A stretch of DNA of 64,000 nucleotides, taken from contig JAFVYC010000022.1 of the NCBI GenBank assembly GCA_017500855.1, positions 13,020 through 77,019 on the forward strand. Direction: 5' to 3'. Each line of letters begins with the position of its first letter. Positions within the stretch are counted from its first letter, which is position 1. A program made the translations under genes and the position numbers. Below are positions 1-64,000 of this stretch, one piece after another. Origin of the DNA: Clostridia bacterium. GTDB lineage: Bacteria; Bacillota; Clostridia; Christensenellales; CAG-314. The notes under the pieces were generated by a model. It had not been told where the DNA came from. It worked only from the letters and a program-made list of their open reading frames with translations, and made no database searches.

Positions 1-20
1 TGGATTAACTTTTTGTCCCA
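1..20 (-). CDS. rpsC: 30S ribosomal protein S3, 5' end only (gene runs off the window)
   Basis: Reverse complement of 1-20 reads ATGGGACAAAAGTTAATCCA = MGQKVNP, the conserved S3 N-terminus. A GGGAGGA Shine-Dalgarno lies at 29-35. It follows L22 as in the canonical S10 operon. Confidence 0.75.
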
Positions 21-39
21 TAAAATCATTCCTCCCTCT

Positions 40-426
40 CTACGCTCTTTCGTCCAAGATCACTGTGATGTGACTTGTTCTCTTCAAGATACGATAGCCT
101 CTACCACGAGATACAGGTTGCATTCTCTTGAGAGTTGGGCCTTGATCTGCGAAGCATTCTGCCACGTAAAGAGTGTCTTTGTTCATGCCGAGATTTACTT
201 CAGCATTTGCTGCTGCGCTGTTCATGCATTTCAAAACAGGTTCGCAAGCAGACTTTGCTGTTGTTTTCAAAATTGCCACTGCATCCTTGTAGTTCTTGCC
301 ACGGATAAGATCCAAAACAACGTGAACCTTGGAAGGAGCAATGCGAATGTATTTTGCGATTGCCTTTGGGCGTCTGTCCTTGTTTTCAGCGCGCACAAGT
401 GCTTTTGCTTTACTTCTTGTTGCCAT
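40..426 (-). CDS. rplV: 50S ribosomal protein L22
   Basis: 128 aa. KYIRIAPSKVHVVLDLIRGK...GRGYRILKRTSHITVIL is L22-family sequence. The position between S19 and S3 is canonical. Confidence 0.95.
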   Translation of the reverse strand: MATRSKAKALVRAENKDRRPKAIAKYIRIAPSKVHVVLDLIRGKNYKDAVAILKTTAKSACEPVLKCMNSAAANAEVNLGMNKDTLYVAECFADQGPTLKRMQPVSRGRGYRILKRTSHITVILDERA

Positions 427-437
427 TGTTGTTCCTC

Positions 438-716
438 CTATCTACCGCCGCTGGTTTTGCTACCTGCGTGGCCTTTGAATGTTCTTGTTGGAGCAAATTC
501 GCCCAACTTCAAGCCAACCATGTCTTCTGTAACGTATACAGGAACATGCTTTCTGCCATCGTGTACTGCAATTGTGTGTCCTACGAAATCGGGGAAGATT
601 GTAGAACTTCTTGACCATGTTTTCAAAACTTTCTTTTCGCCTTTTTCATTCATTTCTTGCACTCTTTTCAAAAGTACAGGTTGAATATAAGGTCCTTTTT
701 TAACCGATCTACTCAT
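438..716 (-). CDS. rpsS: 30S ribosomal protein S19
   Basis: 92 aa. [10 protein letters not shown]...[38 protein letters not shown] is the S19 signature. Confidence 0.95.
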
Positions 717-729
717 TTTTTACCTCCGA

Positions 730-1554
730 TTAGTTAACACGCTTCACAATGAATTTGTTGGAAGCCTTCTTCTTTTTTCTTGTCTTGTGACCAAGAGCAG
801 GTTTACCCCAAGGAGTAACAGGGCCTGGACGACCGATTGGAGATTTGCCTTCGCCGCCGCCGTGGGGGTGGTCGCATGGGTTCATTACGCTACCACGTAC
901 TGTGGGTTTGATGCCCATGTGGCGTTTTTTACCAGCTTTACCAATGCGAACGATTTCGTGGTCGAGGTTGCCTACTTGGCCGATTGTTGCGTGGCACTTC
1001 AAGAGAACAAGTCTCACTTCGCCACTTGGCATACGCAATGTTGCGTACTTGCCTTCTTTTGCCATGAGTTGAGCAAAGATACCAGCGGAACGAGCAATTT
1101 GTCCGCCCTTGCCTGGGTTCATTTCGATGTTGTGAACGATGGAACCAACAGGGATGTTTTCCAAAGGAAGGTTGTTGCCAACTTTGATGTCTGCATCGGG
1201 GCTTGCAACTACTGTGTCGCCAACGTTCAAACCAACGGGAGCAAGGATGTATCTCTTTTCGCCGTCTGCGTAGTGAAGCAAAGCAATGTTTGCTGTACGG
1301 TTTGGATCGTATTCGATTGTTGCAACTTTTGCGGGAACGCTCTTGTCACGCTTGAAGTCGATGATTCTGTACTTGATGCGGTTTCCGCCACCGATGTGAC
1401 GAACTGTGATTCTGCCTGTAGCATTTCTACCGCCGGACTTCTTGTTTACAGCAAGAAGACTTCTTTCTGGTTTTGTTGTTGTGATTTCTTCGTACGCCGA
1501 AACGGACATGAAACGACGTGCCGGAGAAGTAGGTTTATACTTTTTGATAGCCAT
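730..1554 (-). CDS. rplB: 50S ribosomal protein L2
   Basis: 274 aa. Contains [15 protein letters not shown] and [30 protein letters not shown], both L2 signatures. Confidence 0.97.
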
Positions 1555-1572
1555 GTCAGTGTTCCTCCGTTA

Positions 1573-1863
1573 TTAGTTCAAGCTTTCGAAGTATGGGATA
1601 GCCTTGCTGTCGGAAGTGAGAGTTACTACTGCCTTTTTCCAGGAAGGTGTACGGCCTTGGTTGCGACCTTGTCTTCTGAGCTTACCTTGTACTGTAGCTG
1701 TTGTTACTTTTTCAACTTTTACGCCAAAAATTTCTTCCACTGCTTTTGCGATTTCTACTTTGTTTGCGGATTTTGCAACTTCAAACGTGTAGGTTTTTGC
1801 AGCGATACCGGCATAACTTTTTTCGGTAAGAACCGGACGTCTTATGATATCGTAAGAACTCAT
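1573..1863 (-). CDS. rplW: 50S ribosomal protein L23
   Basis: 96 aa. IIRRPVLTEKS...TFEVAKSANKVEIAKAVEEIFGVKVEKV matches L23. It overlaps the rplD stop by 4 nt (1860-1863). Confidence 0.93.
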   Translation of the reverse strand: MSSYDIIRRPVLTEKSYAGIAAKTYTFEVAKSANKVEIAKAVEEIFGVKVEKVTTATVQGKLRRQGRNQGRTPSWKKAVVTLTSDSKAIPYFESLN

Positions 1864-2480
1864 AGTGAATATGCCTCCTCAATTTGCTTGATAGCATCCT
1901 GTGTTGCGATGATTGCAACGTTGGAAACCAATTGGTAGATGTTTGCAAGCAAAGCATCTGTAACTGTCAACTTTTCGATGTTTGCGCCTGCTCTTGCAAC
2001 AACTTCGTCGTTAGCAACAACAAGAAGAGTTCTCTTGTTGCAATCGAAGTTCTTCAAGATTTGTGCAACAAGCTTTGTCTTTGGTGCTTCCAAAGCAATG
2101 CTGTCTACAACAAACAATTCGTTGTTGGCAACTTTGTAGCTGATTGCGCTACGGAATGCTTGTGCCTTCATTTTCTTGTTGATTTTCTTGGAGAAATCAC
2201 GTGGCTTTGGTGCGAAAACAACGCCACCCTTGATCCATTGTGGAGCACGAATGGAGCCTTGTCTTGCACGGCCTGTGCCCTTTTGACGCCAAGGTTTGAT
2301 ACCGCCACCACGAACTTCCGTACGTGTCAAAGCGCTTTTTGTGCCTTGTCTTTGGTTTGCTTGGTAAGCTACAACTGCTTGATGAATAAGAGCTTCGTTG
2401 TACTCACAACCGAACACGCTGTCGTCAAGCTTAATAGTTCCGACTTCAACAGCCGATGTGTTATAAAGTTTAACTTGCAT
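1860..2480 (-). CDS. rplD: 50S ribosomal protein L4
   Basis: 206 aa. TRTEVRGGGIKPWRQKGTGRARQGSIRAPQWIKGGVVFAPKPRDF matches L4. Confidence 0.93.
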   Translation of the reverse strand: MQVKLYNTSAVEVGTIKLDDSVFGCEYNEALIHQAVVAYQANQRQGTKSALTRTEVRGGGIKPWRQKGTGRARQGSIRAPQWIKGGVVFAPKPRDFSKKINKKMKAQAFRSAISYKVANNELFVVDSIALEAPKTKLVAQILKNFDCNKRTLLVVANDEVVARAGANIEKLTVTDALLANIYQLVSNVAIIATQDAIKQIEEAYSL

Positions 2481-2500
2481 TTTCTTTACTCCTTTTCACC

Positions 2501-3127
2501 TTATTTCTTAACTGCGTTACGAACATACACAATGCTGTTCTTTGCGCCGGGCACTGCACCTTTAACAAGGATAACACCCTTTTCTTTGTCGACTTTTACA
2601 ACAGAAAGATTCAAAATTGTTACTTGTTCTACACCGTAGTGACCTGGAAGTCTCTTACCGGGCATAACACGAGATGGGCTGGAAATTGGACCCATGGAAC
2701 CAACTTCTCTGTGCACAGGGCCCACACCGTGGGTTTCCTTGAGTCTGTGTTGATTCCAACGTTTGATAACGCCGGAGAAACCGTGACCCTTTGTGATGCC
2801 TGTAACGTCTACAACGTCGCCTGCTGCGAACACGTCACATTCTACCTTTTGACCAACTTCCAAAGTGCAACCTTCGAGTTGGAATTCGTGCAAGTACTTA
2901 ACGTTTGCACCTGCGTTTTTGCGATGACCAAGTTCTGGTTTGTTGAGTTTTCTTTCTGCAACTTCTTCAAAACCGAATTGTACTGCTTCATATCCGTCAC
3001 GTTCTACCGTTTTCTTTTGCACTACTGTGCATGGGCCGGCTTGAATTACGGTTACGGGAACCATTGTTCCGTCTTGGAGGAACAACTGTGTCATTCCCAA
3101 TTTCTTTCCTATGATTGCTTTATTCAT
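2501..3127 (-). CDS. rplC: 50S ribosomal protein L3
   Basis: 208 aa. MNKAIIGKKLGMTQLF...GITKGHGFSGVIKRWN matches L3. Confidence 0.95.
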   Translation of the reverse strand: MNKAIIGKKLGMTQLFLQDGTMVPVTVIQAGPCTVVQKKTVERDGYEAVQFGFEEVAERKLNKPELGHRKNAGANVKYLHEFQLEGCTLEVGQKVECDVFAAGDVVDVTGITKGHGFSGVIKRWNQHRLKETHGVGPVHREVGSMGPISSPSRVMPGKRLPGHYGVEQVTILNLSVVKVDKEKGVILVKGAVPGAKNSIVYVRNAVKK

Positions 3128-3157
3128 TGATAAAGTTCACCTCCGTATCCTTTTATA

Positions 3158-3466
3158 TTACAGCTTGATTTTTACATCGATACCTGCTGGCAAATCCAAC
3201 TTTGTGAGAGAGTCGATTGTCTTTGCGTTTGGGCTGTAGATGTCAATCAAACGTTTGTATGTGCGAAGTTCGAATTGTTCACGAGCATCCTTATACTTGT
3301 GTGTAGCACGAAGAACGGTAACAATTTCCTTTTCGGTTGGAAGGGGAATTGGACCTGCAACTTTGCTACCCATTTTCTTTGCTGTTTCAACAATTTTCGA
3401 GCATGCAAGATCCACAAGATTGTGGTCGTAAGACTTGAGCTTGATTCTGATTCTTTGATTAGCCAT
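3158..3466 (-). CDS. rpsJ: 30S ribosomal protein S10
   Basis: 102 aa. [15 protein letters not shown]...[26 protein letters not shown] matches S10. It is the first gene of the operon. Confidence 0.95.
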
Positions 3467-3723
3467 GTGTGTTTCTTCTCCTTTTTTGTGTTTTATTTAC
3501 CGAATCTTTTTGCCGACAACACTTCCGTGTGTTTCGACCTGCGACTTTTATAAAAGCAAACCATGTTTGCTCACCAATATCTGCACCAGTTTGACGTTGG
3601 CCTGTGTCACTTAGCGCCTGATACCACGATTCGGCCACAACGTTCCAGACGTTGCTGGGTCGGCAACAAGTTTTCTGTTTTCTCAGTAACCTTGTGCGTC
3701 AGCCCCTATTTCGCAGCTTGTAT

Positions 3724-3752
3724 ATGATAACACATTTGTCAATATGTGTCAA
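3724..3752 (-). promoter_or_regulatory. sigma-A type promoter of the S10 operon
   Basis: Read on the minus strand: TTGACA (3752-3747), 17-nt spacer, TATCAT (3729-3724). This leaves a leader of about 250 nt before rpsJ. Confidence 0.6.
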
Positions 3753-3994
3753 ACAAAATAACCCACAAAAAATAATTTTTTCAAAATTTTTTTACTAATA
3801 TTTTTGCATCGATTTTTTGCCGTTTTCTCACGCTTTTTGCAAGGGTTTTTTGCCAAATTTTTGCCGTTGAAAGAAGTTGTCTTGCCAAAACGTTTGCAAA
3901 AGGAAACGTACCACAAGTGAAAAACACGGTTGAGCATGCTTGCACCACTGTTTGCTTGAATAAGTCGTAGATTGTTGTGTTTGTGTTGAAATAA

Positions 3995-4021
3995 ACAAAA
4001 AGCCGATGTTTCCATCGGCTT
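3995..4021 (-). terminator. intrinsic terminator after the large pilin-like gene
   Basis: Stem AAGCCGATG / CATCGGCTT (4000-4008 / 4013-4021). On the minus strand it is followed by TTTTG. Confidence 0.6.
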
Positions 4022-4045
4022 GAGTTTGTTAGGTTGCTTGAAATA

Positions 4046-5383
4046 CTATTTCACGTAGGTTGCAAGTTCTTCCATTGCTGTTTGATTGTTGTACAAAGCG
4101 TGACCTTCGGAGTATTGTCCACGGTCAGCAATTTTTACTACGTTTGTTGCGTAGGTGTTGCCACTGAACGTACCAAACACTGCCTTGAAGGATTCAAGGT
4201 TTTGCGGATCTGTCATTGCGTCGTGGAAGTAAACAACGCCGTTGGCAGAAGCAACTGTGTTGTTTGTGAAGTTAATCTTCAAGCTTGCAAGTTCTGCATC
4301 GCTGTCGTAGTTGGAAATTTGGATGCAGTTGTAGGAAGATGCTCCTGTGTTCATGGAGAATTTGCAGTTTGTGATATTAACAGTTGTGTATTCCCAGTCG
4401 CTAATATGAATACCTCTGTCACAACTGATAAATTCACAACCATCAAATGTTACAATAGATGGGCTATCTACAGTTGGGCCACCGTACACAGGGCCATTAG
4501 AACCCGATTGCGAACCAGGTTGCAACACAACCGCGAATTTATCCTTGCCGGTATTGATAAACTTGCAGTTTGTGAAGGTTACATTGTATCCTTTGTCGTA
4601 GTACTGATAGAAACCAATATGTTCTGTGAAGACACAGTCAACGTATTCAATTTCTTGAATATTTTGCAATGTAGAACTACCGGACCCAACGCCTTCCGGA
4701 TTCAATGTGTTTGTGTAAACTCTCTTCACAATGACACCTTGCGACGTTGTATCTACTGGCGCCTTGTCTTTTATAATAGTTTGCACGCCATTTTGTTCGC
4801 CCGTTGCAAAGTCGTCGCTAATAACAATACCGTTTTGAACTTCTACTTGCGCACTACCCTTGCTAACTGTGCAAACGTTGCCGTTCAAATCGAGAACGTA
4901 GGGGCCATTTGCAAATGCGGAAGCAAATTCTTGTTGGTTGCTGATTGTGCCTACAGCGTAGTACAAGCTGATGCCGGGAACCATCGAAGATGCGTGGTCA
5001 CGGTAAGGAATCCACAATTCGTTGACAGCTACTGTTGCGCCTTCTGGGTAGCAAACGTTATTAGTTTTGTCCAACAAGTAGAAGCGGTTTGTGGTTTGAT
5101 GGTAACCATAGTGGTAGCCTGTGGAGTATGGCACTTGTTTTTCGTAGCTGAAACCGTTTGCACGCAGAGCGTCCAATGCTTCTGTTATTGTTTCGGGCTT
5201 ACCAAAAACTTCTTCCGCCATGAGCACCTTGTTAATCATAGTGATTGTTGCTTGGTCGTTGGAAAGATTTGCCTTTGCAATGAAGCTTGTGTATCCAACA
5301 ACGGAAACAGTAGCCAAAATTGCCAAAATTGCAATTACCACCAACAATTCAACAAGCGTGAAGCCTTTTTTTGAATGTTTCAT
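4046..5383 (-). CDS. prepilin-type N-terminal cleavage/methylation domain protein with a large C-terminal beta-helix-like domain
   Basis: Start trimmed to the ATG at 5383, which has an AAGGAG SD (the ORF track extends to 5491). The N-terminus MKHSKKG/FTLVELLVVIAILAILA is a class III signal with Gly-1, Phe+1 and Glu+5. The C-terminal half has repeated xNCKF/xGCEF turns (VTFTNCKFINTG, VTFDGCEFISCD, VNITNCKFSMNTG, INFTNNTVASANG) typical of parallel beta-helices. Confidence 0.8.
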   Translation of the reverse strand: MKHSKKGFTLVELLVVIAILAILATVSVVGYTSFIAKANLSNDQATITMINKVLMAEEVFGKPETITEALDALRANGFSYEKQVPYSTGYHYGYHQTTNRFYLLDKTNNVCYPEGATVAVNELWIPYRDHASSMVPGISLYYAVGTISNQQEFASAFANGPYVLDLNGNVCTVSKGSAQVEVQNGIVISDDFATGEQNGVQTIIKDKAPVDTTSQGVIVKRVYTNTLNPEGVGSGSSTLQNIQEIEYVDCVFTEHIGFYQYYDKGYNVTFTNCKFINTGKDKFAVVLQPGSQSGSNGPVYGGPTVDSPSIVTFDGCEFISCDRGIHISDWEYTTVNITNCKFSMNTGASSYNCIQISNYDSDAELASLKINFTNNTVASANGVVYFHDAMTDPQNLESFKAVFGTFSGNTYATNVVKIADRGQYSEGHALYNNQTAMEELATYVK

Positions 5384-5492
5384 TTTGTTTTTCTCCTTTG
5401 ATAAATTTGTATGTTTGTCGCATTGCGACTTGCATCCGAATGTGTTGAGAACGAGCACTGCACTACTTGTGCAAAGTACACTTCTTTTCATT

Positions 5493-5521
5493 ATTATATT
5501 AGGTCTTTTGACCTATGTCAA
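5493..5521 (-). promoter_or_regulatory. promoter of the pilin-like gene
   Basis: Minus strand: TTGACA (5521-5516), 17 nt, TATAAT (5498-5493). The spacer contains a GGTCAAAAGAC repeat that also occurs just upstream. Confidence 0.6.
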
Positions 5522-5554
5522 GTCTTTTGACCTAAAAAGTCATATAATATAGAT

Positions 5555-5776
5555 ATGAACACAGAAAAATTTACCTACAACTACATTGACTTGATAAAGC
5601 AAACCATGGCGGAACGCTCTCTGAGCCAACAAGCGCTGGCAAACATTTTGGGGGTTAACCAAACAACGGTGAGCCAATGGCTACTTGGGCGCAAAAAGCC
5701 CACCTACGACAACATCTACACTTTTTGCAAAAAGTTCGACGTGACACCCAACGAATTTTTTGGATTTGAATGCTGA
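5555..5776 (+). CDS. XRE-family helix-turn-helix transcriptional regulator
   Basis: 73 aa. LSQQALANILGVNQTTVSQWLLGRKKPTYDNIYTFCKKFDVTPNEFF is a Cro/C1-type HTH. There is no SD. A TATAAT at 5543-5548 sits 6 nt before the ATG, so the mRNA may be leaderless. Confidence 0.85.
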   Translation: MNTEKFTYNYIDLIKQTMAERSLSQQALANILGVNQTTVSQWLLGRKKPTYDNIYTFCKKFDVTPNEFFGFEC

Positions 5777-5980
5777 TGGAACGCAGAGTAAGCACTAGAT
5801 GCGAGAGATACACTTTGCAAGCGTCCCTGCGCTACACAAAGACAAAAAAATCCAACACGTGGTGGCAAAAATGCACGTTTGCTGTTGATGTGGGCGCTTT
5901 GTTAAATTCACAATATCACGAAAGAAAACTGCTAGGTCAAAAAGAACAATACGTATGCAAAAATTGCTACACAACAACAA

Positions 5981-6012
5981 AGAGCAAGCCGAACGCTTGT
6001 TCTCTTTTTTTT
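5981..6012 (+). terminator. probable intrinsic terminator downstream of the XRE gene
   Basis: Imperfect stem AGAGCAAGC / GCTTGTTCTCT followed by T8 (6005-6012). Confidence 0.5.
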
Positions 6013-6391
6013 GCAATAATCCACACACGGGGTGCAAAATTGCGTGGGTATGGTTTGGTTTTGTTACTAAATACAACGACACAAAAATTGCTGAGCAAAA
6101 TCACGTGACACAACACGCACTTTCGCTTGCAAACAACACAAAAACCCACACACGGGGTAGGGAAAACGCTTGTTGCGGGCATAGAAAGTTGTCATTTGCA
6201 AAAAACATGCTTGCAACAGCCACAAAACTCCAATTTTGTTGAATATAACAACCAAATTTTGCGACAAAAACCATCCCCCCCCTTGCAGGAGTGTTGCAAA
6301 AATTCCACCACGTCCCCAACAAAAACGCAAAACGACAAAAGGGCATAAAAAAAGCCACCACGCATTGCACGCAGCAGCCTTTCTTGAAGGG

Positions 6392-6790
6392 TTAGATATT
6401 TTTTTGAATAACAAGAAAAACAATGGAAATTGCAATGAATATTGCACCTACAATCAAAAAGTGATTGAACGGTTTTTCCTTGCCAACTTGCGCCTCCTTG
6501 TACTGGTTGTAGGACCTGTACTTGACTTTGCTCAAATCCCTGCGGAACAAATCGAAGAATTTGATCATTCCATAGGAAATCATGTCCAAAGAGCCATGGT
6601 TTGTTGCAAACGTCAGCAAACCAACGCACAAAGAGATTGCTCCGGGCACAAAGAATGCGTTATTCAAATTTGTCAGTATCACGTCTGTGTCGGTTTGGGA
6701 AAATGTGTTGGAGGAAACCAGCATTAGCACGGCAATAACAACACAAAACCCAAGCGTACACAAGAACACAATGAGATTTTTGTTTTTCAT
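6392..6790 (-). CDS. small membrane protein (DUF3899-like), last gene of the opp transcription unit
   Basis: 132 aa with three hydrophobic helices and a central SLDMISYGMIKFFDLFRR segment resembling DUF3899 proteins. It starts 8 nt after the oppF stop. Confidence 0.55.
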   Translation of the reverse strand: MKNKNLIVFLCTLGFCVVIAVLMLVSSNTFSQTDTDVILTNLNNAFFVPGAISLCVGLLTFATNHGSLDMISYGMIKFFDLFRRDLSKVKYRSYNQYKEAQVGKEKPFNHFLIVGAIFIAISIVFLVIQKNI

Positions 6791-6798
6791 TTTCTACT

Positions 6799-8046
6799 CT
6801 AGTTGGATTCCGCAAGTTCCTTTTGGTATGCTTTGAACTCGTCGTCACTGCAATAGATGAAGTGACCCGGTGTGATTTCTTGCATGTAGGGTTTTTGAAC
6901 GGAGTAGTCGTGAGCAGCAATTGGATTGTACACAATACGTTTGCGTTGTTTTTCCGAATGAGGGTCGGGCAATGGAATTGCCGAAAGCAAACTCTTTGTG
7001 TAGGGGTGCAAAGGATGAGCAAACAACTCGTCACTTGTGGTAAGTTCAACAATTTTACCGAAGTACATAACGGCAATTCTGTCGGAGAAGTACTTTACAA
7101 CGGACAAGTCGTGCGCAATGAACAAAATTGTCAATCCCAAACGTTCACGAAGGTCGTTGAGCAAGTTGATTACTTGCGCTTGGATGGAAACGTCCAATGC
7201 GGAAATTGGTTCGTCGGCAATGATCATTTCGGGTTGCAAAACAATTGCTCTTGCAATACCGATACGTTGACGTTGACCGCCGGAGAATTCGTGTGGGTAG
7301 CGACCTGCGTGTTCTGGAACAAGGCCAACCAAGTCCAAAACTTTGTACACTTGTTGATCGATGTAGTGTTTGTCGGTGATACCACGAACAATCAAACCTT
7401 CTGCAATGATTTCACGTACGGTCATACGTGGATTCAAAGAAGCAATTGGGTCTTGGAAGATCATTTGAATTTTGTTCATGATCCTGTCCTTGGAAGCAAT
7501 GCGCATTTCTTCCTTTTTCTTTTGTTCCAAAATTGCTTTTTCTTCTTCAGTTTTTGCAGCGGCAATAAGTCCTTCGTACTTCAATGCAACCTTGCGCATT
7601 TGTTCCGCAGCGTACATTTTGTTGCAGTTTTTGTGGTCGTTCTTTGCTTCCTTGATGGCTTGTTGTTGCTTTGCAACTTTTGCATTCAATTCTGCCTTGA
7701 CTTGTGCAATTTGTTCGGCACTGTCAATTGCGCCACTTGCCTTGATTTCGGCAATTTTTGCTTTGGCTTGCGCCTTGGCATCCTTGATGGCTTGCTTGTA
7801 GGGACGAACACCAGCGCAAATGCGTTGGCCGTCGAAGTACACGGAACCACCTGTGATGTCGTACAAACGAATGATAGAACGGCCTGTTGTTGTTTTTCCG
7901 CAACCGGATTCACCAACCAAACCAAAAACTTCGCCTTTGTACACTTGGAAGTTGACATCGTCTACTGCCTTGTTTACATAGGTTCCTGAACGGAAGTATT
8001 GTTCCAAATGCTTGACTTCAAGCAATACTTTTTTGTCGTTTGCCAT
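6799..8046 (-). CDS. oppF: oligopeptide/dipeptide ABC transporter ATP-binding protein (OppF-type) with a coiled-coil insertion
   Basis: 415 aa. Walker [11 protein letters not shown]-loop [15 protein letters not shown], signature [14 protein letters not shown], Walker [12 protein letters not shown], and an oligopeptide C-terminal region. An insert of about 100 aa rich in Lys/Ala/Glu lies at aa 82-185. Confidence 0.9.
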
Positions 8047-8047
8047 G

Positions 8048-10207
8048 TTACTTTACCTCCTTTTGGGACATTCTTGCAATTCTGTCTGTTACAATACGTG
8101 GAGGTTCTACCTTTGGTGCGCTTGGGTGAAGCAACCAAGTTGCAGCATAGTGACTTTCGGAAACTTGGAACATTGGTGGTTGCTCTTCGAAATCAATTTG
8201 CAATGCGTACTTGTTACGTGCAGCAAATGCATCTCCCTTGGGTGGGAAAATCATGTTTGGAGGAGTGCCGGGGATGGCTTCCAACTTTTCCTTTGTGTCA
8301 AGGTCGGGCATGGAAGACAGCAACGCCCAAGTATATGGGTGGCGAGGATCGTAGAAAATGTCATCTGCTGTGCCATATTCCACAATTTTGCCTGCGTACA
8401 TAACGGCAATTCTGTCTGCCATGTTTGCAACAACACCCAAGTCGTGTGTTACGAAAATAACGGAAAGATTGCGTTCTACCTTGATGCGGTTGATAAGTTC
8501 CAAAATTTGCGATTGAATTGTAACGTCCAACGCTGTTGTTGGTTCGTCGCAAATGAGGATGTCGGGGTTTGCTGCAAGCGCAATAGCAATAACGATACGT
8601 TGACGCATACCACCGGAGAACTCGAATGGATACTGATTGTATCTGATTGCAGGTTCGGGAATACCAACTTCTTCCAAAAGTTTCAAAGCCTTGGCTTTTG
8701 CCATTTTCTTTGTTACCTTGTAAACAACGGAAGATGCTTGTTCTCTCAAAAATTCGATAAGAGCAACCATTTCTTCCCTGCTGTTGAACTTGTCGGCATT
8801 TTCCAAATCTTTCACAATGCTAGCACGCAAATTGCGAAGGATTGTGCGAATGTTTTTCTTTGCAAGTTCCAAATCCACAAGTGCAGCGGGAACAACTTTC
8901 CAGTCGGGATTCTTGCCTTGCGCAACAAGTTTGTTGAGTTTTTCCGATTGTTTTTGGAAACGAGCAAGTTCCTTGGGGTTGTTTTTTACGCCGGCAAAGT
9001 ACTTGTTCACAGCATCCTTGATGCTGGAGCCAAAAATGTACTCTGTGCTGTTTTTGCCAACCTTCAAACGGTTGATTGCTCTTTCTACTCGTACAATCAA
9101 CGTGCTCAAAAGTTCACGTGTTGCTTTGCTATCCAATTCTTCTTGAGAGAAGAATTCCAATGCTTTGTCGATTGCAGGCAAGCAAGCGCTCTTTGCATTG
9201 ATGCTTGTTTTGTGGCTGTGTTGAACTGCTGCTGCGCCTTCGTCGATGAACGCAAGCATGAAGTCGTCGTCCAAGAACTTGCGTGTCATTGCTGTCAACT
9301 CTTCAATTGGCATGTCGTCCACGTTTGCCGTGGGGTTCTTCATCATGTAGTAGCCAAGTGTGAAGTAGTTGGGCTTTGGGCGTTGAGTAGCCTTGTCCAA
9401 AATTTCAACAATTTTGTTGAGGTATTCCACGCTGTTGGCGGAAATAGCCGTTGCTTTGCCAAACAAACCAAAGGATTGTTTTTCCGAAGCAAGGGAAACA
9501 AGCATTGCTTTGAGTTCGTCGTCCATCACAACGATGTCGGGGTGAACTGTTTCGGGAACAACTGTGACAACGTTGCCAAGAACTTTGCGAGCATCGATTG
9601 GTCTGTTTTTGGAGATGAGGAACAATGCGTTTTCAATGTCCAACTTGAGTTCCAAAGCCTTGCGGTGCTTTTCGTTGTAGGCACTTTCCAACTTGGTGCT
9701 GTTGATGCAAAATTGGTCAAAAATTTTGCATTGCTCTTCGTTGTGCTTCTTTTGCTCTTCCGATTGAGCAAGTTGGTCCATGTTGACGTTGAGAAGTCTC
9801 AACATTTCGTTGAAGTTTCTTCTTGCATTGCGTTGGCTTGCGCCACTCTTCAAAAGCATTGCTTCTGTGAGTTGCTTGCCCACCTTCATGATGGGGTTCA
9901 AGCTTGACATTGGATCTTGGAAGATCATGGCAATTTTGTCACCACGGATTTTGTGGAAATCTTCTTCGGAGATTTTGAGCAAATCTTGTCCGTCGTAGAT
10001 GATTTCGCCACCTTCAACAATTGCGTTACCTGCCAAAATACCAATGATAGCACGGTTTGTTACGGATTTACCACTGCCGGATTCGCCAACAAGAGCAAGT
10101 GTTTCGCCCTTGTACAAGTCAAAACTGATGTTGCGAACGGCTTGTACCTTTCCGCCTTGCGTACGGAAAGACACAATCAAATCTTTTACTTCTAGTTTTT
10201 TGTCCAT
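8048..10207 (-). CDS. oppD: oligopeptide ABC transporter ATP-binding protein (OppD-type) with a ~375-aa insertion
   Basis: 719 aa. Walker [22 protein letters not shown], then about 375 extra residues before [39 protein letters not shown] and HPYTWALL. Confidence 0.9.
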
Positions 10208-10209
10208 GA

Positions 10210-11769
10210 TTATTCCTCCGAGCCACGCAACGATGGGTTGAACGCATCACGCAAACCGTTACCAAACAAGTTGAAGCTGATTTCCAACAACGCAATGAAC
10301 AATGCGGGGAATAGCACTACGTGAGGCGAAGATGTCATTACTTTTTGTCCCAAAGAAAGCATTGTACCAACGGACGACATTGTTGCGCTGTCCAAGTTGA
10401 TGATGCCAAGGTAGGACAAAGATGTTTCACTGAAAATTACACCGGGGATTACCAAAATGGAACCCGTGATGATTGTTCCCAACGAGTTGGGGAAAATGTG
10501 CTTCCAAATGATACGCCAGTCGGATGCGCCAAGTGTGCGTGCCGCCAAAACGTATTCTTGGTTTTTGAAGCGGTAGAATTGCATACGAACACGGCTTGCC
10601 ATACCAATCCAGCCCGTAAGCACGAAGGCAAATATCAGCGAGCCAACAACGCCCACTTTTGCAGCCAAGTGCAACTGGAACAGTACGGTGACGACGGTGA
10701 AGGGAACACCGCTCAAAATATCCGAGAAACGTTCCATTGCAATGTCCACAACGCCACCGTAGTAGCCTTCAATTGCGCCGTACAATGCGCCAATTGTCAA
10801 GTTGATAACGGAAACGATGATTGCAAGAATGAAACTGAATCTTGCGCCGGAAGCCAAACGGCTGAAAATGTCGTAGCCACTGCTGTCGGTACCGAAAGCA
10901 AAGGATGGTTCGTAGCCAAATTTGTAGATGAAGTAGTTGTAGGCGCTCAAACGAACTGTGTAGTTGTAGGCTCCTGCTGCACCACCACGCTTGGAGTAGT
11001 CCCAACCTCTTTCGCCGTTGTTGGCAGGGTCGTTAGCAAGGCGTGTGCTGTTGTAGTCGTCCTTGCCTGTTTTTGCATAGGCAGGGATGAAGTTACCTTC
11101 GTCGTCCAAAACGGGGTTGCCCCTTTGGTCACACTTGAACCAGTAGTCCGGAACGGATGTGAAAATTGGGCAATTGGTGGAATCTACCCATGGGAAGATT
11201 ACTTGAATGCCATTTTCTACTTGCCAATCTTGAATTGCTTTGTAGTCGGCGTAGGTCATTGTTTTGGTGATTACACCGATTTTGTAGTATTGGTCGAGCC
11301 TTACGTCGTACAAAGTTTTTTCGTTGCCAAACAAGTCGGTAACGGTGTGTTCGCCAACAACGTCAACGATAACTTCGTGGCCAAGTTCTGCAGTCAAACC
11401 TTCGTAGTGGTAGAGTTGTGTACGAGTCAGTTCTTCTACTTTACTTCCATCCCAAATACCCGTACCCTTCATAAATGCCAAGCGGGGTGGCAATTCTTTG
11501 AAGTTTTTGAGCATGATTTCTGTTTTGTATGCTTCTTGGTAGGCAGGGTCAAAACAGAATGGGCCAATTATTGCGTACACAACCAACAACAAAATGATGA
11601 TTGCTGCAACCAACGATGCCTTGTTCTTTTTGAAACGGTTGAAAGCATCACGGAAGTAACCGATGGGCTTTGTGTCCAATTTTTGGTCGTGAATGTTTGT
11701 TCCTTGGGCAGCAAAAGCGAATTTTTCTTGAGGGATGGAACTATATTTTTCAAATTGATTGTTTGCCAT
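10210..11769 (-). CDS. oppC: ABC transporter permease (OppC-type) with a large extracytoplasmic loop
   Basis: 519 aa. TM1 is followed by a hydrophilic loop of about 220 aa. The core is typical BPD_transp_1 (GTDSSGYDIFSRLASGARFS...EYVLAARTLGASDWRIIWKHIFPN). Confidence 0.88.
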   Translation of the reverse strand: MANNQFEKYSSIPQEKFAFAAQGTNIHDQKLDTKPIGYFRDAFNRFKKNKASLVAAIIILLLVVYAIIGPFCFDPAYQEAYKTEIMLKNFKELPPRLAFMKGTGIWDGSKVEELTRTQLYHYEGLTAELGHEVIVDVVGEHTVTDLFGNEKTLYDVRLDQYYKIGVITKTMTYADYKAIQDWQVENGIQVIFPWVDSTNCPIFTSVPDYWFKCDQRGNPVLDDEGNFIPAYAKTGKDDYNSTRLANDPANNGERGWDYSKRGGAAGAYNYTVRLSAYNYFIYKFGYEPSFAFGTDSSGYDIFSRLASGARFSFILAIIVSVINLTIGALYGAIEGYYGGVVDIAMERFSDILSGVPFTVVTVLFQLHLAAKVGVVGSLIFAFVLTGWIGMASRVRMQFYRFKNQEYVLAARTLGASDWRIIWKHIFPNSLGTIITGSILVIPGVIFSETSLSYLGIINLDSATMSSVGTMLSLGQKVMTSSPHVVLFPALFIALLEISFNLFGNGLRDAFNPSLRGSEE

Positions 11770-11771
11770 AA

Positions 11772-12878
11772 TTATCTAGCCCCCATTCTGATTCGTGGGT
11801 CAATGATACCGTAGCTGATATCAATGACAATGCCTGCTGCAAGGCCAATAAACGTGTAGAAGCCTGTGAGCAACATGAAGAAGTTGTAGTCCGGAGTTGG
11901 TTGCGCTTGGATTGCACCAATGTACAATGCGCCAACGCCAGGAATTGTGAACATGTTTTCGATGATAAGCGAACCGCTCATGATGCTGATGAATTCGCCC
12001 AAAATCATTGGGAAAATTGGCACCATTGCGTTGCGCATTGCGTGGCGCAAAGTTGCTTGTCCCTTTGTGAGACCCTTTGTGCGAGCAAGAAGCATGAATT
12101 CGCTTGTGAGCACTTCGGTAAGTTCGGCACGTGTGTAGCGTGCAAATCCGGCAATCGTACCAAAACACATAGACAAAATTGCGGGAATTGCCGTGGAGAA
12201 GAACGTCCAGCTGAACGCACCTTGCGTAGCGTCTACCACAGGTTTGAACCAGCCCAACTTGAAGTAGAACAAGTACTGTACCAAGAACGCATAGATGAAC
12301 GATGGCACGGATACAAAGATCATTACGCCGGTGGAAATCACGTGGTCTTGCCACTTGTTCTTTTTGAGTGCCGCATAGATACCAAGCGCCAAACCAATTG
12401 GAATAGACACCAAAATGGACGCAAGGTTCAACGATACGGTGTAGGGAACCTTTTCAACAAACACCTCCCAAACGTCTCTGCCAAGGTACAGCGCTTCGCT
12501 AGTTCCAAAGTAGCCACGAATGATACCGCCAACTGTCTTTTTGGTACCTTCAACGCCTTCGGGAATTTTGCTTTCGTCAAACACCATTTTTGTTTTTGGC
12601 AATCCCGTCGTAGAGTCAATTTGAACGTTTCCGTTGCTGTCTGTCAATGGGATTTCGTAGCCCGTTCTACCAAACAGGTAAATCCAGTACTGCTCCATGA
12701 TTGGCTTGTTGTAGCCAAGCATTTCACGACGCATTTCAATAAGTTCCTTGTCCTTGCCGAACTGATCTGCAGGACGGTTTGGCAAAAGTTTTACCAAAAC
12801 GAAGCACATTGTGAAGATGATCATGAAAGTCAGCAACATCAGGCCGATTCTTTTCAGAATGTACTTAAACATATACAT
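11772..12878 (-). CDS. oppB: ABC transporter permease (OppB-type)
   Basis: 368 aa. The N-terminus MFKYILKRIGLMLLTF is typical of OppB/DppB, as is the EAA-like region FMLLARTKGLTKGQATLRHAMRNA. AGGAGA SD lies 6 nt upstream. Confidence 0.9.
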   Translation of the reverse strand: MYMFKYILKRIGLMLLTFMIIFTMCFVLVKLLPNRPADQFGKDKELIEMRREMLGYNKPIMEQYWIYLFGRTGYEIPLTDSNGNVQIDSTTGLPKTKMVFDESKIPEGVEGTKKTVGGIIRGYFGTSEALYLGRDVWEVFVEKVPYTVSLNLASILVSIPIGLALGIYAALKKNKWQDHVISTGVMIFVSVPSFIYAFLVQYLFYFKLGWFKPVVDATQGAFSWTFFSTAIPAILSMCFGTIAGFARYTRAELTEVLTSEFMLLARTKGLTKGQATLRHAMRNAMVPIFPMILGEFISIMSGSLIIENMFTIPGVGALYIGAIQAQPTPDYNFFMLLTGFYTFIGLAAGIVIDISYGIIDPRIRMGAR

Positions 12879-13085
12879 AGCTTGTCTCCTTCATCAACTT
12901 TCGTTGATTGTGAAATAATGAAACATTTTTGTGTTCTTTGCGATGATTTTTTTGCAAAAACCATTGGAAAAATCACAAAAACAAAAAACCTGTAAACAAT
13001 AGGACAGGTGGGACGCTGTTAGACGTCCCACCGCCTGTTATTGTTTAGTTGATGCTAGCACCACTACCAAATTTTGCCTGATGGC

Positions 13086-15731
13086 TTATTTGTAGTTCAA
13101 TGTGCCACCTTGTTCTTCAATGTAATCTTCCCATTCAGCGTCTGTTCTTGCATATCTGTAGTGAGAAATACCACCGAAGCCAAGACCTACAACGTATTCT
13201 TCTGTCTTGTATTGAACTCTCATGGACTTCAAGGATGCGGAAGAGTCTGTCATAAGTGGGAAAATGTTAGCAAGAGTCATAACTTTTGCTTCTACCTTTG
13301 CAAGGATCTTAACACGAAGTGCAGGATCATCGCTTGTGCCTGCGCGAACGTCTACCTTTTCACCAGTAGCTTTGCCGTCAGCACCGATAACGTCACACTT
13401 GATTGTTTCGCCGAGCAAGCATTCACTTGTCCAAGCGTACAAGCTTGCACGAAGAACTTTGCCGTCGATTTCGATGTCAAGGTATACATCGTTTTTGTCT
13501 GTGAGTGGGTCGTATTGGAGAGAACCTGTGAAGCAGTCCATCATGGAGTATGGGTCGAACATAGATCCGCTGTAGCCAACACCGAACAACAAGTCAACAG
13601 AACCGTTTCTCAAGTATTCACCGAATGTTGTGGAACCAAGAACTTGGCTGTTGATGAATGTTACGTGACCTTCGAAAGATGTGCCTTTTACAGCTTCTGT
13701 CCAGCACTTTTGAAGGAATTCGGAACCCTTTTGATAGAAGTTACCTTCGGATGGCATACCGATGCAAAGTTGAACTTCCCATTTGCCGGATGCGATCATG
13801 TCTGCTGTGATGTCGCCACGTGCTACTGCCTTTTCGTAAGCTGTTTCGAACAATGCTTTTGCACCTTCTGGGTCGAAACCTGTGATGGAAGCAATTGCGT
13901 CATCCTTTGTCAAGTATTCTTTGCCATCGCCCCATTGATCTGCAAGTCCCCAGAATTCAAGGATAGCGTCCTTACCTTCTTCTGTTGCACGGTATGTCAA
14001 ACCAGATTCAGGGTCAGCAACGATCATTGCGGAAAGAAGAGCCTTTGCAATACCGGATGTTGGAGAGAGTTCAAGGTTGAATGCTTCACGGTCGAGAGCG
14101 TAGCTCAAACCTTGACGGAATTCTGTGATGTCAAGAACAGTTTTGATAACTGCGTTGCCTGCTACTACAGGAGTTGCTGTTGCTTGGTTAGCTTCCAATG
14201 TGTCGAAATCTGGGTTCATTGCAAGGTACCAAGTGGATTCACTGTCTGTGTAGTACAAGTAGTCGCTGTTGATGAAGTCAGCCATGTCTGCTGCTTGGAG
14301 GCCGTAGCTTTCAAGTTCGCCCTTCAAGAACATTTCAAGACGGATGGAGTCTTCTGTAACCTTTGTGTAAACAACGTTGTCTGTTTGGTATTGGCCGTAC
14401 ATGTCGAATTCGTAGTAGCCGTGCCAGTATGGGTTACGTGTCAATACGATCTTGGAGTCAGCAACGTATGTTGTGAGTTTGTATGGGCCGTAGCCGATGA
14501 ACTTGTCGATAGATGTACCGTAGTCGTTTGTGTACAAACCGCTGGACATATCGATGCATTCACGATACTTACCTGGGTGAACAAGGAAGAAGCTTGTGCA
14601 AAGTTCGTAACGGAGATAGAAGTTATCTTCCATTTCGTTCTTCAAAACAACAACGAGAGAGTTGTCGTCTGTTGCGAAGAAACCAACTGTTCCATCGTAG
14701 TCTGCAACTGGGTAGTTAACGATGTAAACGAAGTAGTTGAATGCATCTGCACGAGATTCGCCCCAAGCTGGAACTGCTGTGATAACGCCTTCAAGAAGGT
14801 CAAGAGATTCGTCTGTAATTGCAACACGACCATCTTCATTTGCCAAAGCAATGAGTTGTTCGTAAGCTTCCATTCCGAAGTATGCGGAACCGTAAGCGTT
14901 TACGTATGCAGCAAGTGGGTTACCACCGAGCCAAGAAAGACCGTCTGCAACTGTGATGTAGATGTCGTATCCTTCTGGTGTCTTGTAGATGCCGTCTTCA
15001 CCCTTAACAAGGTCTTCTTCTGCATATTCACCTGTTGCGCCGTTGTCTGTTACAACAGATTGACCTTGTTTTGCGTATGCTTCTGCACCTGCAATCTTGA
15101 GGTTGTTCATGTAAACGTTGTCTGCACGGAAGTTAGCTGCATCTGGGTTGAGAAGCAATTCCATGGATTCAACGAATGTTTCAGCTGTGATAGGATCGCC
15201 GTTGTCAAACTTAAGGTTGTCCTTAAGAGAGATTTTGTACGCCTTGTTTTCTGTTTCGTCAGCGCCAATTCCGTATTGACCAGCGTATTGAGCTGTTACG
15301 TCAACAGGCATAGCAGATGCCATGGATGGAACGATTACGAAACCTGTTGCATCTTCGTTGTAGTCGAAGGTGTACAAAGCATCGCCGGTGTAGTCCAAAA
15401 TGTATGTGGAGCTTGCGGATTCGTAGGTGTGAAGGTTCCATGCTGTTGGAATATCACTTGGAGCCATACGATAGGAATATTCGCCATCGTTGTCGTCTAC
15501 CCAGTAAGCGCCGTCTTCAACGATACCTTTGCCACAAGTTGGGCATCTACCGTCGATTTCGCTATACCCATCTGGGTGTTCGCAAACCTCATTACATACT
15601 GTACATTTGCCGTTGTCCCATTTGTGGCCATTCTTTTCACATTCGCTTTGGCATGCAACCAATGCAAACAATGCTGTGAAAGCCATAGCAAGAACAAGTG
15701 CCAATGCAAGCATTCTTTGTGTCTTTTTCAT
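13086..15731 (-). CDS. oppA: ABC transporter substrate-binding lipoprotein (family 5, OppA-type), unusually large
   Basis: Start set at the ATG at 15731 (GGAGGA SD; the ORF track starts at 15746). Signal peptide with lipobox LVAC. A 42-aa Cys-rich stretch follows, then an SBP_bac_5-like body. The 881 aa compares with roughly 540 for typical OppA. Confidence 0.85.
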   Translation of the reverse strand: MKKTQRMLALALVLAMAFTALFALVACQSECEKNGHKWDNGKCTVCNEVCEHPDGYSEIDGRCPTCGKGIVEDGAYWVDDNDGEYSYRMAPSDIPTAWNLHTYESASSTYILDYTGDALYTFDYNEDATGFVIVPSMASAMPVDVTAQYAGQYGIGADETENKAYKISLKDNLKFDNGDPITAETFVESMELLLNPDAANFRADNVYMNNLKIAGAEAYAKQGQSVVTDNGATGEYAEEDLVKGEDGIYKTPEGYDIYITVADGLSWLGGNPLAAYVNAYGSAYFGMEAYEQLIALANEDGRVAITDESLDLLEGVITAVPAWGESRADAFNYFVYIVNYPVADYDGTVGFFATDDNSLVVVLKNEMEDNFYLRYELCTSFFLVHPGKYRECIDMSSGLYTNDYGTSIDKFIGYGPYKLTTYVADSKIVLTRNPYWHGYYEFDMYGQYQTDNVVYTKVTEDSIRLEMFLKGELESYGLQAADMADFINSDYLYYTDSESTWYLAMNPDFDTLEANQATATPVVAGNAVIKTVLDITEFRQGLSYALDREAFNLELSPTSGIAKALLSAMIVADPESGLTYRATEEGKDAILEFWGLADQWGDGKEYLTKDDAIASITGFDPEGAKALFETAYEKAVARGDITADMIASGKWEVQLCIGMPSEGNFYQKGSEFLQKCWTEAVKGTSFEGHVTFINSQVLGSTTFGEYLRNGSVDLLFGVGYSGSMFDPYSMMDCFTGSLQYDPLTDKNDVYLDIEIDGKVLRASLYAWTSECLLGETIKCDVIGADGKATGEKVDVRAGTSDDPALRVKILAKVEAKVMTLANIFPLMTDSSASLKSMRVQYKTEEYVVGLGFGGISHYRYARTDAEWEDYIEEQGGTLNYK

Positions 15732-16005
15732 TGTTATTTCCTCCATTCAAATGATTTTCTATTTTTATTGCACCGACGTTGTCGGGAACAATCACGTTGG
15801 GGTGTTTGCTCGGCAAAAATAAAAATTGCTCGACTGCACCAAAAAAGACATATACTATACCAATCAAGATAGTACACCCTTCCGTTGAGCATTCCGAGCT
15901 TACCAAACAAACTTTAAATTAAATTCCAAGCCAATTGATACAACCAGGAGAACCTTCGGAGCCGTTGCAGACGGCGAGATAACTATTCTCTGTTGATATG
16001 CAAAG

Positions 16006-16034
16006 ATTTTACCACAAACACATTGTTCAGTCAA
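16006..16034 (-). promoter_or_regulatory. promoter of the opp operon
   Basis: Minus strand: TTGACT (16034-16029), 17 nt, TGgTAAAAT extended -10 (hexamer 16011-16006). This gives a leader of about 265 nt. Confidence 0.55.
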
Positions 16035-16105
16035 CTATTTGATTTGCGTTTTTTGACGTTTTTTAGTGAACAAATATGTTTTGTTTTTTTTATTGCGTTT
16101 TGGTA

Positions 16106-16134
16106 TTGACAAATTGTGGCAAAAGTGGTATATA
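16106..16134 (+). promoter_or_regulatory. orphan promoter-like element pointing into non-coding DNA
   Basis: TTGACA (16106-16111), 17 nt, TATATA (16129-16134). The next plus-strand CDS is 825 nt away and has its own promoter. Confidence 0.4.
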
Positions 16135-16899
16135 CATAACTTTTGTTTATGAGGTCATTGAAAACATGCACGTTTTTGGCAAGACTTTTGCCGAATTTTG
16201 TTGTTTGCTTGCGTTTTGCCACAAACGCAGGCTATGCGCCACCCCACAATGCCCAACACAAAGTTTGCAGTTGTTGCGCACCACCAAAATTTGCACGGAA
16301 AAACGCCTTCTTGGCACAAAACGATTTAGTATATTATATATAGTTAACAATTATACCTTATTTATATAATGGCGGTGGCAAAAAGCAAGACAATTTGCAA
16401 CACGCAAAACCGACGTAGTTTGCAAAAAGCAAAACAATTTGCGCAAGCAAAAATTGCATTGTCAACACAATGCAAAGCGAAAACAAAACGACGCCAAAAC
16501 ATTGCGCCAAGCACTCCTTCCGTTGAAGAACCTCAACACTGCATTTTTGACGAAATTTGCCAATTTTTTGTTTCAATTGCCGTTGCAAAAAGCAAAACAA
16601 TTTGCACAAACAAAAATTGCAAAGACACACCACATTGCGCAAACAAACTTGCTGTGGCTATGCTTGGCAAATGGCAACAACTTTCAGCAATGTGCAATTT
16701 TCTAGACACAGCACAGGTCACGAAACCACACCACCACGTTTCAACGAAATTTACCATGTTGTGGAGCAATGGTTGCCCAGAACAACCACACCCCTGCCAC
16801 ACACAAAAGTGGCAACAAAGTTGCAAATGCACGCCAGTTGTGTAGGCAAAATTTTGCACGAAACCACACCGCTTGCACAACGGTATTTTGAAAATAGGC

Positions 16900-16928
16900 A
16901 TTGACAAAACAATTTTGCTGTGCTATAC
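16900..16928 (+). promoter_or_regulatory. promoter of the Cys-rich protein gene
   Basis: TTGACA (16900-16905), 17 nt, TATACT (16923-16928). Confidence 0.6.
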
Positions 16929-16959
16929 TTTGCAAAAAAAACAAAGGAGAAAACAAACT

Positions 16960-17430
16960 ATGGCTTCCTGCAAACAATGCGCAAGATGGAGTTCCAGCAA
17001 CTACAACTACTGCCCCTACTGGGACGACGACTTTGCAACGGGAATTTTGTTCGATTGGTACCACGGCTACGAAGATGCACGCCAATGCGAGGGTTTTAGC
17101 GAAGGTAGCGACGGATGCTTCCTTACCACTGCTTGCGTGGAGTACATGGGCAAAGCCGACGACTGCCACGAATTGACAACGTTGCGCAACTTCCGAGACA
17201 ACTTTATGCGTGCAAACCAAACGCTTTCGGAATTGGTAGACGAGTACTACCGCATTGCCCCACAAATTGTGGAAGAAATCAACAAAAAGCCAAACAAAGA
17301 AACCTACTACAAGCACATTTTTGCCGTTGTTGGGCGTTGCGTGGATTTGATTGCAAATGGCAAAAACAACGAAGCCGTGTTGGAATACCAAGACATGGTT
17401 CTGACATTGAAGCAAGAATTTGCAATTTAG
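16960..17430 (+). CDS. Cys-rich hypothetical protein (paralog of 56061-56546)
   Basis: Start set at the ATG at 16960 with an AAAGGAG SD. 156 aa. N-terminal CKQCARW...YCPYW, then SDGCFLTTACVEYMGKADDCHELTTLRNFRDNFM, which is shared with the paralog. Confidence 0.7.
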   Translation: MASCKQCARWSSSNYNYCPYWDDDFATGILFDWYHGYEDARQCEGFSEGSDGCFLTTACVEYMGKADDCHELTTLRNFRDNFMRANQTLSELVDEYYRIAPQIVEEINKKPNKETYYKHIFAVVGRCVDLIANGKNNEAVLEYQDMVLTLKQEFAI

Positions 17431-17477
17431 CAATTTGAACAACGTGGTTCTGCGTAGCAGGTTCTTATAACGACAGA

Positions 17478-17522
17478 AAGAGATAACAAATCGGTTCGCA
17501 ACCGAAATGTTATCTCTTTTTC
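17478..17522 (+). terminator. intrinsic terminator
   Basis: Long hairpin AAAGAGATAACA...TGTTATCTCTTT with an inner stem TCGGTT/AACCGA, followed by a T-rich tail. Confidence 0.65.
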
Positions 17523-17780
17523 TGTTAGTGAAATTTTCGCTATCGTGAAAGTGAAGTTGCTACGCAGTGAAGTTTGTGCTACGCACAAGTGAAGTTAAGT
17601 TTGCCCGCCACTTCGCCGTCAAGCGAAACTTCACTATCGAAGATAACTTCACTTGCCCGTAAGGGCAAACTTAGTTTTAGCGTGTTCTCCGTTAAGGATA
17701 ACACGCTAATGGCAACACCCCTTTTTTTTGTTTTGTCAACAACCAAAAAAACACAAAACACCCGGTACGTCACTTGATTT

Positions 17781-17809
17781 CGGACCGTCGGGGACGCCGG
17801 TCCCTACAA
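17781..17809 (+). repeat. GC-rich palindromic repeat, copy a
   Basis: CGGACCGTCGGGGACGCCGGTCCCTACAA with internal inverted repeat GGACCG/CGGTCC. Confidence 0.8.
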
Positions 17810-17870
17810 TTGCTGTAGCAGGTTTGTTGCCACGAGTGCTATATACAGCCAATGCACACCAAAGTTTTGC

Positions 17871-17899
17871 GGACCGTCGGGGACGCCGGTCCCTACAAG
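17871..17899 (+). repeat. GC-rich palindromic repeat, copy b
   Basis: Identical 29-mer to copy a (CGGACCGTCGGGGACGCCGGTCCCTACAA). Confidence 0.8.
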
Positions 17900-18116
17900 A
17901 GCAACATTGAGACTGGTTGTCTAAAAAAACTACCACCCTATTGCGAAATTTTTTTGGAGCAAGCCTTCCTTGAAAGTCTGACTTTTGTTGGCAAAATATG
18001 CAAAAGAACCCAAAACAACGTTTGCCGACCGTCGGGAACGCACCTTGTTGAAAATTCCAATCAAATGCACGCAAAGGCTAGTTCCAAAAAAAATCGCCAA
18101 CACCCTGCAAAGCAGG

Positions 18117-18215
18117 ATTTCATCGCTTTGCGATTTCATCCACAAGCGTGGATATTTCATCCACAAGCGTGGATATTTCATCCACGATGGTGGATTTCAT
18201 CCGTCGCAGACGGAT
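18117..18215. repeat. tandem array of five ~20-nt hairpin units
   Basis: The units are (A)TTTC + ATCGC-TTT-GCGAT, ATCCAC-AAGC-GTGGAT (x2), ATCCAC-GATG-GTGGAT and ATCCGTC-GCA-GACGGAT. Stems differ between units but always stay complementary. Confidence 0.8.
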
Positions 18216-18295
18216 TTAATTGTAAGAAGAATCGCACCACGTAGTTGTTTGCAAAGTGTGCAAAAACCACATGAGTAAACATAATGTTTGTAAAC

Positions 18296-18322
18296 GTAGG
18301 GACCGGCGTCCCCGACGGTCCG
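18296..18322 (-). repeat. GC-rich palindromic repeat, copy c (inverted)
   Basis: GTAGGGACCGGCGTCCCCGACGGTCCG is the reverse complement of copies a and b. Confidence 0.8.
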
Positions 18323-18413
18323 CACCTTGTTGAGAATTCCACCAAACTCTTGGTCGGAATCCCAAACTCCACCAAACGCCCGCTCGGCACATTTTGGTTG
18401 GCGCAAAACAAAC

Positions 18414-18442
18414 AAAAAAATCCCGTGTTTTGCAACACGGGA
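18414..18442 (-). terminator. intrinsic terminator after the lipoprotein gene
   Basis: Stem TCCCGTGTT / AACACGGGA (18421-18442), followed on the minus strand by T7. Confidence 0.7.
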
Positions 18443-18476
18443 CTTTTGTTTTGATTCTGTTCGGTTAGTTGTCCAA

Positions 18477-18923
18477 TTAAGCAAGCTTGGAAAGTGCGTC
18501 TTGGATAGCAACGATGATACGAGCAGCGGATTGTGTGCCACCTGTGATGGATGGAACGCCTTCACCAACTGTTTGTGCTTCAGCTGTAGCTGTAGCAACG
18601 TATGCCTTAACTTCTTCTACAGGTTTGCCTTCGAATTGCTTGAGGAAGCCTTCGTAAGCAGCTTCAACTGCGTCGTGGGATGTCCAACCATAGTCAGGGT
18701 TGTCAGCAGATGTTCTTACCCAGCCTGTTTCTTCTTCTGTGTAGAGTTTAACGGATGTGATAACGCCGTTCAAAACTGTAACATCTACTTTAGCGCCGTA
18801 TGTGTGGCCATAGTTGTCATATTTGCATTCGCCAGTAACTGTTTGTGGTTGAGCGCAAGCTGCGAAAGCAACAACGCCAAGAACCATAACTACTGCAAGA
18901 GCAAGTACAAGAATCTTTTTCAT
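18477..18923 (-). CDS. lipoprotein, possible FMN-binding-domain protein
   Basis: Start set at the ATG at 18923 (GAAGGAG SD). 148 aa. Signal peptide with lipobox FAAC. The C-terminal ITGGTQSAARIIVAIQDAL resembles the FMN_bind motif. Confidence 0.7.
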   Translation of the reverse strand: MKKILVLALAVVMVLGVVAFAACAQPQTVTGECKYDNYGHTYGAKVDVTVLNGVITSVKLYTEEETGWVRTSADNPDYGWTSHDAVEAAYEGFLKQFEGKPVEEVKAYVATATAEAQTVGEGVPSITGGTQSAARIIVAIQDALSKLA

Positions 18924-19026
18924 TTTTCTTTTCTCCTTCAAAAAAATATATTTTTTTATTTTCTCGGCTTGCGCCGTAGAAAGCATTTTGTGGCAAATTT
19001 GGGCAAGGCCAAACTTGACCTTTGCT

Positions 19027-19055
19027 ATTATAGCACAACACGACAAATAAAACAA
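19027..19055 (-). promoter_or_regulatory. probable promoter of the lipoprotein gene
   Basis: Minus strand: TTGTTT, 17 nt, TGcTATAAT (extended -10). Confidence 0.45.
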
Positions 19056-19168
19056 CCTTTTTAGCAAACAAAAATCAATAAAATTTATTTATGCCTCAGC
19101 AAAAATAAACTATGATTTTTGCAAGAACAAACTTTGCGTTTGCGTGTTGGGCAAAAATGCAACTTTGT

Positions 19169-20605
19169 TTAGTACGCACGTGCAACAAGCGCAACAACGG
19201 GATGTTCGCACTTTTCGCCACAGCAGGTGCAAGTGTCTTGGAAGGGTTCTTCGTCCAACATCACACGAACTGTTGCTTGGTACTTTTCCTTGAAGAGCGC
19301 TTCGCAAGCGGGGTCTTGATCCCAAACGACTTTGGCAAAGCATTGGCTATCCAACACTTGTTGAAGTTCGTCCATGTTGTGGGCAATTTTTACGTGGCTG
19401 TCCCTGAATGCCAACGACTTGTTGTACATGTTGGTTTGGATTGTTGCCAACAATTCGTGTGCGCTTTGAGCAATGCCGTCCAGAGGCATTGTGAATTTTT
19501 CACAAGTATCTCTGCGGGCAACCATTGCAACGCCGTTTTCGATATCTCTTGGGCCAATTTCCAAACGCATTGGAACGCCTTTCATTTCCCATTCGTTGAA
19601 TTTCCAACCGGGGGATTGGTCACGGTCGTCCAATTGAACACGGATGCCGGCATTTTTCAACAGGTCGGCAATTTCCCTTGCTTTTTCCAACACACCGGGT
19701 TTGTGCGCTGCAACGGGAATTACCACTGCTTGGATGGGAGCAACCATTGGTGGCAAAACCAAACCACGTTGGTCGCCGTGCGCCATGATGATTGCGCCAA
19801 TAAGACGTGTGGAAACACCCCAGCTGGATTGCCAAGCGTGCTTGTGCTTGCCGTCCTTGTCCAAGAACATGATGTCGTACGCCTTGGAGAACTTTTGGCC
19901 GAAGTGGTGAGTTGTGCCTGCTTGCAAACTTTTGCCGTCCAACATCATTGCTTCCATGCCGTAGGTTGCTTCGGCGCCGGCAAACTTTTCCTTTTCGCTC
20001 TTTTTGCCGATGAAAGTGGGCATTGCAAGAACGTCACGAGCAAAATCGTGGTACAAATGCAACATGTCGATGGTTTCCTTCATGGATTCTTCCTGCGTTG
20101 CATGCACGGTGTGGCCTTCTTGCCACAAAAATTCCGAAGTGCGAAGGAAAGGACGAGTTGTTTTTTCCCAACGAACAACGTTTGCCCATTGGTTGAGTTT
20201 CAAGGGCAAATCCCTGTAGCTGTTGATCCACTTGCTGTACATACTGCAAATGATTGTTTCGCTTGTGGGGCGAACAACGCAAGGTTCGGCAAGTTTTTCG
20301 CCACCGGCAACGTGCACCATTGCAACTTCCGGCGCAAAACCTTCCACGTGTTCGGCTTCCTTCAAAAGCAAACTTTGTGGAATGAGCATTGGGAAGTAGG
20401 CGTTTTGGTGGCCTGTTGCCTTGAAACGGGCATCAAGTTCACGTTGGATGTTTTCCCAAATAGCGTAGCCATAGGGGCGAATTACCATTGTGCCCTTGAT
20501 TGGACCGTAGTCTACAAGTTGTGTTTTGAGCACGACGTCGGTGTACCATTGGGGGAAATCCCCGTTTATGTCTGCAATTTCTTTGACAAATTGTTTTTCT
20601 GCCAT
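19169..20605 (-). CDS. proS: proline--tRNA ligase (archaeal/eukaryote-like type)
   Basis: Start set at the ATG at 20605 (AGAGGAG SD). 478 aa. WYTDVVLKTQLVDYGPIKGTMVIRPYGYAIWE, RPTSETIICSMY and a C-terminal Cys cluster ending in ...ARAY are typical of this ProRS class. Confidence 0.95.
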   Translation of the reverse strand: MAEKQFVKEIADINGDFPQWYTDVVLKTQLVDYGPIKGTMVIRPYGYAIWENIQRELDARFKATGHQNAYFPMLIPQSLLLKEAEHVEGFAPEVAMVHVAGGEKLAEPCVVRPTSETIICSMYSKWINSYRDLPLKLNQWANVVRWEKTTRPFLRTSEFLWQEGHTVHATQEESMKETIDMLHLYHDFARDVLAMPTFIGKKSEKEKFAGAEATYGMEAMMLDGKSLQAGTTHHFGQKFSKAYDIMFLDKDGKHKHAWQSSWGVSTRLIGAIIMAHGDQRGLVLPPMVAPIQAVVIPVAAHKPGVLEKAREIADLLKNAGIRVQLDDRDQSPGWKFNEWEMKGVPMRLEIGPRDIENGVAMVARRDTCEKFTMPLDGIAQSAHELLATIQTNMYNKSLAFRDSHVKIAHNMDELQQVLDSQCFAKVVWDQDPACEALFKEKYQATVRVMLDEEPFQDTCTCCGEKCEHPVVALVARAY

Positions 20606-20668
20606 TGCTAACTCCTCTTTGCGATTGTACAACTACGTTTGTACAACCTTTTTGTTTTTTGTGCTCAT

Positions 20669-20697
20669 AGTATAGTGCAAACGACACTTTTTGTCAA
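20669..20697 (-). promoter_or_regulatory. proS promoter
   Basis: Minus strand: TTGACA (20697-20692), 17 nt, TATACT (20674-20669). The leader is only about 60 nt, so there is no room for a T-box. Confidence 0.6.
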
Positions 20698-20744
20698 ACA
20701 AACGCACCAAGTTGAACGCACATTTTTGCGCAAATTGCATTGTT

Positions 20745-21308
20745 CTACAACCCAAACTTGCGTTGAACACGAAAATTGACTTTGCAAAGGGGCAAAAATG
20801 CCACGGCAAACAGTACGGCGTTGCACAAAACGTGCGTCACGTAGAATGCAATTCCGTTGACGTACATCACGGCAAAGCGAGCAAAGAAGTTTTGCCAGTC
20901 AACAAAAAACCCCACCCCTGTCCAGCCGATGGCTGTGTCTATTGCGGAAGTCAGCACGCCAAACAAAGCCGTCAAAACAACAGCCAAAATTGTGGAAAAC
21001 ACAATGCTTTTTGCACCACGCATCCCGGTTTTGCCCAAAATTCCAAAGCAAAGAGCAACCACGTTGAAGTGAACGACGTAGGAAATTACCCAAGTGTTGA
21101 CACCCCACACGGCAACGTTGCCCAAAACAAAGGCAAACACAACGCCAAAACCAACTTTCAAACCCCAACAAAAGGCGCAAACTGCAATCAGAATTGTCAC
21201 AACTTCCACGTTGGGTAGGCTTGCAAGCGCAACTTTGCCACACACGGCAAGTGCCGAGTACATTGCAGTCACAGTTAGCAAAAGTGTTGTTTTTTTGCCG
21301 TTTTTCAT
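20745..21308 (-). CDS. polytopic membrane protein, ECF-transporter S-component-like (candidate cobalamin-specific, CbrT-like)
   Basis: 187 aa with about 6 TM helices and no other motifs. The functional call rests on co-transcription with the DUF4430-like lipoprotein behind a cobalamin riboswitch. Confidence 0.55.
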   Translation of the reverse strand: MKNGKKTTLLLTVTAMYSALAVCGKVALASLPNVEVVTILIAVCAFCWGLKVGFGVVFAFVLGNVAVWGVNTWVISYVVHFNVVALCFGILGKTGMRGAKSIVFSTILAVVLTALFGVLTSAIDTAIGWTGVGFFVDWQNFFARFAVMYVNGIAFYVTHVLCNAVLFAVAFLPLCKVNFRVQRKFGL

Positions 21309-21361
21309 TGCTGATTTCCCCTCCTTGTTGAAGATTTTGCCACCACGTGGTGGACTTTTGT

Positions 21362-21862
21362 TTAGTAGGTGTCAATCATGAACAGGATGACACATCCCGG
21401 TTCAACGGATATTCCTTCAACGCCTTGGGAAGCGGAAACAACCGTGCCGTAGTCGGGGATGTTGACTGTTTTTACCCATGCACCCGTTGCTTGCTGGCTT
21501 TGAATGGAAGTCAGCACGGTGACAAATTCGTTAGATTCTTCAACAATTGCCCCACCAATGCCGTTGATATACTTGCCGTAGCTGCTCGAAGTCCAATCCA
21601 AGTACAAATTTGTGTTGTCGTTTAAGTACAGCAACACTTGCTCCACCGATGCGCCTTGTTCAACGTCCTTGCCAATGCGAACAACACACAACGTGTAGGT
21701 GCCGTCGTTGTTGACAACAACAACCACGCATTCGTTGTTGCCCATTTGCGGAATTTGCAGTTGGTCCATTGTGATTGGCTCGGGTTTGCTGTCGCACGCA
21801 ACAAACACAAAGCAAAAAACAACAAGCAAAATGCAAACTACTGCCAAAAATTGTTTTTTCAT
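21362..21862 (-). CDS. lipoprotein, DUF4430-like (transcobalamin-like fold family)
   Basis: Start set at the ATG at 21862 (AGGAGG SD). 166 aa. Lipobox FVAC. The C-terminal SSYGKYINGIGG...GAWVKTVN...VEPGCVILFMIDTY pattern resembles DUF4430. Confidence 0.65.
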   Translation of the reverse strand: MKKQFLAVVCILLVVFCFVFVACDSKPEPITMDQLQIPQMGNNECVVVVVNNDGTYTLCVVRIGKDVEQGASVEQVLLYLNDNTNLYLDWTSSSYGKYINGIGGAIVEESNEFVTVLTSIQSQQATGAWVKTVNIPDYGTVVSASQGVEGISVEPGCVILFMIDTY

Positions 21863-21904
21863 TTTGTTTTCCTCCTTGTTTTTTGCAAAACACCGTTTTT
21901 GCAA

Positions 21905-22123
21905 CAAAAAAGGTGGATGCCAAAACAACATCCACCTTGCAAAAAGCGCACAAAAAGTGGGATGTTCCTTTACATCGAAAGAACTCCTTGGTTGCAACTG
22001 CAAGTTGGGCATTCGGGCTTGGAAAACTCCTTACCGTAGCGGGACTGCTGATGATTTGCACACCATTCCCCCACAAGGATGTGAACAACCTGCGTTGCAC
22101 ATCGCCTTGCATGATATTTTGCT
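21905..22123 (-). promoter_or_regulatory. cobalamin (B12) riboswitch with terminator expression platform
   Basis: The minus-strand RNA reads GGGGGAAUGGUGUGCAAAUCAUCAGCAGUCCCGCUACGGUAAGGAGUUUUCCAAGCCCGAAUGCCC (core 22027-22072). It matches the conserved core as in the E. coli btuB leader (AGGGAAUCCAGUGCGAAUCUGG..., GCAGCGGUAAGG, CCAAGCCCGAAGACCUGCC). P3 UGGUG/CAUCA carries a 7-nt loop UGCAAAU. Downstream is a 10-bp hairpin AAGGTGGATG/CATCCACCTT (21910-21938) plus a U-run. Confidence 0.78.
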
Positions 22124-22129
22124 ACACAC

Positions 22130-22158
22130 ATTGTAGCACGAACGGCTTGTTTTGACAA
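22130..22158 (-). promoter_or_regulatory. promoter driving the riboswitch operon
   Basis: Minus strand: TTGTCA (22158-22153), 17 nt, TACAAT (22135-22130). Confidence 0.55.
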
Positions 22159-22490
22159 CAGTTTTGCGCCACATTGCGCATTTTGCCAACAAGCGACTTT
22201 TCGTTGCAACACACCACAGCCGAACTCAATGCACCGGGCACGCCACAGCAAAACGCCACGCCTCTTTGCCCCGAAACACGCAAAATTCCCCACTACGGGG
22301 TGGCAAATTGCAAACTTTTGCACGTTTTTGCTCAACCAATGCCACAAAGGCAATTTTTGCGCACTTCACACGACAAAAACGCCACCACGGGGTGGCAATT
22401 TGCGCCCTTGACTACCCTTACACCTTGTGCCAACCTTTGGTTTTGCCTGCAAACAAAACGCTCGCTTCAATGCCGTCCATCCACAAAATT

Positions 22491-22524
22491 GCAAAAGGAA
22501 AGCCCTGCAATTTTTGCAGGGCTT
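22491..22524 (-). terminator. intrinsic terminator after the DUF5050-like gene
   Basis: Stem AAGCCCTGCA / TGCAGGGCTT (22500-22524). The minus-strand tail is TCCTTTTGC. Confidence 0.6.
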
Positions 22525-22537
22525 GAATTGCCAAAAA

Positions 22538-23917
22538 CTATTGAGCGTCTTCTTCCGTTTCTTCAACTTCTACTGTCAAAGTGAAGTTTGTTGTGTCGGA
22601 ATTCTTCTTGGTTTCTGCATTGAATTGTGCAATGGAAACTGTTCCTGTGGAATTGAACGTGAACAAGAATTCGCCTTCGATATCGAACTTAGCCCAGCCT
22701 GTTGCGGAAGTTGGAACGTTGTAGCCCAATGCAACCGGTTCGGACTTGGTTTCGATGTCCATGCTGTAGTACACGTTTGCAACTGTGAAGTACAACGTGC
22801 TTCCTTCCAACTTGTTCAAAGTGATTGCTGTGTCGTAGTTGTTGGGAGAAAGGATTTCTTCGATGATTGTTTGACTGCCTTGGCTGTGTGCAATCCAAAC
22901 GCCGTAGGTTGTTACTTCGCCGGAAACGGAACGTGTGTACAACAATTTGCCATTGTAGCCAAAGTAGCTAGACATGGATGTGTTGAGAACAAGTTGACCG
23001 TCCACTTCGCTGTCGGCATAGAAAACCTTGATTTCGTCGTGTTCGGGAGTGTTTTCGTAGCCAATTGTGTAGTATGCGTAGCCGTTGCTTGCTGCAAGCA
23101 ATGTTACGGGCGCTTGGTCATCGGTTGCTTCAACAATGCAGTTAGCATCGCTTTCGCCAAGAATGTACTTCCAAATTGCCTTGTCTTCGTCCATGAAGAA
23201 CACGTTTTCGCCATCAAGTTTTACGGAAGAAATTTCTTCTGCAAGAACTTTGCTTGTGCCTTCGGAAACGTTGAGGCTGGAAAGTGTGTTGTCGGCAACG
23301 TACCAACCAACAAGACTACCGTCTTCTTGCTCGGCAAGTTTGTACATTGTTGCTGTGGATGGGAACACGTAGTGCTTTTGCACGTCGCTACCGTCCAATT
23401 TTGCGCTACAAAGTGCAAGTTGGTTTGTGAGCAAATCGCCGTTGGCATCAACAGCGTCGTTGGCTGTTGTGAAGTAGATTCTGTCGCCAAAGATGAACAA
23501 TCCGTTGTAGCTGTGTTCCGTTGTGTTGGAAGAGTACACAAAGTGTGGAACAACAAGTTCAACCTTTGCACGAACTTCGTTTTGGATTGCTTCTGCCAAG
23601 TCCTTGGAAGACATGTCTTCGTCGTTCAAAGCAATGATTGGGGCAATGTCCGCCTTTTTGATGCGCACGATGCTACCTGTGCGAACAACGCCGTTGTGTG
23701 TGTTGTCGGCTGTGTAGGAAGATTGGTAACCGTTTACGTAGTAGATCCAATCACCGTAGCCAACGGCAATTCCACCATTGCCTGTAACTTGGCCTGCTTC
23801 GGGCATTTCTACAGGTGTGAAAGGTTCCACAGGATTGCACGCTGTGAGAACCAACGTTGCAAGCATGAGCATTGCAACAAGAATAACAATTGTTTTGCTG
23901 AATTTTGTGTTAAACAT
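22538..23917 (-). CDS. lipoprotein with DUF5050-like beta-propeller region
   Basis: 459 aa. Lipobox LTAC. GNGGIAVGYGDWIYYVNG and repeated ...IYFTT / ...LYFTV strands resemble DUF5050. The tail is acidic. Confidence 0.7.
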   Translation of the reverse strand: MFNTKFSKTIVILVAMLMLATLVLTACNPVEPFTPVEMPEAGQVTGNGGIAVGYGDWIYYVNGYQSSYTADNTHNGVVRTGSIVRIKKADIAPIIALNDEDMSSKDLAEAIQNEVRAKVELVVPHFVYSSNTTEHSYNGLFIFGDRIYFTTANDAVDANGDLLTNQLALCSAKLDGSDVQKHYVFPSTATMYKLAEQEDGSLVGWYVADNTLSSLNVSEGTSKVLAEEISSVKLDGENVFFMDEDKAIWKYILGESDANCIVEATDDQAPVTLLAASNGYAYYTIGYENTPEHDEIKVFYADSEVDGQLVLNTSMSSYFGYNGKLLYTRSVSGEVTTYGVWIAHSQGSQTIIEEILSPNNYDTAITLNKLEGSTLYFTVANVYYSMDIETKSEPVALGYNVPTSATGWAKFDIEGEFLFTFNSTGTVSIAQFNAETKKNSDTTNFTLTVEVEETEEDAQ

Positions 23918-23955
23918 TATATACTACTCCTTATGTAGATACTACATAGGACACT

Positions 23956-23984
23956 ATTATAAATCATAATCGGGAAAATTGCAA
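23956..23984 (-). promoter_or_regulatory. promoter of the DUF5050-like gene
   Basis: Minus strand: TTGCAA (23984-23979), 17 nt, TATAAT (23961-23956). Confidence 0.55.
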
Positions 23985-24075
23985 CAATTTTGCGCCCCTG
24001 TTGCTTTACAACATTGAAATTTTTTTCAAAAAAGTTGTAAATTGCCCTTTTGGCAGGTCAAAACACAGCAATTTT

Positions 24076-24918
24076 CTACACCGTTGTGTCGATGGTGGTT
24101 ATTTGCCCGGTGGATGCATCCTGAAACAGCATCCAAAAATTGGTGGGGCTGTTTTCCACAAGCACAAAATCCTTGTCGCCAACGGTTGCCTTTTCGGCAG
24201 GCAGTCCGTAGCAAATATAGCGCACCACACCTTCCTTTTGCAAAATGCCAAGCACAAAAAACTTTTCCGAAGTGGGGAAGTCTATTCGCACAAAAAACGA
24301 GTGCTTGTAGCGCTGTGTCAATGGGTAGTAGGGAGGGAACTGCAAAAACACCTTGGCAATTTCCGCCTTGACGGAATCGTAGTAGTTGGTGTTTTGCCCA
24401 CTTGCGTAGAAACGCTCGAATGCGTCGGAGTAGTCGGCAACGCATTTGTACTTGTCTTTGCTGACTTTCTTCAAACTGTCAACGTCCACGCCGTTGTAGA
24501 AATTTTGGCAACTTGCCACAAAACTTTCGTAGGGGGAAGTTTGCTCCTCGCCAACAAGCGAAGGCATTTTGATGGCAAGCACGTCGCAACTTGCGTCCGA
24601 ACCAACCTTTGCACGGGCAACTTCGTAGCACTTGTCCTCCTTTTTGACAAGCAAGCACCCAACGCTTGCCAAGTTTTGCAACGGAAGGCTTGCGGAAAAA
24701 GAGTGCAAATTTTCCACCTTTTTGGCAAACAGGTTTTTGCCACACGCAAGCAGTAGCCACCACTCGCCAAAAATTGCCGTTTCCGCATTTGTGACGAACA
24801 TGGAAACTTCCGTTTGCGACACACCGTTGACCAACTTGACCATTCCGCACAAATCTTTGTTCTTTTGCGCAAAACGCTTGTTGGTTTGGGACAAAATTAG
24901 CACTCGCTTGCTGTACAT
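24076..24918 (-). CDS. hypothetical protein
   Basis: Start set at the ATG at 24918 (GGAGAG SD 7 nt upstream). 280 aa with protein-like composition. I recognise no motif. The opposite-strand ORF 24001-24756 is a codon-aligned shadow. Confidence 0.6.
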   Translation of the reverse strand: MYSKRVLILSQTNKRFAQKNKDLCGMVKLVNGVSQTEVSMFVTNAETAIFGEWWLLLACGKNLFAKKVENLHSFSASLPLQNLASVGCLLVKKEDKCYEVARAKVGSDASCDVLAIKMPSLVGEEQTSPYESFVASCQNFYNGVDVDSLKKVSKDKYKCVADYSDAFERFYASGQNTNYYDSVKAEIAKVFLQFPPYYPLTQRYKHSFFVRIDFPTSEKFFVLGILQKEGVVRYICYGLPAEKATVGDKDFVLVENSPTNFWMLFQDASTGQITTIDTTV

Positions 24919-25048
24919 AAGGGCAACTCTCCAAAAACAGTTTTTCCTAGATGGTACAACGGCGGGGCAACAAACATTTGCAACAGTTTGCAATTTTTTG
25001 ACAGGTTTTGACCTTTTTTACAATACGCACGCACGTGAGAGCATTTGC

Positions 25049-25084
25049 AAAAAAAAACAACAGCGAAAGGAAAACTTTCGCTGT
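25049..25084 (-). terminator. intrinsic terminator after the HAD gene
   Basis: Stem ACAGCGAAAG / CTTTCGCTGT (25060-25084), followed on the minus strand by a T9 run. Confidence 0.7.
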
Positions 25085-25151
25085 GCCTAGATTTATCAGA
25101 AACTGTTACCATTTCTAAATGAATTGATATTTCAACCATCAACTGCATGGT

Positions 25152-26003
25152 CTAGGTGGTTGTTTGCTTGCGACATTTTTTGCAAGACTTTTGGGAAAGC
25201 TCTTCGAAGGCTTCGGAAGCGGAAATTTTGGTGAGGATGGCTTTGGCAGCCTTGTCCATTTCGCTACCTTCGGTGTAGTCGGCCTTGACGTAGAAATCCA
25301 CACGCTTTTCGTCGATGAGGTAGCTTCCGTCGGCATGGTTGCGGTACACGCCAATTGCATAGCCACCACGTTGACGGGTGAGTTTCATGCTGGGAATGTC
25401 CGTCAGTCCATCGCCAACGTAGATCATGTTTTCGAAGGACACGGCACGCTTGTTGGCAGGCATGTACATGTTGAGTTTTTTGTCCTCATCCAACTCTTCC
25501 ACGCCCTTGTTGATGCGATACAAAAATTGCGTTTTGCTGGTGTAGTTCAAAGCAACGCTTGGCCAAATGGGTTGGCCGTCCTCGCCGTAGACGTAGTCGC
25601 AAGCAAAAATGTTGTGGAAATGCTTGCTGATTTCGCAACCTTCGATCATGGGTTTTAGGCCACAGGAAATGATGTAGTGCCTAACTTCCAAGCCAAGGCT
25701 TTCGCCAAACTTGTTGATGCGGTCGAACCAATCCAACACGCCGTCAAAAAATTCCACTCCCTGCCCGTGTTTTTTGAGCCCTTCGTAGGAAATGTCGATG
25801 CCCTTTTGCTTGGCTTTGTTGAGTGTCAGCATCATGTAGGACAAAATGTGGTCCATCTTGTACTTGTGCGCATTGCCGTCGCTTTCGCCCCAAAACTCGT
25901 CGGCAGTCATGCCAAGCGCCGGGATGAAGCAAAATTCTTGCATGTCCTTGGTGGAAAGAGTGTTGTCGAAGTCGTAGATGAATGCAACAATTGGTTTTTT
26001 CAT
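25152..26003 (-). CDS. HAD-superfamily hydrolase
   Basis: Start set at the ATG at 26003 (GGAGGG SD). 283 aa. Motif I is DFDNT (FIYDFDNTLS). Motif IV is YVGDGLTDIP. Confidence 0.8.
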   Translation of the reverse strand: MKKPIVAFIYDFDNTLSTKDMQEFCFIPALGMTADEFWGESDGNAHKYKMDHILSYMMLTLNKAKQKGIDISYEGLKKHGQGVEFFDGVLDWFDRINKFGESLGLEVRHYIISCGLKPMIEGCEISKHFHNIFACDYVYGEDGQPIWPSVALNYTSKTQFLYRINKGVEELDEDKKLNMYMPANKRAVSFENMIYVGDGLTDIPSMKLTRQRGGYAIGVYRNHADGSYLIDEKRVDFYVKADYTEGSEMDKAAKAILTKISASEAFEELSQKSCKKCRKQTTT

Positions 26004-26099
26004 AGTAACCCTCCAAATTCGCCCCGTTGCCGTGAAAAAACAAGCACACGGGGTGGGCAATTGCTGTCAAATTGCCTTCATTGTTATGCTTATATCACT

Positions 26100-26128
26100 A
26101 CTATACTACTTTTTGAAAAAAATTTCAA
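26100..26128 (-). promoter_or_regulatory. promoter of the HAD gene
   Basis: Minus strand: TTGAAA (26128-26123), 17 nt, TATAGT (26105-26100). Confidence 0.5.
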
Positions 26129-26200
26129 TACTTTTTTGTAAAAAAGTGGCAAAATAGCACAAATAATGCAAAAAACGGCAGGATTTTGCCTGCCGTTGTG

Positions 26201-27265
26201 CTAGAAATTGTATTTTTTGTCGACGTACTTGCTTGTGAATGCCGAAAGCAAAGCGCCGTAGGACAGCTTGAATTCAACCACGTCCCCCACTTTGTAGCCT
26301 GTTGCACGTGTCAAATCCAAAATTAGGTGGTCGGAACTTCCGCCAACAACTTGGATGTTTTGATCCAACGGAGTGAGGCCGTCCAACTGCACGTCCTGCC
26401 TGCCAACTGCAACGATACCACGAAGCATTTGCCCCTTGTCTTGGTACTGTACCACTTCGCCAAAAGCGTTGACCGACCTTGTGCCAATGGGCATGGACGG
26501 TTTGCTTTGCACTTCCACAAGCTGACCTTGCAACACGAATGCGTCGTCCACAAGGTCGTGGAACTTGGCGCCGGTGGCTGTGTCCGTGCCCAAAAGCACG
26601 GCTTCGCCAACACGCAACAAGTTGACCTCTTTGGGCATTTTGCCTTGAAGCATCAACCCAAGCGAACTGCTGTTGCCACCAGATATGATGGGAATTTCCA
26701 ACCCAAGAGCCGAACGAAGTTTTTGCGCAATTTCCACAAGCACGCCAAGGTTTGTTTCCGTTGGAACAATGGAGCCGTAGCACGTCAAGTTTGTGCCAAC
26801 ACCTTCCAGTTGCAAGTGCTTGCTGTTTGCGACAAAAGTTGCAGTTTGCAAAATTTGTTGCCAGTTTGTGTACAACAGACCTTCCCGAAGGTCGCCAAGG
26901 TCAATCATCAACACAACTTTGTGCGTTTTGTTGAGTTTTTGGCAGGCTTGCTCCAGCGCTACCAACGTTTCCAATTGGCTTTGCAAGGAAAATTCCGAAC
27001 AGGCAACAACTCGTTCGGCGTTGCTTGGCATTGCCACACGCAACAGCATGCGAGGGCGCAAATCGGTGCTTTCCAAGTTTTGCTCACGGCTGTCGGCATA
27101 CATTGCAAAACCGCATTGCCAAAGTTGCTTCAAAATGACAGGATCGGCGCACACGCATTTGCCAACAAGCGCAACTTGCACGTTGTGGCTTTTGCACCAA
27201 CCAACAATTGTGTTGGCGTTGTGCAACAATTTGTTGAAATGCACCACTACTTGTGGGTAACTCAT
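26201..27265 (-). CDS. alanine/ornithine racemase-family PLP-dependent enzyme
   Basis: 354 aa. The layout is an N-terminal TIM barrel followed by a C-terminal beta domain, as in alanine-racemase-fold proteins of the YhfX/ornithine racemase group (VALVGKC..., MIDLGDLREG, GGNSSSL, VVGGSSDHLILD). Confidence 0.72.
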   Translation of the reverse strand: MSYPQVVVHFNKLLHNANTIVGWCKSHNVQVALVGKCVCADPVILKQLWQCGFAMYADSREQNLESTDLRPRMLLRVAMPSNAERVVACSEFSLQSQLETLVALEQACQKLNKTHKVVLMIDLGDLREGLLYTNWQQILQTATFVANSKHLQLEGVGTNLTCYGSIVPTETNLGVLVEIAQKLRSALGLEIPIISGGNSSSLGLMLQGKMPKEVNLLRVGEAVLLGTDTATGAKFHDLVDDAFVLQGQLVEVQSKPSMPIGTRSVNAFGEVVQYQDKGQMLRGIVAVGRQDVQLDGLTPLDQNIQVVGGSSDHLILDLTRATGYKVGDVVEFKLSYGALLSAFTSKYVDKKYNF

Positions 27266-27280
27266 GTGTGACCTCCTGTG

Positions 27281-28543
27281 CTAGTTGATGTCGGCAAGTT
27301 GTTTTTGCACAACGTACCTTTGCGAGCCGTAGGCGGAAACGACGTCGCCGTGGGTGTAGCCCGCCTTTGTGAAGTTGTTCAAACTGTAGTCGTTTTTTGG
27401 CGACACGGTTGCAAGAATAGTGATGTGGTCCGTCATGTTGGCTTCCAACAAGCCTTGGATTGTTGCTTGGAAATCGGCAAGGAAAAACTGTTGAATGCCG
27501 TAGCCACGGTACTCCTTGGCAACTTGCACACTGTCGAAACTTGCGTAGTTTTGGAAGTTGGCGTCGCCAACAAGTTTGCAAAGGTTGCGTGGGCTTTCCC
27601 TGTTCATCACGCCAATGCAAACGGCAACAAGTTTTTTGCCGTCGAACAAGCCGTAGCAGTAGTCGATGAGCATGGATTCCAAAATTTCTTCCTCGGTGGA
27701 GTACTTGAACACGTCAACGTTGTTGATTTCTCCACAAATTTGCTTTTGCAAAGCCAAAACTTGTTTTAGACTGCGTGGAAAAAGGCGCTTTTGATGAAGC
27801 GTTACACTTTGCCCCTTGCTGTTTGTGAAGGTGTGCTTGCCCTTGTCCGGAGCAAGGTAGTGTGTTTCGTGCATGTACAACTTTTGCTTCAAGTACATCA
27901 CGGGGATGGCGTTTTCCGGCATGGCAACAAGCCTGCTACCGTCCTTGGCGGCGCTTTTGGTGCGATGTTCGTACCACAAGGTGTACAGTTGGAAAATGTT
28001 GGAGTAGCTGGATGGCTCGGCATACAGTTCGTTTTCCTGCACGTAGTTGTTGTGAATAACCTTGAAAAATCTGTCGCCGAACAAGTCGTCCATTTGCTCG
28101 ATATTCATCAACCCGTGGTCGATGTTTTCAAACAGCACTTCGTAGAAAGTTAGGTACGCCATCAAGTCGGCGGAATGCACGTGGGTGTCGTCGTTGTCGT
28201 CGATGACTTCCAGTTCCAAATCGGGGTTTTTGAAGCATTCGCCCAACTTTTGGTACAACAGCATCAACCTTGGGTTTTCGATAAAGCGGAAGTTGAGGTC
28301 GGCAAGCGACATGCAACAGTTGGTGTGGTCGCTAGATTGCATTTCGAACACCACAAACAGTGCGCCAATGGCTGTGATGACAACTTCGAACAAGCCGATT
28401 GCCGCCTCTTGCTCGAAATTTTCGCCAAAAAGTTGGTACTTGATGAGCAAGTAGGGAACTTCCAATGCAATGATGAAAGTTATTGCAATGACAATTGTTC
28501 GAAGCAAATTCTTTTTGTTAGCTTGGGACATTCTCTTTTTCAT
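27281..28543 (-). CDS. membrane-anchored DUF4760-like domain fused to a C-terminal GNAT acetyltransferase domain
   Basis: Start set at the ATG at 28543 (GGAGGG SD). 420 aa. Two N-terminal TM helices are followed by a helical region (LNFRFIENPRLMLLYQKL...YLTFYEVLFENIDHGLMNIEQMDDLFGDRF) resembling DUF4760. The C-terminus has the GNAT acetyl-CoA motif VQVAKEYRGYGIQQFFL. Confidence 0.65.
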   Translation of the reverse strand: MKKRMSQANKKNLLRTIVIAITFIIALEVPYLLIKYQLFGENFEQEAAIGLFEVVITAIGALFVVFEMQSSDHTNCCMSLADLNFRFIENPRLMLLYQKLGECFKNPDLELEVIDDNDDTHVHSADLMAYLTFYEVLFENIDHGLMNIEQMDDLFGDRFFKVIHNNYVQENELYAEPSSYSNIFQLYTLWYEHRTKSAAKDGSRLVAMPENAIPVMYLKQKLYMHETHYLAPDKGKHTFTNSKGQSVTLHQKRLFPRSLKQVLALQKQICGEINNVDVFKYSTEEEILESMLIDYCYGLFDGKKLVAVCIGVMNRESPRNLCKLVGDANFQNYASFDSVQVAKEYRGYGIQQFFLADFQATIQGLLEANMTDHITILATVSPKNDYSLNNFTKAGYTHGDVVSAYGSQRYVVQKQLADIN

Positions 28544-28570
28544 GATTCCCTCCGATACGATTATAAACAA

Positions 28571-28599
28571 ATTATACTACTTGTTGACAGTTTTTGCAA
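28571..28599 (-). promoter_or_regulatory. promoter of the GNAT-fusion/racemase pair
   Basis: Minus strand: TTGCAA (28599-28594), 17 nt, TATAAT (28576-28571). Confidence 0.55.
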
Positions 28600-28649
28600 G
28601 AGATGGAAAAATTTTTATTGCAAAAATGCACTTTTTTTTAGTTTGCATA

Positions 28650-28678
28650 TTGACAAAGGTACAAAAATGCACTACAAT
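28650..28678 (+). promoter_or_regulatory. promoter of the SGNH lipoprotein gene
   Basis: TTGACA (28650-28655), 17 nt, TACAAT (28673-28678). Confidence 0.6.
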
Positions 28679-28701
28679 CTTACCATACAAGGAGGCACAC
28701 C

Positions 28702-29625
28702 ATGAAAAAACTTACTGCATTGCTACTTTTTGTGTGCGTTTTGACAAGTTGTTTGTTGCTTTGCGCATGCCAACCACCAAGTCCACCGGAACCACCGGCA
28801 CCGGAAATTCCCGACGTTTTGTACGACATTGAGCAAGACTTTTCGACGCTTCAACCAAACGATGCCAAGTTCCTTTTGGACAACGTTACCCCACGTGAAG
28901 ACAGCCCGTTGAAAGGCAAAGTTATCTACTGGCTTGGCTCTTCCGTTACTTACGGCTCGGCATCCAACGGCGTGAGCATGGCAGACTACCTTGCAAAACT
29001 GACCGGTTGCATCAGCAAAAAGGATGCTGTTAGCGGAACAACGTTGTTCGACGACAACAAAACTGCCGACACGGGTGTGAAATCCTACACACGCAGGTTG
29101 ATAAACAGCACCGTTTTTGACAAAAACGAAAAGGTTGACGCATTCATTTGCCAAATCTCCACCAACGACGCACGCAACGACCGTTTGGACAAGCGTGGCA
29201 AGTTGACAGACGAAAACAACGACGACATCAACTCCTTCAACAAGGCTACAACAATTGGCGCAATGGAATTCATCATTGCCTACGTTCACGAAACTTGGGG
29301 TTGCCCCGTGTACTTCTACTCCGGTAGTTACTTTGGCGACACGGGCACACGCAAAAGCACCAACCCAACCGGCACCAACTACGCAACTTTGGTTGAACAA
29401 ACACACCAAGTTGTGGAAAAATGGAACGGCTTCTACGGCTACCGTGTTGGCGTGATCGACCTGTTCAACGACGAAGAATTCAACGCCGTTGTCAGCGACG
29501 AATACTACAAGTGGGCAACAAGCGATGCCATCCACCCAAAACACGCAGGCTACTTGCAATGGTGGACACCCTACTTCGAGCAGTTCCTGATTGTTGAACT
29601 TACCATCAACATCTACGAAGAGTAG
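28702..29625 (+). CDS. SGNH/GDSL-family hydrolase lipoprotein
   Basis: 307 aa. Lipobox LCAC followed by a Pro-rich linker. Block I is YWLGSSVTYG, block III is QISTNDA, and block V is SDAIHP. Confidence 0.8.
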   Translation: MKKLTALLLFVCVLTSCLLLCACQPPSPPEPPAPEIPDVLYDIEQDFSTLQPNDAKFLLDNVTPREDSPLKGKVIYWLGSSVTYGSASNGVSMADYLAKLTGCISKKDAVSGTTLFDDNKTADTGVKSYTRRLINSTVFDKNEKVDAFICQISTNDARNDRLDKRGKLTDENNDDINSFNKATTIGAMEFIIAYVHETWGCPVYFYSGSYFGDTGTRKSTNPTGTNYATLVEQTHQVVEKWNGFYGYRVGVIDLFNDEEFNAVVSDEYYKWATSDAIHPKHAGYLQWWTPYFEQFLIVELTINIYEE

Positions 29626-29672
29626 GCAAAACTGGGCACACGTCCCCACAAAACACACAAAAAAAACACAAA

Positions 29673-29700
29673 ACCACCGAAACTTTCGGTGGTTTTTTTT
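29673..29700 (+). terminator. intrinsic terminator
   Basis: Stem ACCACCGAAA / TTTCGGTGGT followed by T7-8. Confidence 0.8.
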
Positions 29701-29709
29701 GCACTAAAC

Positions 29710-29753
29710 AAGGCATCGACTGCTGTCGATGCCTTTTTGCCACCACGGGGTGG
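29710..29753. repeat. composite double-hairpin module (inverted orientation)
   Basis: AAGGCATCGAC-tgct-GTCGATGCCTT followed by CCACC-ACGG-GGTGG. The same two hairpins occur at 40516-40561 and 41197-41241 in the opposite order. Confidence 0.85.
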
Positions 29754-29765
29754 GGATTTTGCTGT

Positions 29766-31142
29766 TTACTGCCTTGAAGCAATGTGGCGAGCAACGTAGA
29801 TTCCGCTTGCCGAAGCGTGGGAAAGCGAGTGTGTTACACCACTTCCGTCGCCAATGACGTACAAGCCGTTGTGGCTGGTTTGAAGGTCGTCGTCCAAAGC
29901 AACTTCCATGTTGTAGAACTTGACTTCCACACCGTACAAAAGAGTTTCGTCGCTTGCTGTGCCCGGGGCAATTTTGTCCAAAGCGTAGATCATTTCGATG
30001 ATGCCATCCAAAATGCGCTTGGGAATTACCAAACTCAAGTCGCCGGGAACTGCCTTCAACGTTGGAGTCATGAAGGATTTTTGAATGCGACTTTCCGTAC
30101 TGCGTTGGCCACGGATGAGGTCGCCGAAGCGTTGAACGATGATGCCACCACCCAACATGTTGGAAAGTTTTGCAATGCTTTCGCCGTAGCCGTTGCTATC
30201 CTTGAAAGGTTCGGTAAAGTGCTTGGAAACAAGCAATGCAAAGTTGGTGTTTTCCGTGTGGAATTGTGGGTCTTCGTAGCTGTGGCCGTTTACCGTGATG
30301 ATGCCGTTGGTGTTTTCCGTTACAACTGCGCCGTGTGGGTTCATGCAGAACGTGCGAACTTGGTCTTGGTACTTGGTGGTTTTGTACACAATCTTGCTTT
30401 CGTACAGTTCGTCGGTGATGTGTTGGAAAATGGCAGCGGGCAATTCAACACGCACGCCAATGTCCACACGATTGGACTTTGTTTTGATTTGCAAACTTTC
30501 GCAAACTTTTTCCATCCATTTGCTACCGCTACGGCCAACGGAAACAATGCAGTACTTGGAAGTGTAGGTTTGTGTTGCCGTGACAACGTTGTACAAGCCG
30601 TTTTGGTCAATTTCGATGGTTTTTACCGGCGTTAGGAAGAAGAAATCTACCTTGGTTTTGAGTTCTTCGTACAAATTGTGAAGCACAAGGTAGTTTTTGT
30701 CCGTGCCCAAATGGCGAACCTTTGCCGAGAGAAGGTGCAAGTTGTTTTGCAAGCATTTGCGCTTGAAGTCGCTGTCCACGGAAGAGTACAAGGAAGTTCC
30801 TTCGCCACCGTAGGCAAGGTTGATTTTGTCGACGTACTCCATCAATTCAATGGCAAGTTGCTTGCCGATGTGCTTGTGCAAAGTACCGCCAAATTCGTTG
30901 GTGATGTTGTACTTTCCGTCGGAAAAAGCGCCTGCGCCACCAAAGCCACTCATGATTGCGCAAGTTTTGCAATGCTTGCAACTTGTGACCTTTTTGCCGT
31001 CGATGGGGCACTTGCGTTTTGCAAGGGCGTTGCCTGCTTCGAACACGGCAATTTTGAGTTCAGGGTTGGATTTGGAAAGTTCGTAGGCGGAAAAAATACC
31101 GCCGGGGCCTGCGCCAATGATGATTACGTCGTAGTTGTTCAT
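29766..31142 (-). CDS. FAD-dependent oxidoreductase (uncharacterised FAD-dependent dehydrogenase family)
   Basis: Start set at the ATG at 31142. 458 aa. Dinucleotide-binding motif YDVIIIGAGPGGIFSA. The remainder resembles COG2509-type proteins (SGFGGAGAFSDGK, GRSGSKW). Confidence 0.82.
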   Translation of the reverse strand: MNNYDVIIIGAGPGGIFSAYELSKSNPELKIAVFEAGNALAKRKCPIDGKKVTSCKHCKTCAIMSGFGGAGAFSDGKYNITNEFGGTLHKHIGKQLAIELMEYVDKINLAYGGEGTSLYSSVDSDFKRKCLQNNLHLLSAKVRHLGTDKNYLVLHNLYEELKTKVDFFFLTPVKTIEIDQNGLYNVVTATQTYTSKYCIVSVGRSGSKWMEKVCESLQIKTKSNRVDIGVRVELPAAIFQHITDELYESKIVYKTTKYQDQVRTFCMNPHGAVVTENTNGIITVNGHSYEDPQFHTENTNFALLVSKHFTEPFKDSNGYGESIAKLSNMLGGGIIVQRFGDLIRGQRSTESRIQKSFMTPTLKAVPGDLSLVIPKRILDGIIEMIYALDKIAPGTASDETLLYGVEVKFYNMEVALDDDLQTSHNGLYVIGDGSGVTHSLSHASASGIYVARHIASRQ

Positions 31143-31189
31143 TTCATTTCCTTTTGTGGCAAAGTTGCCACGCATATTTTGACAAATAT

Positions 31190-31218
31190 ATTATACCACA
31201 ATATATTGCAAATTGCAA
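31190..31218 (-). promoter_or_regulatory. promoter of the FAD oxidoreductase gene
   Basis: Minus strand: TTGCAA (31218-31213), 17 nt, TGgTATAAT (hexamer 31195-31190). Confidence 0.55.
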
Positions 31219-31615
31219 GTATACAAGCAAACAAGTGCAAACAATATTATTGACAAAAACTCACGCAAAAAGCCGTGGCGAAAGTTTGCAAAACAAAACC
31301 AATTGTAGCCAACACAACGTTTTGTGCAACACTCAACAAAACTTGCAAGCGTTGCAACAACTGAAACTTGCATTTGTGAAAAAAGCGCATTTTGCCCACA
31401 CGGGGGTGGGATTTTTGCACCATTGGCGTTTGTTTGCACCCCACCACGGCGCCAAACAACGTGTTGAAAGCAAGGCGCAAAGACTTTGCTTGTTTTTGCC
31501 AAATTTGCCACCACGTGGTAGCATTTTTGCAATTTTCAGGGTGGCGAGTTTTGCAAAGGCTTTGCCCAAAGTTGCAGTTTGCAACACGCCTTGAAAGTTG
31601 CAATTGCACTTGCAC

Positions 31616-31655
31616 GCAAAAACAAACGGGCATTGAAAAATCAATGCCCGTTTTG
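31616..31655. terminator. bidirectional intrinsic terminator
   Basis: 12-bp stem AACGGGCATTGA / TCAATGCCCGTT (31625-31652) flanked by an A-run and a T-run. Confidence 0.7.
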
Positions 31656-31697
31656 TTGGAATTTTTGTGTTTTTGCTACCACGGGGTAGGCGTTTTG

Positions 31698-32150
31698 CTA
31701 GTTGATCGTGGTTGTTTCAATTGTGCCGTCGGTAACGTTCCAAGTTGCTCGTGTTTTGCCAAGGGTGTAGACAATCTTTGCGCCATTGTCTTCCGATGCA
31801 AATTGCACGTCTGCATTCAAGGAAGCAAATTCTGGAATAGCATGGAAAATTGCAGTTATGGTTTGTTGATCAGGCGTTTGACCATTAGAGTCACTGATAA
31901 TCAACTTGCCGTCTTGTTTTGAAAATGTGTAGGTGTCTGTGCCCACCTCAACTTCAAATGCGTTGCTTGGCAAGAATTTTGCGTTGATGAAATCCCTGAT
32001 TTGTGTCAGTTCAGTTCTTGCGTTGGATTCGTTTGCTTTGTCGATGAAAGCCGTGTAGCCCACAACGGAAACGGATGCCAAAATTGCCAAAATGGCAATG
32101 ACTACCAAAAGTTCAACAAGGGTGAAACCCTTTTTCTTTGCATTTTTCAT
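31698..32150 (-). CDS. prepilin-type N-terminal cleavage/methylation domain protein (small pilin/pseudopilin-like)
   Basis: Start set at the ATG at 32150 (AAGGAGG SD). 150 aa. MKNAKKKG/FTLVELLVVIAILAILASVSVVGYTAFIDKANESNA is nearly identical to the N-terminus of the 4046-5383 product. Confidence 0.8.
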   Translation of the reverse strand: MKNAKKKGFTLVELLVVIAILAILASVSVVGYTAFIDKANESNARTELTQIRDFINAKFLPSNAFEVEVGTDTYTFSKQDGKLIISDSNGQTPDQQTITAIFHAIPEFASLNADVQFASEDNGAKIVYTLGKTRATWNVTDGTIETTTIN

Positions 32151-32283
32151 ACAATGCCTCCTTGAAAAAATGATTTTTGTTGATGAAAGTACGCCACCGC
32201 AAAATGCCTGTTTTGAATTGAAGCCCAACGCCGTTTGCACAACAGTTTGCGCAAATTTGGCACCACGGGGTGGCAAAATGCAA

Positions 32284-33327
32284 CTAAACAAGGCTGTTCA
32301 GTTTGAATGTTGTTGGGTCGATGCCTTGCACGGAGTACAAGTCCAAAGTGAAATCTCTGCCCACGTCCAAGCCGTCCAACCTTTCGCCGTGGTTGTACAA
32401 CACCAAGCGCTTTGCGCCACTGGCAAAGGTGTACAGCAACACGCCGTGCAACTTGTCGTCGGAGAACCATCCGTGAACAAGGTCTCCATTTGGGTAGAAC
32501 TTCATGCCGATGCCCTCGAACTTGTCGTGAACAAACGGGCCTTCGTAGCGGGTGCCATCCGACCAAGTGTAGGCGCCGTAGCCGTGGAATTCCCCTTCCA
32601 CAAAGTCGCCAACGTAGGATGCGCCGGAAGCCATGTAGTAGGCGCCCTTGCCCGTGCGAGAGCCGTGAACGTAGTCGCCCTCGAACCTTGCGCCACTCAC
32701 GTAGTTGTACACGCCAAAACCATGGCGTTTGCCCTCTCCGTCCACCGTGCCTTCGTACCAGTCGCCGTTGGAGTACTTTTCCACAATGGGTTCGTCCAAC
32801 CCGGGGCGGAAAACATCAATGTCGAATTCGTCCGGTTCAACGCCTTCGTAGTGAGCCAAATCCAAAGTGAAGTCGGCAGAAACGTCCACACCCTTGACTT
32901 TGGTGCCGTTTTTGTACATGATGACACGCTTGTTGCCACTTTTGAAAGTGTACAACGCAACGCCGTGCAACTCGCCGTTCTTGTACCAAGCGTGAACACG
33001 GTCGCCATCGGAGTACACACGCAACGCAAGTCCGTGGAATTTGTCTTGCACGAATGGGCCACAGTAGAAGCCACCGCTTGGCCAGGTGTAGGTGCCTTCG
33101 CCGTGTTTTGCTCCTTTGACAAAACTGCCAACGTAGGTTGCGCCACTTGCCCAAGTGTAGGTGCCTTCGCCGGTGCGATCGCCGTGAAGAAATTCCCCTT
33201 CGTACTTGTCGCCTGAATCCCACGAGTACACGCCAAAACCGTGGCGTCGATTTTGCTCGTCGAATGTGCCTGTGTAGCTACTTTTGTCGTACTTTTCCGT
33301 ACGAACCGGAGATACGTAGTCGTTCAT
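32284..33327 (-). CDS. MORN-repeat protein (internally duplicated)
   Basis: Start set at the ATG at 33327 (AAGGAG SD). 347 aa. Repeated YEGEFxxGxxxGxGxYxWxxG units. The two ~165-aa halves are clearly homologous (RHGFGVYSW... and RHGFGVYNY...). Confidence 0.85.
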   Translation of the reverse strand: MNDYVSPVRTEKYDKSSYTGTFDEQNRRHGFGVYSWDSGDKYEGEFLHGDRTGEGTYTWASGATYVGSFVKGAKHGEGTYTWPSGGFYCGPFVQDKFHGLALRVYSDGDRVHAWYKNGELHGVALYTFKSGNKRVIMYKNGTKVKGVDVSADFTLDLAHYEGVEPDEFDIDVFRPGLDEPIVEKYSNGDWYEGTVDGEGKRHGFGVYNYVSGARFEGDYVHGSRTGKGAYYMASGASYVGDFVEGEFHGYGAYTWSDGTRYEGPFVHDKFEGIGMKFYPNGDLVHGWFSDDKLHGVLLYTFASGAKRLVLYNHGERLDGLDVGRDFTLDLYSVQGIDPTTFKLNSLV

Positions 33328-33509
33328 ATCTTTTCTCCTTGTTTGTGATAGTATCATTGTACAACAAAACGGGTGTTTGCGGTAGCAAATTGACGCCTTT
33401 TGTTGCAAAATATTTTTTCATTTTTGTTTTTGGTTGCAAATTGGCGAACAAACGCTCTTTGTTGCGCTTTTTTTGCGCCACACCACATTGTTTTGCCAAT
33501 TGGCTTGCC

Positions 33510-35114
33510 CTACTTGCGAGAACTGTACATTTTGAGGTAGTAGTTGGCAAGTTTTTGGTCGGGAGCAATGGGGCCAAGTCCATCTCGGTAGATGGTGTGC
33601 AGTTTCCACATGCAAAAAGCTTGCTTCTTGTCAACGCCCACTTTCAACACGGCAACAGCTTTGTACACGTCCGGTTGGCAACCAACACCTTCAATAAGCA
33701 AATCGGCAAGGTCGGCGCAACCTGAGTGGGGTGGGCACTCGGCGTACACCCTTGTGTAGTGGAAAACTTTGTCGTCGTCTTTGGGGACGATAAAACCTTT
33801 TTTGTAGGCTTCGGCAACACGCTTTGCGCTTTGACCGTCCTTCATGTCGGCAGACTTTTTGTACCAAACAAACTGTTGGTACAAGCGTTCCTTTTGCGCC
33901 TCGTCCGTTGGCGCCTTGTTGATTTGCCAAAAGGAAAAGTCGGACGGTTTGAGTTGCTTGTCGCCATACATTTTGATGGCAGGGATGTGATTTAGGCGAA
34001 TGGCATCCTGCAAATAGCCCATGCCGGCGGAAAAACATTCCTCGGGGGAAATCTTTTCGTCCGAGTCATTGTCGGAATCGTCGTCCATTCCGTCAAAACA
34101 AATTTGCGCCAAACGCATCAAACTTGGAACGTGGCCGTTGTTGCCAGCAGTGCCCAACAACTCCATGCATTGCTCCATAAGCCCAAAGTCGTCGTCGGAA
34201 ACGTCGTACAAGTACACAAACAGTTTGTAGGCGCTTTCACTGTCGCCGTTTTTTGCACGTTCCAAAAGCCTTTCGTGCACGGGGCGTTGGTCGAAACCTT
34301 GCCGAAGTCGCTCAATTGCCACACGGTACTTTTGGTCGGCAACAAGCTTGCAACACCTTTCGGCTTCCTCGGCGGAAACGTCGAAGCAAGCAATTTCGTC
34401 AAAAATTTGGTAGATAGAAACACACGCCATGGCGCATCCTTGCTCCACTGCTTGGCGCAACAATTTGATGCCCTTGGCGCAATCTGCTTCCACACCCCAG
34501 TAGCCGTAGACGTAGGCAAGCCCAAGGTCACACTTGGCTTGGGAATGGAAGTTGTTGCTTGCCACGGTAAGCAAATTGACGCCTTGCTTGAACTCTTCGT
34601 TTTTAATGAGTTTGTGGGCCTCTTCGTAGGTTTTTTTGCTGTGCAATTTGGAAAGTTCTTTTGCACGTGGCAACCTTTCGGCGGAAAGTGGGTGCGTGTC
34701 CTCTTGGTACATCACAACGGCGGCGTAGTAGTTTTGGTAGGCTTCCTGCACGAACGCTTGCCTAACTTTGTACATTTCGTCGGTGGGAAAGTACATGAAA
34801 TTGGGCATACGTATGCGAAAAAGCGCCACTTGCTTGTCGTTGAACAACTTGTTGGCAAACGCCAAATCTTGGTCGTCCTCCAATGGCAAACCAACGGAAA
34901 GAAGCGGGTATTTTGCAGAAATGTCCTTGCCGTCAAGCATGTCCAAGTACAGTTCGCAAGCAACCTTGACAACCAAGCCCAACAGCATCAATTCTTCCGT
35001 TTCGCCGTGTTGCTTGGCAAGTTCTTCGAACAACGCAAAAAGTTCGCCCTGACGGCGAAACACGTCGTCTTTGTTTGTGGTGTGCAAGTTTAGCACCGTT
35101 TGTGGGGTAAGCAT
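33510..35114 (-). CDS. Sel1-like (SLR/TPR) repeat protein
   Basis: Start set at the ATG at 35114 (AAGGAG SD). The ORF-track extension to 35549 is low-complexity and lacks an SD. 534 aa. Sel1-like units include AKCDLGLAYVYGYWGVEADCAKGIKLLRQAVEQG and SAKRVAEAYKKGFIVPKDDDKVFHY. Confidence 0.7.
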   Translation of the reverse strand: MLTPQTVLNLHTTNKDDVFRRQGELFALFEELAKQHGETEELMLLGLVVKVACELYLDMLDGKDISAKYPLLSVGLPLEDDQDLAFANKLFNDKQVALFRIRMPNFMYFPTDEMYKVRQAFVQEAYQNYYAAVVMYQEDTHPLSAERLPRAKELSKLHSKKTYEEAHKLIKNEEFKQGVNLLTVASNNFHSQAKCDLGLAYVYGYWGVEADCAKGIKLLRQAVEQGCAMACVSIYQIFDEIACFDVSAEEAERCCKLVADQKYRVAIERLRQGFDQRPVHERLLERAKNGDSESAYKLFVYLYDVSDDDFGLMEQCMELLGTAGNNGHVPSLMRLAQICFDGMDDDSDNDSDEKISPEECFSAGMGYLQDAIRLNHIPAIKMYGDKQLKPSDFSFWQINKAPTDEAQKERLYQQFVWYKKSADMKDGQSAKRVAEAYKKGFIVPKDDDKVFHYTRVYAECPPHSGCADLADLLIEGVGCQPDVYKAVAVLKVGVDKKQAFCMWKLHTIYRDGLGPIAPDQKLANYYLKMYSSRK

Positions 35115-35421
35115 GATTTCTCCTTGTGTGGGGGATGAGATTTTGCCTTGCGTTGAAAAGTTTGGCGCAAAATTTGCAAAAAAAGTTGCCCAAACTTGCC
35201 AACTGCTTGCGTTGCAACAATTGTACCATTTGTAGCACACAAAGTCAATAGCAAAGGGGAATTTTGTGGCAAATTTGCACGTGAAAACGTTGCTTTCGCA
35301 ACAACTTGCGAAAAAACGATGCGCAAACGGCAACAACGTGCTCAACGGGCAAAACAATTGCGCTTTGCCTGTTGACTTGCACTGCCATTTTGTGCTACAA
35401 TGCTTGTGGAGGGCTACAAAA

Positions 35422-35823
35422 ATGACAAAAAGCGCAAACGTGTTTTCTCTTGTGATACTGATACTGTTTGTTGTTGTGGGTGTTTTCACGCTGGTTTCCG
35501 ATGGTATTTTTGGCGCAAACGGAGTGGAAACAACGGCAACCATCAGCAAAATAGAAAAAGTCTACCAAGGCACGGCAACGGTACACAAAGTATACGTTTG
35601 CTACACGGTGGATGGCGTTGACTACGTCGACGTTTTGTTGGATGCCTACGATCCGTCCATGCAAGAAAACGGGCAAATTTCCATTTTGTACATGCCAAAC
35701 AACCCAACGGAAATTTCCTACCCAAAAATGCGTTGGCTACCTTGGCTACTGCTTGCAACGGGCGCAATTGGCATTGTGGGCTACTTTGCCACAAACAAGG
35801 CAAAAACCAACCACGCCCCCTAG
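35422..35823 (+). CDS. DUF3592-like membrane protein
   Basis: Start set at the ATG at 35422 (GGAGGG SD). 133 aa. The layout is TM, beta-rich domain (VYVCYTVDGVDYVDVLLDAYDPSMQENGQISILYMPNNP), TM, typical of DUF3592. Confidence 0.65.
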   Translation: MTKSANVFSLVILILFVVVGVFTLVSDGIFGANGVETTATISKIEKVYQGTATVHKVYVCYTVDGVDYVDVLLDAYDPSMQENGQISILYMPNNPTEISYPKMRWLPWLLLATGAIGIVGYFATNKAKTNHAP

Positions 35824-35923
35824 AAACGGCAGTTGCAAAAAGGTTTTGGCACGTTCAAACGCACCACGTTTGCCAAGCCACAAAACGCAACGCATTTTGA
35901 CTGAAAATTTTGGCTCACAACAC

Positions 35924-35953
35924 AAAAAAAACGCACCACGTGGTGCGTTTTTC
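35924..35953. terminator. bidirectional terminator between convergent genes
   Basis: A8, palindrome ACGCACCAC/GTGGTGCGT, then T5. Confidence 0.65.
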
Positions 35954-35970
35954 TATTTTGGTTGTCTTTG

Positions 35971-36414
35971 TTACTTTTTGCCATAGGGATTTTTGAAACG
36001 TGGGCTGTTGAGCACCTCGCCAAGCACAATCGCACGTTGCAAACGTTTTGCATCGAACTGCCTTGTTCCGTCTTCGGTGACGTAGGCAACGTCTTCGGCA
36101 ATCAGTCGCACGCCGTCGAGAGCCGGGCAACCTTCGTCGTTGATGTCGCCAAGGCTACCAACAATTTCGTCGTACTCTTCCACCTTGCCAATGTGGCCGT
36201 GGCTTTCGTCAATGGGTGGTTTCTTGACTGTTGGCGTTGTGTAAGATTTGCGAGTACGCAAACTTTCCACGTAGCGACGCTGTTGTTCCGTCAGTTCCGT
36301 TGGGTCGGACGTTGTTTCCGAAACGGTTTTGCGTTGTACTTCTACCTTTTTGGCGGATTTGACAATTGAAGAAATTATTCCTATCACAACCAAAAGTGGT
36401 ATAATAAATTCCAT
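35971..36414 (-). CDS. hypothetical membrane-anchored protein, third gene of the nfeD-floA unit
   Basis: Start set at the ATG at 36414 (GGAGAG SD). 147 aa with one N-terminal TM helix. The rest is charged and hydrophilic with no recognised motif. Confidence 0.6.
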   Translation of the reverse strand: MEFIIPLLVVIGIISSIVKSAKKVEVQRKTVSETTSDPTELTEQQRRYVESLRTRKSYTTPTVKKPPIDESHGHIGKVEEYDEIVGSLGDINDEGCPALDGVRLIAEDVAYVTEDGTRQFDAKRLQRAIVLGEVLNSPRFKNPYGKK

Positions 36415-36448
36415 ACTTACTCTCCAATGTTGCAAAAGCAACTAGTTG

Positions 36449-37480
36449 CTACTTTTTGTCGCCCTTTCCACTGCCTGTGCCGGGTGCGCTTTCGCCTGTG
36501 CCGGAAATTGCAGTTCTCATGGCTGTGTCAGCTTGGATGTTTTGCATTTGGTAGTAGTCCATGATGCCCAAACGGCCACTGCGGAAAGCATCTGCCATTG
36601 CACGTGGAACTTCGGCTTCGGCTTCTACAACCTTTGCACGCATTTCTTGTGTGTGCGCCTTCATTTCTTGTTCGGTTGCAACAGCCATTGCACGGCGTTC
36701 TTCGGCGTTGGCTTGCGCAATGCGCTTGTCTGCTTCGGCTTGGTCCATTTGAAGTTGCGCACCAATGTTTCTGCCAACGTCTACGTCAGCAATGTCGATG
36801 GACAAAATTTCAAACGCTGTGCCGGCATCCAAACCCTTTGTGAGAACGGTTTTGGAAATGAGGTCGGGGTTTTCCAACACTTCTTTGTGTGTCAAGGAAC
36901 TACCAACCGTGGTAACGATACCTTCGCCAACACGGGCAATGATTGTTTCTTCCCCTGCGCCACCAATCAAGCGGGAAATGTTTGCTCTTACTGTTACACG
37001 TGCTTTAACACGCAATTCAATACCATTTTTTGCAATGGCGGAAATAACCGGTGTTTCAATAACTTTTGGGTTTACGGAAACTTTTACAGCATTCAAAACG
37101 TCACGGCCTGCAAGGTCGATTGCCTTTGCCGATGGCAAGGAAAGTTCAATGTTTGCGCTGTGCGCAGAGATGAGTGCGTTAACAACGTTACTAACGTTAC
37201 CGCCTGCCATGATGTGGCTTTCCAATTCGGAAATGTCAATTTCCAAACCGGCTTTTCTTGCACGGATGTACACGTCTACCAAGGTTTTGTAGCGGATGCG
37301 ACGCACCTTCATACCAACAAGTCTGCCAAGGCCAACGGGCGCACCGCTCACAATGCTTGTGAACCAAGAGCCAAGTGGCAAAAAGAACAGCAAGATCAAA
37401 AACAGCACACCAATAATGATACCCAAAATCAAACCTGGGTCAACAGCCATTGTTTCGGCAAATGCCAACAAATAGTTCAT
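36449..37480 (-). CDS. floA: flotillin-like protein FloA (UPF0365/YqfA family)
   Basis: 343 aa. [10 protein letters not shown]...[32 protein letters not shown]...[29 protein letters not shown] is highly characteristic of FloA. Confidence 0.93.
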
Positions 37481-37507
37481 AAAATTTTACCTCCTAAATT
37501 TTCAATA

Positions 37508-38056
37508 TTATTTTTGAACAACTACAACTCGTTGCCCTTCAACTTGCACAACTGCAACCGTTGCGCCAGCGGAAATGAACCCCTCCCTGGCAACAACGTC
37601 CACAACGGCGTCGTCGAAAGCAACTTTGCCAACAGGTCGCAACGCAGTTTGCGCTGTTCCCGTTTTGCCAAGCAAATGGGAAAAATCCTTGGTGCCTTCC
37701 GTCAAACTTTCCGAAACGGACGACTCGACGTTGAAAATGGCAGTTTTGCCCAATTTGCCCTTGATGATGCCTTTGTGGATGAACACAAACAGCAACGCCA
37801 ACATAACAATTACAAAAAGCACCATGTACAACAGCATCCATCCGTTACCGCCTGCAAGCATGCGCAAAACAATGCCTGCAAGAATAAGCACGATACCGCT
37901 GATGCCGGCAACGCCAAAGCCGGGAGTGAACGCCTCCGCAATGCACAGCGCAAAGCCTACCAAAAGTGCCAAAATCACCCAAGGCGACATACCCGAGAAC
38001 AGCAACAAAAAACTTTCCCAAGCACTAGCCGAAGATGCAAATGCCAAAATGTTCAT
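37508..38056 (-). CDS. NfeD-family membrane protein
   Basis: Start set at the ATG at 38056 (GGAGG SD 6 nt upstream; the track uses a TTG one codon earlier). TM helices are followed by a C-terminal OB-like GKTGTAQTALRPVGKVAFDDAVVDVVAREGFISAGATVAVVQVEGQRVVV. Confidence 0.85.
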   Translation of the reverse strand: MNILAFASSASAWESFLLLFSGMSPWVILALLVGFALCIAEAFTPGFGVAGISGIVLILAGIVLRMLAGGNGWMLLYMVLFVIVMLALLFVFIHKGIIKGKLGKTAIFNVESSVSESLTEGTKDFSHLLGKTGTAQTALRPVGKVAFDDAVVDVVAREGFISAGATVAVVQVEGQRVVVVQK

Positions 38057-38068
38057 CAATTTCCTCCT

Positions 38069-38602
38069 TTATTCTTCAACGTAGGGTTGCAACAATCCCA
38101 CGGAACCATCCTTTCTGCGATACACAACTTCGATTGCGCCGTTTTCTTCGTTGGCGAAAATGTAGAAGTCGTGACCTACCATGTCAAGGTTTTCCGCCGC
38201 TTCTTCAGCAGACATGGGCTTTACGGCAAAACGCTTGACCTTGTTGATTTCCACGGGTTGCATATCCACGTCGGATACAAACTCGTATTCGCTGGGGCGC
38301 TCGGGCATTTTGAAAGACTTGTTGAGTTTTTCTCTGTGCTTTACCAGTTGCCTTTCCAACTTGGGAAGACAGCTGTCGATGTTGTAGTACATTGTGTCGC
38401 CCACAACTTCGGAACGAATGTAAACGCCGTGGTAGCTGATAGAAATTTCCATTTTGCTTTGTCTACCCGTTTCCGACATCACAACTTTGCAAGGCGTTTC
38501 TTTGTCGGGAAAGTACTTGTCTAACCGTCTGAGTTTGCCTTCCAAAATTTGTTCCAATCTGTCTGTTACACGATAGTTTTTTGCAACAATTTCTAATTTC
38601 AT
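38069..38602 (-). CDS. hpf: ribosome hibernation-promoting factor (long form)
   Basis: Start set at the ATG at 38602 (GGAGG SD). 177 aa. An S30AE N-domain (MKLEIVAKNYRVTDRL...) is joined to a C-terminal dimerisation domain (KRFAVKPMSAEEAAENLDMVGHDFYIFANEENGAIEVVYRRKDGSVGLL). Confidence 0.92.
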   Translation of the reverse strand: MKLEIVAKNYRVTDRLEQILEGKLRRLDKYFPDKETPCKVVMSETGRQSKMEISISYHGVYIRSEVVGDTMYYNIDSCLPKLERQLVKHREKLNKSFKMPERPSEYEFVSDVDMQPVEINKVKRFAVKPMSAEEAAENLDMVGHDFYIFANEENGAIEVVYRRKDGSVGLLQPYVEE

Positions 38603-38651
38603 AGTGATACCTCCAACTTTTACTAGGAAAGGCAAAACCTTTCCCATCTAC

Positions 38652-38680
38652 AATATATCACATTTTGAATTCATTTTCAA
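38652..38680 (-). promoter_or_regulatory. hpf promoter
   Basis: Minus strand: TTGAAA (38680-38675), 17 nt, TGaTATATT (hexamer 38657-38652). Confidence 0.5.
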
Positions 38681-38752
38681 GATGTTTTGAAAAAATTTTT
38701 CAAAAAAGTTGCAAGGCGTGGCGCAAAATAGAAACAATTTTGAAAAAGCATA

Positions 38753-38781
38753 TTGACATTTGCCTTTTGCCGTACTATAAT
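38753..38781 (+). promoter_or_regulatory. promoter of the second SGNH lipoprotein gene
   Basis: TTGACA (38753-38758), 17 nt, TATAAT (38776-38781). Confidence 0.65.
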
Positions 38782-38801
38782 ACACGTGCGAGGTGAAAAC
38801 T

Positions 38802-39761
38802 ATGAAAAAATTTGTTTGTATACTTTTGGTTTCCATGTTGTGCATTGCAACGGCGCTTTGCTGTGTTGGATGCGCAAAACCATCCATGAAAAGTTTGATT
38901 GTTGGCGTTGACCAATTCTACTTCCAAAACATGCCACAATTCCAAATTGACATGACGGAGTACGTAAACGACAACGGCGCCGAAATTACCTACGTTGCAA
39001 CAAGCGACAACGAGTGTGTTGAACCGTCGGTAGACGGCACCAAAATTTTGGCAAAAGCCAAGGGCGACGGCACGGCAATTGTCACCATTGATGCAATGGT
39101 TGGCGGAAGCGTGGCGCTCTCGTTGGAGTGGGAAATTGTTTTGCGCCCTTGCAAAACCGTTGTGTGCGTTGGCGACAGTTTGACGCACGGCGCAGGTCGC
39201 TACAACGAAGCCTACCCTGTGTTTCTTCAAGAATACCTTGGCGAAAGCACAAGAGTTGTTAACTGCGGTTTGGACGGAGCCAACATCACAGGCTTTGGCG
39301 GACACGGCAAAACACACCAATACATCAACTTGACAAGCGGAGCAAACCAACAATACCGCACAAGCATTGTTTCCCAACCGGACATCATTGTTATCATGCT
39401 GGGCACAAACGATGCAACCGGCTGGAAGGATGCCGAAGCAACCTACTACCAAGAATTTTGCAAACTTATTGAAAGTTACCAAGAACAATGCCCCAATGCG
39501 CAAATTGTGCTTGTTGTTTCCCCACCAACGTTGAACCCCAACGGCTACAACATCCCCAACGACGTTATCAAAGCCAACGTAAACCCAATTCAACGCCAAC
39601 TTGCCGAGGAGTACGAACTTGTGAGCATTGACATGCGTGAACTGTTTGAAACACACGAAGGTGGCTACGAACAATTCTTTGTGGACGACGGCGTGCATTT
39701 CAACGTGCCCGGCGCACAATTTGTTGCGCAAGAAGTTGCCAACGTTTTGTGGACTTTGTAG
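38802..39761 (+). CDS. SGNH/GDSL-family hydrolase lipoprotein with an N-terminal Ig-like module
   Basis: Start set at the ATG at 38802 (GAGGTG SD). 319 aa. Lipobox VGCA. The N-terminal ~100 aa are beta-rich. Block I is VCVGDSLTHG, block III is MLGTNDA, and block V is DDGVHFN. Confidence 0.8.
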   Translation: MKKFVCILLVSMLCIATALCCVGCAKPSMKSLIVGVDQFYFQNMPQFQIDMTEYVNDNGAEITYVATSDNECVEPSVDGTKILAKAKGDGTAIVTIDAMVGGSVALSLEWEIVLRPCKTVVCVGDSLTHGAGRYNEAYPVFLQEYLGESTRVVNCGLDGANITGFGGHGKTHQYINLTSGANQQYRTSIVSQPDIIVIMLGTNDATGWKDAEATYYQEFCKLIESYQEQCPNAQIVLVVSPPTLNPNGYNIPNDVIKANVNPIQRQLAEEYELVSIDMRELFETHEGGYEQFFVDDGVHFNVPGAQFVAQEVANVLWTL

Positions 39762-39925
39762 TTGTTTTTGCAACACGCATACCTTGTTTTGAAAGGACCC
39801 TATGGAAACACCAGCAAGGCAATGACAATTTGCTGTAGAGTTGGTTGCTGACAATTCTGTAGACACGGCTGTGAGTAGACAACTGGATAATGAAATAGAC
39901 AGAATTGCAAAATAGGAGGATAACG

Positions 39926-40456
39926 ATGAAAAAGAGGATGAGGGCTTTCTACGACGTTTTGGTATATTCTATAGTATGTGTACCATTGATGGTTTTGGCA
40001 ATCATAATTATGGCGATTATGATTTTTCAATGGTATAATGCATGGGTACCTAACCACTTGACAGCATCAATCATTTTAGGAGCTTGTGGCGGAATATGCG
40101 CGGGTGGAACCATTTTGATAAACGGATGTACGATTGATACTGAAGGGTTGCTGTTTTACTATTTCCCGTGGACTACATCATGGAAGAAAGCCAGGGACAA
40201 TATTGATATAAACTGGAATCAAATGACCGACCTTTCTGAAATTGACGGATTTGAAGTGGTTAAGCTAACAGAAGAAGAAAAACAAACCAAGGTGTTCTAC
40301 AAACATCGAAAAAACAAATATTTGAAAATCAACTTGAAAGACGGAAAATGCAAATATGTTTATGTAGGAAACTATTCTGATAAGCAAATAAGGTATATTA
40401 TGGCTCTTGTTAGAATAAATCAACGAGATAATCCTAAATCAACAAAAACAAACTAG
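39926..40456 (+). CDS. hypothetical membrane protein (atypical codon usage)
   Basis: Start set at the ATG at 39926 (AGGAGG SD). 176 aa. Two TM helices are followed by a soluble domain. It uses ATA, AGA/AGG, TTA, CTA and TCA codons that native genes avoid, and no codon-aligned antisense shadow ORF spans it. Confidence 0.6.
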   Translation: MKKRMRAFYDVLVYSIVCVPLMVLAIIIMAIMIFQWYNAWVPNHLTASIILGACGGICAGGTILINGCTIDTEGLLFYYFPWTTSWKKARDNIDINWNQMTDLSEIDGFEVVKLTEEEKQTKVFYKHRKNKYLKINLKDGKCKYVYVGNYSDKQIRYIMALVRINQRDNPKSTKTN

Positions 40457-40515
40457 CCACGTTTTCCACAGGTGCAACTATCCACAAGATAATTGCACCT
40501 TTTCTTTGCACATTC

Positions 40516-40570
40516 CCCCACCACGGGGTGGGGAAAAGGCATCGACAGCAGTCGATGCCTTGTTTTTTTT
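40516..40570. repeat. composite double-hairpin module plus T-run
   Basis: CCCCACC-ACGG-GGTGGGG, then AAGGCATCGAC-agca-GTCGATGCCTT, then T8. Confidence 0.85.
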
Positions 40571-40594
40571 GTTGCGCACCATTGCACGTTTGCT

Positions 40595-40623
40595 ATTGAC
40601 AAACCCCTTGCGGGCGTGTATAA
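40595..40623 (+). promoter_or_regulatory. promoter of the small islet gene
   Basis: TTGACA (40595-40600), 17 nt, TATAAT (40618-40623). Confidence 0.6.
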
Positions 40624-40771
40624 TATTCTACAACAAGCAAAGGGAAATTGAAGTTTCCAAAAATTTCCGATTGAGCACGGCAGGAAAGATACTGCAACTT
40701 TTTGCACGGGCAATTGGACACAACAAGTTGTTGTGTGGGCAAATTGTTGTTTCATTACAAAAGGAGAAAAC

Positions 40772-41014
40772 ATGAAAAAACATTGGGTGGAAAAAGTGAT
40801 ATCCTTGTTGGATCCAATTGGTGTCTATGGCATTGCACCACTAGACGAATATAGCGATACTGCCAAACGTGCGTTGGACATACTAGACAAAGGCAACGCA
40901 GAGATGTTGAAACAATTTTTGCTAGACCAGTATTCCACGCAAGCAGAAGCATCCCTTGCAAAGGTAAACCTTGCAGTTGATCTTATAGTTTTCATAAAAG
41001 AAAATTGCAACTAG
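40772..41014 (+). CDS. small hypothetical protein (DUF1871-like motif)
   Basis: Start set at the ATG at 40772 (AAAGGAG SD). 80 aa. LLDPIGVYGIAPLDEYSDTAKRALDIL resembles the WDPIG...DEYD motif of DUF1871-type small proteins. Codon usage is atypical. Confidence 0.55.
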   Translation: MKKHWVEKVISLLDPIGVYGIAPLDEYSDTAKRALDILDKGNAEMLKQFLLDQYSTQAEASLAKVNLAVDLIVFIKENCN

Positions 41015-41196
41015 AAAAAGCGTGCTAAAACAAAATGGTCTACAAACTTGCAATACGCAGGCGTGAACACTACAATCGTCCATTCTATTTCAAACTAACC
41101 AAAAAAGAACTTGTAGAATTTATTGAAAACTAAACAACATCATGTTCTACACCAGCGCAGTTATCTAGCAGATAGTTGCGTTTTTTTGGCAAAACC

Positions 41197-41241
41197 CCCA
41201 CCACGGGGTGGGAAAAAGGCATCGACTGTTGTCGATGCCTT
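41197..41241. repeat. composite double-hairpin module
   Basis: CCCCACC-ACGG-GGTGGG, then AAGGCATCGAC-tgtt-GTCGATGCCTT. It sits between the convergent genes ending at 41014 and 41270. Confidence 0.85.
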
Positions 41242-41269
41242 GTTTTGTTGATATTCACAAAAAGCAGTT

Positions 41270-43687
41270 TTAGCGGAAGTAGATTTCGCCACAGTTTGCA
41301 TCCACCACAACGGTGCTGCCTTGCTTGATTTTGCCCAAAAGCAATTGTTCGGCAAGGGCATCTTCCACCTTGCGTTGCAAAGCACGCTTTAGGGGGCGTG
41401 CGCCATACTGCTTGTCGAACCCTTGCTTTGCAATGACGGCAATTGCACCGCTTGTGAACTTGAGATCCAAAGTGCCCTTGAGGCGCACAACCAACTTGTA
41501 GCACAGCAGTTCGGCAATTTGCCTTGTTGCATCCTCGTCCAGGTAGTTGAACACCACGGTTTCGTCCACACGGTTCAAAAATTCCGGGCGGAAGAACTTT
41601 TTTAGTGCGTTTTCGGCATTGTCCCGCATGCTGTTGTAGTCGGTTGTTCTGCCAAAGCCCATGGGTGTGGCAGAAGTTGAAACGCCAATGTTACTTGTGA
41701 GAATGATGACGGTGTTGCGGAAATCCACAGTTTTGCCGTGGGAATCGGTAAGCCTGCCTTCGTCCAAAATTTGCAAAAGCAAGTTGAACACGTCCGGGTG
41801 GGCTTTTTCTATTTCGTCGAACAGCACAACGCTGTAGGGTTTGCGATGCACCCTTTCCGTTAGGTAGCCACTTTCTTCGTAGCCTGCGTAGCCCGGGGGC
41901 GCACCAATCAGTTTGGAAGTGGATTGCTTTTCCATGTACTCCGACATGTCAAGGCGAATAACGTCGTTTTCGCTACCGAACAAGGCATCGGCAAGTGCCT
42001 TGGCAAGTTCCGTTTTGCCAACGCCCGTTGGTCCAACAAAAATGAAACTGCCAATTGGTCGATTTGGATCTTTGAGGCCTGCACGTTGACGGCGAACAGC
42101 CAACGAAACGGCTTTGACTGCGTGTGGTTGGCCAATTACTCGCTTGCCAAGTTCTTCTTCCAAATGCACAAGGCGTTGGCGTTCCGTTGCGGTAAGTTGG
42201 CTAACGGGAACACCCGTCCATTGCGAAATTACTTGGCACACGTCCTCGGCAGACAAAACTTTTTTGGCGCTGTTTGCCAAACCGCTGTCGTTCTTGGCAA
42301 ATTGGTAGGTTGCGTACAGCCTGTTGTACTCCTGCGTTAGCCTGTCGGCAAGTGGATGATTGCCTGCATGGATTGCGCCGGAAATTTGCCTTTGAAGCAA
42401 TTTGAGTTGATTTTGCATGTCCAACAACTCCTTGGGCACGGCGTAGGAAGAAATTTTGAGTTTGCTACAAGCCTCGTCGATGACGTCGAAGGCTTTGTCC
42501 GGAAGGAACCTGTCGGCAATGTATCTGACGGACAGCGTCACAGCCGACTGAATGGCTTCGTCGCTGATGACAACGCCGTGGTGTTGCTCGTACTTGGATT
42601 TTACGCCACGCACAATTTCTATTGCCACGTCTACCGACGGTTCGTTGACGGTTATTGGTTGGAAACGGCGTTCCAACGCAGGGTCTTTTTCGATATACTT
42701 GCGATACTCGTTGATGGTTGTTGCGCCAACAATGTGTAACTCGCCACGGGCAAGTGCCGGCTTCAAAATTTCCGCAGCGTCCATTGCGCCGTCGGAAGAA
42801 CTGCCTGCGCCCACCAAGTTGTGAATTTCGTCGATGAACAACACGATGTCGCCAGCCGACACAACCTTGTTGACAACACTCTTCAAGCGTTCTTCAAAAT
42901 CCCCACGGTAGCGTGTGCCTGCAAGCATGCCGGCAATGTCTAGTTCAACAAGTCGCTTGCCTTGAAGGTAGGCAGGAACCGTGCCTTCGGCAATGCGCAT
43001 TGCAAGGCCTTCCACCACGGCTGTTTTGCCCACACCGGGCTCGCCAACCAACACGGGGTTATTTTTGGTGCGACGGCACAGCGTTTGAATGACACGCTCT
43101 GTTTCCAAATCTCTGCCAATGATGGGGTCAAAACCGCCAACGGATGCCTTTTCCGTAAGGTCGAAACCAAACATCAGGCCGTCGGGGTCGGCAACACGTT
43201 CCACCGATGCGCCTGCAGTTTGCAGTTGCTTGCCTTCGTCCGACGGAACGCCCTTGATGTAGCGCAAAAGTTTGTCCTTGTTGGGCAAGGAAGATGCAAC
43301 GTGCTCGAACAAATGTTGTGGGCGTTGGTTGCGCTTTTTCAGCAAGTAGTCAATTTTGTTGTAGGCATAGCAAGTGGGCATGGACAAAATTGCCAACAGC
43401 ATGTGGATGCAGTTGACGTCCTGCTCGCCCATTTCCAATGCAAGCAAAGTTGCTTTGGCACGCATGTCGTCTACTTCTTGAGAGTCGGAAAAGGCGCCAC
43501 CCCTGCCACGTTCGGCAGGTTCTACGTTTTGCGCATTGATGCCAAATTGCTCCAAAAAGGGCCTTGCCTCGTTGTTGGTGTGCACCAACGTGCGCAAGAT
43601 GTGCTTTGTTTCCAATTGCGTGTCCATTCGTGCACGAGCGTACATTCGTGCCGTTTCTAGTACTTGTGTGAATGTGTCCGAATACAT
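41270..43687 (-). CDS. clpC: ATP-dependent Clp protease ATP-binding subunit (ClpC-type AAA+ chaperone)
   Basis: Start set at the ATG at 43687 (GAGG SD; the track extends to a TTG at 43759). 805 aa. It has Clp_N repeats, two Walker A motifs (GEPGVGKT and GPTGVGKT) and a short middle domain, so it is ClpC-like rather than ClpB-like. Confidence 0.9.
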
Positions 43688-43783
43688 TTGCAACCTCAAA
43701 AAGCCGTGTGGCTTTGGTGTTAGTACTTTTATTGTACCAAATTGTGCAAACTTTTTCAAGGAAATTACACAAATAACTACTTG

Positions 43784-46300
43784 CTACATCAAGTTTTTTT
43801 GTAGATTTTGCGTTGACTTTTGCAAAAGACGACAAATTTCCATTGCAAACGACGGCACAGCCGACAAAATTGCCACCCAAACCCAAAGGTAGGGGGAAAG
43901 GTTTTGTAGCCCAAACAGCACTTGTAACTGTGGCACGAAAGCCACCGTTAGCACAAGCGCCGTAGAAATAAGCAGGGAAAGAAGCAAAAATTTTGTCATT
44001 CCACCGCCAAACAAACCTTTGGACGTGCGCACTTGCAACACGAACAGCAATTGCGAAAGGGAAAGCACTAAAAACGCCATTGTTTGTGCGCTTGTTGGGG
44101 AAACGGCAAGCCCAATTGCAAAGGCAACAAGGGTGGAAATGCCAAACATTGCGCCACCAAGAACAATTTTTGCGCCGTTGCCACTGCTGAAAAAGTTTTC
44201 CGTTGCAGGTTTGGGCGGTTGTTGCATCACGTCGCTTTCCGCCTTGTACACGCCAAGCGCCATGGACGGCAAACCGTCGGTAACAAGGTTGATCCACAGC
44301 AGTTGCATTGCCGAAAGTGGCGACACGTCCCACAAAATCATGGCAACGAACACAAAAAGCACTTCGCCAATGTTGCACGAAAGCAAGTAGCAAACGGTTT
44401 TTTTGATGTTTTGGTACACGCTTCTGCCAAGGGCAACGGCATCCACAATGGTGGCAAAGTTGTCGTCGGCAAGCACCATGTCACTGCTGTTTTTGGCAAC
44501 TTCCGTGCCACTGCCCATTGCGCAACCAATGTTGGAGGCTTTGAGCGCAGGCGCATCGTTGACACCGTCGCCCGTCATTGCAACAACGCCCTTGTTTTGT
44601 TGCCACGCCTTGACAATTCGCAGTTTGTCCGACGGGGAAACACGTGCAAAAACGGCAACACGTGGTACGTTTTTTGCCAATTCTTCATCCGTCCAAGTTG
44701 CCAAGGTTTGCCCGTCTACTGCCAAATCGTTTTGCCCCAAAATGCCAACTTGCCTTGCAATTTCCTTGGCTGTTTCCAAGTTGTCGCCTGTGATCATCAC
44801 GGGGCGAATGCCTGCCGACTTGCAAGTTTCCACGGCAGGTTTGCTTTGTGGGCGTGGTGGATCAACAATTGTGAGCAATGCAACAACGTTCAAGTTTTGT
44901 TCCAAACTGCCGTTGCGTGGAAAGTTGTGCTCTACCTTTTTTACCGACAAAGCAAGCACCCGAAGCCCCTTTCTTGTGTACACGTGGTACTGTTTTTGAA
45001 AACTTTGGCACACGTTGCAACGGCTTTGCATAACTTCGAAACTGCCCTTTGTGATGGCGTAGTGAATACCGTTTGCGCACACAACCACCGTCATCATCTT
45101 GCGATTGCTGTCGAATGGAATTTCGAACAGCCGACTTGCCTTTGGCGCTTCCGTTTGGCAGCATACTGCCACTTCCGTTGGATCTCCAAGCCACACTCCA
45201 TCGGCATTTTGCACGGCATCACTGCACCACGTGTAGGCAATTTTGTGGAAATTGTCCTTGGCAACGTTTTGCGCAAGTTGAAAAGTTGTGCCATCGAAAA
45301 TGCCGTGAAGCGTCATTTTGTTTTGCGTGAGTGTGCCCGTTTTGTCGGTGCAAATGACAGTTGCGCTACCCAATGCTTCCACGGCAGTAAGCCTTTTGAC
45401 AATGGCGTTTTTTTGCGCCATTTTTTGAATGCCTTGCGCAAGCACCACGGTGACAACCGCAGGAAGCCCTTCCGGGATGGCGGCAACTGCAAGGGAAACG
45501 GACGTCAGAAACACGTCCAAAAACACTTGCAACACGCTTCCACCCCTGACTAGTCCCTTGACAAAGCCCACAACAAGCACAACGGCGCACACGGCAACGC
45601 ACACCATGCCAATGTACTTGGAAAGTTGCTTTAACTTTTGTTGCAACGGCGTCAAAACTGCCTTTTCCGAAGCAAGCAAGTGGGCAATTTTGCCAATTTC
45701 CGTGTTGTTTGCCGTTGCCGTGACCTTTGCCACACACTTGCCCTTGGCAACAAAGCACCCTGCAAAAATTTTGCCTTTGTTGCCCAAAGCCCCGTGTTGC
45801 TTTTCCACAGCAAGGCTTTCGCCGGAAAGTGGCGATTCGTCCACAGCCAAATTGCTACTTTGCAACAGCGTGCAATCGGCTGTGACAACGTCGCCCATTT
45901 CCAACAAACACACGTCGCCAACAACGACGTTTTTGCTGTCGATTTTGTAGATTTTGCCACCACGTATCACCGTTGTTTGCGGGGAAGTGAGTTTTTTCAA
46001 ACTTTCCAACGACTGCTCGGCACGATGCTCCTGAATGGCGCCAAGAAGTGCGTTTGCCAACACGATTGCCACAATTATTGCAGGTTCAAGCAAGTCGGTT
46101 GCGTTTCCACCGACAATGGCAACAATTGCCGAAAGCGCCGAAGCAACCAAAAGCACAACAATCATTGTATCGGCAAATTGCGCCAAAAATTTGGCAAAAA
46201 AACTTTGCTTTTTGCCCTGCTCCAACACGTTTGGCCCGTTTTGCGCAAGCAGTTTTTGCGCTTGCTCCTCCGTCAGCCCAAAAAAATCTAGTTTTTCCAC
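43784..46300 (-). CDS. P-type cation-transporting ATPase (P2, Ca2+-ATPase-like)
   Basis: Motifs: SGES, PEGLP, phosphorylation site CTDKTGTLT, and hinge MTGDGVNDAPALK. The start is uncertain. I chose the GTG at 46300 (GGGGAG SD 7 nt upstream); the ORF is open to 46396. Confidence 0.88.
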   Translation of the reverse strand: MEKLDFFGLTEEQAQKLLAQNGPNVLEQGKKQSFFAKFLAQFADTMIVVLLVASALSAIVAIVGGNATDLLEPAIIVAIVLANALLGAIQEHRAEQSLESLKKLTSPQTTVIRGGKIYKIDSKNVVVGDVCLLEMGDVVTADCTLLQSSNLAVDESPLSGESLAVEKQHGALGNKGKIFAGCFVAKGKCVAKVTATANNTEIGKIAHLLASEKAVLTPLQQKLKQLSKYIGMVCVAVCAVVLVVGFVKGLVRGGSVLQVFLDVFLTSVSLAVAAIPEGLPAVVTVVLAQGIQKMAQKNAIVKRLTAVEALGSATVICTDKTGTLTQNKMTLHGIFDGTTFQLAQNVAKDNFHKIAYTWCSDAVQNADGVWLGDPTEVAVCCQTEAPKASRLFEIPFDSNRKMMTVVVCANGIHYAITKGSFEVMQSRCNVCQSFQKQYHVYTRKGLRVLALSVKKVEHNFPRNGSLEQNLNVVALLTIVDPPRPQSKPAVETCKSAGIRPVMITGDNLETAKEIARQVGILGQNDLAVDGQTLATWTDEELAKNVPRVAVFARVSPSDKLRIVKAWQQNKGVVAMTGDGVNDAPALKASNIGCAMGSGTEVAKNSSDMVLADDNFATIVDAVALGRSVYQNIKKTVCYLLSCNIGEVLFVFVAMILWDVSPLSAMQLLWINLVTDGLPSMALGVYKAESDVMQQPPKPATENFFSSGNGAKIVLGGAMFGISTLVAFAIGLAVSPTSAQTMAFLVLSLSQLLFVLQVRTSKGLFGGGMTKFLLLSLLISTALVLTVAFVPQLQVLFGLQNLSPYLWVWVAILSAVPSFAMEICRLLQKSTQNLQKNLM

Positions 46301-46372
46301 AGTCACACTCCCCTGTTTATACGCTTGTTCATTGTATGCAACGGTGTGGAAAACTAGACTTTGGCAAGGCGC

Positions 46373-46410
46373 AAAAAAAAGCCCAACACGCAACACGTGT
46401 TGGGCTTTTT
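46373..46410. terminator. bidirectional intrinsic terminator after the hydrogenase gene
   Basis: A8, stem GCCCAACACG / CGTGTTGGGC, then T5. Confidence 0.7.
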
Positions 46411-46430
46411 GACGTTTTGTAGTTTGTTTT

Positions 46431-47858
46431 CTAGTCTATTGGCAAAAATTCGTCGGTGATGTTTTGCTTTGTTGCAGTTTTGCCAAAGTTGTCGATGCTG
46501 ACTTTGTTCTTTTCGCCGTGCGTCAAGCATCCTGCTCCACCAACGCAACCCCCAAGGCACGCCATGCCTTCGATAAAGTTGCTGTCGATGAGGTTTTTGC
46601 TTTTCTTCATCAAAGCAAGTTTGCACTCTTCAATGCCGTTGCAAACAGTTGGATTTACCTTGAAATCCACCCCCTGCTCTTCCAAACTGCGCACTGCCGC
46701 TTCGGCAAGTCCACCACTGCGAGCAAAAATTCTGCCAAAGAAAGATGCGTTGTCGATGGTGCCTTCTTGCAAAGTTGTGATTTCGATATCCCTGCTGTCG
46801 AACAGCGCTTGCAATTCTTCAAACGTCAGCACCACGTCTACAAACGGCGCAACGTTTTGCTTGGTACGTTCTGCCTTTTTGGCTGTGCAAGGTCCAATGA
46901 ACACCACCTTGCTGTTGGGCACTTGCTTTTTGATGAACTCTCCGATTACTGCCATTGGCGACCGGTTGTGCGACACGTGTTCCAACATTTGTGGGAAGTG
47001 TTTTTCCACGTAGGACACAAACGCAGGGCAACAACTGCTAAGCAAGAAGCCCTTTTCCGCAAGTTCCACGGCTTCGTCCTTGGCAACCATGTCGGCACCC
47101 ATTGCCGCTTCCACAACGGAGTAGAAGCCCAATTGCTTGATGCCTGTCAGCACTTGGCCAAGTTTTGCGTAGGTAAATTGGCTGGCAATTGCAGGCGCAA
47201 CAACGGCAAACACCTTGTAGTCTTGGTTGTTGTTGCTGTTTTTGATGAGGCGAATTGCATCCAGTATGTACGAAACGTCGGTGATGGCGCCAAACGGGCA
47301 TTGGTACACACACGCCCCGCAGGAAATGCACTTGCTGTTGCGAATGCGTGCAGTGCCGTCCTCGTTGGTGGAAATGGCCTTGACTTTGCAAGCCCTTTCG
47401 CACGGGCGCTTGTAGTTGCGAATTGCGTGGTAGGGGCAAATTTTGGCACACGCCCCGCATTGTTTGCACTTGGTTTTGTCTACGTGGGCAACACGGTTTT
47501 CGTCAATTGTGATGGCGCCAAACTTGCATGCGTACTTGCATTGATGCGCCAAACAGCCTTGGCAAGCGTTTGTCACTTCGTAGCCACCAATGGGGCATTC
47601 CTCGCAAGCAACTTCCACCACTTGAATGGGGTTGGGGTTTTCCCTGTTGCCACCCATTGCCATTTGAATGCGTTCGGCAACAATGGCACGTTCCTTGTAC
47701 ACACAACAGCGCATTGTTGGCTCTTTGCCGGGGATGATGCGTTTGGGAATTTCCAACAGGCTACTTTCCAACGTGCCTGCCCATTCTTCCCTTGCAACTT
47801 CCTTCAACACCCTGTACTTTACAAATTGAACTTTCGTGTCGAACTTTAGTACTTCCAC
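46431..47858 (-). CDS. [FeFe]-hydrogenase family protein with N-terminal 4Fe-4S ferredoxin-like clusters
   Basis: H-cluster motifs are present: L1 SSCCPAFV, L2 GPCTAKKAE, L3 EGMACLGGCVGGAGC. Two CxxCxxCxxxCP ferredoxin motifs lie upstream. Start set at the GTG at 47858 (AAGGAG SD 6 nt upstream); the ORF track uses a TTG at 47885. Confidence 0.85.
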   Translation of the reverse strand: MEVLKFDTKVQFVKYRVLKEVAREEWAGTLESSLLEIPKRIIPGKEPTMRCCVYKERAIVAERIQMAMGGNRENPNPIQVVEVACEECPIGGYEVTNACQGCLAHQCKYACKFGAITIDENRVAHVDKTKCKQCGACAKICPYHAIRNYKRPCERACKVKAISTNEDGTARIRNSKCISCGACVYQCPFGAITDVSYILDAIRLIKNSNNNQDYKVFAVVAPAIASQFTYAKLGQVLTGIKQLGFYSVVEAAMGADMVAKDEAVELAEKGFLLSSCCPAFVSYVEKHFPQMLEHVSHNRSPMAVIGEFIKKQVPNSKVVFIGPCTAKKAERTKQNVAPFVDVVLTFEELQALFDSRDIEITTLQEGTIDNASFFGRIFARSGGLAEAAVRSLEEQGVDFKVNPTVCNGIEECKLALMKKSKNLIDSNFIEGMACLGGCVGGAGCLTHGEKNKVSIDNFGKTATKQNITDEFLPID

Positions 47859-47885
47859 TTTGCTCTCCTTTTGCAAACGTTCCAA

Positions 47886-49307
47886 CTATTCTTGTGAAAC
47901 ACGTGCAACTTTGATAAGGTTTGTTCCAACGTTTTTGCCAAGTGGCACGCCGGCTGTGATAACGATGTTGTCCCCTTCCTTGGCAAGTCCCAAGCGTTTT
48001 ACCGTTTCTTCAGCATTGATGAACATGTCGTCGATGTTGTCGAAAACTTGGCAAATAACGGGGATTACGCCCCAACTTGGGGAAAGTTGGTGGTACACCT
48101 TGTCGGTGCTGGTCATGGCAACGATGGGCGCACCCGGACGGAAGCGGGAAACCATGCGTGCGGAAATACCGCTTGCTGTGTACACCACAATTGCCTTTGC
48201 TTGAATGTCGAAAGACGTGTTTACCGTTGCGTGGGAAATGGCGTCGTTGTTGTCCATCAAAGTGAATGGGGAGGACGTGTACATTGCCTTGTAGTCGATG
48301 TTGCGTTCGGCTTCTTCGGCAATGCGAGCCATTGTTGCAATTGTGTTGGGTGGGTTGATGCCCACGGCGCTTTCTGCCGAAAGCATCACGCAACTTGTGC
48401 CGTCGTACACGGCGTTGGCAACGTCTACAATTTCCGCACGTGTTGGGCGAAGTTTTGTGATCATGCTTTCCAACATTTCCGTTGCCGTGATAACAAACTT
48501 GCCACGCATACGGCTACGTGTGATAAGCACTTTTTGAATTGCAGGAAGTTTTTCGTAGGGCAATTCCACGCCAAGGTCGCCACGTGCAACCATGATGCCG
48601 TCGGAGAAGTCGATGATTTCTTCCAAATTGTTCACACCTTGTTGGCTTTCAATTTTGGAAACGATTGCAACGTCCTTTGCGCCACGGCTTGCAAGGTACT
48701 CCCTTACTTGCTTTACGCAATTTCCATCTTGAACAAAACTTAGGGCAAACATTTCAGCGCCGATTTTCACGCCAAAATCCAAGTCCTTTTTGTCCTGCTC
48801 GGACAAAAACGGCATGTTGAGTTTTGCATTGGGGGCAAACAAACCCTTGCGATCTGCCAAAACACCACTGTTTTGCGCAACAGTGTGGATTGTGCCGTTT
48901 TCGATGCCAACAACCTTGAAAATGAGCAACCCGTCGTTGAGAAGCAAATCCGAACCAACGGCAATGTCCTTGTGCAAGTCGGGGTAGGTAACGGAAACCC
49001 TTGTTTCGTCGCCAACAACGGGTGTGTTGACAAAGTCGAACTTCATGCCTTCCACAACGTCAATTTTGCCATTGGCAAAAGTACCAATGCGCACTTCGGG
49101 GCCTTTTGTGTCCACCATGATGGGGATGGGCATGCCAAGGGCACGGCGCACTTTTTTGATGTTGTCCACCTTGACTTGGTGTTCCTCGTAGGTGCCGTGG
49201 CTCATGTTGATGCGGGCAACGTTCATGCCGGCAAGCGCCATTTTTTTGAGTTGATCGTAGGTGGTGCTTGCTGGGCCAAGGGTGCAAATAATTTTGGTTT
49301 TTCTCAC
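47886..49307 (-). CDS. pyk: pyruvate kinase
   Basis: 473 aa with a GTG start and GGGAGG SD. MRKTKIICTLGPAS...ARINMSHGTYEEH...MVDTKGPEVRIG...MVARGDLGVELP matches pyruvate kinase. Confidence 0.95.
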   Translation of the reverse strand: MRKTKIICTLGPASTTYDQLKKMALAGMNVARINMSHGTYEEHQVKVDNIKKVRRALGMPIPIMVDTKGPEVRIGTFANGKIDVVEGMKFDFVNTPVVGDETRVSVTYPDLHKDIAVGSDLLLNDGLLIFKVVGIENGTIHTVAQNSGVLADRKGLFAPNAKLNMPFLSEQDKKDLDFGVKIGAEMFALSFVQDGNCVKQVREYLASRGAKDVAIVSKIESQQGVNNLEEIIDFSDGIMVARGDLGVELPYEKLPAIQKVLITRSRMRGKFVITATEMLESMITKLRPTRAEIVDVANAVYDGTSCVMLSAESAVGINPPNTIATMARIAEEAERNIDYKAMYTSSPFTLMDNNDAISHATVNTSFDIQAKAIVVYTASGISARMVSRFRPGAPIVAMTSTDKVYHQLSPSWGVIPVICQVFDNIDDMFINAEETVKRLGLAKEGDNIVITAGVPLGKNVGTNLIKVARVSQE

Positions 49308-49452
49308 AATCTATTCCTCCCAACGAAAATTGGCTGTGTTTTGTTGCCGAAATTGGCAACAACACCGTCTTTTAGAAAGTTTGCGCAAATCCGTTGACCT
49401 TTTGCATCAGTTTGGTCTTTTTGCAAAAAATCAACTTCTACGCATTATACTC

Positions 49453-49481
49453 ATTATACTGCAAAATGCAAATTTTGTAAA
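49453..49481 (-). promoter_or_regulatory. pyk promoter
   Basis: Minus strand: TTTACA (49481-49476), 17 nt, TATAAT (49458-49453). Confidence 0.5.
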
Positions 49482-49606
49482 TAAACTGCGTATAAATTTT
49501 GCCAAATTGGCAGTATTATTTTATTATCTATAATTTGTTCTACAACCCTTTCGGCAAAAACAAACCCCACGCAAAAAAAACGGGCAGTTTGAACAAGGCA
49601 ATTTTG

Positions 49607-49635
49607 TTGACAATTTTTGCCTTTGCAAGTACAAT
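49607..49635 (+). promoter_or_regulatory. psuG promoter
   Basis: TTGACA (49607-49612), 17 nt, TACAAT (49630-49635). Confidence 0.6.
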
Positions 49636-49662
49636 GTAGAAAAGAGAAAAACGGAGGCCACA

Positions 49663-50580
49663 ATGAAAAACTACTTGCATATTTCCGAAGAAGTACAACA
49701 AGCCTTGGCTGAGAACAAACCTGTTGTTGCGTTGGAATCGACCATCATTTCCCACGGAATGCCCTACCCGCAAAACGTGCAAACGGCGCAAATGGTAGAA
49801 CAAATAATTCGTGATGCAGGCGCAATCCCCGCAACTATTGCCGTGATAGAAGGCAAACTGACTGTGGGTTGCTCGGCAGAACAAATTGACCGTTTGGGAC
49901 AGAAGGGGCTTGCCGTGACAAAGGTTTCCCGCAGGGACTTGCCGTTTGTTGTGGCAAAAAAGCAAGACGGAGCAACAACCGTGGCTGCAACAATGTACAT
50001 TGCGCACCTTGCCGGAGTGCACGTGTTTGCAACGGGTGGCATTGGCGGAGTGCATCGCAACGCCGAAACGACCATGGATATTTCCGCCGATTTGGACGAA
50101 TTGCAAGAAACAAGCGTGATGGTTGTGTGCGCAGGCGCAAAATCCATTTTGGACATTGGCTTGACTTTGGAATGTCTGGAAACTCGTGGAGTGCCGGTTG
50201 TTGGCTACAAAACGGAAGACATGCCTGCTTTCTACACACAAAAAAGTGGCTTCAAAGTGGACTACCGACTTGACACGCCACAAGAAATTGCTCTTGCCTA
50301 CCACTGCAAATGCGCAATTGGTTTGAAGGGAGGAATGCTTGTTGCCAACCCCATCCCCGACCAGTACGCAATGGACAGCAACTACATCGACGAAAACATT
50401 CGCCGTGCGTTGGAAGAAGCCGACCATTTGGGCATTCACGGCAAGGAAACAACGCCCTACCTTTTGGACAAAATTCAAAAGTTGACAGGCGGACAAAGCT
50501 TGCAATCCAACATCCAACTTGTGTACAACAACGCAAAACTTGGTGCCGAAATTGCCAAGGAATTGTGCAAAATCCGCTAG
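49663..50580 (+). CDS. psuG: pseudouridine-5'-phosphate glycosidase
   Basis: 305 aa. VALESTIISHGMPYPQN...ATTVAATMYIAHLAGVHVFATGGIGGVHR...VCAGAKSILD matches the IndA/PsuG family. Confidence 0.93.
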   Translation: MKNYLHISEEVQQALAENKPVVALESTIISHGMPYPQNVQTAQMVEQIIRDAGAIPATIAVIEGKLTVGCSAEQIDRLGQKGLAVTKVSRRDLPFVVAKKQDGATTVAATMYIAHLAGVHVFATGGIGGVHRNAETTMDISADLDELQETSVMVVCAGAKSILDIGLTLECLETRGVPVVGYKTEDMPAFYTQKSGFKVDYRLDTPQEIALAYHCKCAIGLKGGMLVANPIPDQYAMDSNYIDENIRRALEEADHLGIHGKETTPYLLDKIQKLTGGQSLQSNIQLVYNNAKLGAEIAKELCKIR

Positions 50581-50640
50581 ACGTGGTGCCGAAATAGCAC
50601 TTTTGTCGATGCCAAAAATCAACAAAATGTCAACACGGCG
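50568..50640 (+). repeat. direct repeat copy 1 (overlaps the psuG stop codon)
   Basis: CAAAATCCGCTAGACGTGGTGCCGAAATAGCACTTTTGTCGATGCCAAAAATCAACAAAA... recurs at 50722-50790 with a few substitutions. Confidence 0.85.
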
Positions 50641-50721
50641 TTGAACTACCATTGGGAAAACCCAACTGCAGAGAATTGACCGGAACAAAATTTTTGAGAA
50701 ATAAACGGAGCAAAGATTATT

Positions 50722-50790
50722 CAAAATCCACTAGACGTGGTGCCGAAATAGCACTTTTGTCTACGCCAAAAATCAACAAAACGTTCGGCG
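50722..50790 (+). repeat. direct repeat copy 2
   Basis: CAAAATCCACTAGACGTGGTGCCGAAATAGCACTTTTGTCTACGCCAAAAATCAACAAAA... Confidence 0.85.
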
Positions 50791-50948
50791 TAAGTTTGCG
50801 CCAGAAAAGCCCAAACAAAAAAAAATGCCCATCACAAATGCAACGGCTGGGCAATTGAAAGAAAAAGTCCTTCGGAAAAACGTGCATTGCAAACAAAAAG
50901 AGCAAGAATAGAAAGGAAAAAACCTTTTGTTCTTGCTCTTGTTTTTTG

Positions 50949-51965
50949 TTATTCCACCACCACAATTTTGCTGGAAATTGCAAATTCTTCTGGGGTGCTT
51001 TTTGCAAGTTCTTGGTCGAGCTTGCTGAATTTGATTGTTTTGCCAACAAGCTTGTCTATGTTGATTGTGTTTGTCACAAGCAAGTTGATTGCGCTGGAAA
51101 ACTTGCCAACGCCGTTGTACACGCCAAAAATTTTGAGGTGCTTTTGGCAAATTTGCGCAACGGACAGTTTGCTTTCCTTTGCCGAGTAGCCTGCCACGCA
51201 AATGTTTGCGTTGAAGGATGCCGCCTTGAACACGTCCTTGAAGTTGTAGTCGCTGTTGGCAAAGAACACAAGTTCCTTGCACATTCTGCCACCTGTGATG
51301 GTGCGAATTTCCTTTTCCACGTCCACTTGGTCGGAATTGAATGAGTAGTAGATGCCCAATTCCTGCGCCGAAGCCAACAATTCCTCGTTGTTGCTGACAA
51401 GCACCGGCACTGCTTGGTAGAACGCAACAAGTTGCGCAAGAAGCAAACCTGCTTTTGAGGTTGCAAAAACGGCTATGTGACGACCTTTTTCCAAGTTAAG
51501 CGAGTCGGCAATGTTCAAGCAAAACGCCAAGTAGGACACAAACAGCGCCTTCTCGTCGGACAAGTTGTCGGGAAGCACGTGCAACGCCGAGTAGGGCAAG
51601 TCCACAAAGTTTTGCAACAAGCCGTTGCAGTTGTGGCCAAGTTCTGCCATTTCCGAACAGTTGGTGTAGTCGCCAGCCAAACATTCGGCGCAACTTTCGC
51701 AAGGCAAGTAGGGTTCAATAACCACCCTGTCCATTTTGCGCAGTTTGGATTTTTCCTTGTTGAACACTTCCGACACAACACCCATGGCGTTTCTGCCAAA
51801 AACAAATGGGTACTTTCGTCGGTTTGTGCCGTTGTATATTTCGTAGTCGGATGTCGAGAGCAACACTTTTTCTACTTTGACCTTGACCATGCCGTTAGAC
51901 AGCGTGGTTGGGGCAAACTCTTCCAAGCGAAGCGCCTCGGGACCGTCTAGTAACCAGGCTTTCAT
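50949..51965 (-). CDS. medium-chain dehydrogenase/reductase (zinc-ADH family) with degenerate catalytic and cofactor motifs
   Basis: Start set at the ATG at 51965 (GGAGGAG SD). 338 aa. The structural-Zn motif CESCAECLAGDYTNC is present. The catalytic GHE is replaced by GRN (FGRNAMG), the usual ligand Cys region reads STSDYEIY, and GxGxxG reads ATSKAG. Confidence 0.78.
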   Translation of the reverse strand: MKAWLLDGPEALRLEEFAPTTLSNGMVKVKVEKVLLSTSDYEIYNGTNRRKYPFVFGRNAMGVVSEVFNKEKSKLRKMDRVVIEPYLPCESCAECLAGDYTNCSEMAELGHNCNGLLQNFVDLPYSALHVLPDNLSDEKALFVSYLAFCLNIADSLNLEKGRHIAVFATSKAGLLLAQLVAFYQAVPVLVSNNEELLASAQELGIYYSFNSDQVDVEKEIRTITGGRMCKELVFFANSDYNFKDVFKAASFNANICVAGYSAKESKLSVAQICQKHLKIFGVYNGVGKFSSAINLLVTNTINIDKLVGKTIKFSKLDQELAKSTPEEFAISSKIVVVE

Positions 51966-52433
51966 ATCTCCTCCATTGCAACCGTTTGTTGGTTGCATTG
52001 CGCCTGCCACAAAAGTTGGTTGCAAGCGCATCGTTTGTACAATTATATCAAAAAAAGCGCAAAAAATCTACCCATTTTTGAAAATTTTTTCAAAGTACAA
52101 AAATTGTAGCGCAAAACGGCACGGTTTTCCCTACCCCTGCCTGCCTTTTTCAAATTTTTGGAGCGCAAAAATTTTTTGAAAAAAGTTTGAAATTTTTTGC
52201 AATTTGACAAATTTTGCAAAAAGTTGGCAAATTTCTTGGCTTTGAAAAAATGCAAATTCTAACGTTGCAAACGGGCAATTTTTGTTTTGGCAAAAAACTT
52301 GCGGTTTTTTGGGGCAAAACAGTGGCGGTTTTGACAGTTTTTGGCACCACGTGGTGCGGTTTTTGCACTTCAATTTGCCTTGGAAACGTGGCTTGCCGAT
52401 TTTTGCAAGTTTTTGGCAAAAGTTTTGCACCTT

Positions 52434-52462
52434 GTTGACAACATTTTGGTTGTGTTGTACAA
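52434..52462 (+). promoter_or_regulatory. promoter of the MBL hydrolase gene
   Basis: TTGACA (52434-52439), 17 nt, TACAAT (52457-52462). Confidence 0.6.
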
Positions 52463-52495
52463 TAGAAGCACACCACCACACGGAGGCAAAACAAA

Positions 52496-53146
52496 ATGAA
52501 ACTTCAGTACATGGGACACAGTTGTTTCCGCATTATCAGCGAAATGGGCACCACCATTGTGTGCGACCCATTCAACAGCCAAATGGTTGGCATAGATTTG
52601 CCAAAAATCGGTTGCGACGTTGTGACCATTTCCCACCACCACGACGACCACGACTGTTTGGACAGCATCAAGGGCAATCCTGCGCAATTGGACGGCGAAA
52701 TTTCCTGCCTTGCCGACGACGTTGTTGTGGACAGTTTTGCCAGTTTTCACGACAAGCAAAAAGGCAAACTTCGTGGAACAAACCACGTGTTCCGTTTTGT
52801 TGTGGACGGCATTTCCGTTGTGCACATGGGCGACATTGGCGAACTGAATTTGCAACTTGTTGACCAAATTGCCGGTTGCGACGTGTTGCTTTTGCCCGTT
52901 GGCGGAACCTACACGGTGGATGCCACCGACGCCAAGTGGTACGTGGACAGGGTTTGCCCCAAAATTGTTGTGCCAATGCACTACAAAACGCCAATGCACA
53001 ACTTTGAAATTGACACGGTGGAAAGTTTTTTGCACCTTTTCGACGACCAAGACGTTGTGCGCCACGCATCGGAAACACTTGTGCTGAACGACGTGCCAAC
53101 AAACCAAACAACCAAAGTTATCACGCTGGAAATCTACCAAGACTAG
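52496..53146 (+). CDS. metallo-beta-lactamase-fold hydrolase (UPF0173-like)
   Basis: 216 aa. MKLQYMGHSCFRI...DVVTISHHHDDHD metal-binding motif. Confidence 0.85.
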   Translation: MKLQYMGHSCFRIISEMGTTIVCDPFNSQMVGIDLPKIGCDVVTISHHHDDHDCLDSIKGNPAQLDGEISCLADDVVVDSFASFHDKQKGKLRGTNHVFRFVVDGISVVHMGDIGELNLQLVDQIAGCDVLLLPVGGTYTVDATDAKWYVDRVCPKIVVPMHYKTPMHNFEIDTVESFLHLFDDQDVVRHASETLVLNDVPTNQTTKVITLEIYQD

Positions 53147-53589
53147 GCAACGCTTGCGAAAGTTTAGGCGAAAAAGGGAAGTCTGAGCAAAGTTTTTCGC
53201 ATACGGCGCAAACGTGAATGCTTGTTGCGCAAACGTGCAACAAGAGCGCAACACGTTGCAAAAGGCATTTTCCCTTGGCAAGTTGCCAAGGCAACGGCAC
53301 GACAGTTTGTATTTTTCAAACGCATTGCACGCCTTTGTGGAACGAAAAGGGCAACAACACAACTTGTTTGCCACTTTCAAACAAGTTGCAAGCATTTATG
53401 CAATGAAGAGGGCAACAACTCTTTTGCTAAAAAGGCAAATTTCAACAAAACAGTAGGTTGCAACGCAAGTTTCAAGGGCAAAACGGCGTTTGGGAACGTC
53501 GCCTTGCTTGCAAAAACCAACTTTTGGGCGCCTGCAAAAAATTTTTTGAAATTTCGTGCAAATTTTTTGAAAATATTTGTTGCAAAGCG

Positions 53590-53618
53590 TTGACAAATCT
53601 TTTTTTACATTGTATAAT
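53590..53618 (+). promoter_or_regulatory. promoter of the tRNA cluster
   Basis: TTGACA (53590-53595), 17 nt, TATAAT (53613-53618). An AT-rich UP-like tract lies immediately upstream. Confidence 0.65.
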
Positions 53619-53676
53619 AAGTAGGCTTTTGACAGTAGCAAAGGTTGATGACCTCGGCATGTCAGGGAACTAATAT

Positions 53677-53753
53677 GGCGGCGTAGCTTAGATGGTTATA
53701 GCGGCCGGTTCATACCCGGCAGGTCGTTGGTTCGAGTCCGACCGCCGCTACCA
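53677..53753 (+). tRNA. tRNA-Met (anticodon CAT); elongator Met versus Ile2-lysidine cannot be resolved by eye
   Basis: Cloverleaf: acceptor GGCGGCG/CGCCGCT, anticodon stem GCCGG/CCGGC with loop TTCATAC, T-arm GTTGG-TTCGAGT-CCGAC, CCA encoded. It lacks the 1:72 mismatch and the 3 G-C anticodon-stem pairs of initiator tRNA. Confidence 0.88.
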
Positions 53754-53758
53754 AATTT

Positions 53759-53833
53759 GGCTCCTTGGTCAAGCGGTCAAGACATCGCCCTTTCACGGCG
53801 GTAACAGGGGTTCGATTCCCCTAGGAGTCACCA
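53759..53833 (+). tRNA. tRNA-Glu (anticodon TTC)
   Basis: GGCTCCTTGGTCAAGCGGTCAAGACATCGCCCTTTCACGGCGGTAACAGGGGTTCGATTCCCCTAGGAGTCACCA. It is a near-canonical bacterial tRNA-Glu with anticodon loop CTTTCAC. Confidence 0.92.
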
Positions 53834-53837
53834 TTGT

Positions 53838-53913
53838 GGGGAGTTAGCTCAGCTGGGAGAGCATCTGCCTTACAAGCAGAGGGTCACAGGTTCGAGCCCT
53901 GTACTCCCCACCA
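53838..53913 (+). tRNA. tRNA-Val (anticodon TAC)
   Basis: GGGGAGTTAGCTCAGCTGGGAGAGCATCTGCCTTACAAGCAGAGGGTCACAGGTTCGAGCCCTGTACTCCCCACCA. Anticodon loop CTTACAA. Confidence 0.92.
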
Positions 53914-53922
53914 TACAAAAAA

Positions 53923-53948
53923 CCTCATCCAAACGGATGAGGTTTTTT
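53923..53948 (+). terminator. intrinsic terminator of the tRNA cluster
   Basis: Stem CCTCATCC-AAAC-GGATGAGG followed by T6. Confidence 0.8.
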
Positions 53949-53953
53949 GTTAT

Positions 53954-54108
53954 CCAAGTCGCAGACTTGGTATATCATCACGCTTTAGCGTGCATTCACG
54001 TGCGACTAGATGATATACAACACGTTGTGTTGGTGATATGCAAAACTTCGTTTTGATGATATACACGCCGTAGGCGTGATTTGTTATGGCAGTTCAATTT
54101 TAATTGAA
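53954..54108. repeat. second tandem array of short hairpins
   Basis: The stems are CCAAGTC-gca-GACTTGG, CACGC-ttta-GCGTG, CAACA-cgttg-TGTTG, CAAAA-cttcg-TTTTG, CACGCC-gta-GGCGTG and TTCAATT-tt-AATTGAA. They are separated by (G/T)ATAT(A/C)-like spacers. Confidence 0.75.
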
Positions 54109-54112
54109 GACG

Positions 54113-54158
54113 CCCCACCATACAAAAACCTCATCCAAACGGATGAGGCATTTTTTTT
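54113..54158 (+). repeat. duplicate of the tRNA-Val 3' end plus terminator
   Basis: CCCCACCATACAAAAACCTCATCCAAACGGATGAGG plus a T-run repeats 53906-53948 (one A fewer). Confidence 0.85.
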
Positions 54159-54532
54159 GTTTTGTAATGAATGTTTGTGACTGACGTTTTATTGTTTTTG
54201 CAATTGACGTTTTGCAGTTGCCCAATGGCAAAGGCGTGGCGCAAAGTTAAAATTTGCAACACCGCATCGAAAGCCTTGGGTGAGTTTGTCCATGGAAGAC
54301 GACAACATCAACAACAATACATGGCTAGTTTGTATTCTTGAAAAGGGAATACCTGCAAAAAACACTTGTTGTGGCAAGCGTTGACACGCCACAACTTCAA
54401 ATATCAACCACGTGTGTGGGAAAACAAGTTGTGTTTGCAAACTTTGCTGTGCTTCAGTTGCTTTGAAAAATTCAATTTTGCTTGCAAAAACTTGCATTTT
54501 GAAAATACTGCGCACAAATTGCTTGCTAAGTA

Positions 54533-54561
54533 TTGAAAAATCCCCCAAGAAGTGCTATAAT
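54533..54561 (+). promoter_or_regulatory. mscL promoter
   Basis: TTGAAA (54533-54538), 17 nt, TATAAT (54556-54561). Confidence 0.55.
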
Positions 54562-54604
54562 TTTACAAAACAATGCAACAAATGCATTTTATAGGAGGAA
54601 AGCA

Positions 54605-55192
54605 ATGAAAAAGTTTTTTGCAGAATTCAAAAAGTTTATTCAAAGAGGCAACGTGGTTGACCTTGCTGTCGGCGTTATCATTGGTGGCGCATTCAGCAAA
54701 ATCACAAGCAGTTTGGTAAACGACATCATCATGCCACTCATCACGGCAGTGCTCAACTTGCTTGGTTTGCAAGGCGGAACAAAAGGTATGTGCATTGTGC
54801 TGAACGGCGTGCCACAATACTTGCCTGATGCAACGGGCGAATTGACTGTTGCCAACCCCGAAGCAATCCTTTGGAACTACGGCAACTTCATCCAAGTGAT
54901 TTTGGACTTTTTGCTAATTGCAATGGTTTTGTTCTTGATCATCAAGGCAATCAACTTTGCCAACAGTGAAATGGGCGCAGTTGCAAGCAAAAACAAAGTG
55001 TTGAGCCGTGAAGAAGTGCGTGAAATGCGCAAACAAGGCAAAACTCGCAAAGAAATTGCACAAGCACGTGACCAACGCATTGCCGAACTTGCCGAACAAA
55101 AACGCCTTGCCGACGAAGAAGCAAAGCGCAACGCTCCACCAACGGAACAACAATTGCTTGCGCAAATTCTTGAGCAATTGAAAAACAAATAG
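54605..55192 (+). CDS. mscL: large-conductance mechanosensitive channel with an extended charged C-terminus
   Basis: Start set at the ATG at 54605 (AGGAGG SD). 195 aa. FKKFIQRGNVVDLAVGVIIGGAFSKITSSLVNDIIMP is the MscL signature. About 60 extra Lys/Glu/Arg/Gln-rich residues sit at the C-terminus. Confidence 0.88.
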   Translation: MKKFFAEFKKFIQRGNVVDLAVGVIIGGAFSKITSSLVNDIIMPLITAVLNLLGLQGGTKGMCIVLNGVPQYLPDATGELTVANPEAILWNYGNFIQVILDFLLIAMVLFLIIKAINFANSEMGAVASKNKVLSREEVREMRKQGKTRKEIAQARDQRIAELAEQKRLADEEAKRNAPPTEQQLLAQILEQLKNK

Positions 55193-55224
55193 GTTGTTTT
55201 GCAAAAACGTCAATTTTGCCAACA

Positions 55225-55259
55225 CGGGGTAGCATTTTTTGGTGCTACCCCGTTTTTTT
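55225..55259 (+). terminator. intrinsic terminator of mscL
   Basis: Stem CGGGGTAGCA / TGCTACCCCG followed by T7. Confidence 0.8.
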
Positions 55260-55376
55260 GCAACAAACAATCAGCGCAAACAGCAATGCCGAAAAACTAC
55301 AAAAACCCCAACACGTGTGCAAAAAAAAACGCCCAAAGGATTGACCTTTGGGCGTTTTGCCTGTTTTGATGTTACT

Positions 55377-55991
55377 CTAGTCTTTGGGAAGGTTGAAGTG
55401 CCGTTTTGCCTTGCGCATGTACGCCACCAATCTGCCGTCTTGCAATTGTTTTTCCGTCACTTTGGATGTTTCCACAGTTTCCGGAATGATGAGCGTGTAC
55501 TCCGTCATGCCTGCCCTAGCTGTGTAGTAGGTAGTGCAAGTGTGGCCACGCACTTCGTAGCGACATTCGTTGCACACAAAGGTTTCCATGCCGTGTGAAA
55601 TGTAGAATGAACCGGAAGGGAATGGCTTGCCCGTTTGGTAGAACTTGCGTTCCAACTTGCCACCACAAAATTCGCAAACTCTGTAGGGAATGGATTCTTC
55701 CTTTTGTTTGTAGAACTCGGCCCTTTCTTTTTCCATAAATTTGGCGTGATTGTTTTTTGCAATTGCCTTGCCAATGTAAAAAACGGCAATGGCAACAGCC
55801 GTGCAAATGGCAACGTTGATAACGCCAAAAACGTCGTTGTCCTTCGCAACAAGAACTGTTGTGCCCAAAACAACGGCAAGAATGTTCCACACAATCACAG
55901 CAGCAACAATGGCGAGGATTTTTGCATTTCCCTTGAACAGGAATGGTTCTTCAATAAATTCGCCGTTCAAATCCCAATCTCTTTTTGCCAT
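55377..55991 (-). CDS. hypothetical membrane protein with a C-terminal zinc-ribbon-like domain
   Basis: 204 aa with a GGAGGAG SD. Two TM helices are followed by CEFCGG...(x28)...CNECRY. Confidence 0.65.
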   Translation of the reverse strand: MAKRDWDLNGEFIEEPFLFKGNAKILAIVAAVIVWNILAVVLGTTVLVAKDNDVFGVINVAICTAVAIAVFYIGKAIAKNNHAKFMEKERAEFYKQKEESIPYRVCEFCGGKLERKFYQTGKPFPSGSFYISHGMETFVCNECRYEVRGHTCTTYYTARAGMTEYTLIIPETVETSKVTEKQLQDGRLVAYMRKAKRHFNLPKD

Positions 55992-56060
55992 ACGTCTCCT
56001 CCATACGGTTTGATAGTGCCATTATACTTTATTATAGCAAACATGTCAAGCAACCAATAC

Positions 56061-56546
56061 TTAGTCCACGCACAATTGTTGTTGCAAAGAAAGCACCATT
56101 TGCTTGTACTCTTGCATGGTTTCGGCAAGTTTGTTTTGCTTGATGAGGCTGATGCAGTTGCAAATTACTTGGTAGATGCCGTTGTAGTAGTTGGCGCTGT
56201 TGTTGGAACTTTCAATTTTTTGCACAATTTGTGGCGCAGTTGCGTAGTAGCGCTTGATGAGCCACAAGCCTTCCGCTGTTTTTGCCATGTAGTTGTCCCT
56301 GAAGGCACGCAAAGTTTGCAGTTCCATGCAGTCGTCTGCCTTGCCAAGGTGTTTTACGCAAGCGGAAGTGAGGAAGCAACCGTCGCTACCGGAAGATGAA
56401 CTTCCACTATCTTCGTCGCACCAACCGGGGCAACCGTAGCCGTCGTTTGTGCCTTCCACCCATTGTTCGTAGTAGGTGCAGTACCAACCTGCGCCCGTTC
56501 TGTGTTCCACGTTGCCACATTTGCAACAAAGCCAATATGTAGACAT
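56061..56546 (-). CDS. Cys-rich hypothetical protein (paralog of 16960-17430)
   Basis: Start set at the ATG at 56546 (AAGGAGG SD). 161 aa. N-terminal WLCCKCGN...WYCTYY is followed by SDGCFLTSACVKHLGKADDCMELQTLRAFRDNYM and a helical tail collinear with the paralog. Confidence 0.7.
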   Translation of the reverse strand: MSTYWLCCKCGNVEHRTGAGWYCTYYEQWVEGTNDGYGCPGWCDEDSGSSSSGSDGCFLTSACVKHLGKADDCMELQTLRAFRDNYMAKTAEGLWLIKRYYATAPQIVQKIESSNNSANYYNGIYQVICNCISLIKQNKLAETMQEYKQMVLSLQQQLCVD

Positions 56547-56694
56547 AGTTTTTGTCCTCCTTGTGTTCAAAATTGTGTTGCAGTGAAAGTTGCTTTTGTT
56601 GATTTTTTGTCCTTGCAAAACCACTGCAAAACTTGCTTTGCAATGGTTGTTGCACGGCGTTTTTGCCACCACGGGGTGGCAAATTTTGTTGTTG

Positions 56695-59571
56695 CTACTG
56701 CTTCAAAATTGCCCAAATAACGTTGAGCGAATCGTAGAAAATCGTCCATTCCGAAAGGTCGGCAAATGGCTTGATGCAGTTGTGTTGCTTGCAAAGTTCA
56801 CGCTTGGTTTCCTCTTGGCACTCGAAGAACGTCCAACCGTGAGCAAGGTGGAAACGCACCCAGCGTTGGTGTTCCCAAGCGGAAAGTTGCGCAAAAATTT
56901 TGGCATTGTCCAACACGCCTTCGCCATTGGTTTGTTGCATGTACTTGGCGTTGTGCATTGGCGCAAACAACGATGCGCTTCGGTTGGAAGATTTTTCCCA
57001 AATGGAAATTTTTGCGTAGCTACGTTGTGGAAGTTGCGTGTCGTGTTGTTCGAACCACAAACGCATTGTTTCGCCAACAAACTTGAGCGCACCCAAGTTT
57101 TGAAGCCCTTGGAACTTGGTTTTTTGGCTGATTTTTTCCAAATTGGCAAGCACGGTTGCCACTTCTGCCGTGGTGGAAACGTCCCTGTTGCTGATTTTTG
57201 CAAACACGCTTGCCAGCACGTTGATGCAGTCGCCCCAGAATTGGCCAACGGCAAGTTTTTCCTCCTCGGTGGTGACGTCGGCCTTTTTGTACTGTGTGAC
57301 AAGCCAATTGTACATCATTTGCACGTCGTCCCGTTGCATGTAGCACTCGTTGAGCCAATCGGACATGCAACTGTACACGCAGTGATAGTTTTCTTCCACG
57401 CTGTGTTCAACAATTTCGCCGTAGGTGTAGATTTCGTCGTTGTTACCAACCACGATAACCACCATGTTGTCGCTTGTAAGCACGGTGTGGCTTTCGTTCC
57501 AAACACCGTGGCCGTTGATGAGCAAAGCGTTGTTGTGCCTGTTCCAAATGTTTACAACAATGTACTGCTTGCAACCGTGGTAGCGTCCACCACTGTTGTC
57601 GGAACGGCATTGTTTTTCGTTGGAAATGTCTTGAATGATGGCGTTTGCAGTCAGCACGTTTCGGTAGTCGTCGCCTGTTGCAACAACAATAATGTTGGGC
57701 GCATCGGGAACGTCCAACTGCATGCCCAGTTCAAGTTTGTTGCGAATGTCGCCAAGCGCTTCGCCAAATTCGGGGTCGATGTCGTTGCCCATTTCGGCAA
57801 TGTAACAGTTCAAAATGTCCAAAATTTCCAAGCAAAGTTGACGGTTGTGGGTGAACTTTACTTCACGGCCGGTCACGTTGTCTACGTGTGTGAAAAAGTC
57901 GAAATCCGTGCAAGCAACGTTGTTGAAACGGTACACAGGGGTGGGCATTTCGCCGTCGAAGGGGCTTTGTTGCGCCTTGTTGTGCTTGCTTTCCGCCAGC
58001 GCAACCACGTTGGCAAAGAACTTGTGGAAAGCCACCGTGTAGTCCTTGAATTGTTGTTCGGAAATGGTTCGGTTTTGCAATGCGTGTGTCAGCAATTTTT
58101 CAAGCGCCAACGATTGTTTTTCCGTTGCGCCACGCACGCTGTCTTCGTGCGCAAAGCACGGGTGTTCAAATGCAAACAAACCGCCAAGTTGCCTTGCAGA
58201 TGGGTCGAAAACTTCCACAGCAAAGTCTCTTGCAAGTCCCTTGTCGTCCAAAGCGGAAGTTTGAACAAACAGGTCGTTGGTGATGGATTGGCCCGTTGAG
58301 CCAAAACCAAGCGCCCACACAAGAAGCCCTGCGTTGTTGGCAATAAGTTGGTCTTGCAAGCCCATTTGTGCAAGGCGTTGCACCGTTTGCTTGCCGATGG
58401 TTTCCGATTCGTTCCACACGTCCAAAATGATGCGTTTGGAATACTGTTCAACAAGGTAGGCTTCGCAAGCCGCCCAATATTTTTTGTAGCCGGATTTTTC
58501 CAGCGCTTTCTTTTCTTGCTTGGATGCGTACACAAAGTTGCGCAAGCCTTGGTCAACTTGATCTCCGCTTACAAAGGACACAACTTGTTGCGCCTTGGTT
58601 TTGTCGGCAAGTTGCACGGTCACCGTTGCGCTCTTCAACACTTTGGCAAAATCCAACAGCATTGTGCGATTGTGGTAGTCGTAGGCTTGGTAGTTGATTG
58701 TGCGCTTGGTCAACAGCACGTACTCGATGCGCATGCCGTCGTCCTTGAGCAAACGTGCATGGATGTCATCAAAAATGATGTCCATGTTTTCTTCCTCTTG
58801 CGGAATGTGGTTGTCGGCGCCAAATGCAAACACCACAAAACGGCAAGAGTAGTTTTCTCTGTTTTTGTTGTTCAAAAACAACGATTTTGCAATGCTTTTT
58901 GGGTGGCTCTTGTCCTTGACGTACAACCAATACACAAACCCGTGTGCCATTATTTCACGGCAAAGTTCATCCTTGCCATCGAAAGGCTCCAAGTTGGGGC
59001 TGGCAAACACCACCATGTAGTCGTTGGGGCGAGCAACGGATTTTTTGTCCTTTTTGTAGGCTTCCAACTGTTGTTGATAGTGCTTTTTGATGTCCTTGGC
59101 AAGATGCACCGTTTCGTCGGTAACGGCAGTAAGCACGTAGATGTCCCTGTTCTTGTCCCTGCGCAAAAGTTGCATCAAGCCGTAGAATTCGTAGCTTGCC
59201 TTTGCGGAAATTACAAACAGCGTCATTGCGCCTGCGTAGATGGACGAGCCGTAGTACAAACATTGCAACAGGCTGGGAACAATTGTTCCTTCAAACTCCA
59301 TCAGCCCTTCGAAAGTCAACCCACCAATGCTACCGTAGATGGCTTGAATAACGGCAATGAAGCCTTTTTCCAAAGTTTCGCCATCCAACACAACAAGTTG
59401 AACGGCAAATTTGGTTGCAATGCTTGTGAGCAAGGCAACCCCAATAAAGAATGCTTCCACCAAAAATTTGCTGTGCGCAAACTTTCGGCGAATAGTGAAA
59501 TAGAGCCAAACTGATGCCAGAAACAGTCCAACAATGGAAACTATTGCCAGCGCTACTCCCCAAAAAATCAT
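56695..59571 (-). CDS. large membrane protein: N-terminal multi-TM block, two degenerate Rossmann-like blocks, RyR-like C-terminal domain
   Basis: Start set at the ATG at 59571 (GGAGGA SD). 958 aa. Four hydrophobic helices lie in the first ~150 aa, including GSIGGLTFEG between helices. Rossmann-like starts are DIYVLTAVTDETVHLAKDI and NIIVVATGDDYRNVLTANAI. The C-terminus LSAWEHQRWVRFHLAHGWTF...KQHNCIKPFADLSEWTIFYDSLNV fits the H..W..GW...K.H.C..P...L...D pattern of bacterial RyR-domain proteins. Confidence 0.72.
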   Translation of the reverse strand: MIFWGVALAIVSIVGLFLASVWLYFTIRRKFAHSKFLVEAFFIGVALLTSIATKFAVQLVVLDGETLEKGFIAVIQAIYGSIGGLTFEGLMEFEGTIVPSLLQCLYYGSSIYAGAMTLFVISAKASYEFYGLMQLLRRDKNRDIYVLTAVTDETVHLAKDIKKHYQQQLEAYKKDKKSVARPNDYMVVFASPNLEPFDGKDELCREIMAHGFVYWLYVKDKSHPKSIAKSLFLNNKNRENYSCRFVVFAFGADNHIPQEEENMDIIFDDIHARLLKDDGMRIEYVLLTKRTINYQAYDYHNRTMLLDFAKVLKSATVTVQLADKTKAQQVVSFVSGDQVDQGLRNFVYASKQEKKALEKSGYKKYWAACEAYLVEQYSKRIILDVWNESETIGKQTVQRLAQMGLQDQLIANNAGLLVWALGFGSTGQSITNDLFVQTSALDDKGLARDFAVEVFDPSARQLGGLFAFEHPCFAHEDSVRGATEKQSLALEKLLTHALQNRTISEQQFKDYTVAFHKFFANVVALAESKHNKAQQSPFDGEMPTPVYRFNNVACTDFDFFTHVDNVTGREVKFTHNRQLCLEILDILNCYIAEMGNDIDPEFGEALGDIRNKLELGMQLDVPDAPNIIVVATGDDYRNVLTANAIIQDISNEKQCRSDNSGGRYHGCKQYIVVNIWNRHNNALLINGHGVWNESHTVLTSDNMVVIVVGNNDEIYTYGEIVEHSVEENYHCVYSCMSDWLNECYMQRDDVQMMYNWLVTQYKKADVTTEEEKLAVGQFWGDCINVLASVFAKISNRDVSTTAEVATVLANLEKISQKTKFQGLQNLGALKFVGETMRLWFEQHDTQLPQRSYAKISIWEKSSNRSASLFAPMHNAKYMQQTNGEGVLDNAKIFAQLSAWEHQRWVRFHLAHGWTFFECQEETKRELCKQHNCIKPFADLSEWTIFYDSLNVIWAILKQ

Positions 59572-59632
59572 AGAAATCCTCCAATTCTTGGTTTTGTCCA
59601 CAAAGGAAGCACACACTCCCTTTGGTTAGTAA

Positions 59633-62161
59633 TTACAGAACAAACAGCAACAGCACAACTTGCGATACAATGCAAAGTGAAGATGTTGCAATTTCTTTTT
59701 TGCAGTCGCCTTCCTTGGTGGCAAGCACAATTGTGACAATTGCCGAAGCAACCGTTGCCAAAAGCAACGGAAGCACAACAAAGCCCGTTGCCTTGCACGC
59801 AAAGTACAACAAGTAGGCAACAACGGCAAGTGCAAGTTGTGGCGCGTGCGCCAGTTTTGCCGAAACTGTGTCAAAATCCTCGGCGGAAATCCACAACCAA
59901 CCAATTGTTGCAAAAACAAGCACGCCAAGCACGCAAGCCAAAACCCAGTTGGCAAGTTCGAAGGAAGCAAACAAAAGCAACACAACTGCCCCAACGTGCG
60001 CAACAAACGCAACGCAGTTGGAAACAATTGCAAGCACGGCAAATTCGTGCGAATCTTGGTTGAGGTACACCACGGCAACGACAAAACACTTGACAATTGC
60101 CACGGCAATCAAAGCAAACACCACCAAGTAGTGTTGCCTGAACACCATCAACAAAGCAACGTTGATTGCAGAAATTGCAAACAAAATTGCCGGAATAAGC
60201 GAAGTTCTTTCCTTGTAGGTCAGCCCGTACCTGCCGTTGACAAGCGCCAAAGTCAGCGGTTCAACAACGTTGTGAAGCATCAACGCAAAGAACACGCCGT
60301 ACGCCCATTGCAAAGTTTGCCAACTTGCAACTTGCGCTTGGTTGAGGTAGGTCAAGAAGAACCACGTCACAATGGCAACGACGGTAGTCACAGCAGTTGC
60401 AACGTACCTGCCCATGTACTCGATGGGGTACCTGATGCCGGCAACTGCCCAACTGATGCTGTAGGCAACAACGCCCACAAGAATAACTGCCGAAAATGTG
60501 CTGACATTGCCACCAATTGCCATGGAAAGCGCCATCACAACCATGGCAAGCGCCGACAAAACCGTTTGCGCACGGAAGCCGGTTGCATCAAAATCCCACT
60601 CTTCCTTGCAGGTTTGAACAGCCATGATAACTTGTGTTATTTGCCCACCAACCATCACAAGCAATTCGAATGCGTAGTTGGAATCAGCTTGGTGGAACAG
60701 CCCTGCCAACATCACGGCAAATGCCGACATGATGGCGGTGAAAATGTGGAACACGCCAAGTTGCTTGATTTTGTTGACAAAGCCTTGCACCGACAATGCC
60801 ACCCCTGCGGGGAACAACAACAGCGTGAGAAGTATTGCAAAAGAGCTGAAGTAGTCAGCAAACGCCATTGCCAATGCGCAGTTGACAACAAGCACAAAGT
60901 TGGCAACAAATGCGCCTGCTATCATCCAATTGACCTTGGCATCGTCCTTTTTGTGGGTGGCAAGCGCTTGGAAAGTTGTGCTTACCAAAGCAAAGCTGAG
61001 CGCCGATGCCGACCAAATGCAAACGTAGCTGATTGGGCTACTTGCAACTGCAAACGTCATGTACAACGTCAGCGCAAGCCAAAGCACAGCCAAAAGCCCT
61101 TGCACGGCGTTTTTCAAACGGAACCCACGCAACAGCTTGGTCAGTTCCCTGATTTTGGTTGCGTCGGCAGTGCTGTCCAACACCACGGAAGTGCTTGTGG
61201 AAGTCATCCACTTTCGTTCCCACGCAGTTGCCTTTTTGTCCGTGCAAACCTTGCGTGTTGCTTCGGCAACGGTCATTGTGCCACGAGTTGTAGTTGTGGT
61301 GGTCGTTGACGGACGGCTTGCCGTTGTGCTTGCCGTTGTTGACGGACGTGTTGTTGAAGCGCTTGTCGTTGTCGTTGGGCGATAAGTCGAAGCACTTGTC
61401 GTTGTTGTTGGACGGTAGGTAGACGTGCCTGCCGTGGAGCTTGGACGGTACGTAGACGTGGTTGTGGAAGTTGTTGGGCGATAAGTCGAAGTGCCCGCAG
61501 TTGAACTGGGCCTGTAGGAAGACGTGCCCGCAGTTGAACTTGGGCGATAGGTTGCGCTTCCGCCTGTGGAGGACACCGTTGTGCGAACGGTTGTGCTACT
61601 GGAAGAAGTGGACGTGCTTGTTGTTCGGCTTGTGGAAGTACTGCGAGAGGTGCTTGTTCCTGCTGTGGAACTTGGTCGATAAGTTGAAGTGCTTGCCGAC
61701 GTGCTACTTGTTGTTTTGGGTTTGGTGGAAGCACCATCGGCAGGGCCTGTTGCAAATGCGTTGGATGCCACGGATTTTGCCGTTGGGCGTTCCACAAGCG
61801 ATTTGCAGTTGTAGAAGGCTTCCTCGCCAATGCGTTCCAACCTTTCGTAGCCCACCACTGCAGTAAGTGCGTAGCAGTTCTTGAAGGCGTGCTTGTTGAT
61901 GTGCGTCACTTCCGAGTGAAGCACAATTTTGCGCAGGAAAATGCGCCCCTCGAAAGCGTGAGCGCCAATAACGGTATACTCGCCGGGAACGTACACAACG
62001 CCACCGCCCGCCATTGGCAAAGCCTTTGCCTTGGCAGGGGTGAGAGTAAGTTTTTCCACAACGGCTTTTTCGATGACGGCATGGGTAGTCCCGCCACAAA
62101 CTTCGCATTCAACAGCAGAATCTTCGTTGTTGCTGTTGCAATCTGCACAAATCCAAGTCAT
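59633..62161 (-). CDS. RanBP2-type zinc finger + BspA-type LRR + Ser/Thr-rich linker + polytopic membrane domain protein
   Basis: 842 aa. Residues 3-22 (WICADCNSNNEDSAVECEVC) fit W-x-C-x2-C-x3-N-x6-C-x2-C exactly. Residues ~55-137 are IGxxAFxxCxxL LRR_5-like repeats. Residues 145-293 are almost entirely S/T/R/P/Y. Residues ~345-842 carry about 12-14 TM helices. Confidence 0.75.
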   Translation of the reverse strand: MTWICADCNSNNEDSAVECEVCGGTTHAVIEKAVVEKLTLTPAKAKALPMAGGGVVYVPGEYTVIGAHAFEGRIFLRKIVLHSEVTHINKHAFKNCYALTAVVGYERLERIGEEAFYNCKSLVERPTAKSVASNAFATGPADGASTKPKTTSSTSASTSTYRPSSTAGTSTSRSTSTSRTTSTSTSSSSTTVRTTVSSTGGSATYRPSSTAGTSSYRPSSTAGTSTYRPTTSTTTSTYRPSSTAGTSTYRPTTTTSASTYRPTTTTSASTTRPSTTASTTASRPSTTTTTTTRGTMTVAEATRKVCTDKKATAWERKWMTSTSTSVVLDSTADATKIRELTKLLRGFRLKNAVQGLLAVLWLALTLYMTFAVASSPISYVCIWSASALSFALVSTTFQALATHKKDDAKVNWMIAGAFVANFVLVVNCALAMAFADYFSSFAILLTLLLFPAGVALSVQGFVNKIKQLGVFHIFTAIMSAFAVMLAGLFHQADSNYAFELLVMVGGQITQVIMAVQTCKEEWDFDATGFRAQTVLSALAMVVMALSMAIGGNVSTFSAVILVGVVAYSISWAVAGIRYPIEYMGRYVATAVTTVVAIVTWFFLTYLNQAQVASWQTLQWAYGVFFALMLHNVVEPLTLALVNGRYGLTYKERTSLIPAILFAISAINVALLMVFRQHYLVVFALIAVAIVKCFVVAVVYLNQDSHEFAVLAIVSNCVAFVAHVGAVVLLLFASFELANWVLACVLGVLVFATIGWLWISAEDFDTVSAKLAHAPQLALAVVAYLLYFACKATGFVVLPLLLATVASAIVTIVLATKEGDCKKEIATSSLCIVSQVVLLLFVL
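61283..61729 (-). repeat. in-frame low-complexity tandem repeats (TYRPSSTAGTS units) inside the 842-aa ORF
   Basis: The protein reads ...STYRPSSTAGTSTSRS...ATYRPSSTAGTSSYRPSSTAGTSTYRPTTSTTTSTYRPSSTAGTSTYRPTTTTSASTYRPTTTTSASTTRPS.... The DNA shows matching imperfect ~33-nt repeats. Confidence 0.85.
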
Positions 62162-62192
62162 AGTTGAAATTCCTTGCTAGTTTTGTTGAGTT

Positions 62193-63101
62193 CTAGTTGT
62201 ACAGCCTGTCGCATTCCTCGGCAAGCGAACCAATGCTTGACGCATTGCTACCACGCCCCAAGGCACGGAAACTCCAACCTGCGCCAACACGTTCGGCAAT
62301 GCCAATGATAAGTGCCGTGTTGCTACGCAAGTTTGCTTCCACCTTGTACTGAATGAGTGGTTTGCGAGTTGTTGGGTCGTACAACTTGATGTACATGTTC
62401 TTGACGTTGCCAAGTGTTTGGTGGCGTTCGGTGCATTTGTAGATGTTTAGCACAAACACCAACTTGTTCCTGTCCTGTGGCACTTTGTCAAGTTTGACGG
62501 AAATGTTTTCGTCGTCGGCTTGGGCAACGCCTTCGCCTGTGAGATTGTCGCCGTGGTGAACAACGCAACCGGTGCTGTGAACTTTTGCACCGTAGTAGAT
62601 TGTTTCCCATCCAGTTGGGCCCATCACAACAACCGACGAGTCAACGTCCATGTTGACACTGCCAACTGCAGGGTCCCAGCCAACGCCAACTTCTATTGCA
62701 AAAAGTGGCTTGCCACGACTTGTTATTTTTACGGTTTGCCCTTGGGACAGCGTGATTACGTCACCTTCTCGGTGGTTGCCATCCACAACGGCATCGGAGT
62801 AGTCAATTTTGAGTTGATTGCAGTAGATGCATTGAAAGTTGTACTTGGAAACGCCTTGGCAACTGCGTGCTGTGCAAGCGCATCCGCCCACCTTTCGGCT
62901 ACGGCAAACTTTGCAAGGCACAAGCGTTGTGTGCGTTTCGAAGGACGGTTGGGAAATTTCCGAAGTGATGACACGTGCTTCGTCGGTGGAAAGCCCAATC
63001 ATGTTGACAACTTTCCAACTTGCGCCGATTTTTTTCACTTCAAGACCGTAGTACTTGCCTGTGCGGTCGCATCTGGCTTTGATAAACTTGGTTTCCGCCA
63101 T
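62193..63101 (-). CDS. TerD-domain protein with an N-terminal Cys-rich extension
   Basis: 302 aa. Residues ~110-300 form a TerD domain (GVGWDPAV...VDSSVVVM...HHGDNLTGEGVAQADDENISVKLDKVP...LVFVLNIY...WSFRALG) with the Ca-binding GDNxTGEG..DDE motif. Residues 1-105 carry Cys at 11, 63, 66, 74, 76, 81, 91 and 94. Confidence 0.85.
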   Translation of the reverse strand: MAETKFIKARCDRTGKYYGLEVKKIGASWKVVNMIGLSTDEARVITSEISQPSFETHTTLVPCKVCRSRKVGGCACTARSCQGVSKYNFQCIYCNQLKIDYSDAVVDGNHREGDVITLSQGQTVKITSRGKPLFAIEVGVGWDPAVGSVNMDVDSSVVVMGPTGWETIYYGAKVHSTGCVVHHGDNLTGEGVAQADDENISVKLDKVPQDRNKLVFVLNIYKCTERHQTLGNVKNMYIKLYDPTTRKPLIQYKVEANLRSNTALIIGIAERVGAGWSFRALGRGSNASSIGSLAEECDRLYN

Positions 63102-63103
63102 GG

Positions 63104-64000
63104 TTATACCTCCAAATATTCTGCATCCACGCCTTGCGACAAAAACAGATGTTTTTTGTCGGCAATTTGTTTTTTGGCAATGGCTTTGATGTCAATTTCG
63201 CCATTGCAAGTCCAAAACGGACGCTTTGTCCACAGTCTTGTGCTTGCCATGTCCCTGTCGGAAAGTCCGTAGTAGGTGTCGGAAGTGCGACCTGTGGAAA
63301 AACTGTCCCAAGTGACGTCAACGTGGTAGTAGTCCACACCGTTGAAGGAAACAAGGTTCCAAGCGTGGTACTCCTCCGAACGCTTGATTTTGCCACACAC
63401 CACTTGGCAGTCGATGCCTTGTGTGTCCAACAAACGCTTGTAGGCTTCGGCAAAACCTTGGCACACGCACTTGTGTTGGATGATGGCGCCGTAGGCACTT
63501 TGGCGATAGCTCATTTCCAGCGAATTGAGTTCTTCCCTTGTGTCGTACTCTACCGTTTTGGCAAGGTAGTTGTGCGCAACGTAGGCTTTGACGGCGTCGT
63601 TCATTGATGGGCAAAACAGTTTGTGGGAAAGTTTGGTAATTTCCTGTTGCAACTCCTTTTCCATCATGTTGAGAAGCACCTTACCAATGCGATAGGTGCA
63701 GTTGAGTTGCATACATTGCAAATTTAGCGCTTCAATGCCTGTGACCTTGCCTTCCATGTTTTGCAAGTTGGCGTAGAAGCCGTGGTAGATCATGCTGAAA
63801 TCTGCTTGGATTTGGTAGAGACTGATGTCTGCCGTGGTCACCACAAACAACCTTGGTTTGCCTGCGGAAACGCACTTGTGCAATGCTTCCTCCGCTTCCG
63901 TTGCGCTGTCCACCACCACGATTTGGTCAAGTGGAACGTCCTTGTTGGCGTAGGTCACGTGCAGTTGGCAAGCAAACAAACTGCTTCGAGCGCTGTAGCC
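63104..64000 (-). CDS. transglutaminase-like cysteine protease-fold protein, 3' part (the reading frame stays open to the window edge)
   Basis: Cys-His-Asp core: KCVCQGFAEAYKRLLDTQGIDCQVVCGKI...EYHAWNLVSFNGVDYYHVDVTWD. No in-frame stop lies between 63979 and 64000, so the true start is probably off-window. The stop sits 2 nt before the TerD gene start. Confidence 0.75.
   Translation of the reverse strand, partial: GYSARSSLFACQLHVTYANKDVPLDQIVVVDSATEAEEALHKCVSAGKPRLFVVTTADISLYQIQADFSMIYHGFYANLQNMEGKVTGIEALNLQCMQLNCTYRIGKVLLNMMEKELQQEITKLSHKLFCPSMNDAVKAYVAHNYLAKTVEYDTREELNSLEMSYRQSAYGAIIQHKCVCQGFAEAYKRLLDTQGIDCQVVCGKIKRSEEYHAWNLVSFNGVDYYHVDVTWDSFSTGRTSDTYYGLSDRDMASTRLWTKRPFWTCNGEIDIKAIAKKQIADKKHLFLSQGVDAEYLEV

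Follow-up and report, generated by a model that had tools for sequence, protein, structure and literature searches.

Introduction

The closest described counterpart of the locus analysed here is the TerY-P triad, in which a vWA protein, a PP2C phosphatase and a Ser/Thr kinase (STK) stand together. As summarised in PMC10542128 and PMC7699616, this triad was predicted by Anantharaman, Iyer and Aravind in 2012, its action against phage was demonstrated by Gao et al. in 2020, and it is linked to Ter proteins. A further point of comparison is the phage protein RyDEP, a RyR-domain cADPR glycosidase or sponge (PMC13232231) with the ligand residues H75, W78, H100 and D117; in a 2026 preprint, RyR-domain proteins of phages were shown to bind cADPR immune signals or to cleave them.

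We analysed a window of 64,000 nucleotides from a Clostridia bacterium, at the end of which an earlier note had placed a five-gene cluster with no described counterpart. That wording was too strong, as the trio of genes immediately upstream is the described TerY-P triad. The five genes are not the unit either, since the operon begins upstream of the window with vWA, PP2C-like phosphatase and Ser/Thr kinase genes, and since gene v has no homologue in any of 33 related loci. The real unit is formed by genes i-iii as the tail of a longer kinase/phosphatase/vWA/TerD cassette, which is conserved in gut and rumen Clostridia.

Results

Layout and extent of the operon

The gene row at the end of the window comprises the following features.

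63104..64000, minus strand: gene i, cytoplasmic transglutaminase-like thiol peptidase of 346 aa, of which the last 298 codons are in the window (Pfam Transglut_core, 33.7 bits)
62193..63101, minus strand: gene ii, Zn-module-TerD fusion, 302 aa (Pfam TerD, 139 bits)
59633..62161, minus strand: gene iii, polytopic membrane protein with ZnF, LRR_5 and Ser/Thr tract, 842 aa (LRR_5, 43.9 bits)
56695..59571, minus strand: gene iv, N-terminal TM helices, Rossmann-like domains and C-terminal RyR, 958 aa (family comparison)
56061..56546, minus strand: gene v, Cys-rich protein with CFI-box domain, 161 aa from ATG (NCBIfam CFI_box_CTERM)
56021..56049, minus strand: sigma-70-type promoter TTGACA-17-TATAAT, 30 nt 5' of gene vi (12/12 matches)
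55377..55991, minus strand: gene vi, 204 aa, two TM helices and a CxxC...CxxC zinc-ribbon-like tail (ORF, hydropathy)
55326..55358: strong bidirectional intrinsic terminator closing the gene row (14-bp stem, 7 of its pairs GC, flanked by a T run on either strand)

The ORF list of the window confirmed all five minus-strand ORFs (i-v) at the positions first given, and independent gene calls on public contigs returned the same product lengths (346, 302, 842, 958 and 161 aa). The gaps i/ii, ii/iii, iii/iv and iv/v are 2, 31, 61 and 148 nt, so the description of five co-directional ORFs with small gaps holds as it was given, and so does the placement of the TerD gene's Shine-Dalgarno sequence, a GGAGG that sits within the last codons of the TGase-like gene. 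A hairpin lies with the 148-nt gap between genes iv and v. The row is closed by the terminator at 55326..55358, across which lies a convergent MscL gene.

Following the contig past position 64000, as the earlier note had suggested, revealed the operon start and three more genes upstream. On contigs with the same genes, the operon starts about 4.2 kb past the window end, and the order is vWA, PP2C-like phosphatase, Ser/Thr kinase, TGase-like, Zn-module-TerD (L001, L002, L011). From the phosphatase gene through TerD the junctions are operon-like, with overlaps of 4 nt and 1 nt followed by the 2-nt gap. A promoter-like site with 11/12 matches lies about 90 nt 5' of the vWA gene, and a terminator lies 3' of the gene that precedes it.

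Codon usage of these genes correlates with that of the rest of the window at r = 0.77-0.85, against a reference mean of 0.70, which bears out the native codon pattern reported earlier. In a relative (L011) the identical nine-gene arrangement occupies the same chromosomal site, with a gene iv product that is 89% identical; in the related MAG this site lies between TrkA/dCMP deaminase and MscL. No mobile-element genes were found in the neighbourhoods of L001 and L011. Such a chromosomal position, shared with a relative, and such native codons suit housekeeping signalling equally well.

The upstream trio and gene i

The vWA protein (L001, 2772-3440) matches VWA_4 with 43 bits and VWA_2 with 1.6e-4, and its MIDAS, of the form DxTxS, is partly conserved. 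It is encoded by a stand-alone TerY-like vWA gene within the operon, the mark of a TerY-P triad. The assignment of the phosphatase as PP2C-like is built on sub-threshold scores (Pfam PP2C_2 E = 0.003, under the gathering threshold; NCBIfam Stp1_PP2C E = 9.4e-8), and its family profile aligns with PDB PP2C structures at E = 3e-4, with the motifs ADGLGG and GDSRxY..L.QITDDH. Conserved residues of this family are D34/G35/G37, G207/D208/R210, D263/G264 and D309/D310, and the metal-binding Asp residues are kept. The kinase matches Pkinase with 82 bits and carries the motifs HSDLKRTN, DFD and SPE; its C-terminal 200 residues consist of Pro/Ala linkers and, between them, a repeat of about 60 aa that occurs twice, with neither Cys pairs nor a Pfam match.

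Gene i starts 144 nt past the window end, its frame being open to base 64000, and is found at full length on L001 (6820-7860). Its Transglut_core match lies above the cut-off of 23 bits, and the triad Cys228/His260/Asp276 is at least 90% conserved among 19 homologues, in agreement with the Cys-His-Asp core first proposed for this protein. Judged by sequence, kinase, phosphatase, TGase-like protein and TerD all retain their catalytic or metal-binding residues.

When all nine proteins were compared with the PADLOC defence models, no meaningful match was found: the TerY-P models miss the vWA protein and the phosphatase, the latter has a weak AbiEii match only, and the kinase matches generic kinase models (mad6, MkoA, PD-T4-6).

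Gene ii, the signature gene of the cassette

Gene ii is the signature gene of the cassette, and homologues from 262 clusters match it over the full length with 52-62% identity. Two parts can be distinguished.

62787..63101, minus strand: Cys-rich N-module, residues 1-105 (three-stranded beta unit followed by a Cys knuckle region)
62220..62756, minus strand: TerD domain, residues 116-294 (Ca-site motif GDNLTGEG-VAQA-DDE)

Among 31 sequences, C11, C63, C66, C74, C76, C91 and C94 of the N-module are invariant, as are G184, D185, N186, T188, G189, D196, D197 and E198 of the TerD domain, which aligns with K. pneumoniae TerD (2kxt) and the S. coelicolor domain (3ibz). The AF2 model (pLDDT 82.7) matches TerD structures in Foldseek at E = 8e-20. 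The N-module has no Pfam match, and Foldseek against the PDB gives no fold beyond the TerD part. The proposed fusion of a multi-Cys N-module to TerD was thus borne out by the 139-bit TerD match, which passes the Pfam threshold, and the invariant GDNLTG...DDE residues, but the Ca-binding motif, called intact in the earlier note, is better described as largely intact.

Gene iii

In gene iii, two features accompany the LRRs, which match Pfam LRR_5 over threshold as had been expected.

62096..62155, minus strand: RanBP2-type zinc ribbon, residues 3-22 (exact PROSITE pattern)
61277..61741, minus strand: Ser/Thr-rich tract, residues 141-295 (seven copies of an 11-aa YRP[ST] repeat)

Residues 3-22 fit the PROSITE pattern W-x-C-x(2,4)-C-x(3)-N-x(6)-C-x(2)-C, and Pfam Zn_ribbon_RanBP (PF00641) is the top match, with 17.4 bits and E = 0.0026 under a threshold of 27. 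The RanBP2 consensus is therefore exact by pattern but sub-threshold by profile; the W[VI]C..C...N motif is retained among gene iii homologues. The tract contains 58 T and 42 S in 155 residues (65% S+T), with no tandem repeat at the DNA level, and a crude hydropathy scan gives about 13-15 TM segments, close to the 150 aa and 12-14 helices estimated before.

Cassette-linked proteins of 214-745 aa from other species share the first 140-250 residues, and S/T/P-rich linkers occur at the equivalent position in the homologues. Across species the ZnF-LRR-linker-TM architecture is constant and the number of TM segments varies. For the TM part (residues 340-842), homology search finds only the protein itself and an 86% relative. 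The 547-aa calls of gene iii on L002 and L003 differ in the choice of start alone, the stop-free frame being equally long.

Conservation of the cassette

A genome scan gave 33 species-level loci, 28 of them with true Zn-module-TerD fusions. These loci were retrieved via TerD, an ascertainment bias under which the neighbour counts are to be read: by phmmer across the 33 loci, vWA genes lie nearby in 22, PP2C-like in 20, kinase in 23 and TGase-like in 18, and by jackhmmer across the 28 fusion loci (other species) the counts are 20, 16, 20 and 18. A ZnF/LRR-type protein lies near 19/28 fusion loci, at least nine times with a membrane anchor, and takes two alternative positions. All six parts occur together in 10/28 Zn-module-TerD loci (jackhmmer), and independent gene calls give the same gene order at three distant loci. 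On the basis of these counts across 28 species, we place genes i-iii within a conserved six-part cassette. For the five-gene neighbourhood first proposed, the outcome is mixed: the TGase-like, TerD and ZnF-LRR proteins recur together and a RyR-domain protein recurs with them, but gene v does so at none of the 33 related loci, and gene iv is facultative.

The middle of the cassette is highly variable, with toxin/immunity, TIR-TPR, AAA/SMC-type ATPase and peptidase genes according to species. Some of this cargo is of conflict type: one cassette (L017) holds SUKH, Tox-GHH and a TraG-like ATPase, and in another locus (L022) a TIR-TPR gene lies between the cassette and ClpP-gene iv. Two further gene families, fam7/fam8, and the ClpP-gene iv pair flank the cassette in L021 and L022 and directly adjoin each other in L009 and L013, which suggests that part of the adjacency of gene iv and cassette is inherited synteny. 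Scans of viral contigs gave nothing for gene iv and, for Zn-module-TerD, generic TerD domains only, without the N-module; the system is therefore not phage-borne.

Gene iv and its RyR domain

Gene iv is a facultative neighbour from a separate family. An exhaustive search yielded at least 200 clusters (201 representatives, E <= 1e-30), where a word-indexed search had given 10 clusters only. Elsewhere its usual neighbours are tandem ClpP genes or the paralogue fam10, and family members are also seen fused to or adjoining peptidases. In 5/33 species (L021, L022, L032, L041, L052) a homologue is encoded no more than 10 kb from Zn-module-TerD, in L041 on the strand opposite to the cassette. In an unbiased sample of gene iv homologues, the cassette was nearby only in the window's own lineage and absent at nine others. 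Stand-alone RyR proteins (Pfam, 117-127 bits) are encoded upstream of the vWA gene in three loci (L042, L043, L048). The gene has an alternative GTG start at 59616, giving 973 aa, next to the ATG that gives 958 aa.

56698..56898, minus strand: RyR (R12-type) domain, about residues 892-958 (invariant H901, W904, H930, D947)
59302..59325, minus strand: invariant GGLTFEGL motif, residues 83-90 (flanked by a short helix on one side and a TM helix on the other)

The RyR-like C-terminus proposed for this protein stands at the level of the family and less so for the single protein, which scores 15 bits against Pfam RyR (PF02026) under a gathering threshold of 27.4, a shortfall that we ascribe to divergence of the first half of the repeat. 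The single sequence matches human RyR3 R12 and the B. thetaiotaomicron domain. With the family profile, the PDB RyR domains are reached at E = 4e-8 (B. thetaiotaomicron 3nrt) and 1e-17 (6uhi), and 8/10 family members match Pfam RyR, the best at 1.6e-4, with the second half of the repeat alone aligning. In profile coordinates the H/W/H/D residues fall at 848, 851, 873 and 890, that is at spacings of +3, +25 and +42, as in RyDEP.

The channel-type reading with a TrkA_N domain fared worse. Neither TrkA_N nor Ion_trans matched at E <= 1 in 10 family members. The AF2 model (pLDDT 73.8, pTM 0.77) has its best Foldseek matches in MthK (6u68_A, E = 0.034, prob 0.91, TM-score 0.28) and a second K+ channel (prob 0.93), with none at E <= 1e-3. 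Homology to MthK was rejected, hhalign giving 0.1%, and is kept as a weak structural lead. The two Rossmann-like blocks of the earlier note are favoured by beta-alpha-beta units in the model and by weak Foldseek matches, but TrkA_N is undetected by HMM.

In the GGLTFEGL motif, every residue from G83 to L90 is invariant except T86, which is at least 90% conserved; the monomer model gives this stretch a low pLDDT. It can be likened, on what we take to be a resemblance of form, to the Cav-type TFEGW pore filter, a function that we do not claim for it. The idea of such a filter was dropped, GGLTFEGL being absent from fam10, the paralogue with which gene iv is often paired.

Genes v and vi

Gene v is Cys-rich and 161 aa long, as first described, with 12 Cys, and in addition carries a CFI-box-CTERM domain (NF041770) that had been missed (52.1 bits, cut-off 40, residues 99-165 of a 203-aa reading). 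We found no papers on the CFI-box domain in the literature. Gene vi, a sixth co-directional ORF absent from the earlier note, is probably a separate transcription unit. Neither gene has a homologue in any of the 33 related loci, and both are lineage-specific small Cys-rich genes outside the system.

Discussion

We consider it fairly probable that the cassette is an elaborated TerY-P triad coupled to TerD, with gene iv as a nucleotide-responsive accessory and genes v and vi outside. Six proteins make it up: a vWA protein of the TerY type, the PP2C-like phosphatase, the Ser/Thr kinase, the TGase-like thiol peptidase, the Cys-rich-module-TerD protein and the zinc-ribbon-LRR protein, the whole being cytoplasmic and tethered to the membrane through the S/T/P-rich linker of the last. 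Kinase and phosphatase may set the phosphorylation state of a partner, for which the vWA protein and the Ser/Thr tract of the LRR protein are candidates, TerD could sense Ca2+ or a small ligand, and the thiol peptidase would be the output, processing or cross-linking a target. The LRR protein may place the complex at the membrane or be itself the sensor. From its sequence, gene iv most likely encodes a nucleotide-responsive membrane protein (adenine or ADP-ribose type), one that would have docked repeatedly beside the cassette. The role of the cassette is probably conflict/defence-type or envelope-stress signalling; a reading as a Ca2+ or ion-sensing module is possible.

Of the other explanations, the one that we would take most seriously, while thinking it on the unlikely side, is that the cassette serves Clostridia housekeeping signalling (envelope stress, metal/Ca2+ homeostasis, development) with no part in defence, gene iv being a chance or syntenic neighbour. 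Native codon usage, the same chromosomal site in the related MAG and a broad Clostridia distribution over 262 clusters are all compatible with it, as are the lack of a PADLOC match and the absence of the fusion and of gene iv from viral contigs, and the fam7/fam8 and ClpP-gene iv arrangement hints at inherited synteny. Yet the variable middle holds toxin/immunity, TIR-TPR, ATPase and peptidase genes, TerY-P triads are experimentally anti-phage according to the sources cited above, and the recurrence of RyR with the cassette in two unrelated architectures is hard to account for by synteny alone. A bolder proposal, which we regard as doubtful, is that the gene iv family consists of host membrane effectors gated by RyR-bound nucleotide and forms, with the cassette, a new immune or stress pathway of anaerobic Firmicutes, whose output, membrane-disrupting or coupled to a protease, would be governed by TerD together with the kinase switch. 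We keep it because the ligand residues are intact, a TIR-TPR gene is present in L022, stand-alone RyR proteins accompany three cassettes, and family members are linked to peptidases.

Slightly more doubtful still is the original notion that the five ORFs are one self-contained ion/Ca2+-sensing membrane module, with gene iv an RCK/RyR channel and TerD its Ca2+ sensor. The genes are indeed tightly packed and co-directional, the TerD Ca-site motif is largely intact, the best Foldseek matches of gene iv are MthK and another K+ channel, and GGLTFEGL is invariant between a short helix and a TM helix. Against this, genes v and vi are conserved nowhere else and vi has its own promoter, the conserved unit reaches upstream to kinase, phosphatase and vWA, and the channel itself is disfavoured by the HMM, hhalign and Foldseek results and by the lack of GGLTFEGL in the paired paralogue fam10. 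That the five ORFs stand together by chance, with no functional link among them, strikes us as highly improbable: genes v and vi are orphans, a hairpin and the 148-nt gap separate iv from v, and gene iv is mostly located elsewhere, but a TGase-like gene lies near TerD in 18/28 species, ZnF-LRR proteins appear in the same cassettes at two positions, and the junctions overlap or are 2 nt apart. For genes i-iii, the conservation data already contradict it.

Widespread as they are, TerY-P triads and TerD proteins are little understood, and the elaborated triad favoured here offers a fixed six-part version that could be reconstituted, with the Ser/Thr tract of the LRR protein as candidate kinase substrate and the thiol peptidase as candidate output. 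The more unusual point is the recurrence of RyR beside the cassette, both in small proteins of its own and at the C-terminal end of large membrane proteins. Host RyR membrane proteins with RyDEP-type ligand residues would be natural receptor candidates for cADPR-type immune signals. If true, this would connect Ter-type systems with nucleotide immune signalling and with the question of how the RyR regulatory repeat arose. On the bolder proposal above, bacterial RyR domains would already regulate membrane proteins by ligand, foreshadowing the eukaryotic ryanodine receptors.

Comparison with known systems

With MthK, an RCK-gated 2-TM K+ channel, gene iv shares the order of its parts, first a TM block at the N-terminus, then a cytoplasmic domain of Rossmann type; it differs in having no TVGYG filter and no TrkA_N or Ion_trans_2 HMM match, and the structures match weakly, with a TM-score of at most 0.28. 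With RyDEP it shares H/W/H/D at the same spacing in its single RyR repeat (H901, W904, H930, D947), whose first half has diverged. Unlike RyDEP, gene iv is host-encoded, and TM helices and Rossmann-like domains, about 850 residues in all, are joined to its RyR repeat.

With the classical tellurite-resistance ter operon (terZABCDE) and with single-domain Ca2+-binding TerD proteins (2kxt, 3ibz), gene ii has the TerD fold and the greater part of the Ca-site motif in common. In contrast to that operon, the locus has a single TerD and no tandem paralogues, tandem TerD genes being seen only at unrelated loci (L053-L099), and the Pfam tables of L001 and L011 list no TerB, TerC, TerA/TerZ or TelA within 10 kb. 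The 105-aa Cys-rich N-module is unique to the gene ii clade, and where classical TerD has an acidic 'DG' before DDE, gene ii has a variable loop.

The closest likeness is to the TerY-P triad, whose three components open the operon in unchanged order. In TerY-P kinases the C-terminus bears either a zinc ribbon, in the Anantharaman type, or an OB fold, in the Gao type, and the kinase here, judging from its sequence, appears to have neither. The phosphatase bears a 280-aa extension, and the triad is accompanied by three further proteins, the TGase-like peptidase, Zn-module-TerD and the ZnF-LRR membrane protein.

Gene order in the window and its extension upstream

The earlier note had described a cluster of five minus-strand ORFs separated by small gaps, and we found these genes (i to v), together with a sixth co-directional ORF (gene vi), at the following positions.

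Genes and sites of the gene row (product lengths of genes i to v from independent gene calls on public contigs)
63104-64000, minus: gene i, transglutaminase-like (TGase-like), 346 aa
62193-63101, minus: gene ii, Zn-module-TerD, 302 aa
59633-62161, minus: gene iii, ZnF-LRR membrane protein, 842 aa
56695-59571, minus: gene iv, TM/Rossmann-like/RyR protein, 958 aa
56061-56546, minus: gene v, Cys-rich CFI-box protein, 161 aa
56021-56049, minus: promoter of gene vi, perfect sigma-70 consensus TTGACA-17-TATAAT, 30 nt upstream of gene vi
55377-55991, minus: gene vi, 204 aa, two TM helices and a zinc-ribbon-like CxxC...CxxC tail
55326-55358: strong bidirectional terminator behind gene vi, common to the convergent MscL gene

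The gaps between genes i to v measure 2, 31, 61 and 148 nt, the SD of the TerD gene (GGAGG) lies, as had been read, within the last codons of gene i, and the 5' end of gene i is indeed off-window, its frame being open up to base 64000. The proposed domains were recovered by Pfam for Transglut_core (33.7 bits), TerD (139 bits) and LRR_5 (43.9 bits), RyR reaching just 15 bits for the window protein. The RanBP2-type zinc finger of gene iii matches the PROSITE pattern exactly (residues 3-22), with Pfam Zn_ribbon_RanBP as its best, sub-threshold match. The Ser/Thr tract of the same protein spans 155 aa (65% S+T) and contains seven 11-aa YRP[ST] repeats. Its TM segments, put at about 12-14 in the earlier note, number about 13-15 as judged by hydropathy. 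Gene v carries a CFI-box-CTERM domain (NCBIfam, 52 bits).

A 9-bp GC-rich hairpin (56662-56683) occupies part of the 148 nt that separate genes iv and v; its T run is confined to the plus strand, so it makes no clear terminator for genes on the minus strand. The gene row is followed, 1.5 kb from its end and beyond MscL, by three consecutive tRNA genes (53677-53910, plus strand), and at 21998-22088 (minus strand) there is a match to the AdoCbl-II (cobalamin) riboswitch, scoring 38 bits against an Rfam gathering score of 36.5 bits. Antisense "shadow" ORFs of up to 569 aa opposite real genes (e.g. 56590-58299, plus strand) were rejected as genes and reflect codon bias.

An exact-match search with the TerD protein recovered contigs L001 to L006, whose sequence is identical to that of the window (L001 being the window's own sequence) and all of which reach further upstream. 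There, genes for a 222-aa vWA protein (Pfam VWA_4, 43 bits), a 578-aa protein and a 501-aa Ser/Thr kinase (Pfam Pkinase, 82 bits) precede the TGase-like gene, so the five genes are not the unit they had been taken for. From the 578-aa gene through TerD, the genes overlap by 4 and 1 nt at the first two junctions and are 2 nt apart at the third. Four lines of support identify the 578-aa product as a predicted PP2C-like protein: Pfam PP2C_2 (E = 0.003), NCBIfam Stp1_PP2C (E = 9e-8), the match of its family profile (seven sequences) to PDB PP2C phosphatases (E = 3e-4, with ADGLGG and GDSRxY..L.QITDDH aligned) and conservation of the metal-binding Asp residues. A promoter-like site (11/12 matches) lies about 90 nt 5' of the vWA gene, and the deaminase gene preceding vWA has a terminator behind it. 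Residues ~300-501 of the kinase (L001 6215-6820) comprise two copies of an uncharacterised ~60-aa domain with Pro/Ala-rich linkers between them.

Conservation of a six-part cassette

The Zn-module-TerD fusion belongs to a large Clostridial family (262 clusters, 52-62% identity over full length), in which seven Cys of the 105-aa N-module and the TerD Ca-site residues GDNLTG...DDE are invariant. Its AF2 model (pLDDT 82.7) matches solved TerD structures in Foldseek (E = 8e-20), a search in which the N-module had no PDB match. One genome per species was scanned, which gave 33 loci with a Zn-module-TerD gene, 28 of them true fusions, and the six-frame ORFs of these loci (stop-to-stop translations) were searched with nine cluster proteins.

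Homologues of cluster proteins in Zn-module-TerD loci (phmmer, 33 loci; jackhmmer, 28 true fusions; some ZnF/LRR jackhmmer matches are weak and may be zinc-ribbon-only proteins)
vWA: 22/33; 20/28
PP2C-like: 20/33; 16/28
Kinase: 23/33; 20/28
TGase-like: 18/33; 18/28
ZnF/LRR-type: 10/33; 19/28
Gene v: 0/33; 0/28
Gene vi: 0/33; 0/28

Ten of the 28 loci contain the complete set of six components (vWA, PP2C-like phosphatase, Ser/Thr kinase, TGase-like, Zn-module-TerD and ZnF-LRR protein). In three distant members, the gene order is the same by precomputed gene calls, with TerD last or near-last and a variable middle. The ZnF-LRR protein, encoded either in the interval between kinase and TGase-like gene or behind TerD, keeps its W[VI]C..C...N zinc ribbon, an LRR_5 unit, an S/T/P-rich linker and a C-terminal membrane anchor of one to many TM helices, depending on the homologue. 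Given the component counts, the shared order and this retained layout, we assign genes i-iii to a conserved cassette of six parts; the five-gene composition stands for these three, and genes v and vi are bystanders. For the 500-aa TM part of gene iii, the homologue search gave only an 86% relative. Gene iii is identical to a MAG protein that NCBI labels as from an uncultured Clostridia bacterium. MAGs of rumen and gut origin supply the closest loci, and locus L024 belongs to a cultured relative, Anaerocaecibacter muris.

In an Oscillospiraceae cassette (L017 2717-8908, also L018, L019 and L027), nine extra genes stand between the kinase and TGase-like genes, including a SUKH immunity protein, a Tox-GHH toxin, a TraG/VirD4-like ATPase, a GDSL lipase and an M48 peptidase.

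Gene iv and the association with RyR domains

Gene iv belongs to a real family that has no name: an exhaustive profile search gave 201 representatives at E <= 1e-30 and 372 at E <= 1e-10, and a word-indexed search just 10 clusters. Some members are fused to M20/M28 peptidase domains. A distant TM-Rossmann-RyR-like paralogue (fam10; hhalign 95%, E = 2e-8) adjoins the gene iv homologue in L010 and L176, and giant surface-protein genes lie upstream of it in L007 and L012. In other Clostridia the family has a module to itself, in which a tandem pair of short ClpP-like genes directly precedes the gene iv homologue and an unannotated ~290-300-aa gene follows it; fam10 is often there too.

Loci with the ClpP-gene iv module
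L009: 8902-13439
L010: 6736-13642
L013: 6045-10968
L021: 13150-20669
L178

Among loci sampled via gene iv, only those of the window's own lineage have the TerD cassette close by; among those sampled via TerD, 5 of 33 species have a gene iv homologue, full-length and no more than 10 kb from the Zn-module-TerD gene (L021, L022, L032, L041 on the opposite strand, and L052), both routes of gathering loci carrying ascertainment bias. Three further species have stand-alone RyR-domain proteins of ~92-109 aa (Pfam 117-127 bits) upstream of the cassette vWA gene.

Stand-alone RyR proteins
L042 3774-4052: directly upstream of vWA, 264-nt gap
L048 760-1125: directly upstream of vWA, 46-nt gap
L043 63-557: about 3.4 kb upstream of vWA

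The association of the cassette with RyR, at the level of the domain, is therefore facultative but recurrent.

In L022, the gene for a 1212-aa TIR_2 + TPR protein (13080-16718) separates the TerD cassette from the ClpP-gene iv module. TIR enzymes produce cADPR-type signals, and RyR domains can bind such signals. A TraG/VirD4-like coupling-protein gene and its 300-aa partner (fam7/fam8) lie upstream on the minus strand in L009, L013, L021 and L022; they flank the TerD cassette in L021 and L022 and the ClpP-gene iv module directly in L009 and L013, which looks as if the cassette had been inserted or deleted between them and that module.

In the AF2 model of gene iv (pLDDT 73.8, pTM 0.77), TM helices at the N-terminus accompany several beta-alpha-beta domains and a C-terminus that is helical. 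Foldseek gave only weak matches, led by two K+ channels, one of them MthK (E = 0.034), with eIF2B-like Rossmann folds ranking next; the gene iv family was matched by neither TrkA_N nor any channel HMM, and hhalign against MthK (query sequence identical to 1lnq_A) gave 0.1%. The RyR-like C-terminus, at 15 bits in the single protein, matches RyR domains at the level of the family profile (3nrt, 4e-8; 6uhi, 1e-17), and the C-terminus of the window protein taken by itself can be aligned with human RyR3 R12 and a B. thetaiotaomicron protein. RyDEP, a RyR-domain protein of phage, has been shown to bind and cleave 2'/3'cADPR, which its homologues sequester, and the residues of RyDEP that contact the ligand, H75, W78, H100 and D117, are conserved across PF02026 (2026 preprint, PMC13232231). 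In gene iv, H901, W904, H930 and D947 are invariant (profile positions 848, 851, 873 and 890), with the same profile spacing of +3, +25 and +42. Judged by this spacing and by alignment to RyR domains other than RyDEP itself, they are probable counterparts of the RyDEP ligand residues.

Possible function and comparison with known systems

Composition, gene order, conservation and intact catalytic or binding residues of the cassette are established at the sequence level. We hypothesise that its kinase and phosphatase form a switch for a partner, plausibly the vWA protein or the Ser/Thr tract, with TerD supplying a Ca2+ or ligand input, the TGase-like thiol peptidase as output and the LRR protein setting membrane placement; gene iv could be a nucleotide-responsive membrane accessory.

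The cassette may serve in conflict or defence, as the precedent of the TerY-P triad suggests, and the variable cargo of related cassettes, TIR-TPR in L022 and SUKH/Tox-GHH with a TraG-like ATPase in L017, points the same way. A housekeeping role is the rival reading, favoured by native codon usage, a stable chromosomal position, the lack of any PADLOC call and absence from the viral contigs searched.

The cluster had been thought to have no described counterpart; its upstream vWA, PP2C and STK genes are the described TerY-P triad. Two sources present this triad as a predicted phosphorylation switch tied to Ter systems and also as a stand-alone anti-phage system (PMC10542128; PMC7699616). The cassette would work like the triad and partly qualifies as one: it holds all three components, but its kinase tail consists of two ~60-aa repeats, unlike the zinc ribbon or OB fold reported at the C-terminus of TerY-P kinases, and curated defence models do not match it. 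Nor is it a classical ter operon, because its locus has no TerB, TerC or TelA gene. The Ca motif reads GDNRTGEG-DG-DDE in K. pneumoniae TerD and GDNLTGEG-VAQA-DDE in gene ii. The 2012 Ter paper aside, we know of no description of the triad combined with a TGase-like peptidase, Zn-module-TerD and a ZnF-LRR membrane protein. The recurrent link to RyR domains is, to our knowledge, likewise undescribed, and it is this link that keeps the cassette worth following.
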